Source: Mustelus asterias (lineage: Eukaryota). Taken from it: DNA of 64,000 nt. The position numbers and the translations under genes are program-made. The notes beneath the pieces were generated by a model, which searched no databases, was not told where the DNA came from, and was given only the letters and a program-made list of their open reading frames with translations. The stretch is from NCBI RefSeq assembly GCF_964213995.1, contig NW_027590159.1, forward strand, positions 496,001-560,000, in the 5' to 3' direction. Of the stretch, positions 1 to 64,000 are shown piece by piece (position 1 is the first letter of the stretch; the number at the start of each line of letters is the position of its first letter).

Positions 1-1475
1 CACTCTCACACACATAAATACATACATCTGCACTCATATATTATCTCTCGCTCTCTCTTGCTCTCTCGCTCACTCTCACTCTCTCTCTCACACACCCACA
101 AACAAACAAACACACACATACATATTCATGCTCACGCTCTCTCTCAAGATTTCTGTCAAACCCATATGCATTCTATCTCTCACACGTCGCACACGCTTTC
201 ACACGCAGAAAAGCAGATATACTCTCGCTCTCCCAAGCAATGTCTCAAAAACACTCACGCACATTCTCACTTACACACAGAGACTCAATCCCACGCTCTC
301 GCACACCACACTTTTCTCTCTCTCGTCCTCTTTCTCACACACACTATCTTTCACATACCCTCTGCCACAAACTCACTCTGTCCAAATTCATTCACAATCT
401 CACAATCCCTCTTGCACACAAACTCTCTCTCACACATGCACATATTTCTCTCTTTCCCACACACTCTCTCTCTCTCAAATTATTTCACACATGTACATTC
501 TTGATCTCAAAACCGGTCTCTCTCAAAGACTCAATCTCACAATATACATGCACACACTCTCCTACAAACACACTCTCTCTCATAGGCACAGTTTCACATC
601 TCGCACATATATCCTCTCTCACAGCACCCACTCTCGCATGCACTATGTCTCTGACATACTATCTGCCAAAAATGTTCATTCTGTCTCACACTCATTCACG
701 CACGCTCTGTCACAATCCGTCTTGCACACGCATTGTCTCTCTCTCTCACACACACCCACACATTTATCTTCCCCTTTCACACAATCATTCTCTGACACTC
801 TCACACATGCCCATTCCTGCTCTCACACACTGTCTCTCTCAAAAGCACTCCCTTTCACACAAACACAGACACGTGCACACGCTCACACATACATTCTCTC
901 TTACACGCAGGCACACTCTCTCACAAAAGCACAATCTCACACTCTCGCACACACATTGTCTCTCACACACGCTCACATGCACTGTCGCTGTCTCATACAC
1001 TTTGTCACATATGCTCACTTTGTCTCACACACACTCTCTCCCATACAAACACTCTTCCACACCCATTTTCTCTGACAGGCACATATTTCACTATCTCTTT
1101 CACACTCACTCTCTCACACTATATCACACATGCGCATAATTGATCTCAAATGTCTCTCACAAACACATACTCTCTTTCACACGTACATTCACTCACACAC
1201 AGTCTCTCTGTGTCTCACACACGCACACACATGTGTAGTAAATGCATCTCTCTTAAAGACTCTACCTATCACAGACACAAAAGTTCTCTCGCTCTCGCAG
1301 GTCACACGTCACAAACACTCACACAGAAAGACATGCATACTCTCGCTCTCCCAAGCAATCTCTCACACCTCCATACAGAAAAATACTCAAGCACATACTC
1401 CCGACCATTATCTTCCTCTGACACACTCGCACAGTCACTCTGTCTCATTTGCACACTTATTCTCGCTCACATCCT
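1..1475. repeat. Degenerate (CA)n/(CT)n low-complexity tract, presumed J-CH1 intron
   Basis: Very G-poor cacaca/ctctct mosaic; produces spurious His/Thr/Ser/Leu ORFs. Confidence 0.9.
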
Positions 1476-1480
1476 GATAC

Positions 1481-3516
1481 AAGGATATTATTAAACTGGA
1501 AAGAATACAGAAAATATTTACTAGGATGCGAGCGGGAATTGATGGTTTAAGTTACAAAGAGAGGCTGGATGGACTGGGACTTTTTTCCTGGAGCGTGGGC
1601 GGCTTGGGAGTGGTCTTATAGAGGTCTATGAAATAATGAGGGGCATAGATGAGGTAGATAGTGAACATCTTTTCCCAAAGGTAGGAGAGTCTAAAACTAG
1701 GGGCAGAGGTTTAAGGTTCGAAGGGACCTAGTGCTGAACTTGCAGGGGCCCTGGCAGACATATTTAAAATGTCAGTATTCACGGGGGAGGTGCCGGATAA
1801 TTGGAGGGTGGCTCATGTTGTTCCTTTGTTTAAAAAAGGTTCAATAAGAAATCCGGGAAATTATCGGCCAGTAAGTTTGACGTCGGTGGTGGGCAAGTTA
1901 TTGGAAGGTGTGATAAGGGATAGGATCTACAAATATTTGGATAGACAGGGACTTATTAGGGAGAGTCAACGTGGCTTTGTGCGTGGTAGGTCATGTTTGA
2001 CCAATCTATTAGAGTTTTTCGAGGAGGTTACCAGGAAAGTGGATGAAGGGAAGGCGGTGGATGCTGTCTACCTGGATTTCAGCAAGGCCTTTGACAAGGT
2101 CCCTCATGGGAGGGTAGTTAGGAAGGTTCAGTCGCTAGGTATACATGGGGAGGTAGTAAATTGGATAAGACACTGGCTCAATGGAAGAAGCCAGAGAGTG
2201 GTTGTGGAGGATTGCTTCTCTGAGTGGAGGCCTGTGGCTAGTGGTGTGCCGCAGGGATCGGTGTTGGGTCCATTGTTGTTTGTCATCTATATCAATGATC
2301 TGGATGATAATGTGATAAATTGGATCAGCAAGTTTGCTGATGATACAAAGATTGGAGGTGTAGCGGACAGTGAGGAAGGTTTTCAAAGCTTGCAGAGGGA
2401 TTTGGACCAACTAGAAAATTGGCCTGAAAAATGGCAAATGGAGTTTAACGCGGACAAGTGTGAGATATTGCACTTTGGAGGGACAAACCAAAGAAAAACG
2501 TACAGGGTAAATGGTAGGACTCTGAAGAGTGCAGTTGAACAGAGGGATCTGGGAATACAGGTACAGAATTCCCTAAAAGTGACGTCACAGGTGGATAGGG
2601 TCGTAAAGAGTGCCTTTGGTACATTGGCCTTTATAAATCGGAGTATCGAGTATAAAAGTTGGAGTGTTATGGTAAGGTTATATAGGGCATTGGTGAGGCC
2701 GAATTTGGAGTACTGTGTACAGTTTTGGTCACCTAGTTACAGGAAGGATGTAAATAAGATTGAAAGAGTGCAGAGAAAGTTCACAAGGATGTTGCCAGGA
2801 CTTGAGAAGCTGAGTTACAGAGAGAGATTGAATAGGTTGGGACTTTATTCCCTGGAGCGTAGAAGATTGAGGGGAGATTTGATGGAGGTGTATAAGGTTT
2901 TGATGGGTATAGATAGAGTGAATGCAAGCAGGCTTTTTCCGCTGAGGCTGGGGGAGAAAAAAACCAGAGGGCATGGGTTAAGGGTGAAAGGAGAAAAGTT
3001 TAAAGGGAATATTAGGGGGGGCTTCTTCACGCAGAGAGTGGTGGGAGTGTGGAATGAGCTGCCGGATAAAGTGGTAAATGCAGGGTCACTTTTAACATTT
3101 AAGAAAAACTTGGACGGGTTCATGGATGAGAGGGGTGTGGAGGGATATGGTCCAAGTGCAGGTCAGTGGGACTAGGCATAAAATGGTTCGGCACAGACAA
3201 GAAAGGCCAAAAGGCCTGTTTCTGAGCTGTAATTTTCTATGGTTCTATGGTTCTATGGGAGAAATACAAAAGAGTCCAGAGAGGCATTTTGTTTCACTCA
3301 GAGGGTGGTGAGCGTCTGGAACGCGTTGCCGGGGCAGTCGTAGAGACACACACAATTTTGTATTTTAAAAAGCATTTAGGTACAAGGGTAAAATGGCTTT
3401 AGAGAGATATACGCTAAATGCGGACAGTTGGGACTAACTTAATGGCAAGAACTGGGCGGCATGGAGAAGCTGGGCCGAAGAGCCTGTTTCCATGCTGTAA
3501 ATATCTATGACTCTAT
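1481..3516 (+). mobile_element. Older 5'-truncated CR1 LINE 3' fragment (1481-~1725 and ~3259-3516), split by a nested CR1
   Basis: KDIIKLERIQK.. RT C-terminal coding stops near ..ttaaggttcgaaggg and resumes at gagaaatacaaaagagtccag after the nested element; ends in a tctatgac tail. Confidence 0.8.
1726..3258 (+). mobile_element. 5'-truncated CR1 LINE with open ORF2 RT segment (ORF 1769-3175)
   Basis: Motifs PGNYRPVSLTS, YLDFSKAFDKV, GVPQGSVLGP, KFADDTK, RPNLEYCVQFWSP; 3' (ttctatgg)3 tail. Confidence 0.95.
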
Positions 3517-3535
3517 GACACGCACTCTCCCCTGG

Positions 3536-3568
<33 letters not shown>

Positions 3569-3674
3569 TATCGGTCCATCTCACACACACACCCTCTCCC
3601 TCACACACACTCTATCCTGTCACAGACAGACACGCTGTCACACACACGTACAAACTCGGGTCTCACGCACACAT

Positions 3675-4472
3675 ATGATGCATTTTGGTGGATTGAACCA
3701 GGGCACGACTTATTCAGTTAATGGTAGCGCGTTGGGGCGAGTTACAGAACAAAGAGAGCTCGAGGTACATGTTCAGAGCTCCTTGAAAGTGGAGTCACAG
3801 GTGGACAGAGTGGTGAAGAAGGCATTCGGGATGCTTGGTTTCATTGGTCAGAACATTGAATACAGGAGTTGGAATGTCCTGTTGAAGTTGTACAAGACAT
3901 TAGTAAGGCCACACTTGGAATACTGTGTGCAATTCTGGTCACCCTATTATAGAAATGATATTATTAAACTAGAAAGAGTGCAGAAAAGGTTTAGCAGGAT
4001 GCTACCGGGACTTGATGGATTGAGCTATAAGGAGAGGCTGGATGGACTGGGACTTTTTTCTCTGAAGCGTAGGAGGCTGAGGGGTGATCTTCTAGAAGTC
4101 TATAAAATAATGCGGGGCACAGATCAGCTAGATCGTCAATATCTTTTCCCAACGGTAGGTGAGTCTAAAACTCGAGGGCATAGGTTTAAGATGAGACGGG
4201 AGAGATACAAAAGTGTCAGGAGGGGCTATTTTTTCACACAGAGGGTGGTGAGTGTCTGGAACAAGCTGCCAGAGATAGTAGTAGAGGCGGGTACAATTTT
4301 GTCTTTTAAAAAGCATTCAGATAGTTACATGGGTACGATGGCTATCGAGGGATATGGGACAAATGCGGGAAATTGGGATTAATTTAGGGTTAAAAACAAA
4401 AGGGCGGCATGGACAAATTGGGCCGAAGGGCCTGTTTCCATGCTGTAAACCTCGATGACTCTATGATTCCAT
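3675..4472 (+). mobile_element. 5'-truncated CR1 LINE
   Basis: ORF 3675-4382 with RPHLEYCVQFWSP and FFTQRVV; CR1 3'UTR gggccgaagggcctgtttcc. Confidence 0.92.
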
Positions 4473-5140
4473 GACATGTGCCTCAGACATCCTCACACAC
4501 ACACCACTCACAAAGTTTCTCTCTTTCACGCACACACTCATACAGAAGAACTCTCTCTACCTCGTCTGTCTCTCTCTCTCTCTCGCAAACACACCCTATC
4601 TCACATATATTCTCACACGTTCTCTATCTGTCTCTCTCATTCTGTCACCAATAATCTGCAACAAACTCACTGTCATGTGCAACTACATTATCTCTCTCTG
4701 TCACATACACACATTCTCTGTCTCTCATACACCCTTAGTCACACCCACTCTCTCCTCTTACACACAGACACCGTGTCTCACACATTTACAAACTTAGGAT
4801 CTCACACACACATGTCTCTCACAGAAACACCACACAGAAAATCTCTCCCTCTCCCACTCACACAATAACACCCTATCTCATACACATTCTCTCACATGCT
4901 CAATCTCTCTCTCATTCTCATCCCAACATCTATCACACACTCACTGTCACGCGCAGGTAAATTAACTCTCTCTCTTTCACACACGGACTCTATCCTGAAC
5001 ACTCACACATACCGTGTTTTTTCTCTCTCACTGTATCTTAGACACACTCTCTCTCTCACACACGTATACTACATAACCAACACATATCTCTTTCTCATAC
5101 ACATAAAGCCACACTCGTATATACACATACACACACACAG
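4473..5140. repeat. CA/CT low-complexity tract
   Basis: Degenerate dinucleotide repeats. Confidence 0.85.
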
Positions 5141-5142
5141 AC

Positions 5143-5364
5143 GGGGGAAAGGCAGAGAGCCGGGGGAGAGAGCAGAGAGCTGGGCGAAAGGGCAAATAAC
5201 CTGGGGAAAGGGCGAAGAGCCCGGGAAAGTGTAGACAGCTGGGGGGAAATGTTTAGAGCCGGGACAGAGGGCAGGGAGCTGGGGGAAAGGGCAAAGCACC
5301 CGGAGAAAGGGTAGAGACCCAGGGAAGAGGGTAGGGAGCTGGGACAGAGGGCAGAGAGCCGGGG
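5143..5364 (+). repeat. G-rich ~20-bp tandem repeat, ~11 units, consensus about GGGGAAAGGGCAGAGAGC(C/T)
   Basis: Periodicity directly visible; AGCTGGG at 5178, 5237, 5277 and 5337. Confidence 0.9.
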
Positions 5365-5627
5365 ATAAGTTCATAATTCTAGTCAAATCTTGACGTAGAA
5401 ACTTAGAAAATCGAAGCAGGAGCCGGCTGTTCAGCCCTTTGAGCCTGTCTGCCATTCACTTTGACCATGGCTCATCAATATCCTGATCCCGCCGACCACC
5501 CATATCCCTTGATCTCATTAGCCCCAAGAGCAATATCTAATATAGAACCATATTTGTATAAACATGTTTGATTAATTAATAAAAGCAAATAAGAGTCTAA
5601 CTTGTTCAATCGACTATTCATTCCCAG

Positions 5628-5927
5628 CGACACCATCTCCTCCGACTCTCTACAGCCTGGTCTCCTCCTGTCATCAACACAACTCCGACGGTTCCGTCAC
5701 CTATGGCTGTTTGGCGATGGACTACTCTCCAGATGTCTCCAAACTGACCTGGAAGAAAAATGGGCTGCCGATCACCACTGGGTTTAAGACATACCCATCA
5801 GTGAGAAACACGAAGGGAACCTACACACTGAGCAGCCAGTTAACCATCACCGAGTCAGAGGGAGACTGCAGCAAAATTGACTGTGAGGTTCGACACAGCG
5901 GCTCAGACAAAAGCATTGGAATGCAAT
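5628..5927 (+). CDS. IGHM: IgM heavy chain CH1 exon
   Basis: ttcccag| acceptor; encodes [15 protein letters not shown]..[33 protein letters not shown], matching shark Cmu1; T|gtaagt donor, phase 1. Confidence 0.96.
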
Positions 5928-6059
5928 GTAAGTGTGTGGAACCTGGGCAAGAGAGGGACGCTGTGATTGAACTATATCAGGCCTTAGTTATAACTGATTT
6001 GTAGCACTCTGAAAATTTTGAATTATGCAAATTATGACTGAAAAGTTGCTGAGAACCAA

Positions 6060-6775
6060 AGACCAACAGAAATGTAACTGTGCAGAATGAGGCCATTTAG
6101 CCCATCATGTCTGGCCAAAAGGGAGAACAAATACACTAGCCAGACATTTTAAGCCTATTTTCCAGCCCTTGATCCGTAGCTTTGCAGGCGAAAGCACTTG
6201 AGATGGAGACCCAGATACCTTTTAAATGACCATGCTCCCTGGTAATTGAGCCTTCCACTTGGGGAGTGAAATTTTCAGCCTACATCCCTTATAATTTTGT
6301 GAACCACAATTACGTCACGCCTCAGCCTCTTCTTTTTCTGAGGAGAACAATCCCTGCCTGTCCAATCTCTCCTCATCGCTGCAATTCTCAGCCCCGGAAA
6401 CATTCTTGTAAACCTCATCTCTCTCCAGAGTCATCACGTCATTCCTGCAATGTGGTGACCAGAACTGTACAGCAAACTCCAACCGTGGCCTAACTGGCAT
6501 TTTATACAGCTCCATCATTGCATCCCTGTTTTGGAACTCAATATCTCACATAATGGAGGAACTAACCCACATGATTTTCTGATCAACTTGCAGCTGTCCT
6601 AGCATCTACAAGACCTGTGGAAATGCATTCCAAGGTCGCGCATTTCCACAATCCCTCTCAACCTTCCAGTTTATTGACTATCCCCTTGCTTTGTTTGACC
6701 TCCCCAAATGCATTGCGTGACACTTCTGACGGTTGAATTCGATTCGCCAATTCCCTGCCCATTCAACCAAACCAC
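6060..6775 (-). mobile_element. Degraded CR1 fragment in CH1-CH2 intron
   Basis: Minus-strand RPRLEFAVQFWSPH motif with frameshifts. Confidence 0.75.
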
Positions 6776-6880
6776 GGATATCATTCTCAAGTCGGCAGCT
6801 CTCCTGCTAAAATATAAGAACTAATTTTAATTGTTATCAATTGATTCGGCAAGTAGCGTCTAAACATGTGTTTGTTTAAG

Positions 6881-7186
6881 GCGACATCCCCCCAACCGTT
6901 ATCCTTACCGTGAGTTCCAGTGACGAAATCACAAGCAGGAAATTTGCAACCATCGTCTGTTCGATCATCGATTTCCAGCCAAAGTCTATGACGGTGAAGT
7001 GGCTGAAGAATGGCCAACCCATGGATTCAGGAATTGTCACCTCTTCCGCCTGTGAAGTGAATGGGAACTTCTCGGCGAGCAGTCGGCTGATAGTCTCCGC
7101 TCGGGAATGGTTCAGCAAAGCAGTCTATACCTGCCAGGTCACTCATCAAGGATTCACTCAGAGTCAGAACATCAGCGGATCTCTGG
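6881..7186 (+). CDS. IGHM: IgM heavy chain CH2 exon
   Basis: tttaag| acceptor; [47 protein letters not shown]..; G|gtaaga donor. Confidence 0.96.
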
Positions 7187-7369
7187 GTAAGAGACTCAAA
7201 CCGAGGATAAAATATATCATTTCAATGTTAATCGAAATTAGGGATCTATTAAAGTTAGTACAAAGATAGAACAACTTCGGATTTACTGTCATGTGGTTTG
7301 TTGCATTGGGACAGTGGCTCATTGAGAATTTCATCACAACAGCAATTTTTGTTATTCCTTCATGAGATG

Positions 7370-7660
7370 TGTATTTATTTCCCATCCCAGAGGGCACTTA
7401 AGTGTCAACCACATTGCTGTGGACCTGGAGTCACATGCATGCCAGGCCAGATAAAGACAGCAGATTTACTTTTCTAAAGGGCATTCGTGAACCAGGTGGG
7501 TTTTTACAACAATGGCTTCATGATGATCATTTGACTTTTAATCATAGATTTTTATTAAAGTCAAATTTCACCATCTGCAGTGGTGAGATTCGAATATGTG
7601 TCCCCAGAGTCATGCCCTAGGTTACAAGCCCATTGACAACACCACCATGCCACCGACTCA
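7370..7660 (-). mobile_element. Degenerate tRNA-derived SINE (same family as 52790-53115)
   Basis: Reverse complement resembles the 52790-53115 element (gtcaaccacattgctgtgg..ctggagtcacatg..ccaggccag). Confidence 0.6.
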
Positions 7661-8102
7661 CCTGGAAATCGTGTTCACTTCCATTTTGAAGTAATATAGT
7701 GAGCGAGGTGGCCTTGATGTCAGCTTTTTCCTGAGACAGCTGGTAAGATTTGGAGAGACAGTCGGTGTCGGACTGTTTCACAGGTCACAGTATAGGGGTA
7801 AAATATTGGAAAGTACATCCACCCTACTGATAAGCCAACGGTCAGTACTTTTTTCCTGAGTTCAGGATGGTGTATTTGTTTAGGAATGCTGCAATCCTGA
7901 TTCATGAGAATGATACTGTTGCTAAAATACTTTAATAAAAAGAATAGTTTCACAGAGCAGGCTGGTTTTCCATCCTCCATCGAAGTTGAAAGGTGATAGT
8001 TAGACGTTGATATCTCGAAGGCGACTACGTCTCCTTCAGGCTGAAGACTGCTGTCCTGCTTCTGAAAGAGAACTAGGGTGGATTTTCATTTGTCATTCAC
8101 AG

Positions 8103-8411
8103 GTCCTTCCCAGTGCCCTGATACCACAGTGACGATACAGCCACCACCAATAGAACAGGTCTTAATGGAGGCTACCGTGACCTTAACCTGCATCGTTTCT
8201 AATGCTCCTTATGGAGTCAACGTGTCCTGGATCCGAGACAGGAAGTATTTGAAATCAGAGATTGCCGAAAAGCCTGGAGCGGATCCTGACAGCGTGGTCA
8301 GCAACTTAAACATCTCGACACAAGCCTGGCTGAGTGCGGCTGTGTTTGACTGCGTGGTGAGCCATCAGGATCTGCCGACTCCGTTAAGAAAATCCATCCA
8401 CAAGGAAACAG
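8103..8411 (+). CDS. IGHM: IgM heavy chain CH3 exon
   Basis: ttcacag| acceptor; [48 protein letters not shown]..; G|gtgagc donor. Confidence 0.96.
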
Positions 8412-8906
8412 GTGAGCTGAGAGATTGAAGCAATAAATGCGTCACTGTGTCTATTTCCAGTGTCAGTGTACTGGTCAATATTCAGTATTCAGTGCATTAA
8501 TGGTGTCTCCTGATTGGAAACTCCACTAACTAAAGACTCTGGTCCTGCAGATATTTTTACGGGGAGATTTGATGTGTTGATGAATGAAAAGTGAACTGAA
8601 GGCGATGTTATTGGGTTTAGATCGAATAAGGAGGGAGGAGCCTGATGTGGAGCATGAAAACCAATAAAAAAGCAGATCAGTTGGGCCGAAGAGCCTGATT
8701 CAGTGCTGTAAACTTTCTGAAACTTTCCAGTCCAACCCGCTGAGTTATTTGAGAAAACAATTGTGTTCACCTCTCCTCCAAGCTGGAAGTCAAAAATAGA
8801 AACATTTAAAATCGAAAGCGAAGCACATTTTTCTGATATCTAGCCAGCAGTTTCATTGTTTCCAGAATTCTCCAGTTTATTGACATTTATTCTACATTTT
8901 CTGCAG

Positions 8907-9298
8907 ATCTAAATCCGCGGGAACCGTTCGTCTCAGTCCTCCTGCCCTCGGCAGAAGAAGTCTCCGCTCAGAGATTTGTCTCCCTCAGCTGCTTAGTGAG
9001 AGGTTTCTCCCCCAGAGAGATCTTCGTCACATGGACCGTCAACGACAAGCCAGTGAATCCTGGGAACTACAGGAACACCGAGGTGGTCGCGGAGAACGGC
9101 AATAGCTCCTTCTTCATGTACAGCCTGTTATCCATTGCAGCAGAGGAGTGGTCCAGCGGCGCTTCTTACTCCTGTGTGGTGGGACATGAAGCCATCCCCT
9201 TGAAGATCATCAACAGAACAGTTGACAAATCCAGCGGTAAACCCAGTTTTGTGAACATTTCCCTTGCTCTGATGGACACCGTTAATTCATGTCAATGA
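8907..9298 (+). CDS. IGHM: IgM heavy chain CH4 exon plus secretory tailpiece; internal donor after 9236 for the membrane form
   Basis: ctgcag| acceptor; [48 protein letters not shown]|[20 protein letters not shown], with penultimate Cys and NIS sequon; AGCG|gtaaac donor. Confidence 0.97.
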
Positions 9299-9325
9299 GA
9301 ATCACTCGGTTACATTAAAAACTTC

Positions 9326-9340
9326 AATAAAAATAATAAA
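9326..9340 (+). terminator. Poly(A) signals for secreted IgM mRNA
   Basis: AATAAA at 9326-9331 and 9335-9340, about 30 nt after the stop. Confidence 0.8.
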
Positions 9341-10479
9341 ATATTTTTCCTCTAACAACAAATGAAATAGCCAAACGCTTAATTGATTGTTTTTCAGTTT
9401 TACTTCCATTAGCTATCTTTGGTTTGACTCAGATATTTTCAGGTCTCAGGTCCAAGTCTTGTTGAACCAGTGCGCCCAGCTCAGACACACCCTGTGTTAG
9501 AGACAGAGTGGAGCGCATTCATTACAGGATTCTGCAAAATATCTTCAGCGACTTTCCTCCCTGAGGAAAACTCCGACAATTTCAACATTTCTGACAAACA
9601 AACACAACATTTAGATCTCGGTGTTCCTGCTTCTGTCGTTGTCCATGCCTTTACGCATTGATGTCAGCTTTAAGCTGCTTCACCACACCCACTGGGAACT
9701 GAAGTGAGGGTCACACAGAAACATGGCGCAACAATCCCCCCATCAGAGAGAGGGAGAGTGAAATTGTTAACATACCGGATTCCTACTCACCCAACAAAGA
9801 GAGGGGAGGAGCAGTAGCTAACCCATGTACCATCACTTCCTCAACGAAAGCAGGAGGAATGGCATTATTTAATCCATTCACCACCACCTCCTCAGTGGTT
9901 AGAACCATCAGGGACATTGCTTCACCAGGTAGAGAGAGGGAAACTATGAGCTCACTCTCCTCCCTCTCCCCAAGTAGAGTGTTTGGAAGGGAACGGCTCT
10001 CTACTATAAGGACTCAGTTGTCAACAGTACAAATTAGCTTTCGGTTTACTTGCTGCAGACTTTGAAGTATCATTATCATTATCAAAGTGTCGTTGAAGTA
10101 TATAATACACATATACTTATATATATATATATATATATATATACTTATATATATATATATGAATGTATACTTATATACATATATACTTATGCAACATAAG
10201 TTAAAAATGTTTCAACACTCTTGTTCCTGTTAATCATGTGCTGGCATTGATTTCCCATGATACAAATTTAAACAAATAATAGAATCCTCCCCGGTTTTCA
10301 CTGTTCTGTCACTGAGGTTTCTGAGATGCATCAATGAATTATTTCATTCGCTCTCCTGATATCACCGTGCCACTCACATAAAAGAAATTTCTACAGCAAA
10401 CACTGAAAATATGCTCCATTATTCATATTGTTTGGATCACGTTCAGTTAATGATTGCCGGTGAAACTTGCAGCAACGGT

Positions 10480-11920
10480 TAAAAAATACACACACTGACA
10501 GTACCGCACAAAACTGTCACAATTATAAATACACACATAGGCGTACACATACACACACACACAGACACACACACACGCACACATCGACACAAATGCACAA
10601 ATACACATACTCACAAAATGCACACAAATGCAGAAAGACACATGTAAATACACACACAAATGCATGCACATATACAGAAATACGGACAGGCACATTCAAA
10701 TGCAGACATAGAAGCACACATACACAGCACATACACATGCACAAAAACACACAGATACATGCATACACACAGATACACTTTTACACACCATAGGTACATG
10801 CAATACTTGCGCAAACAAACACACATGCAGAGAAACAAGAATGCACACACAAATGCACTCATGGACAACACAGGCACAAACAAAAATTCACACACAAATA
10901 CACACAGACACAAATACACCCACACAAAAATACACCCATACATAAATACATCCGTACACAAATATACATCGGCACACACACACATTCTCTCTCTCTCTCT
11001 CTCTCCCCCCCACCCCCCCCCCCCCCCCCCGCCCTCCACACACACACACACACACACGGATACATAGACTCGCGCTTGTACAAACAGGCACTAAAACAAC
11101 AACATACGTAGATAATCAAATATGTATAAACGTACACATATACACATAAACCACACAAGTACATACACAGACACATATGTGAGTAGGTACACAGACCCAA
11201 ATACAAGCACATACATGCAGAGACACAATACAGATAGATACACACGCATGCAGAGCTACATAAATACACAAGCAAATACATAGACTCAAATAAGTACATA
11301 TATATCAGCACACATTCACGCTGACAGGAATATAGATATAAAGACGCACAATGTTATACACATTAACAAACATACATGGAAATATATATAAACAAATTAG
11401 CAGACTGCATATAGATGAACAGACTGCAAAACATTTACACGCAAACATGTAGACGCAAACATTAACATGCTCATACAGAACAGAACACCATAGCACACAT
11501 TACTACACATCGAAACACAAACATACATCAACACACCGTTATAAAGAACTATCAACACGTATATACATGTACTGACCTGTTAACAGACATGCACACAGAC
11601 ACACGGAGAGACAGACGCACACAGAAAGGGAAACAAACATTACTGGAGTGACAGAAATTAACACATAGCAATAGGCATAAACACACGTGCGCCCATTAAG
11701 AATGGCATTAATACATATTCATAGACTTCACACAATAATAGTCATACATGCACAATGACAGAAGAATAAAATATACACACAGATGCAAACAACTTCACAA
11801 ATCAACAACCATAGGCAAATGAACGCGCACATTAACACTCTTGCACACATATTAACTCAGAGCCAAAGAATAATGCAGACCAGGAGATGCTCATGCACAC
11901 GCACACAAACGCATGATCTT
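10480..11920. repeat. Degenerate (CA)n/(CATA)n low-complexity tract in CH4-TM1 intron
   Basis: Dinucleotide-rich; includes (CT)n, a C-run and (CA)n at ~10985-11057. Confidence 0.9.
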
Positions 11921-12473
11921 AAATACAAACGGTAGGCAAATGATGAATGTAAAATTTAAAGGTGATTTTTTAATGCACATGTCCACAGATTAACTATCCA
12001 AATGTACAATGAACAGACAAACACATTGAGAAGCTGAATTAAGCTCATGATCTATTTCCACCATAAAGACAGATCGGAAATTACATCCCAAGACTTAAAC
12101 AACAAATTTAGTTTATAGATCAGTAACCATCTGTGAAAACAATCATTGATCAGTGAACGTTCCTCGATATCAGTCATAACATTGTTCAATAAGGGATAGT
12201 GGCAAATAGTTCAAAAATGAACTGATACTCAATTAAACATCTTCAGTGTTTTCTCACATGGACTGTCCAAGGAATGTCAATAAAGATCAGATGTGAAAAT
12301 AGTTACGGAGATCGGTTACTGAGTGTCCTGAATTTAACAGTAGATATACATTGAAAATTAAATTCGAATTAAATGAACAGCTTAAAAAGGAGAACGGGAA
12401 ACATAAAAATAACAATAAGATCACCTGGATAAATAAAGTAATCTAATTTCAGTTCCTGGTCTCCATCCCCTAG

Positions 12474-12601
12474 ACTCCACCGACCGTGTCTGGATTGATG
12501 ACAATGAGGATGATAACAGCAACATCTGGACAACCGCTTCTACATTCATCGTGCTGTTCTTCCTGAGCATTTTCTACAGCACTGCAGTCACTCTGGTGAA
12601 G
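12474..12601 (+). CDS. IGHM: IgM transmembrane exon TM1
   Basis: cccctag| acceptor; [43 protein letters not shown] (CART-type TM); AAG|gtgaga donor; phase fits the CH4 internal donor. Not in the ORF track. Confidence 0.96.
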
Positions 12602-12741
12602 GTGAGATGATTCAATTCACTCACATTTCAAACTGGCAGAATGGATTTGAAAACATTCTCAATGTTTCGCTGATTAAAAACTCTAACATTAACGTCCCGC
12701 ATCATCAACATCTGCTTCATTATTGTATCTTTCTTTTACAG

Positions 12742-12750
12742 ATCAAATGA
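12742..12750 (+). CDS. IGHM: IgM TM2 exon (IK-stop)
   Basis: ttcttttacag|ATC AAA TGA, giving cytoplasmic tail K-I-K. Confidence 0.92.
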   Translation: MK

Positions 12751-13202
12751 TGGGTTGAATTTTGGAAGCTGCAGATTTCCTGCAGCTGATTATCAAGATC
12801 TCTGTATGGATCAAATGCAATATCTGCTCTCGGTGACTCTATCAGTAAAATTCTCTCAGTTTATCATTCTGAATCTGTAACTGAGGCAATTATAGACGTT
12901 AATTCAGTTTTCAGTGTGAAATGTACGAGGCATTTTTTGTTATAATGTAATTGTGGGTAATAGTTTCCCCGTAGTTTAAAGATCATGTATAAATAAGAAA
13001 CTTTTCTCATTCCTTATTCACATTTGATAATTCCTCTTTCTATTAAGGTCCTGTTTTCTCTTTCTGGTGTATGTAACAGATGTACAAATATTGACGGATT
13101 CCCTGTGCATGTGTTGTGTTCTCAATGTGAAGCTCGATCGTTAAATTCACTTTTCTAACTTTAAAAAATAATGTCGCTGTAAAATATTCTCTGAATTTTT
13201 AA

Positions 13203-13208
13203 AATAAA
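13203..13208 (+). terminator. Probable poly(A) signal for membrane IgM mRNA
   Basis: AATAAA about 450 nt after the TM2 stop. Confidence 0.6.
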
Positions 13209-13569
13209 TATTGAATGAAATTTTAACCATCTCTGGCTTGGCTTAATTCCGTTCTCCAAAACACATCAACTCCGCCCCATTTTCCCTATTACACGGTTTC
13301 CCCTCTTTCCCAGACAGGGATTTTCCCAGTCATATGTGGGATGTGGTTGAACTCAATGCCCTTTCGTGAAAGAGTCACTGCGCCACCCAGTGACCCATCC
13401 GTGTAAATACACCTTCATCTCTGCCTTTTTATGATAAAATCCGGACACAGAATGAACGATGAGGAGAACCGCGGTGATTTCACGCATAAACTGGTCTGTC
13501 ACTGACGAGTTTCAGGTAATTCTAAACAGCAAAAGGCTCATTCATTCGAGGCCGATGCAGGACAGTGAA

Positions 13570-13710
13570 TCTTAGAATCTTAGAAACCCTACAGCACAGA
13601 AAGAGGCCATTCGGCCCATCGAGTCTGCACCAACCACAATCCCACCCATATCCCTACATATTTACCCACTAATCCCACCCATATCCCTACATATGTACCC
13701 ACTAATCCAC
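13570..13710 (-). mobile_element. HE1-like SINE 3' fragment with internal duplication
   Basis: Reverse complement of the SINE tail (ggccattcggcccatcgagtctgcac). Confidence 0.75.
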
Positions 13711-14347
13711 TAATTGTGTGGCAGAAGATAGTTTCCTATACACTGTCCCTTAAAAACTCTATCAGTGTCGCTGCAGCGTGGGTTAACAGAGTGTATCTCT
13801 CTATATATCGTCCGATGAAATACTTCCCAGGCAGGCAAACCACAAGCTAGATAGAGAACACATACAGAACAGATGTGCAAACCATGGGGTGAAACCAAGA
13901 GAATGAGGTGTATTTCACATAAGCACATCATCGATTGCAAATTTCCAAATTATGACTAATGTTGTGGGATAATTTGAGATGACCAATACTGTCGTTAACT
14001 ACAGACAATATAAAACTCACGAGGCAGGTATCTCTGTGTGAGGAAGTCAAAATGAACATTCCCACCGGCTCATTTCCAAAACTGGATAGACACGTGATCC
14101 TGAGTCCCAGTACGATCTATTCTATGTCTAAACATTGAATGTCCCCATTCATAAAGTTGCAAAATGCGTTCCCTCGCCAGAAACTTTTAAATATTAATTC
14201 TGCAACTACGAAGGTTCCCAGGCCATTGGCTCTCAACTCTTCGATTTGTCATCATACCTTACAGTGACTTGCTTTTGCTTGAAATGAACAATAATTCATT
14301 CAATACATAAATTACATTTAAAATATGAGCATATATGTTTTATAACA

Positions 14348-14680
14348 GGGCGGCACGGTAGCACAGTGGTTAGCACTGCTGCTTCACAGCTCCAGGATCC
14401 CGGGTTCGATTCCCGGCTCAGGTCACTGTCTGTGTGGAGTTTGCACATTCTCCTCGTGTCTGCGTGGGTTTCCTCCGGGTGCTCCGGTTTCCTCCCACAG
14501 TCCAAAGATGTGCGGGTTAGGTTGATTGGCCAGGTTAAAAATTGCCCCGTAGTATCCTGAGATGCGTAGGTTAGTGGGATTAGCGGGTAAATATGTGGGG
14601 GTAGGGCCTGGGTGGGATTGTGGTCGGTGCAGACTCGATGGGCCGAATGGCCTCCTTCTGCACTGTAGGGTTTCTATGAT
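14348..14680 (+). mobile_element. Full-length shark HE1-like (V-SINE) tRNA-derived SINE
   Basis: tRNA-like head with A/B boxes (ggttcgattcc), V-SINE core ggtttcctccgggtgctccggtttcctccc, CR1-like tail. Confidence 0.9.
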
Positions 14681-15214
14681 AATCATAGTTATTTATTTAA
14701 TTCTCTTATTGCATCCACATATTTGTAAAGTATTTGTTTCATTCCCATATTATCCTTGTTTCAAGAATCATTTAACTCTTTGTTTGTAGTGTCTTATGTA
14801 TTCTGTCAAAAACCCTGTAAATTGGTTAATAATTTTCCCCTTCAGTCGTATTTAAGATAAGCACATCATCGAATACAAATTTTCAAATTATGACTAGATT
14901 GGGATCTTTGCGATTGACCAGAGGGGAAAAAAAAACACAGAAGTTTCAAAAAGCTGGGGCCCATTTGATACAATTAACTACTTATTCTCCGAGGCTGGGG
15001 CCTTCTGATACAGATGTTTCAGCTTCACAATCAGGAAAAGTCCAGAAAAATCAAATATTTTTACTGATAAAAGTTTATTAATGAAACAGAACATGGTTAA
15101 AACAAACAGAAAATGACTTGAGGATCAAAGACAGCCAGAGTAAAAGGATGTTCACAATGTTCTGGACATAAATGGTTTCTCTTCAGCCCCTCTGTAGCCT
15201 GTTCCCTGCCCTCT

Positions 15215-15600
15215 TTGTGGAACACCTCCGCTCAGTCCACAAGCATGACCCTGACCTTCCGCTTGCTTGCCATTAGAATTCACCACCTTGCTCTCACACT
15301 CACATTTCTGTCCTCGGCCTGCTGCAATGTTCCGGAGAAGCCCAACACAAGCTGGACAAACAGCCCCTCATCTTCCGATGAGGCACTTTACAGCCTTCTG
15401 GACTCAACATTGAGTTCAACAACTTCACCCCCTGAACTTGTTTTCATGGTTTTTTGTTTCAGACAGCGATGTTCATTATTCTGTCCTGAACACTCACTTC
15501 TTTACGACAACCATTACCTCGCCTTTTGCTTCTGTTCTACAAAATTCTTCTCCACAGATGCTGCCAGACCAGCTGCATTTTTCCAGTTCTTTCTGCGTTT
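15215..15600 (+). mobile_element. Degraded Penelope-like GIY-YIG C-terminus and pLTR fragment
   Basis: ..gcactttacagccttctggactcaacattgagttcaac (TLQPSGLNIEF) and cagatgctgccagacc pLTR motif. Confidence 0.7.
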
Positions 15601-15764
15601 ATTGTAGAACTGCATGTAGTAGGGGGAAAACACTATTTACTCTCCTGGAGTAAATAAATGTCCTTCATCAGTTGTTGTGGATCATTTCAGTGGAAATGTG
15701 CTCTGCCAGGCTCAAAGGAACCCTCCGACTCTCCCACTTTACCAACTGTCAGAATGAACATGGT

Positions 15765-16320
15765 TCAGTCCTGGATGTGATTAACAGCAGAATCCACCTC
15801 ATGTAAGCAAATGTGAACTTGCTGGTGTCTCAGCAGGGAAGTTGACCGAGTGAATCCCTTCCCACACTGAGAGCAGGTGAATGGCCTCTCCCCGGTGTGA
15901 ACTCGCTGGTGTGTCTGCAGGGTGGATAACTGAGTGAATCCCTTCCCACAGTCAGAGCAGGTGAACAGTCTCTCCCCGTATAAAATTGATGGTGTCTCAG
16001 CTGGGTGGGGGAATCTCGGAATCGCTTCCCATAATCAAAGCAAGTGAATGGTCTTTCCCCAGTGTGAACTCTCTGGTGCTTCTGCAGAGTGGATGAATCT
16101 CTGAATCCCTTTCCACACTCAGTGCAGATGAATGGCCTCTCTCCAGTGTGAACTCACTGGTGTCCGAGCAGGTTGAATGACTGAGTGAATCCCTTCCCAC
16201 ATTCAGTGCAGATAAAAGGCCTCTCCTCTGTGTGAATTCACTGATGTCTCCACAGGTGGGATAACTGAGTGACTCCCTTCCCACAATCAGAGCAAGTAAA
16301 TGGCCTTTCCACAGTGTGAA
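15765..16320 (-). pseudogene. C2H2 zinc-finger pseudogene, last exon remnant with 6 fingers
   Basis: Repeats of HTGERPF(T/I)CxxCGKGF..L..HQ..H; TGA stops at 16238-16240 and 16154-16156, one Cys>Tyr, 1-bp deletion near 15979; 5' part replaced by CR1. Confidence 0.92.
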
Positions 16321-16950
16321 GAAGGCCTATAGTGTGTTAGCTTTTATTAACAGGGGGTTGGAGTTTAAGAGCCGTGGGGTTATGCTGCAACTGTACAGGA
16401 CCTTGGTGAGACCACATTTGGAATATTGTGTGCAGTTCTGGTCACCTCACTATAAGGAGGACGTGGAAGCGCTGGAAAGAGTGCAGAGGAGATTTACCAG
16501 GATGCTGCCTGGTTTGGAGGGTAGGTCTTATGAGGAAAGGGTAAGGGAGCTAGGGCTGTTCTCTCTGGAGCGGAGGAGGCTGAGGGGAGACTTAATAGAG
16601 GTTTATAAAATTATGAAGGGGATAGATAGAGTGAACGTTCAAAGACTATTTCCTCGGGTGGCTGGAGCTATTACAAGGGGGCATAACTATAGGGTTCATG
16701 GTGGGAGATATAGGAAGGATGTCCGAGGTAGGTTCTTTACTCAGAGAGTGGCTGGGATGTGGAATGGACTGCCTGCAGTGATAGTGGAGTCAGACACTTG
16801 AGGAACATTTAAGCGGTTATTGGATAGGCACATGGAGCACACCAGGATGATAGGGAGTGGGATAGCTTGATCTTGGTTTCGGATGAAGCTCGGCACAACA
16901 TCGTGGGCCGAAGGGCCTGTTCTGTGCTGTACTGTTCTATGTTCTATGTA
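16315..16950 (+). mobile_element. Young 5'-truncated CR1, same subfamily as 37580-40105
   Basis: ORF 16316-16801 nearly identical to the C-terminus of ORF 37665-39593; (ttctatg)n tail. Confidence 0.93.
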
Positions 16951-17700
16951 TGACTTACTCAGTTAATGGGAGGCGTTGGGGAGAGTTACAGAACAAAGAG
17001 ATTGAAGGGTACATGTTCATAGCTCCTTGAAAGTGGAGTCACAGGTGGACAGAGTGGTGAAGAAGACATTCGGCATGCTTGGTTTCATTGGTCAGAACAT
17101 TGAATACAGGAGTTGGGACATCTTGTTGAAGTTGTCCAAGACATTGGTAAGGCAACACTTGGAATACTGTGTACAGTTCTGGTCACCCTATTATAGAAAG
17201 GATATTATTAAACTAGAAAGAGTGCAGAAGAGATTTACTAGGATGCTACCGGACTTGATGGTTTGAGTAATAAGGAGAGGCTGGATAGACTGGAACTTTT
17301 TTCTCTGGAGCTGAGGAGGCTGAGGATGATGTTCTAGAGGCCTATAAAATAATGAGGGGCATAGGTCAGCTCGATAGTCAATATCTTTTCCCAAAGGTAG
17401 GGGAATCTAAAACTAGAGGGCATAGGTTTAAGGTAAGAGGGGAGAGTTAGAAAAGTGTCCAGAGGGGCAATTGTTTCGCACAGAGGGTGATGAGTGTCTG
17501 GAAGAATCTGCCAGAGGTAGTAGTAGAGGGGGGTACAATTTTGTATTTTAAAAAGCATTTAGACAGTTACATGGGTAAAATGGGTATAGAGGGATATAGG
17601 CGAAATGCAGACAATTGGGACTAGCTCAGGGGTTTTAAAAAAAGGGTGGCATGGACAAGTTGGGCCGAAGGGTCTGTTTCCATGCTGTAAACCTCTATGC
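16951..17700 (+). mobile_element. 5'-truncated CR1, same subfamily as 3675-4472
   Basis: KVESQVDRVVKK..HLEYCVQFWSP, with stops downstream. Confidence 0.9.
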
Positions 17701-18093
17701 CTGTTTGCCCTGGATCAAAGTGACACCCAGGAACTCCCAAATGCTGCAGCTTGATTGTGTACTAATAAACTGTTTCTTTTATCCAATGATAATTTATTTT
17801 TGTTTTTAAGTATTTTATTAACCTTACCACCTGTTGCTATACTATTTTGATCCTTAGGAACAGAATAAATTTTAGTTACTGAGCAGATACTCACCAAAAA
17901 TCTAGCTTCTTCTCCTGTAGAAGAGTAAGATCACTTCCCAAAGGCTGAGAAAGTTAGAAAGCAAAAGGGCACCCCTTTCCCTTCCTTCCCTAACTCCCTT
18001 AATTACCCAACTCCCAGAATTATATTCTAAGCTGCACTCAAGTAATGCCGGTTCAGAGCTGTTTCTGAGCTGTCGATTCAATACAATACTCAC

Positions 18094-19285
18094 TTGCAGA
18101 CATGGACATCAAGGCCTGTATGGGTCTCCAGGCCATCATGCACACATCATGATAGGGAGGATGGAGATTGTGTTGCCAGTCATTTACATGATGAACAGAT
18201 TCATGGGCAGCTGTTTCAATGGGCCCAAGGCGATGTCCCAGCAGCGCTGAAAACAGAAAGTGAGCAGGGTATCAGTAAAGGGAGCCGGTTAGGGGAGGCC
18301 ATATACTGATCTTATACCCAGGCCTGGAAGTAAGGATGACGATTAACCCTTTATCACACAGGCTGCTGTGGTTCACCAAGGTACTTGACCACCGTGGACA
18401 AACCAGGGGCGTTGTCAGCCACCCACTAAAGACACATTCAAATCCAACTTACTTTCTCAACCAGGATCCGGTCTGTTTCTTGGACGCGGATGTCCGGTAG
18501 CTGTTTGTCCGAATATGCGACTGGGCACATGGAGTCTCTCTGGCCACACTGTTGATCACGGCTCCTGTGAGAAACAGAAAACACAAATTGGTCACCCTTT
18601 CAAGACCTTCTTTAAAGAAGGAGTCTCTCTGTTGAGGACCCCAACGTGGTGGCAATAGTGCCAGCATGAACTAAAGCTTGGGCAAACCTCAGACACACAC
18701 TGCTATTGTGTGTACCAAACTGCCAGGGGAATGGAGAGATGCAGAAGTGGATTTAGTGTGAATTGATAATCAGGGTGCCAATCCGCTTGCCCTCCATTTA
18801 GGGACAAAGCGACAAATCACCAGATGTACCAAATTGTATCTTGAAAACAAACTGAAGGTTATTGAGAGAGATCCAGTTCAGCACCCGGCCCTGGAAACGA
18901 GCAATCGTTCCTCCAACCACCACCGCAGTTGGCACCTGATCAGGTGGAGGGGCTGAAACCAAGATGGCATCTCAGGGTCATGACCTGGGGAAAAGATGCC
19001 AAGTGGGGTCTGAGTGATTTCTGGGGGATTTGAAGGGCTGCTTTGTGCTGAGGAGCTCGGTGAGGGGTAAAAGAGACGTGAAAAACTCGGGGTTGGGAAG
19101 TTTTGAGTTGGTGCCACATCCCCAGGTCGCCTCCGCTGGAGAGGCGGACTGACCCGGCTTGCCGCGTACTCGAGCCCCCGGCTCCCCGCGCGGCCTCCGC
19201 ACCTGCTGCTGCTGTCACTCAGGTTGAGCTCGAGGGTCCAATTCTGCCAGCGCGCGCTGTTGGCGAGCCCCGCCCCTGCCGCCAT
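18094..19285 (-). pseudogene. EMC4: Unprocessed, 3'-truncated EMC4 (TMEM85) pseudogene; exons 19285-19203, 18564-18453, 18246-18094
   Basis: Spliced translation MAAGAGLANSARWQNWTLELNLSDSSR|[37 protein letters not shown]|[33 protein letters not shown](fs)VCMMAWRPIQALMSMSA matches vertebrate EMC4; GT-AG sites intact; TAA at 18184-18186 and 1-bp deletion near 18145; exons 4-5 not found. Confidence 0.95.
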
Positions 19286-19535
19286 GGCAACGCCTGCCAC
19301 CGTTAACCGTCCCCCCCTTTCAAATCTGATTCCGATCCGGAGAAGAACCCGCGCGCTTCCGTCAACAAAACACTCCCGCTGCAATGCGCATGTGCGATCC
19401 CAACCTCCTCCCCGTTCTGCGTACACTGCCCATTGCCCCGCCCCCCACATCGCCGCCATCTTTGTTAAGGGCACATTGGTTCTTCATCTTCCGTCCAAAC
19501 GGAGGACGTCTGCCCCACACAAAGATGGACATCAC
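19120..19535 (-). promoter_or_regulatory. CpG-island housekeeping-type promoter of the EMC4 copy
   Basis: CpG-dense; YY1-like CGCCATCTTT at 19454-19463, NRF1-like TGCGCATGTGCG at 19385-19396, GC boxes CCCCGCCCC at 19268 and 19436. Confidence 0.75.
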
Positions 19536-19929
19536 TTAATATCAGAGATATTTAAAATATTGCTTTTATCGCTTCAACCGTAACGCCGCATAAAACGTCA
19601 ATAAAACCGAAAGGACCTTGTCTCCTCATTCAGCAACCAAAATTATAAGAATCCATTGTTAATAGGTTTCTCCACAGATGTCGCCAGGTCTGCTGAGTTT
19701 ATCCAGTATTTTCAGTTTAAATTTCCCAATTCCAACATCCGCAGTATTTTACTTTTATTTCCCTTCCCATTCTACCTCCAGTGCAACTGGATATCATGAG
19801 TAAAGCTACCACCAGGCTGATCCTTCCGGGTGGAACAGTGGTTAGCATTGCTGCCTTACATTACAGTGCTTGAGACCTGGATTTGATTCTTGCCTTGGGT
19901 TACTGTGCGGAGTCCACCCACTATGGTTG

Positions 19930-20510
19930 ACAGGGCTCCTGACTGTGTCCAACTCATCCCCCAGGCCACTGCTCGCACCCCCTCCTCTCCCTCCCAGAAA
20001 GAGGACAGGGTTCCCCTTGTCCACTTGTCCGTCCTTTTGCAATGTTCCAGTGAACCCCAACGCAAACTGGAGCAACAGCACCTCATCTTCCAATTGGGCA
20101 CTTTACAGCCTTCTGGACTAAACATTGAGTTCAACAACTTCAGAGCATGACTCTCCCCTCCACCTTTATCCCCTTTCCATTTATTTTATTTCATTCTGTT
20201 TCTTCTTTTTTATCATACCTCTTTCTCACTTCCATTTTACCATTTCTTCATTCCTGCTCTCCTTCTTGCCTCTCCCCCCCCCCCCCCCTCACTCCTCTTT
20301 CAGGGCAACTGCCTTAACCACCTTTACCTCTGCTCTGCTATTCTGATCGCTTAATGGACATTTTTAGCATCTCTCTGCGCTGTCTTTATCCTCATTTGCA
20401 TTCCCTTTGTCCAATCACAGCACCCCACTTCCACCCTCATAATTTAACTTTTTTCTGCTTTTCTTTGCTCTTAGCTCTGACGAAGGGTCATCCAGACTTG
20501 AATCGTTGGC
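19930..20510 (+). mobile_element. Internally deleted Penelope-like element (GIY-YIG C-terminus and partial pLTR)
   Basis: DRVPLV..LQCSSEPQRKLEQQHLIFQLGTLQPSGLNIEF; ends in ctgacgaagggtcatccagacttgaatcgtt. Confidence 0.8.
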
Positions 20511-21300
20511 TAGTTACTCAATATTTGTTTTGTTATTCGATATTAAATATGAATACATGTATTTAATACATACGTCTTCATTCTGAATTGAATATCTCGG
20601 GAATATGCAACATTGAATTGCAAACATGACTGACCAATAAAAGAAATCGAGTCACTGGGTAATACACATCCCATTTGAGACAGTCAGCTTTTAAACAATA
20701 TCAAATATCTTTAAAGGGAAAAGATTTAATAATGATTTGCGAGTTATACTTGATCCCTCTTTATTCTGCATGTGAAACATTCTGGCGCCTAAATCCCGTT
20801 CATCTATAGGAAAGTCCAGCAGATCTACACTGAGTTTCGATTTACTCATCTGCCTGAGTGATGTTTTCCCATTTCTTTATTATGAAGAACAATTTTTAAA
20901 ATATGCGCCATTTCCTCTAGTTCAGTTACAGTTTCAGTTGTGTCTGTCTTTATGAGCACAGACTACTGTTACACATGTTTCAGATGGTGATTAACTATGT
21001 TAGTCTGCATTTATAAATCCATTAAATTCTGTTATGGACTGAACAAGTTGCTAATATGCGCACGGTGTCAAAGTACAAACATTTATTTCCTCATTGCGTC
21101 TTAAAATACAGCATTTCTGATTTTGCCCTCTTTTTAGGTCAAACCAAATAAACAAACTCAGATTAAGCTGATTTTGCTGAAAGCATTTGTGGCTGAGTTC
21201 AGAGCAAAGATAACATGGCTGCAACATGGAGAATCGCAACACGTTCAGCAACAACGACCATGCAAAACTTCCCTCACATTAAATTAAGAACTCTAATGAA

Positions 21301-21373
21301 TGTTGCTGCCCAATTTCGAACCGGGGGCTTTTCGCGTGTGGGGCGAACATGATAACCACTACACTACAGAAAC
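21301..21373 (-). tRNA. tRNA-Val(CAC)-like, degenerate
   Basis: GTTTCTGTAGTGTAGTGGTTATC..CCCACAC..GGTTCGAAATTGGGCAGCAACA; U33>C and stem mismatches. Confidence 0.75.
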
Positions 21374-22396
21374 AACTGAGAGCATAGTACCACCAATTGG
21401 TCTGGCCACAATGTTGAACTCCACTGTGTTGCTGCAGGTTCTAATGGTTATACTGAGAGCCCATGTCACTGAATACAAGACAAAAGCCGTTTCTTTCAAC
21501 CTGATTTCTCAACTTATCTTGAACTTCAACCTTTAAAAGCGGTCGTCTGGCAAATATCGAAGGAAGCAATGATTTCTGCTCAATCATTAATGCATTATTC
21601 TCATCTTCCTTCGAATAATTTCAACCAGTTCTACCCAGTATTTGTTCGTTATTCAATGTTTAATATTAATATATTTTTATTAATTACATATCTCCTCATT
21701 CTGAATGAAATATCTCCGAAATAGGCAACATTGAATTGCAAACATGACTGACCAACGAAAGGAATCGAATCACTGGGTAATACACATGTCACGGTGCTTC
21801 ATTGAGATTGACCACAATCAGCTTTTGCACAAAATCAAATATCTCTAAAGGGAATAGATTTAAGAATGACTTGTTAGTTATACTTGACGCCTCTTTATTC
21901 TGTGTGTGAAACACTCAGGCATCAAAATCCCGTTCAGCTGTAGGAAAGTCCAGTACATCCGCACTGATTCTCGATTTCCTCAACTGTCTGAGTGGTTATC
22001 CCTATTTCTTTACTCTGAAGAATGATGTTAAAATAATGGTTCCGCGCAATGTGCGTCATTTCCTCTAGTTCAGTTACAGTTTCACTTGTGTCTGCCTTTT
22101 TGAGCACACAATCCTATTAGACATGGTTCAGATGATGATTAACTTTGTTAGTCTGCATCAACAAAGCCATTAAATTCTGTTGTGGACTGAATGAGTTGCT
22201 GATATGTCCACGGTGTCAAAACAGGAACATCTATTTCCTCTCATTGCGTCATAAAAATACAAGATCTCTGATTTTGCTGAAAGATTTTGAGGCCGAGGTC
22301 AGAGCAAAAATAACCTGTCTTTAATATTGAGTTTCGGATAATGTTCAGCAACAAATTTCAATCATGTAAACTTCCCTCCCTAACAAATGTTAATAA

Positions 22397-22468
22397 TATT
22401 TCGGCATGGTTTTGAACGAGGGACTTTTGTGTGTGAGGCGAATGCAACCACCATTACACTACAGAAAC
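22397..22468 (-). pseudogene. tRNA-Val(CAC) pseudogene
   Basis: Multiple substitutions and an indel relative to vertebrate tRNA-Val. Confidence 0.75.
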
Positions 22469-22556
22469 TGCTGGCGTCTGTAGGACCCAATGGAACTCTC
22501 TTGAAATGTTGCAACACTCATTGGGACTGCTGTAGACATATTGATCCAAGAATGAC

Positions 22557-23975
22557 TTTGATTTGATTTGATTTATTATTGTCACATGTATTAACATACA
22601 GTGAAAAGTATTGTTTCTTGCGCGCTATACAGGCAAAACATACCGTTCATAGAGAAGGAAATGAGAGTGTGCAGAATGTAGTGTTACAGTCATAGCTAGG
22701 GTGCAGAGAAAGATCAACTTAATGCAAGGTAAGTCCTTTCAAACGTCTGACAGCAGCAGGGAAGAAGCTATTCTTGAGTCGGTTGGTATGTGACCTCAGA
22801 CTTTTGTATCTTTTTCTCGAAGGAAGAAGCTGAAAGAGAGAATGCCCGGGGACATGGAGTCCTTAATTATGCTGGCCGCTTTGCCGAGGCAGCGGAAGTG
22901 TAGACAGATTCAATGGATGGGAGGCTGGTTTGTGTGATGTATTGGGCACATTCACGACCTTTTGTAGTTCCTTGCAGTCTTGAGCAGAGCAGGAGCCATG
23001 CCAAGCTGTGACACAGCCAGAAAGAATGCTTTCTATGGTACATCTGTAAAAGGTGGTGAGAGTCGTAGTTGACATGCCAAATTTCCTTAGTCTTCTGAGG
23101 AAGTAGAGGCGTTGGTGGGCTTTCTTAACTATAGTGTCGGCATTGGGGAAGGGGGGGGGGGGGCGGAGGAACCAGGACAGATAGTTGGTGGTCTGGACAC
23201 CTAAAAACTTGAAGCTCTCGACCCTTTCTACTTCGTCCCCGTTGATGTAGACAGGGGCATGTTCTCCTTTACGCTTCCTGAAGTCGATGACAATCTCCTT
23301 CGTTTTGTTGGCATGGCAGGAGAGATTATTGTTGCTGCACCAATTCACCAGATTCTCTACCTCATTCCTGTACTCTGTCTCATCATTGTTTGAGATCCGA
23401 CCCACTATAGTGGTGTCGTCAGCAAACTTGAAAATCGAATTGGAGCGGAATTTGGTCACACAGTCATAGGTGTATAAGGAGTATAGTAGGGGGCTGAGAG
23501 CACAGCATTGTTGGGTACTGGTGTTGAGGATGATTGTGGAGGAGGTGTTGTTGTCTATCCTTACAGATTGTGGTCTGTGAGTTAGGAAGTTCAGGATCCA
23601 GTCACAGAGGAGGTGCAGAGGCCCAGGCCCAGTTTGGAGATGAGTTTCGTGGGAATAATAGTTTTGAAGGCTGAGCTGTAGTCAATAAATATGAGTCTGT
23701 CTTTGTTATCTCGGTGATCCAGGGTTGAGTGCAAGGCCAGGGAAATGCCGTCTGCTGTGGACCTGTTGCGGCAACTGTAGTGGATCCAGGTAGTCCGGGA
23801 GGCTGGAATTGATTCGTGCCATGACAAACCTTTCAAAGCACTTCATAATGATGGATGTCAGAGCCACCGGCCGATAGTTATTAAGGCACGCTGCTTGATT
23901 TTTCTTAGGTACCGGGATGATGGTCGTCTTCTTGAAGCAGATAGGGACCTCAGATTGTTGTAATGATTGAAAATG
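22557..23975 (-). mobile_element. Rex1/Babar-type LINE, 5'-truncated and frameshifted
   Basis: [60 protein letters not shown]; (tcaaa)n tail. Confidence 0.85.
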
Positions 23976-24564
23976 GTTGGCAATGGTAAAGAACAATAAG
24001 AGGCCCTTCGACCCACCATGCCTATGCCAGCTGTTTTATGGTGAGCTACCAAACTGACGTGTCGGTGCGGGCTTGGTGGGCCGAAGGGCCTGTTCCTGTG
24101 CTGCACTGTTCTTTGTTCTCATTTCAATTTCCTCGTCTCATTCCATGAAGCTGATTTTTCTCCCTTTCAAGTCATTGTCCAATCCCCATTTGAAGAAGGA
24201 GTTTCTGTGGAATCCATGTACAGTTTGCTTTAGGTAACAACGTTTCACTGACCCAATGGCATGAAGTATTGGATATAGCTTCCCAATATAGTTTTCAATC
24301 TAAACATATATTTATTTATGCAATTGATTTCAAATCGAATTTAGAAAACGGGTTTAATCGGATCAAGCATCTCCTCATTATTTCTGAATTATGTATAATA
24401 TTAACTCCACAACTTTCCACAGAGTATGGAATATAACAGAGGAGAATTAATCACGTATACCTGAAGCAGTCTCCTTGTGTTGTCCTCCTGTGTCCCGAAC
24501 ATCCGATCTGGCAACCTCGAAAATGGGTGGGGAATCTGTCTTACCTACACCGACCTCACACGGG

Positions 24565-37400: not shown

Positions 37401-37579
37401 AGCTGACAATGCCCACGTGCAGTTTCACTTGTATCTGTCCTTTTGAGTACACACTACCATTAGACATGTTTCAGATGGCGATTAACTACGTTAGTCTGCA
37501 CCTATTAACCCATTAAAATCTGTTGTCGACTGAACGAAATGCTGATGTGCGCATGCTGTCAAAATAGAAACATTTCTTT

Positions 37580-40105
37580 CATAGAACATAGAACATAGAA
37601 CAGTACAGCACAGAACAGGCCCTTCGGCCCACGATGTTGTGCCGAGCTTTATCTGAAACCAAGATCAAGCTATCCCACTCCCTATCATCCTGGTGTGCTC
37701 CATGTGCCTATCCAATAACCGCTTAAATGTTTCTAAAGTGTCTGACTCCACTATCACTGCAGGCAGTCCATTCCACACCCCAACCACTCTCTGCGTAAAG
37801 AACCTACCTCTGATATCCGTCCTGTATCTCCCACCACGAACCCTATAGTTATGCCCCCTTGTAGTAGCTCCATCCACCCGAGGAAATAGTCTTTGAACGT
37901 TCACTCTATCTATCCCCTTCATCATTTTATACACCTCTATTAAGTCTCCCCTCAGCCTCCTCCGCTCCAGAGAGAACAGCCCTAGCTCCCTCAACCTTTC
38001 CTCATATGACCTACCCTCCAAACCAGGCAGCATCCTGGTAAATCTCCTCTGCACTCTTTCCAGCGCTTCCACATCCTTCTTATAGTGAGGTGACCAGAAC
38101 TGCACACAATATTCCAAATGTGGTCTCACCAAGGTCCTGTACAGTTGCAGCATAACCCCACGGCTCTTAAACTCCAACCCCCTGTTAATAAAAGCTAACA
38201 CACTATAGGCCTTCTTCACAGCTCTATCCACTTGACTGGCAACCTTTAGAGATCTGTGGATATGGACCCCAAGATCTCTCCGTTCCTCCACAGTCTTCAG
38301 AACCCTACCTTTGACCCTGTAATCCACATTTAAATTTGTCCTACCAAAATGAATCACCTCACATTTATCAGGGTTAAACTCCATTTGCCATTTTTCAGCC
38401 CAGCTTTGCATCCTATCTATGTCTCTTTGCAGCCTACAACAGCCCTCCACCTCATCCACTACTCCACCAATCTTGGTGTCATCAGCAAATTTACTGATCC
38501 ACCCTTCAGCCCCCTCCTCTAAGTCATTAATAAAAATCACAAAGAGCAGAGGACCAAGCACTGATCCCTGCGGCACACCACTAGCAACCTGCCTCCAATC
38601 CGAAAATTTTCCATCGACCACCACCCTCTGTCTTCGGTCAGACAGCCAGTTACCTATCCAATCGGCCAACTTTCCCTCTATCCCACACCTCCTCACTTTC
38701 ATCATAAGCCGACCATGGGGGACCTTATCAAACGCCTTACTAAAATCCATGTATATGACATCAACTGCCCTACCTTCATCAACACACTTAGTTACCTCCT
38801 CAAAAAATTCTATCAAATTTGTGAGGCACGACTTGCCCTTCACGAATCCGTGCTGACTATCTCGGATTAATCCGCATCTTTCTAAATGGTCGTAAATCCC
38901 ATCCCTAAGGACCCTTTCCATCAATTTACCAACCACCGAAGTAAGACTAACCGGTCTATAATTACCAGGGTCATTTCTATTCCCTTTCTTAAACAGAGGA
39001 ACAACATTCGCCATTCTCCAGTCCTCTGGCACCATCCCCGTGGACAGTGAGGACCCAAAGATCAACGCCAAAGGCTCTGCAATCTCATCCCTTGCCTCCC
39101 ACAGAATCCTAGGATACATTTCATCAGGCCCAGGGGACTTATCGACCTTCAGTTTATTCAAAACTGCCAAGACATCCTCCCTCCGAACATCTATTTCCTC
39201 CAGCCTATTAGCCTGTAACACCTTCTCTTCCTCAAAAACATGGCCCCTCTCCTTGGTGAACACTGAAGAAAAGTATTCATTCATCACCTCGCCTATCTCT
39301 ACTGACTCCATACACAAGTTCCCACTACTGTCCTTGACCGGCCCTAACCTCACCCTGGTCATTCTTTTATTCCTCACATAAGAGTAAAAAGCCTTGGGAT
39401 TTTCCTTGATCCGACCCACCAAGGACTTCTCATGTCCCCTCCTAGCTCTCCTAAGCCCCTTTTTCAGCTCATTCCTTGCTAACTTGTAACCCTCAATCGA
39501 GCCATCTGAACCTTGTTTCCTCATCCCTACATAAGCTTCCCTCTTCCTTTTCACAAGACATTCCACCTCTTTTGTGAACCATGGTTCCCTCACTCGGCCA
39601 TTTCCTCCCTGCCTGACAGGAACATACCTATCAAGGACATCCAGTATTTGTTCCTTGAAAAAGTTCCACTTTTCATTAGTTCCTTTCTCTGACAGTTTCT
39701 GTTCCCAACTTATGCCCCCTAATTCTTGCCTAATCGCATCATAATTACCCCTCCCTCAATTGTAAACCTTGCCCTGCCGTACGGCCCTATCCCTCTCCAT
39801 TGCAATAACAAAAGACACCGAATTGTGGTCACTATCTCCAAATTGCTCTCCCACAACCAAATCTAACACTTGGCCCGGTTCATTTCCCAGTACCAAATCC
39901 AATGTGGCCTCACCTCTAGTCGGCCCATCCACATATTGTGTCAGGAAACCCTCCCGCACACACTGCACAAAAACTGCCCCATCCAAACTATTTGACCTAC
40001 AAAGGTTCCAATCAATATTTGGAAAGTTAAAGTCCCCCATGACAACTACCCTGTGACCCCCACACATATCCATGTGACCCCCACACATACCCTGTGACCC
40101 CCCAC
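37580..40105 (-). mobile_element. Young 5'-truncated CR1 LINE (endonuclease C-terminus plus RT)
   Basis: MGDFN and SDH endonuclease motifs; ORFs 39756-40109 and 37665-39593 are in frame, separated by a single TGA; (ttctatg)n tail; ACATTTC on both flanks. Confidence 0.95.
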
Positions 40106-40266
40106 ACATTTCCTGTCAGTGCGCCAAAATATTCAGCATTTATTTTACAGGAAGCATTTGAGGCCGACGTCAAGCAAAGATAATATGAATCGAGATTCGG
40201 ATAATGTTCAGCAACAAACTGAAATCATTCAGATTTCTCTCACCCGACATGAAAAACCTTAATATA

Positions 40267-40320
40267 TTCTTCTGCCCGGTTTCGGACCGGGGTCCTTTAC
40301 AAGCACTAAACTACAGAAAC
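40267..40320 (-). pseudogene. tRNA-Val remnant lacking the anticodon arm
   Basis: tRNA-Val ends at the expected unit position with an internal deletion. Confidence 0.65.
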
Positions 40321-40847
40321 AAATGACAGCATATCGTCCCCAATCGGCCTGACTACAATGCTCAACTCCACTCTGTTGCTGCAGGTTCGCATGGTTAGAT
40401 TGAGGACCCATGCCACTTAATACATGAACACACTCGTTACTTTCAACCTGATGTGTCAACTTATCTTGTAATTCCAAATTAAAAAGCGTTCCTCCAGCAA
40501 ATGCCTCAGGGAACTCAATGAGTTAAAGCTCAATTGTTTCAGTTCAGAGTTCAGACGATGTTGAGTAATATCCGGCCCCAATGGTGATTGGTTCATTCCT
40601 TTCCAGCAGGAAACACCCAATCAGCTCACAGCTCCTTTATCCTACATTTCATCCAATCAGCTCCGAGTGTCTTCATTCTCCAATTCATGACGTCAGAGAG
40701 AGGAGCAGGAACAATTTGAATCTGTTCTCAGAACAACGAGCTGCACAGAAGAACATCAGAGAATAGGGAAGAGGTGTTGAAATGGACCATTTGCTCCTTC
40801 ATTAGGGCCTGTTCCGCCATTCAGTAAAATCATTGTTGATCTCCATC

Positions 40848-41888
40848 ACAGTAAGAAGTCTCGCAACACTAGGTTAAAGTCCAATCAGTTTACTTGGTCG
40901 CACGAGCTTTGGGAATACTGCTCCTTCATCAGGTGAGTGGAGAGTTGGGTTTAGAAACAGGGCATAGAAAGACACAGACTCAATTGCAAGATAATGGTTG
41001 GAATGCGTGTCTTAACAGCGAATCAAGTCTTTACAGGTACAGACAATGCGAGTGGAGAGGGGGACAATGACAGGTTAAAGCAGTGTGAATTGTCTCAAGC
41101 CAAGCCAGTTAGTAGGATTTTGCAAGCCCAGGACAAATGGTGAGGGTGACAAGTCGTGTGACATGGACCCAAGGTCCCGGTTGAGGCCGTTCTCGTGTAT
41201 GGAATTTGGCTGTCAGTTTCTGCTCAGCGATTCTGCGTTGTCGTGCGTCTTGGAGGCCGCCTTGAAGAACGCTTACCCGAAGATCGGTGGTTGAATGCCC
41301 TTGACTGCTTAAGCGTTCCCCGACAGGAAGGGAATACTCTTGCCGGGTGATTGTCGAGCGGTTGCCATTCTTCTGTTGTCGTAGCGTCTGCATAGTCTCG
41401 GCGATGTACCATGCTTCGGGATATCCTTTCCTGCAGCGTATGAGGTAGACAACTTTGGCCGAGTTGCATGTGTATGTATCGTCTACCTGGTGGATTCTGA
41501 TCCCACGTGTGATGATGGCATCCGTGTCGATGATCCAACACATCTTATAGAGGTTGCCCTGGCAGGGTTGTGTGGTGTCGTGGTCGCTGTTCTCTTGAAG
41601 GCCGGGGAGTTTTCTGCGAACAATGGTCTGTTTGAGGTTGCGCTGTTTTTTGAAGGCAAGTAGTGGGGGCGTGGAGATGGCCTTCGCGTGATATTCGTCT
41701 TCATCGATTGTACGCCGAAGGCTCCGAAGAAGATATCAGTGCTTCTCTACTCCGAAGATGTCTTGGCTTCTGCACTCTGGGGACGTAATGGAGGAGGAAG
41801 GGCACTCTGAGGGCTGTGTCCCGTACTTGTCTTCTGAGGAGGTCGGTGCGTGTTTTTGCTGTGGCGTGTCGGAACTGTCGATCGATTA
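40848..41888 (-). mobile_element. Penelope-like element, GIY-YIG 3' portion plus pLTR
   Basis: VVYLIRCRKGYPEAWYIAETMQTLRQ..EQKLTAKF. Confidence 0.88.
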
Positions 41889-42006
41889 GTCAAGCGCAAT
41901 ATCCTGTTCTCACAAGGGGGTCGGTCAAAAACGACACCGCACAGATTCCTACGTTCAACCCGAGCTGTTGGACTTCAGCTCCAAGGACAAAAACTTGCGC
42001 CAACTC

Positions 42007-42088
42007 TGGCAGCGGTGGGATTCGAACCCACGCCTCGAGAGAGACTGGAGCCTAAATCCAGCGCCTTAGACCGCTCGGCCACGCTACC
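42007..42088 (-). tRNA. tRNA-Leu(TAG), intact
   Basis: GGTAGCGTGGCCGAGCGGTCTAAGGCGCTGGATTTAGGCTCCAGTCTCTCTCGAGGCGTGGGTTCGAATCCCACCGCTGCCA; T5 terminator about 14 nt downstream. Confidence 0.95.
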
Positions 42089-43475
42089 ACACAGAAAGGT
42101 GTGCTAATCATGTCGTTCCATTGCATTAATACTGAAATATATCAAAATCCGTGGAGTTGGAATAGGCCATGACGAAATCGTAACCGAATCAGATGATCCT
42201 GAAATGTACAGCAAACAAAAATCATCTCCAGTCAGAAACACAATGAGCTGCAGCGAAGGGCCGGCTCCATTTAAATTGTCTTGAACTTCGTCTGGCTCCC
42301 AGAAAGGACAATATGGCTTCCTGTTGAATTTGCTCAGGGTCTTCACTTGAGAAAGGACAGGACACAAGGCGAGACTGAGATTTGTGCGTTCTGCCGGGAA
42401 ATAACTGATATTTGTTTTCACGGATTGGAGGAGAGCAATAAATCTTCATTTCCTGACCTGCAATCAAAACAACGGTGACAGTTTCAACTCTAACCACCAG
42501 ACCAACAGATTACAGCGTGTTTTACAATTTGCTCTGCCCACGATCCTTTTGTTATTTTAATTTCCACGCCAGACCACTTGCACCACAAACTTCTCCTGCA
42601 AAATGGCACCTTGTGTTTCAACACCAGAGTAGTGTTCAGCCAATTACAAGAATAATTCCACACTTATCGCGTCCGCCTCCCACGGTATGAAACTGGGCAG
42701 ATTTTGTTTTCCAAATCATTTTCATTGCAGACTGAGGGAAAAGTTATTTTATTTATATATTTGCACATTTTAATTAGTCTGATGGGTTTTCCTTGCATTT
42801 TCTCATTGTGAAGTCAGGGGTCACTCCTTAAAAAGGACAGACAGTAAGGATCGGCACAGAAAACAAAGGAGGATGTATTATTTGACACAAGGAATGATGG
42901 ACAAGGCAACATTGAGCTGGTGATGGCGGAACTCGGGTGTTCCAATGGTGCAAAGTCATCGTTTTCACGACCATGGTCTCGATGGCAGGTGACAAATGTG
43001 GAAATAAGCAGAGTATTTATTTTAAATTAGAAACCTGTCTATTGTGTGACGGAAAAGAAGGAAGAGAATGGCTAAAATGACGATGATCCGCTGATTGGGA
43101 AAATCACGGTCAGCTTCCCTGCTGGATCAGTGGTTTGGATTTGGCACTTTCATCACTGTGGTCTGGATCGAATTCCCAGCCAGAGAGCAATTCGTTTGTA
43201 TTGCTGTATGAAATAACACCGTGAAAAGGAAACCCTCATTGAATGAAGCCAGATCTGGCAGCGTCTGTGGGGTGAGAAACAAAGTTAATCTTGCAGCTGG
43301 ATCTTTCATCAAAGCTGGAAATGTCAGAAATGTAACAGAGGGAAAATAATTGCTTGGCTATGATTCCAAAATATGTGAGGGGCTTGAGGGGCGAAATGTT
43401 CTCTCCAAAATCCCAATTATATTCTAACCCGTTGCCTATATCGCTCTGAGCAACAGTTAGCAGGGGGCTTCGACT

Positions 43476-43557
43476 GGTAGTTGGGCCGAATTGTTTTAGT
43501 TGCTAAATTTAAGCTTCAATATCTGAAAATGTGTGCGTTCAAATCCCGCCACTGCCA
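43476..43557 (+). pseudogene. Heavily degenerate tRNA-Leu-like relic
   Basis: 82 nt GGTAG..GGCCGA..GTTCAAATCCCGCCACTGCCA, colinear with tRNA-Leu. Confidence 0.55.
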
Positions 43558-44299
43558 AAAAGTGCAGCTCGTTTGTCTGTTCAACAAGTGGCATTCTGCA
43601 AGGAAGAAAAAAGAGGGATGAAAGGTGCAGCGTGACATCCTGGGACCGAATGTGCCCTTTTGTTGCTGTAACTATTCAATAGTTTTATATGAGTAATACT
43701 CACACATTGACACTGATTGCCGTGATGTCCAAACGGCTCAGGCGGTGGATTTGAAATTGCTGTTCTCTCACGAAGATTTTAACCTCCCCCACTGCGCTGC
43801 CCAGCATTCATTCCTGTAGGTGACTGCAGAATTAATTATTCATTCAATGGAATCAAAACATTCCAAATATTCCCATCTGTTTTTCCTGCTTTACTTCCAC
43901 GTTCCTTCATTTCTGTTCATCAGCTAGAATTCACCAAAACCCCAGCCAGAAATGGAACAAAACTGAACCCAGTTGGTGACATCATTGATCTATGGGTGTT
44001 TGTGTCTTGTCAGCACTCTGCCACTCTCGGTGTCTGTGTGTGTTCCTCTGTGCATCAACGTGATTCAGTTACCAGAGGGGCTGAACACATTTTTACCATC
44101 ACAAAACTGCGGTCACTTATTCATGTACCTCAATGGCAAATAGTACAGAGAATAACAACATGTTTGAAAGTTGCGAAAAAGATTTACTGATTCAGGCTTT
44201 TTTTTTGACTGGCTCTTGCTTATTGACTCAATGGCCGTATGTTACAATGAATGCTCCCTCCACCCACATTATCTGTACCTTTAAGACCTGGCTGGCTGT

Positions 44300-44503
44300 A
44301 GAGATTTGCATTCTAATTAGTATTCTGTAACTTGTTTTCTCTGCCGGTGCACTGTTGGAGAACAGATATCCACTCCATCTGACGAAGGAGCTGTGCTCCG
44401 AAAGATTATGGTATTTGCTACCAAATAAACCTGTTGGACTTTAACCTGGTGTTGTGAGACTTCTTACTGTGCTTACCCCAGTCCAACGCCGGCATCTCCA
44501 CAC
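44300..44503 (+). mobile_element. Solo Penelope pLTR with hammerhead-like core
   Basis: ccatCTGACGAaggagctgtgctccGAAAgattatgg at 44375-44411; taccaaataaacctgttggactttaacctggtg. Confidence 0.8.
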
Positions 44504-45144
44504 CGTATGTTACAAAGCAGAGGATGATTGAAATTTTCACTGATCAACATTTAAACAGACAGTGGATTCACTCGGTGTGATGGTGCTTTCCAGTTCTATA
44601 TCTGCAACCACAGCATCAATTTTATCAGTTACTGTGAATCCCCAGTTACTGTGAATCCCATATTTCTAATAGGTTGGAAATATGCAGCAGCATGAACTAA
44701 TATATCTCGTTTTATTTGAAATGAACATTCATCGATCGATTTGTATGACAACTTACTGAATAGCAGCGAGACTGGCAAAGTTTGGACAGTGTTTCCCTGG
44801 TGTCAGAAGGACGCAAAGGATATCTATGCCGGAATATAAGTAGAGACAGGAATTGAGGGAGTCTATTTGGCTCGGGGTGCTCGGAAACCTCCAACCTTTC
44901 AACTGGCAGCTAACTTTTCTGAACAGGTTTCCGACAAAAATCCTGCAGCAGTTTAAATTCAGGGCTTTCACAGCCTGGATCCAATTCAATTCGCATTCTC
45001 GAAGTTGTGCTAGTTGTTATAATTCACACTCGGTTACGGTTTGAAAAGAGTCATATTGAACTCGGAATCTTAACTCACTGTCTTGCTCCACATTTTTTGC
45101 AAGCTCTGCTGAGAAATTCCAGCACTTTACATTTTTATTACGAC

Positions 45145-45960
45145 ATGAATCATAGGAGGAAAAGCAGACCATTCGGTCCATAGAGACTTTTCCGTCATTC
45201 AACGCCATCATGGCTGATCTTGAGCTACAACTCAGTTTTTCCACCAGCTCCCGATATTCCTGAATGCCCCAAGAAACCAGAAACCTGTTGATCCCAACCT
45301 TAAATATGCTCGATGATGGGGCATACATAACTGCCAAGTACAGAGGATGCCAAAGATTCTCAGCCCTTTGAGTGAAGCAATTTCTCCTTATCTTAGCCCT
45401 AAATGATCAGCCCGTTATCTGTGCCGCAGTGGGTTAGATTCCCCGAGCAGCAGCAAAATAATCTCTTAGCCTCCATTCTATCAATCCTAATCAGAATTGT
45501 ATAGTTTTAATGAGATCGCCTCTCATTCTTCGAAACTACAGAGAATTTCAGCCCAATTTACCCAGCGTCTCATCACAGGAAAACTCCCTCATCCAGGGAC
45601 CAATCTGTTCAACATTTTCTGTACCGTTCCCAATGAAGGCGTGTCCTTAATTAAATGTGATTATCATAACTGCACTGAATATTCAACATATGGTCTCAAC
45701 AAATCTAAATGCTGCAGCACCTCGTTATTCTTGTCCTCCCGTCTGCCGGCATTAAATACCAAAATGTAATTTCGCTTCCTCGTTATTTGCTGCACCTACA
45801 TGCTAGCATGTACATTTCTTGTACAAAAACACCTATTTTGCTTTGAATTTCAACACTTAACTTTTTCAAATATGTCCTGCTCTTCTATTTTTACGAAGAA
45901 GAGAATATCTATTCACTTTCCAAAATTACAGCCGATCTATCATCTTGACCATTCATCAAA
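45145..45960 (-). mobile_element. Old degraded CR1/L2-group LINE 3' fragment
   Basis: Tail ..gaccattcggtcc..; IFKVGINRFL-like C-terminus; paralogous copy at ~52400-52770. Confidence 0.55.
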
Positions 45961-46019
45961 GCTGTCGGTATCGTCTCCCAGCCTCTTCCTTACAACTCTT
46001 TTCTGGTGAATTCTACCAC

Positions 46020-46073
46020 AGGCTCGAACGAGAATTGAACTCGCGACGCTGATTTACAAGACCAGGGCTTTAA
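46020..46073 (-). pseudogene. tRNA-Thr(TGT) 3' remnant
   Basis: ..CTGGTCTTGTAAATCAGCGTCGCGAGTTCAATTCTCGTTCGAGCCT. Confidence 0.65.
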
Positions 46074-46392
46074 GGTCAGAGTAAGTGTAGCATTTTCAGT
46101 GGATTGTAAAACAGGCAGCATTTTCAGGTAGGAAATATTTGATGGATCTAGAAATGTCTGAGCTGGAGAGCAGGAAGCTAAAAGATGCAACTTGAAAGTG
46201 GCATAATTTGACATGTGTGCCGTGTGTGTATCATGTGATTCATCTTCAGAATCTATCGTTACTATTACATCTCTGACATTTCCAGTTCTGTTACAAGTTC
46301 ATCCAGCTGGAAGATTAACCTTGTTGCTCCCTTCACAGATGCTGTGCGTCCTGTTTTCATTAATTGAAGAATCAAACAAAAAGTTATTCACT

Positions 46393-46454
46393 CCATGACT
46401 GGGAATTGAACCTGGGGCCTCTGCGCCGAATCCTGAACACTGGGCCCTAAGTGA
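46393..46454 (-). pseudogene. tRNA-Glu-like remnant, anticodon deleted
   Basis: ..AGGATTCGGCGC..GGTTCAATTCCCAGTCATGGA. Confidence 0.5.
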
Positions 46455-46860
46455 AAGCAGATGTGAGAGATTTGCAATGAGTAGATGATCTTTGTATCCA
46501 TTGAATCATTCGCAATATCTTTCAGTGAAGACATAGTCACCATGAGGAATGATGGGAAGAGCACATGACAGGATTTGAACTTCAGTTAGAAAATCCCAGT
46601 CCATGCCCTGGGCCGCGAATAACGTCTAAATGTTTACAATCCTGTTGTTTATATCGACAGACAGTTATTCAGCCTGTGTTCCCGTGTATGGTCTCTCGGA
46701 GCAAATCCAATGCTTCCACGCAATATCGTTTACCTCAACAACTGTTTGCATTGGCACTGTCTCTCCTCGTTGTTCCTGCGAAAAACGGCACCGCACACAC
46801 TCCTGCATTCAATCTGAGTTGTGAGAAGTCAGTTGCAAGGACCAAAACTGGAATTAAATC

Positions 46861-46942
46861 TGGCAGCGGTGGGATTCGAACACACGCCTGCGGAGAGACT
46901 GGAGCCTTAATTGAGCGCCCTCGACCGCTCGGCCTCTCTACC
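46861..46942 (-). pseudogene. tRNA-Leu(AAG), degenerate
   Basis: Colinear with 42007-42088; loop TTAAGGC; broken anticodon and acceptor pairs. Confidence 0.8.
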
Positions 46943-47865
46943 ATGCCAAAACGGCGCCCAACCATATCATTTATTGATAATGTTACCGAAATTCCTTGGA
47001 AGCAACGAAGCTGGGAAAGGCCATCAGAGGCTTGAGCCAGCTCCGTCACTGAATGAAGTAATCCTGAACTGTGCAACAAACTGAAATCATCTCCAGTCCG
47101 AAACACAATGAGCTGCAGTGAAGAATCAGCGCCAGTTAAACTGTCCTTAATCTCATCTGGTTCCCAATCTCTGCCAGAAATGACAAGAAAACCTCCTGTT
47201 GAATTTGCTCAGGGTCTTCACTTCAGGATACGAGGCGAGATTGTGTTTTATATGTTCAATAGGGCAGTAACTGTCATTTGTTTTCACGGTTTGGACGAGA
47301 GCAATGAATTTGCAGTGACAGTGTCAGACTCTAACCAACAGACCAGCAGCTCACAGCGTGTTTGACAATGGGCTTTATCCACGCTGCTTGTGCTTGTTTT
47401 CTCTGATTTTCACGCCAGGCCACTTTCACCACAAAACAAGTTTCTCCTGCAAAATGGCACCTTCTGCCTCAACACCAGTGATGCTTCAGCCAATGATAGT
47501 ATATAATATACGAAACCGGTCAGACACTTTTCCAAATATTTTCATTGCTGAGTGAGGGAAAAGTTTAATTATTTAGTGTCAGTATAAAGGCGAACATCTG
47601 ACCTGTTACCATCCAGAGAGCAACCATACCTATTGGGATCAGCATCCCTATCATCAGCGCGTTGCAGCCTATCACTGTTTTTCTTTTTCTGTGTTTGAGC
47701 TTGACCTGTTGTACATGTGACATTTCTAGCTCTGATGTAAACTTGCAAACCTCAGTCGGCTGATTCCAGTAGATCTGCTTTCCATCAGAGAGTAAATCAG
47801 ATAATTTTTAATAGTTTGCTCAGAGCAATTCATAAACTTTTCCTGAGCGAAAATTGAAACCAAAT

Positions 47866-48143
47866 GTCTGTGCGGAGTTTGCACATTCTCCTCGTGTCTG
47901 CGTGGGTTTCCTCCGGGTGCTCCGGTTTCCTCCCACAGTCCAAAGATGTGCGGGTTAGGTTGATTGGCCATGCAAAAATTGCCCCTTAGTGTCCTGGGAT
48001 GCGTAGATTAGAGGGATTAGCGGGTAAAATATGTAGGGATATGGGGGTAGCGCCTGCGTGAGATTATGGTCGGTGCAGAGTCGATGGGCCGAATAGCCTC
48101 TTTCTGTACTGTAGGGTTTCTATGATTTCTATGATTTCTATGA
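47866..48143 (+). mobile_element. 5'-truncated HE1-like SINE
   Basis: V-SINE core; (tttctatga)3 tail. Confidence 0.85.
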
Positions 48144-48404
48144 TCACTGGGGGAGTGCTGAGCAAAAACCACTGGACTCCCAGAGTCACTGGTGAACTGA
48201 GTTTTTCAAACTGACTTATCCTATATCCCTTTGCTTATTATTTTCATCTCTGATCTTTTTTTTACCAGAGACAACATTCCCCATCAACATGTCCTATTTG
48301 GATGGAACATACGTGCCTCCTTCAGGCAATGACAACACCGATTGAGTTCATTCGGTCACGAAATTGACAGTGAGGCGAAATAGTCCCATAAGGTGCTCAA
48401 GTGA

Positions 48405-48790
48405 TCGAGGTTATAACATCCTGAAAAAGGATTGATAGTGTAAACGTAGACCAAATGTTTCCTCTTACGGTACAATCAAGAACAACAGGTCACATTTATA
48501 GGTTGAGAGGCGGGAGATGAGATGTCGCTGAAATGAGGAGGAATACTTCCAACAGAGGGTCGTGAATTTGTGGAACTCGCTGACCCATAGCGCGGTAGAG
48601 TTTGAATCATTAAATGGTTTCAAGAAGGAGAAAGATGCATTACTAATTTAAAAGAAGAATGAGGGGATATTGGAACAGGTGGGGAGGTGGATTTGAGACC
48701 AGAGGAAGATCAGCCATGAACTGATTGAATGTTGGTTCAGGCTGGAAGCGCTGAATTTGCCTACTTCTGCTCCTAATTCATATGTTCGTA
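48405..48790 (+). mobile_element. Degraded CR1 3' fragment
   Basis: cagagggtcgtgaatttgtggaac (QRVVNLWN) and CR1-like 3'UTR. Confidence 0.6.
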
Positions 48791-49258
48791 AGTGTAACTT
48801 GAATTTTCAAAGCCCACCATCTCATCACTGTGCCTTCAGTTTAATCTAAGTGCATTACATCCACTGGTTCCCCTTTATCAACAGCACAGCCGGGTCCCGT
48901 AAAGAACTTAGAAATTGCCCCATTTTGTGGTGTAATCACTTTGAAATTCTGTTTCCCTCATTTAATCTCTAATGACTTCCAGCTTAATAGAGATATTTCC
49001 TGTCGTTATGCTGCTGGATATCACTTGCTTAAAGCGTCCGGCATTTCTAACCATTCCCAGCTTTACTGACAGATTATGGATGTAAAAGATGAGCTTTATT
49101 TTCTTGTGCACACACGCTGCCTGACTTCTTGAGTTTTTCCAACACTTTCACCTTTCACCACAGATGTCTGAGCAGCTTTGGGTGGCAATGGAAGTATTTT
49201 TAGTTGAACCACCTCCCTCCCCCCCATCCCCCCCACCACACCCCCCCCCCTTCCCTTC

Positions 49259-49348
49259 CCCGCGTAGGTCTGGGGGTATGATTTTCCCTTCATTTGTTAA
49301 CAATCATAAATTTGCTGGAGGTCCCGGGTTCAAATCCCGGGCGAGCCC
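49259..49348 (+). pseudogene. tRNA-Pro-like pseudogene with ~18 extra nt in the anticodon loop
   Basis: CGTAGGTCTGGGGGTATGATTTTCCCTT..AGGTCCCGGGTTCAAATCCCGGGCGAGCCC matches the tRNA-Pro ends. Confidence 0.7.
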
Positions 49349-50201
49349 TGGTTCAGCTGTTATTTCGTATTGGACACGTCATCGGCTTTGTAAATGTATT
49401 TGCTCTGCACAAGGCAGGATTGGTTTATATGGGTTTTGGTTTGAGAACCTGAACACACACTGCAGGATATCTATCAACACAATAACTCACACAAAAAAAT
49501 CAAGACATTTTCAAAAGGTTACTATGCTTGTAGACATTCATTTTATCCCTATTCACATGAGGGGACCCTGTGTTTGTTGGTTCAAACAACTGGCTCTGTA
49601 TATATAGTTATCCATTCATGGTTTGTGGATGCGTCCCCCACTCGCTGTCTCTATTTTTCTCATTGTCTCTATATGTCTCTCCCTCAGAATCTCTCAGTCT
49701 CTCTGAATGTGTTTTTATTCCATTTCCCTATTTAGCGCTTCGCTGTCTCTTTTATCTCGCTGTCTATGTGTAACCAAGGTTTACTGGTGAGAGTTTTTGA
49801 TGAGGCAGTTGTCCTGGGAGGAGAGATTCAGTGGGATGAGTGTATTTACTCTGGAGTTTAGAATAATCAGAAGTAATCTTATTGAAAAGTCAAAGATTGG
49901 CAAACAGTTTGACAGTGTACAAGCTGAGACGCTGTTCTCCCCATCCCGACTAGGTAACTTAGAACAAAAAAAATTAAGGTGAAAGATGTAAGAGGAGTTT
50001 GCAATGTTTGGGAGAGGTGAACCTCAGAAGTGGAAGATGAGAATGATGTTATTGATGATTGCGAGGAATGCATTGTAACCTAAGGCATTCTGTAGGTCGA
50101 TTCATTGTAATCTTTGAAATCAGAACAATCTGAAACGCCAGATGGAAAAAGTATATTTGTCTCCATGCATTTTAGGTTATGGGAAGCTACTTTCGCCATG
50201 T

Positions 50202-50266
50202 GCCCGGCGAGCTCAGTCGGTAGAGCACGAGACTCTTAATCGCGGGTTCGAGCTCCACGCTGGGTG
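50202..50266 (+). pseudogene. tRNA-Lys(CTT) pseudogene with 8-nt deletion
   Basis: GCCCGGCGAGCTCAGTCGGTAGAGCACGAGACTCTTAATC[del]GCGGGTTCGAGCTCCACGCTGGGTG. Confidence 0.82.
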
Positions 50267-50700
50267 TCTTCTTTAAACTTCAAGTAAATCCTCCACATGG
50301 AATCAAATCGCTTAATTTCTCATGGAAAACACACATTTAGAGCAGTGCAATGTGCAAATCACTGTCAGACACTCAGAATACCGGGGAATTGACGACACAG
50401 CTCTTTCTCTCATTCATATACAGAAAAAAGTGGTGAATCCTCAGCGGGTCAGGCCCAATCTGTTGCGGGAGAAACAGTGAACCGTTCAGGTCACGAAACT
50501 TTCAGCACAACTGGAAAGAAGTGAGAGATGTTACTGATCTTAATAAAATTCACCGATCCATTTATCCCAGTTTAAACAAGAGGCAGGCCAACGAGAATAG
50601 TGGTTACACCAAGATTCGAAATCGTATTGCTAGATTCAAAATCCGTTACGCCCTGAAACCAACAGGGGCACGACACACGCACATTTGCTCAATAATTTCC

Positions 50701-50736
50701 ACGCCCGCGGCTCGAGTGCGATTCCCGGTCAGGGAA
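50701..50736 (+). pseudogene. tRNA-Glu 3' remnant
   Basis: CCGCGGCTCGAGTGCGATTCCCGGTCAGGGAA resembles the tRNA-Glu 3' end. Confidence 0.5.
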
Positions 50737-51061
50737 TGTCAATTTATTGCTCTGTTGCAACACATGGATTTAGAGGAGCGGAATTACTTCCCGATCGAAA
50801 ACGGGAGCGATACTTGTGCCACGTTGAAGAGCAGGGAGAATAATTAGCCCCATTCCACAATGTTGTCCGTTACCCACAGCAATTCATATTTACATTGCCC
50901 TTGCTGGTTCCTTCTGTCAAAATGAGCGAGCTCCCTTCTGCTGCATTAAATTTCACTGTCGCTCACCACATTCAAAGAGCAATGATGACATCGACCTATT
51001 ATAAACATTAATTATTCTCCCTGCTCTTCAACGTGGCACAAGCTGATGTTGTTTAGGAGAC

Positions 51062-51395
51062 GGCGGCACGGTAGCACAGTGGTTAGCACTGCTGCTTCAC
51101 AGCTCCAGGGTCCCGGGTTCGATTCCCGGCTCGGGTCACTGTCTGTGTGGAGTTTGCACATTCTCCTCGTGTCTGCGTGGGTTTCCTCCGGGTGCTCCGG
51201 TTTCCTCCCACAGTCCAAAGATGTGTGGGTTAGGTTGATTGGCCAGGTTTAAAAAATTGCCCCTTAGAGTCCTGGGATGTGTAGGTTAGAGGGATTAGCG
51301 GGTAAAATATGTGGGGGTAGGGCCTGGGTGGGATTGTGGTCGGTGCAAACTCGATGGGCCGAATGGCCTCCTTCTGCACTGTAGGGTTTCTATGA
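51062..51395 (+). mobile_element. Full-length HE1-like SINE
   Basis: Nearly identical to 14348-14680. Confidence 0.92.
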
Positions 51396-51594
51396 TCACA
51401 GCTCTGCTTTCATCACCTGGATCCAAATCTCAGCCAAATCACAAGAAAACATCTCGCTAACTTAAACACTAAGCTCTCCGACTTCACTCAGAAACCAGTT
51501 ACTGTGAGACAAAGCGGGATGCAGTCTGACCGCTCGATCCCCCTCCACCACTTAATAAGACTAGGCTGGATCCCGAGCATTAGTTGATAACTGA

Positions 51595-51666
51595 GGGGCT
51601 ATAGCTCACTGGCAGAGCATTCGACTGCAAATCAAGAGGCTTTCGGTTCAAATCCGAGTGCTCCTT
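51595..51666 (+). tRNA. tRNA-Cys(GCA), degenerate or probable pseudogene
   Basis: GGGGCTATAGCTCACTGGCAGAGCATTCGACTGCAAATCAAGAGGCTTTCGGTTCAAATCCGAGTGCTCCTT. Confidence 0.78.
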
Positions 51667-52789
51667 TCCTTGCCTAATTGTTAATATTTCTTTTCAATTG
51701 TAACTGTCTTTCATTGGCTGCAAAGCGCGTTGTGACGTTCAGCAACCAGGAAAGGCGCTGCATAAATACAAGTCAATCCTTCATGAATTGTCTTTAATCC
51801 CAATCCTTTGGTTACTGATCACCGTCAGTGGAAACAGTTTGTCCCTATCTGCTCTCCCCGTCGGCCCTTTCCCATGTTCGGAGAAGTGGGTAACCACTAA
51901 ATCACAGCAACACTGTGGGGAGTAAAATAGTCCAAGGGGTTGCATAGTATTGTAAACGATGTGGTCATGTAGTTCGAGACTAAGTTTTACAAAAAGAGAA
52001 TTAGGGTTGGATATATCCAGCACTCGCTGACATCCTAATATAGTGTGTTTTAGTCTAAGTGGCGGAATTCGTTATTGCGTTCTACTCTTATGCAAATTGT
52101 TGATGGCTCCGTGCATCCAGAGGCTTGGTCGTACTTTTATTTCCCACATAACCATTCATTGTCGCGCAGATCCGGCGTGTGAGCCGAGGCAACAATAAAA
52201 ATAATTCTCAAGTGTTGCCGCTCGACTGTTGTCAGGTGTTGTCAACATTATTTATTTAATAAATATTCATGTCATACATATTACACGGTATAATACATAC
52301 TCATTTCAAATATGCGATTAAAGTTAAGAATTAGAGTTTTGGTTGGATGTGTTTGTGTGTCAGTTCTCCGATGAGTCCTCATCTGAGACTGGGAAACAAT
52401 CTCTCAGTATTCTGTAGGTTCAATAAGATTGCCTCTCAGTATTCTCAACTCCAGGGAATTTCAGCCCAATTTACGCAGCTTCTCATACCAGGAGAACTCT
52501 CTCATCACAGGAACCTACCAAGTGGATCGTCTCCAATGGAAGGGTAGTCTTTTTTAAAAAAAAGCGTTGTGGATATCAGAACTGCACCGAATATTTCACA
52601 CTTGCTCCCAACAAAATCCTGTATAAATATAAGTTAGCGTTTTTATTCTTATACTGCAATCTGCTGGCAATAAAGACCAAAATGCCATTTCCCTTCCCAT
52701 TATTTGCGGCACCACCATGCTATCTTCCTGCGTTCCTTGTACAAACACACACAAATCTCCTTCAACATAAACGATTATAGCTCGGAAAG

Positions 52790-53115
52790 ATGATGGCCTG
52801 ATGGTATTATCTTGAGACTATTAATCCAGAAATTCACCCAATTCTATGGGCCCCGGTTTTGAAACCTGCCACGGAATTTGTATTCAATAAAAACTATCTG
52901 GAATTAAGAATCTACTGATGACCATCAAACCATTGTCGATTGTCGGAAAAAAAGGATCGAGTTCGCTAATGTCCTTTAGGGAAGGAAATCTGCCGTCCCT
53001 CACCTGTCTGGCCGACTTTGACTCCAGAGCTACAGTAACGTGGTTGACTCTCAACTGTCTAAGGGCAACCAGGATGGGCAATAAATGCTGGCTAGCCAGC
53101 GACGCCCATTTCTAA
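52790..53115 (+). mobile_element. tRNA-derived SINE (non-HE1 shark family)
   Basis: tRNA-like head gatggcctgatggtatt..; body ..tagggaaggaaatctgccgtcc..gggcaataaatgctgg. Confidence 0.65.
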
Positions 53116-53194
53116 TGAACTAAAAAAGAACCAGGTCACTTTTTCAAACATTGTCTGCTCTTTCTCCATTTATGAACAAGAGAATATCTTCTTG

Positions 53195-53493
53195 GGCAAC
53201 ATGATGGCACTGCTGCCTCACAGCGCCAGGGACCTGGATCAATTCGCGGCATGGGTCACTGTCTGTGTGGAGTCTGCATGTTTTCCCTGTGTTCCGTGGC
53301 TTTCTTGCGGGTGTACCTTCTTACTTCCACAGAGGGAAAGTTGTGCTGGTTAGGTGCATTGGCCATGCTAAATTGTCTGTCAATGTACCGAACAGGCAGA
53401 ACAGGTGCCGGTTCTGCCGACGAGGGAATTGTCACAGAAACTTCATTGTTGTGTTAATGTAAGCCTAATTGTGGCACGAATAAATAAACTTTA
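53195..53493 (+). mobile_element. V-SINE, second family
   Basis: Matches 24735-25018; aataaataaacttt tail. Confidence 0.7.
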
Positions 53494-53518
53494 AATTGTC
53501 CAAAATTGCACTCGACCT

Positions 53519-53543
53519 GCTCTAACCACTGAGCTATGGAGCC
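53519..53543 (-). pseudogene. tRNA-Thr(TGT) 5' remnant
   Basis: GGCTCCATAGCTCAGTGGTTAGAGC. Confidence 0.6.
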
Positions 53544-54234
53544 AATTCCTGCGCTCAGCGCGGAGTCCGTGTATCATCATCAGTGGGCGAGGAAGAGGTT
53601 GAATTTTCAGGTGGATGATATTTGATGGATGTGGAAGTATCCGAGGTGGAGAACAAGGAGTTCATCGATGCGATTTGAAACATGAAGAATTTGACATGTG
53701 TGTCAGTTAATTTTGTGATAAATGTCTGCCGTGTCATTCTTCTTCAGAGTTTATTATTGTTGCTACATCTCTGATTTTTCCAGCTCTGATACATTTCATC
53801 CAGCTGAGGATTAATCTTCTTTCTCCCTTCACAGACACTGTGAGACGTGTTTTCATTGAATGAAGAGTTCATTACCCAGTACCGAATCCAATGTGGCCTC
53901 GCCTCTTGTTGGTCTATCTACATACTGTGTCAGGAAGCCTTCCTGCACATATTGGACAAAAGCTGACCCTTCTAAAGTACTCACGTTGTGCTTTATTTCA
54001 TTACAGATGTAACCTGAGCGAATTTGACTCCCCTATTCTGGCAGCAGCGGGGTTGATCTGGATCTGCTCTGATTGAAAGCAATGTGCTGAATATGCCCTT
54101 GTCAAATCGAAACATGCTTGTGCAGGACAAGAATTATATGCGCTAAAGACAAGCAGCTTGCATAGGACCTGTCAACAATGGTCATGATCCTATTTAATTT
54201 CACCTGGCCACACTGAGTTTTTCCTGATTCATTA

Positions 54235-55408
54235 CGACTAGATAACAAAAACACCTATGTCAGACCCCTATTTATTGGGTACAGCTCAGCCTTCAACACC
54301 ATTATTTCGACGAAACTAATCTCTAAACTCCGACCCTGGGCCTCGGCTCCTCCCTCTGCAACTGGATCCTGGACTTCCTAACCGACAGACCACAGTCAGT
54401 AAGGATAGGCAACAAGACCTCCTGCACGATAGTCCTTAACACTGGTGCCCCACAACGCTGTGTTCTCATCCCCCTACTATACGCCTTCCAGACCTATGAC
54501 TGTGTGGCCAAATTCCCCTCCAACTCGATTTTCAAGTTTGCTGACGACACCACTGTAATGAGTCGGATCTCAAACAATGACGAAATGGAGTGCAATGATG
54601 AGATGGATAATCTGGTGAACTCGTGCGGTGACAATAATCTCTCCCTCAACGTCAACAAAACGAAAGAGACTGCCACCGACTTCAGGAAGCGTAACGGAGA
54701 ACATGCCCCTGCCACACCAACGGGGACGAAGTCGAAATGGTCGAGTGCTCCACGTTTTTAGATGTCCAGATCACCAACACCTGTCCTGGTCCCCCCATGC
54801 CGACGTAATAGTTAAGAAACCCCAGCAACGCCTCTCCATTCTCAGAAGACTAAGAGAACTTGGCATGTCAGTTACGAATCTAACCAACTTTTACAGATGC
54901 ACCGTTAAATGCATTTTTTCTGGCTGTATCACAGCTTGGTATGGCTCCTGCTCTGCCGAAGGGCGCAAGAAAGTACAGAAGTTCGTGAATGTAGTCCAAT
55001 CCATCACGTAAACCAGCCTCCCATCCATTGACTCTGTCTACTTTTCCCGCTGCCTCGGCAAAGCAGCCAGCATAATTAAGGACCCCACACACCCTGGACA
55101 TTCTCTCTTCCACCTTCTTCCGTCGGGAAAAAAGATACAAAAGTCTGAGGTCACGTCCCAACCGACTCAATAACAGCCTCTTTTCTGCTGCCTTAAAACT
55201 TCTAAATGGACCTACCTCGCACGAAGTTAATCTTTCTTTACTACCTAGCTATGACTGTAACACTACGTTCTTCACTCTCTCTCTCGCTTCCTTCTCAATG
55301 AATGTTATGCTTTGTCTGTAAAACGCGCAAGAAACAATATGTTTCACTTTACGCTAATACTTGTGACAAAAGTAAATCAAATCAAAATGCAATGAAATCA
55401 AATCAAAC
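54235..55408 (+). mobile_element. Rex1/Babar-type LINE, 5'-truncated; same family as 22557-23975
   Basis: [25 protein letters not shown]; (aaatc)n tail. Confidence 0.85.
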
Positions 55409-55644
55409 TTGTCATAGCTGGAGGGAATGATATGGAAATTGACAGCATTCATAGTGAACCAAGGGACGACAATTCGAAACTTTGTGCAGCCATTGTAACT
55501 ACACTGAACTAGATTAATTTAATCTGAATTGACAGGATCTGAACCGGGTATACCATTTCTAAATCTACCTGCAGAAAACTAGACATGTTTACGCTGAGTG
55601 TTACTGTGTGGAACAATACCTGTCATATTCAACTATGCATACAC

Positions 55645-55935
55645 GTGGCCACGGACCTGGGTTCAATTCCGCCTCGGACTACTTGCTGTCTCTGTGAAGT
55701 TTGCACGTTCTCCTTGTGTCAGCATGGGTTTGCTCCGCGTGCTCCGGTTTCCTCCCACAGTTCAATGATGTGCAGGTTGGATTGATTGGCAATGCTAAAT
55801 TGCCCCTTAGTGTGAGGGGAACTAACTAGTGTAATTACGGGGGATTATGGGGATGGGACTGGATAGGATTTTTATCAGTCAGAATTGACGGGACGAATGG
55901 CTTCCTTCTGCGCGATAGAGATTCTATAATTCTAT
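55645..55935 (+). mobile_element. Degenerate HE1-like SINE
   Basis: V-SINE core gctccggtttcctcccacag and tail. Confidence 0.7.
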
Positions 55936-57567
55936 GAATACACAGGGAATACAATAGCAAAGTTTGGGGCATCCCCATAATGATTGGAAGGTAGAAAGCC
56001 TGTGAATCAGTAATTTAACAGTGCATAGATGTATTTGTCTACAATAAATACGCCGCCAAATACATTAAAGTAGGTGTGCGATCAAAGAGTGATCTGGAAC
56101 CAGGTTGAACCTCATCAGTGAACACAGTGATTGAATAATGGTCACGAGGGAGAATGTGATTGCATTTCCGGAGAATATTTAATTTCGAAGAGCAGTCTGA
56201 ATCGGGCAGCAGTGCTTTAGATTGACGCCAATATCGAGGCAGTTACAGTTTTATAAATACATTTACTTGGTGTAATGCAGTCATTCTAAGGTATTACAAT
56301 TTAAAACAATTTAAATATTACATTGCGTGGTTTCTATTTTTTGCAATTGACACAAATAATGTCAGAAAAATCAAAGCAACTAATTGTTTCCCTGGATCTT
56401 CACATGATGTATAAATCTTACCATACTCCAGTGTAATGCAGAAAGCACCAAGAGTTTTTGATCGAAATGCACATAGCACCAAAAGGGTTGCTTTTTGCCA
56501 TTTACTATCCCGTCCTTGCACCTATCGGGATTCCAGATGAAATTTGTTAGTTCCCTTTATTTCATTACTGCCCCTATCGTAATGCAACGCATCCTATCAA
56601 TAGGAATATTCTTTGTACGAAAGAATTGATGTATTTTCTCATTCAACTCTACGAATTCTAATTATTTACTGATGTAATTTCTACTTTTTTAGAGTATCAT
56701 ATTTTTTTCTTCACTTTGACTACATTCATTCTTCATCTTAATAGAAATTTGTTCCACTTGTTGGCATCAGTTTCCTCCAACAGTGGCATTTCGCATTTTT
56801 ACCAGCATTATTTTTTGTAATATCTTCCCTTTGTTATAACCTGTAAAAATTTGCTGAATTGATTGTTTGTTTATTCCCATTTACCTCTACACTCTCACAA
56901 TATAAAGTCCACTCTATTGTGTTCTTGACAGTTCTGCCGTGGAAGTATTCTTGTTAGGTTGCGAGTTGCAAAATGTGTCCATTTGGCCTCACTACAGTTC
57001 GTGTTGATGAATTCTCACTTGGATATCACAGCATCGGTTCAATTCTTGTTTTTTAGCTGGCGCTATGTTTGTGGGTGCATTCCCACATTTCCCTCACTGT
57101 TAACTTATTGATATTGTGTATTGCTGACATTGACAGTGACTGAGCAAGTTGCATAAATGATTCAAAGTTTGCGGGATTGGACTTTTGATTAATTTATGAT
57201 GGAAAATAGGAAATATTTTATTGAACAGTCATTATGAGGCTCCGAGTTGTTATTAGTTGTGTAATGCACGTAGAAGTCCCCCTTGGTGAATTATTGGCAT
57301 TTGCCTGAAGTGACAAAGCAGTGTGTTTTTGGCCGTGTCCCGAATGGACAGTGAAGCAAATCGTCTCGCCTCTTTATTTTTATCTGTTGCGGATGGTACT
57401 ACATTGAATGCAGCTGTATTCTTACTGCTCATATCATCTGTCATTATCGAGCAATATTCCCGAATTTAAGATTGTTTTACATATTGACTGAGGCCGGGTA
57501 ACTGGTGACAGATATCGCATCGAAGAGACAAAGTTTGAATTCAAACATCCACAAAGTAGATCATTTT

Positions 57568-57870
57568 CATAGAATCATAACAGTACAGAAAGAGGCCATT
57601 CGGCCCATCGAGTCTGAACAGACCACAATCCCACCCAGGCCCTACCCCCATATCCCTACATATTTTACCCACTAATCATTCTGACCTACGCATCTCAGGA
57701 CACGAAGGGGCAATTTTAGCATGGCCAATCAACCTAACCCGCACAGGAAATCCACCAGACACGAGGAGAATGTGCAAACTCCACACAGACAGTGACCCAA
57801 GACGGGAATCGAACCCAGGTCCCTGAAGCTGTGAAGCAGCAGTACTAACCAGTGTGCTACCGTGCCGCTC
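57568..57870 (-). mobile_element. HE1-like SINE with internal deletion, in the GPCR intron
   Basis: Reverse complement of SINE head and tail. Confidence 0.85.
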
Positions 57871-58580
57871 TGCTGACACATTCTGTTGAACCCTGAGGAA
57901 ATGTTGCATTGTAGGCGGGCCATTCTCCAGTTGTGACGTCATCGTCTGGCTCAAATTGGCACAGAAGATCCCAGATAATTATCAGGTAAAGAAATTGGAT
58001 TTTCCACTGTGTCCTATTCAAAAGAACCTCTGCAAAATCGGAGAAACGCTCATCGTCCATTCGCGACTCTTGAAGATGCTTATGATCAAGTTGTTTTAAT
58101 GTATTTGCCACAATCATTTTACAGTAATTGATTCAATATGGCCACTTTCAGACCCTGGCAAGATGGAACGAGCTTCCTGGTTAGATTTCACACTTGTGTT
58201 GTTTGTGCTATCGTTACCGAATGAAATGACTTCCATGATTGCCTGATGACGTGTTGTTGTTACTTCTCATCTATTTCGGAGCGTGTTATGATCTGATTTC
58301 AATGCTGTCCGCTATCGGTTCGATTGATTTGCGCCATTTTAAAATGAGATGAAGCTGATGAAATCACTTTGAATTCGGATGCTTACATTCATCAACAGTA
58401 AACCATCCATCTTTCTTTTTTTCCTTTTTTACAGCTAAGTTTGAAGTGATTGTGATCCTGTCTGAAAGAACATGTGACCTCTCCGAACGTAGTAGGTGTT
58501 ACGTAGTGTCGATGGCAGTTACGGATCACCTGGTCATTATCACTACCATGATATTAAACAAGATTGTTGGTGTTTATTTC

Positions 58581-59699
58581 TCATGATGTGGAGATGCCGG
58601 CGTTGGACTGGGGTGAGCACAGTAAGAGTGTTCACAACACCAGGTTAAAGTCCAACAGGTTTATTTGGTAGCACAAGCCACAAGCTTTCAGAGTGCGGCT
58701 CCTTCATCGGATGAGTGGGAATTCTGTTCACAAACAGGGCATATAAAGACACAAACTCCATTTACAAAATAATGGTTGAATTGCGAGTCTTTACAGGTAA
58801 TCAAGTCTTAAAGTTACAGACAATGTGAGTGGGGAGAAGGTTAAGCACAGGTTAAAGAGATGTGTATTGTCTCAAGCCAGGACAGTTAGTGAGATTTTGC
58901 AAGCCCAGGCAAGTCGTGGGGGTTACAGATAGTGTGACATGAACCCAAGATCCCGGTTGAGGCCGTCCTCATGTGTGCGGAACTTGGCTATCAGTTTCTG
59001 CTCAGCGATTCTGCGTTGTCGTGTCTTGTGAAGGCCGCCTTGGAGAACGCTTACCCGAATATCAGTGACTGAATGCCCGTAACTGCTGAAGTGCTCCCCA
59101 ACATGAAGCGAAGACTCTTGCCTGGTGATTGTCGAGCGGTGGTCATTCATCCGTTCTCGTAGCGTCTGCATGGTCTCCCCAATGTACCATGCCTCGGGAC
59201 ATCCTTTCCTGCAGCGTATCAGGGAGACAACGTTGGCCGAGTTGCTAGAGTATGTACCGTGTACCTGGTAGATGGTGTTCTCACGTGAGATGATGCCATC
59301 CGTGTCGATGATCCGGCACGTCTTGCAGAGGTTGCTGTGGCAGAGTTGTGTGGTGTCGTGATCACTGCTCTCCTGAAGGTTGGGTAGTTTGCTGCGGACA
59401 ATGGTCTGTTTGAGGTTGTGCAGTTGTTTGAAGGCAAGAAGTGGGGGTGTGGGGATGGCCTTGGCGAGATGTTCGTCTTCATCGATGACATATTGAAGGC
59501 TCCGGAGAAGATTTCGTAGCTTATCAGGTGAGTGGGAGTTCTGTTCATAAACAGGACATATAAAGACACAAAAAGAACAGAACAGCTTGTGAACAGAACT
59601 CCCACTCACCGGATGAAGGAGCAGCGCTCTGAAAACGTGTGGCTTGTGCTACCAAATGAACCTGTTGGACTTTAACCTGGTGTTTTGAGACTTCTTACT
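58581..59699 (-). mobile_element. Penelope-like element with inverted pLTR copies and 11-bp target duplication
   Basis: ORF 58923-59609 GIY-YIG (LIRCRKGCPEAWYIGET..GLNRD); ~58618-58740 inverted vs ~59585-59702; GTGTTTATTTC at 58570-58580 and 59700-59710. Confidence 0.9.
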
Positions 59700-61135
59700 G
59701 TGTTTATTTCCCATAGGGTTTCCTGTCCATAACACCAACATGCAATCTCCACTCTGTGCTCAGCTACTCAGCAATAGACAGTTCTACATGGTTAACGGTC
59801 ACTTTCACTTTTGATCGAATTGTCGCTATTCCCTCTCAGAAGATGAAAATAAAATACTGCAAGGAGGAAACAGCGGCCTGAGTGATAGGAGTAATCTCTC
59901 CTCTGAGCTTTGTAAAAAAATAGCTTCTTATATTTTGCATTTGACCTTCTGAACGTAATTAATAACATGCCGTGGTTTTGTGCGGAGGAATCGATATTCA
60001 ATCCATCAGCTGCATATGAGTAGATTTGTTCTATTTTAATGCTCTGCACCCCATTCATTATGATTTCCCTGCTCAATGCTCTGACCATCAGGCACATTCT
60101 AGCGGCCAACAAAACTCGCAGGAGACTCCGAACCCTGAGCAATGGAGAGAATAAAAGTAATGCACAGATGGAGAAGCGGAGAAGGTCCATGGTTTTGCTC
60201 TTTGCATCTCAGGCAGCTTCATTTTGATATATTCATTATTGTTCACAACGACCCTCTATATCCAAATTGCAAAATTCCCTGATATCAGGGAACAATCATT
60301 TGTCTTGGACTGAAGCGGACAGATGGTTCAGTTGTTGAGTTCCTGTACCAACCCATTTCTTTACGCTGGGGTGCAGACTAAATTCAGAACAGAGTTAAAA
60401 AAAAGTCGTGAAATTTCCACTGAGTCAACTTGATAAATTAGTTAAGGTTTGTGAAGAGGAAAATGATACCTGAATTCCGCATTATGCTCCAATAATTTTG
60501 TAACTTGTCCATGGCGATCACGGCCGCCCTCCCAAGGTTCAGTCACGTTTAATCATTCATCAAATATGTGAATATAATGATATGGGAGAGATTCCCGATT
60601 CAATCTGCATTTTCACCCAAAAAAAAACAGCTTTCCAGTTCTCTTGTTGGTACAGTCTCGGTGACTTTGTTCCTATCAACTTCGAGGGCATTTGCAGTTG
60701 GAATCAGAACGTGATGTCTCCTGTCGTTACCGGCCCATTGCCGGTATCCTCGATGTAACGGCAGGAAAGACAGTCCGGTGAGCACAGTACAATACAGCCG
60801 AACGCGTATTGAGCCAACGCCTTTCTTGGTGGATGACTGGGGTTGGGGGGGGTGAAAGGAGTAGAGACACTCAGCTTCAAAATGATGACAAAAATCTGGT
60901 GTGTGCTCGGTGGTGTCAGATGCTGCAGCTGTTGTGGGTATGTGAACATCTGGAAAATATTTGACAGGCTATGCACTCTGCATGAAGTGTTATTCATCCT
61001 TCATGCGATTTTAGAGTAGCTGGGAAGGCCAATACTCTTTGTCTCTCCACAATGTCTTCACAAGCAAACGTCCTAAGTGGACTCACCGTCCATTCTTCCT
61101 CACTGAATGAACGATATTGCTATATAATTGCACTT

Positions 61136-61950
61136 TAGAACATAGAACATAGAAAAGCTCCAGCACAAACAAGTTGCCCACAAGTTGCGCCGAACATGTC
61201 CCTACCTACTAGGCTTACCTATAACCCTCTATCTTACTAACGTCCATGAACGTATCCAAAAGTACCTGAAAAGACCCCATCGAATCCGCCTCCACCACCA
61301 CTACTGGCAGCCGATTCCACGCACCCACCACCCTCTGAGTGAAAAACTTACCCCTAACATCTTCTCTGTACCTACTCCCCTGCACCCTAAACCTGTGACC
61401 TCTTGTGGTAACCATTTCAGCCCTGGGTAAAAGCCACTGGGAATCCACTCTATCAATACCTCTCAACATCTTATACACCTCTATCAGGTCACCTGTCATC
61501 CTCCGCCTCTCCAAGGAGAAAAAACCTAGCTCCCTCAACGTATCCTCATAAGGCATGCCACCTAATCCAGGCAACATCCTTGTAAATCTCCTCTGCACCC
61601 TTTCTGTGGCTTCCACATCCTTTCTGTCATGAGGCGACCAGAACTGGGCACAGAACTCCAGGTGGGGTCTGACTCGGGTCCAAGATAGCTGCAGCATTAT
61701 CTCCCGATTTCTAAACTCAATTCCTCTATTGATGAAGGCCACTATTCCATACGCCTTCTTAACCACAGCCTCGACCTGCGACGCTGCTTTGAGCGTCCTA
61801 TGAACCCGGACCCCAAGATCCTTCTGATCTTCCACACTGCCAAGCGTCTTACCCTTAATATTATATTCTTTCATCCTATTCGACCTGCCAAAATGAACCA
61901 CCGCACACTGATCTAGTATCAAGTCCATCTGCCACTTCTCCGCCCAGTCT
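61136..61950 (-). mobile_element. 5'-truncated CR1 LINE
   Basis: ORF 61215-61928 with RPHLEFCAQFWSP and FFTQRVVGAWN; (ttctatg)n tail. Confidence 0.92.
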
Positions 61951-63454
61951 TAGAGGTTTTAATTGAAGTAGCTCAGGCTCTTTATGATTTGATTATTGGA
62001 AGAAATCAATTTCATTCTAAAATTACGTGGCTTTGACATGAATGTTGCCATAAAATAAAGGGAAAAGCCGATGTGGGAAGATTTATTGCCCCTTTGATAT
62101 TGAGATTGCTCAGGGATATCTTTATTTGACGTTATTCCGTGCATGCTTTCCATGAATCGAGCAGAATCCGTCTACAAATCCATGCTGAGTAACCTGTGTT
62201 CTCGAGATTCGCAAGAACTGGTGAACTGTGTCAAATGACAATTGCTCTCTACTTTTCATGTTTTATGCTAGTGGCTCTTCATATCTATATGTGAAATAAA
62301 TGCACCAGCAAACTCATGCAACGCAATGATCAATCGTTTCAATCCTCATTTTATCAAATAAATGATGGTGGACAAGTGCAGTCAGTAGGCATATGATCTT
62401 GATATTATTATTCTTACAGGGCATGCAACTTGAAATGACCCTTTCTGCGTGTTCGAATTCCAAAATAATACGGTAAAAAGCAGAGCGGATGAATGTTTTC
62501 TCTCCATTACTAATTGGTAGCTGCTTTCATCTCTTGGTCACCTAAACGGCTCTGTATGTTTGACAAGTAAATATTAACAAGAACTGATTCAGGAAATGAA
62601 TCGGGCGCTCCCATGAGAGTCAAGAGACTCTTCTACTACCTCGTCTGCTGTTAGTTCTCCACGCAACATCTTGAGAAATATACAATTTCACCCAGTTTGG
62701 CAAAGTTTCTCCAAAACAAGCCAAATAAGCGACATTGTTTTTTCAGCCGTGTCCGATTCTTTCAATTCTAACCGATACGAAATCTGCACGGATAGATTCA
62801 TATGTGTCGGCCTGTGTGTGTGTTGTGGGAGTTCTGCAGCTATTCGACTGTATTGTATATCACTCATTGCAACTGACCATGTGAGTTCCGGGTCATAAAC
62901 TTTATTCCAGCTGTAGCAAGTTAGTCTGCCAGCCACTGGGGATCGCAGGCATCCCGAAAGAAGAACACAATGCCACAATGCACGTTAGCTGAACTACAAG
63001 AAATTACATTCGACCAACTATACATTTCTTTAAAAATTATTTATGTCCATTTCATCTAACAGTTGGGATTACATAATATGTGACATGTGAGTATAGTTGT
63101 CCAATTGCAATTTAAGCACATTTACTTATTCTAATATCAAGCACGCATTCCATTCTATTTATCCACCAATGTCAGGACGTAAGTATCATAAGTACCAATG
63201 GTTTATCGACTCCCTTACCCATTGTTCCTTGTTTTCTGCGAATGTACACAAGTTTCAGCTGCACAGTGTTCAGTTTGATTCTTGTGTGCATATTATATCA
63301 ATAAATCCTCCCTATAATTGAAACAGCCATTGCCCTTGAATATTATTTGAATATGAGAAACATTTCTTTTTTTCATCAGGAATTGATCTGTCTTTGAAAT
63401 TTTAGCAGCTAGCAGCTTCTTATAAAAAAGCCTGTTTGGTTTTTAACTGTTTCA

Positions 63455-63640
63455 GTGCGTATGTGTGTATTTGTGGCTGTGTGCCTGTGTGTTTATCTCT
63501 ATGTGCCTGTGTGTGCATTTGTCTATGTGGGTTTGTCTGTGCGTTTCTGTGCGTGTTTGGCTGTGTGCTGGTCTGTGTGTTTTTCTGCGTGCTTGCCTGT
63601 GTATTTGTCTATGTGTGTGCCCCTGTGTGTACTTGTGTTT
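63455..63640. repeat. Degenerate (TG)n tract
   Basis: Dinucleotide-rich; spurious Cys/Val ORFs. Confidence 0.8.
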
Positions 63641-64000
63641 CTGACTCACATGTTCGACATATATCAGACTGGATTTCTGTTTCTGTCTGACCGATGGCCG
63701 ATAGGTGAGAGCGAAATGGGACACTAAACGTGCTGGAGTGAAGACTTCAAATAAGCAAATACACTTTAAATATACACGAAAAAATACCAGGACGTTTGGG
63801 CTGGATTTCTGACGGGACTGAGAAAAGAAATAATAGCTGAACAATTGAAAATTGAGAGAAATCTTTTGAACCTTTATTCACATTGTCTCCGTACCGTATT
63901 AAAAAAGAAGAGAAAAACGAAGTATTCCCATTTTGCAGCTCTTGATCTACAATTATACAGGATACAAAGATACAGATAAAACAACTGATTTGGATTCCAA

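Follow-up and report, generated by a model that had tools for sequence, protein, structure and literature searches.

The Repeat and Its IgM Gene

The window, as the stretch analyzed here is called, comprises 64,000 nucleotides of genomic DNA from Mustelus asterias and carries an immunoglobulin heavy-chain gene that can be identified, from its exons, as a secretory IgM. The intron that precedes the first constant exon contains a short G-rich tandem array, with 263 bp between the 3' end of the array and CH1. The corresponding JH and VH segments are located 9957 bp and about 11.5 kb upstream, respectively, both beyond the edge of the window. The features at the locus are as follows:

4480..5141, plus strand: CA/CT-rich low-complexity tract, C-rich on the sense strand, 5' of the array
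5142..5364, plus strand: degenerate G-rich 20-bp minisatellite of 11 units, a shortened copy of the intron array of an IgM clade (Tandem Repeats Finder, unit register, and paralog comparison)
5364..5366, plus strand: junction of a germline deletion that connects the array with position -262 from CH1, with 2-3 bases of microhomology
5628..5927, plus strand: IgM CH1 exon with an open frame, AG acceptor, and GT donor, 88% to Triakis scyllium IgM at the amino acid level
6881..7186, plus strand: IgM CH2 exon
8105..8410, plus strand: IgM CH3 exon (approximate bounds, from tblastn)
8903..9298, plus strand: IgM CH4 exon and secretory tail (approximate start), 98% to Triakis scyllium IgM

Tandem Repeats Finder (TRF) delimits the array at 5142-5364, with a 20-bp period, 11.2 copies, and 65% matches. 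Its 222 bases comprise 107 G, 68 A, 33 C, and 14 T (48% G and 15% C), and they include AGCTGGG at 5178, 5237, 5277, and 5337 together with two canonical four-G-run motifs. A preliminary description of this DNA had reported a G-rich repeat of about 11 units of about 20 bp with four AGCTGGG motifs 5' of Cmu1, and the TRF result, the base counts, and the identity of the exon establish that it is real, although the “many” AGCC motifs also mentioned were a generous reading of a count of four. The opposite, C/A-rich bias ascribed to the surrounding intron applies to the adjacent 700 bp or so (GC skew of -0.37 to -0.73 in the flank at 4401-5000 versus +0.47 in the array bin) but not to the intron further upstream, where positions 1600-4400 are themselves G-skewed.

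The four AGCT motifs exceed the mean of 0.92 obtained with dinucleotide shuffles of the array, a count reached in 8 of 2000 shuffles that take no account of the tandem structure. When measured against the per-unit rate of the repeat family (0.11), the presence of AGCT in 4 of 11 units has a probability of 0.03. The broader hotspot motif WGCW is not above the shuffles in the window array (6 versus 3.5, P=0.09), and predicted hairpin folding is no better than that of shuffled sequence (z of -0.41, with a score that covers hairpins and not G-quadruplexes). The abundance of AGCT in this one copy probably reflects chance.

The cluster in the window is found three times in the assembly (L001-L003, on contigs C667, C306, and C127), with 99.2-100% identity over several kb, suggesting that the copies are haplotype duplicates or arose by duplication very recently.

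The Array among IgM Clusters

A degenerate CH1 pattern located 76 CH1 sites in the genome, each of which was taken with up to 9.5 kb of upstream sequence, and the array is present at 73 of them. Later searches contributed 14 additional CH1 loci, 11 with the array, bringing the carriers to 84 of 90 IgM loci, a total that includes haplotype duplicates and corresponds to 37 distinct CH1 sequences once near-duplicates are collapsed. The 90 do not include L131 and L137, which have a broken or partial CH1 and no array, L136 and L138-L141, in which the stretch lacks CH1, or L142, which is of unclear class and also without the array. All 84 carriers have the array in the sense orientation, with 40-50% G, and none has it in antisense. 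Thus, the positional conservation 5' of CH1 on which the earlier proposal of a switch-like element depended is borne out across IgM clusters, and the orientation is the same throughout. Because these clusters multiply by duplication, which preserves any feature of the founder's intron, the conserved position of the array and its high number of loci are both attributable to cluster duplication.

Typical arrays measure 452-868 bp, with a median of 600 bp among 58 loci, and end about 980 bp before CH1, so that they mostly occupy the interval 1.0-1.8 kb 5' of the exon. They contain a median of three and a maximum of seven AGCT motifs and have G4Hunter-type scores of 0.8-1.1. Unit number ranges from 4 to 35 among the IgM paralogs, and close pairs differ by gaps of up to 28%. 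Most carriers also possess a C-rich minisatellite with a 14-bp unit, 1-1.5 kb in length and situated about -3100 to -1700 from CH1 (as in L046), which abuts the G-rich array and produces an abrupt reversal of skew; the window cluster is without it. This C-rich neighbor was found in 77 of 84 carriers and in none of the six non-carriers, and a repeat of opposite strand bias has therefore been kept about as well as the G-rich array itself.

Comparison with paralogs identifies the window array as a deletion-shortened remnant, and about 720 bp of the unique intron of typical paralogs is missing between it and CH1. In L099, the array has disappeared in a 3 kb deletion that ends within the last 40 bp or so of the array; outside the deletion, this locus is 97% identical to L068. 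Only four units are left in three other loci (L057, L088, and L095). In L099, the L057 group, and the window, the CH1 frame remains open even though the array has been lost or cut to 4-11 units. Germline deletions that end in or at the array, as in the window and L099, could reflect fragility of the repeat or of G-quadruplexes.

Clade Restriction and Other Heavy-Chain Classes

In a CH1 protein tree, all 33 distinct carrier rows fall within one clade (support 96/96), which also holds Triakis IgM and one Scyliorhinus IgM, the reference rows being proteins that carry no intron data. IgM of the nurse and bamboo sharks branches outside it, as do three non-carrier rows, whose neighbors are Heterodontus and a second Scyliorhinus IgM. 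L073 was omitted from the tree owing to a frameshift, and L099 and L123 were merged into near-identical rows.

The array is absent from the complete J-C introns of the other heavy-chain classes, including IgW (0/3), IgNAR (0/2), an IgNAR-like gene (0/1), and divergent IgM (0/4), even at seven mismatches per unit. These 10 introns also lack any other AGCT-rich repeat, with AGCT densities of 2.2-4.4/kb. The class assignments are supported by similarity to Triakis, as the IgW clusters have a CH1 that is 82% to Triakis IgW and the IgNAR clusters are 89-95% to Triakis IgNAR C1. Seven further loci (L144-L150), with inferred labels of light-chain or TCR type, are without the array as well. Accordingly, the expectation that the repeat might be common to IgM and IgW clusters fails. 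Shark switching has been described as bidirectional between IgM and IgW, with neither S regions nor cryptic promoters involved (PMC4279169, PMC8201067, and PMC4588147); an array that is lacking in the IgW partner cannot account for the switching so reported.

Evidence from other organisms is confined to contigs. In those from two other organisms, the array borders the same unique flank of the intron, at about 94-95% identity (X6 record 14 and X7 record 24), and one contig of this kind differs from the window array at 3 of 174 bases. None of the contigs aligned to the window and L068 runs from the array to CH1 in one piece. The joining of array and flank in two close relatives shows shallow conservation only. 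Joints in these aligned contigs are effects of repeats or paralogs and do not count as somatic junctions.

Arrays outside Immunoglobulin Loci

The repeat unit is not confined to immunoglobulin loci. Among the best non-identical matches, long homogeneous arrays of the unit were found on contigs that include C27, C40, C45, and C845, and an exact 27-mer of the repeat occurs 571 times genome-wide, with the first 100 occurrences listed falling on three contigs. The longer arrays belong to a repeat family whose members span several kb and which gave 86 anchor matches. Of 20 copies sampled, 6 have the array, always at the same point, and the others have different sequence there. The presence of array-filled and other alleles at this site indicates that the unit was seeded and expanded at an unrelated locus. 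Array copies in this family contain 18-172 units or more, reach several kb, and are homogeneous, with AGCCG, and hence an intact CpG, in 351 of 351 scored units. No immunoglobulin homology was detected in the 20 sampled stretches; likewise, no tRNA was detected in the 20, no Rfam match was obtained in 14, and L158 has no recognizable coding frame by eye.

Members of this family (L151-L170) are 93-99% identical over at least 4 kb and have subunits of about 900 bp inside. Two contigs, C194 and C420, each hold a member of this family together with an IgM cluster. The idea that the arrays of the family are subtelomeric was entertained and dropped, the contigs being unplaced and 0.15-2.6 Mb in size.

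AGCT Motifs, Hotspot Density, and Constraint

The consensus unit contains AGCCG, i.e., a CpG, and all four AGCT motifs of the window fall at this CpG position. In 708 units taken from 28 loci with distinct CH1, AGCCA, AGCCG, and AGCTG were counted 168, 162, and 66 times, respectively; these counts share ancestry and are descriptive. The AGCT motifs of the array therefore look like products of CpG deamination of AGCCG, with the AGCT-making form being the rarer of the two possible products. Across the family, AGCT amounts to 5.6/kb, so it cannot be regarded as the hallmark of the repeat that the window copy (18/kb locally, from four sites only) had suggested. WGCW, at 12.1/kb, is sparser than in the remainder of the introns that carry the array (14.5/kb), and RGYW reaches 41/kb across the family and 59/kb in the window versus an intron background of 20/kb.

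Known switch regions provide a scale for these densities. The mouse S-mu intron possesses 432 AGCT in 5625 bp, or 77 AGCT/kb and 82 WGCW/kb, and S-gamma3 has 108 AGCT in 4918 bp, with 22 AGCT, 33 WGCW, and 67 RGYW per kb over the whole intron (PMC9149575). A functional synthetic S region was built from nine 80-bp repeats, each with four AGCT, at 46% G (PMC4245955), and enhancer proximity has been found able to outweigh motif density (PMC9149575).

Divergence between paralogs was pooled from 22 of 24 close pairs, two having been dropped with flanks above 6%. Mismatches numbered 411/12428 (3.3%) in the array, a count that misalignment within repeats can inflate, 526/20419 (2.6%) in the unique flank, and 117/6402 (1.8%) in CH1. 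By this measure, the array appears to be under no sequence constraint beyond that of neutral flank.

Origin and Interpretation

Taken as a whole, the restriction to one IgM clade, the varying unit number, the deletions, the young relatives outside immunoglobulin loci, and the lack of constraint make it highly probable that the repeat is a passenger minisatellite and not an early class-switch region. The likely origin is a single insertion of a 20-bp minisatellite into the J-C intron of one ancestral IgM cluster; the repeat would then have been copied passively as this founder multiplied, with unit turnover and CpG decay giving rise to an occasional AGCT. Judging from its composition, a transcribed array would fold into G-quadruplexes or R-loops without serving in switching, and this capacity may render the site prone to germline deletion.

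A more ambitious reading would make the array homologous or ancestral to tetrapod S-mu and common to shark heavy-chain loci, as its place 5' of CH1, its G-rich non-template strand, and the four AGCT of the window copy might seem to recommend. That reading is scarcely credible and already largely refuted, since the array belongs to one clade only, its AGCT motifs, ascribed to CpG decay, are about 14-fold sparser than those of S-mu, and IgW, IgNAR, and divergent IgM are without it even though IgM-IgW is the exchange reported (PMC4279169). It is also improbable, though far less so, that the array has some role in the intron unrelated to recombination, for example as an enhancer or in pausing or splicing. 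Such a regulatory element would suit the constancy of position and orientation within a transcribed intron at 84 of 90 loci, but clusters with an open CH1 have lost the array or retain only 4-11 units (L099, the L057 group, and the window), the array evolves like its flank, and the other heavy-chain classes do without it.

Co-option of the passenger array presents a subtler case. Here the repeat would act as an R-loop- and G4-forming substrate for AID and as a homology block for IgM-to-IgM exchange, with breaks resulting from staggered WRCY on the top strand and RGYW (bottom-strand C) in each unit. Several observations speak for this idea or against a simple passenger, including retention at 84 of 90 loci, a sense-strand G content of 46-49% (matching the 46% of the synthetic S region), RGYW at twice background, the G4 motifs, a position 1-2 kb before CH1 and an orientation that resemble S-mu, the germline deletions ending in or at the array (window and L099), and the joining of the array to the same flank in two other organisms. 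In the window copy, moreover, RGYW (59/kb) is near that of the S-gamma3 intron (67/kb), and AGCT (18/kb) approaches its 22/kb. Even so, we regard co-option as unlikely, and as slightly more doubtful still the proposition that, in carcharhiniform sharks, a minisatellite captured by the founder of the dominant IgM clade turned into a convergent, AGCT-poor switch-like element operating through R-loops and G4 and through AID at the staggered WRC sites of each unit; in that same proposition, the shared array would allow VDJ exons to move among dozens of IgM clusters. Of the two possibilities raised in the preliminary description, a proto-switch and a simple minisatellite, the tests of class, locus, AGCT, and constraint argue against the former, and the latter, offered as a fallback, is favored.

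The passenger reading also agrees with what is known of other repeats. GC-rich, strand-asymmetric minisatellites (VNTRs) are a familiar class in vertebrates, with head-to-tail units of 10-60 bp and variable copy number. The array resembles them in its 20-bp unit, its interspersed variant units, its copy-number change between paralogs, the CpG decay of old arrays, the homogeneous young arrays elsewhere, and the occurrence of filled and empty sites, and differs from them in nothing essential. With S regions it shares its site, the intron preceding the first constant exon, and a G-rich sense strand. S regions, however, are typically 1-10 kb (PMC2442634), whereas the array measures 222 bp in the window and a median of 600 bp in typical loci. 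Relative to mouse S-mu, with 432 AGCT in 5.6 kb, it offers 0.2-0.9 kb and a median of three AGCT, with seven at most. In addition, its WGCW is below intron background, its AGCT is not dense at 5.6/kb, it has no partner before other heavy-chain classes, and it occurs outside immunoglobulin loci too. Inter-cluster switching in the nurse shark involves the same gene family and intron, with IgM clusters in multiple miniloci. The junctions, according to work from the Hsu laboratory, reportedly fall within the intron immediately 3' of JH. That process differs in joining IgM and IgW without S regions (PMC4279169, PMC4588147, and PMC8201067), and the array is missing from IgW here.

No earlier description of the repeat was found in the literature searched, in which coverage of subscription journals was poor, and the accessible parts of PMC2435157 and PMC12227049 contain nothing on intron repeats. 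If the array is a passenger, it can serve as a marker for tracing the duplication of IgM clusters, and it cautions that a position conserved between clusters that arose by duplication says nothing about function. Were it co-opted, the view that sharks are without switch-like DNA would be overturned, and a convergent switch-like element, if true, would amount to a living replay of S regions arising from satellite DNA. The genome itself holds a natural control for such co-option, L068 carrying the array that the almost identical L099 lacks.

Additional Features of the Heavy-Chain Loci

Several other features were observed in the course of this work. Long tandem arrays with units of 48-50 bp and 16 bp lie 5' of the IgW V exons in L111-L116, each with at most one AGCT. 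In the divergent IgM clusters L122 and L123, VH and JH are adjacent in one tblastn stretch at about 3100-3600, which suggests a germline-joined VDJ. In locus L143 (C71:2920200-2930199), V and J are adjacent and the constant exons have 50-72% similarity to IgNAR C2-C5; this locus represents a putative divergent IgNAR-like or UrIg-type gene. Three IgM clusters (L135, L139, and L141) are seemingly short of one or more constant exons, and we take these short forms to be IgM1gj-like. Near the end of L110, the minus strand has an open frame of at least 391 residues that resembles, by eye, a retroviral envelope fragment. Finally, the window contains an 84-bp tandem repeat on the minus strand (15812-16320) coding for degenerate C2H2 zinc-finger-like units, as well as units of about 1.2 kb, several of them in tandem, at 27548-36157, as seen in repeated TRF matches and in two nearly identical frames, one at 27548 and one at 28769.
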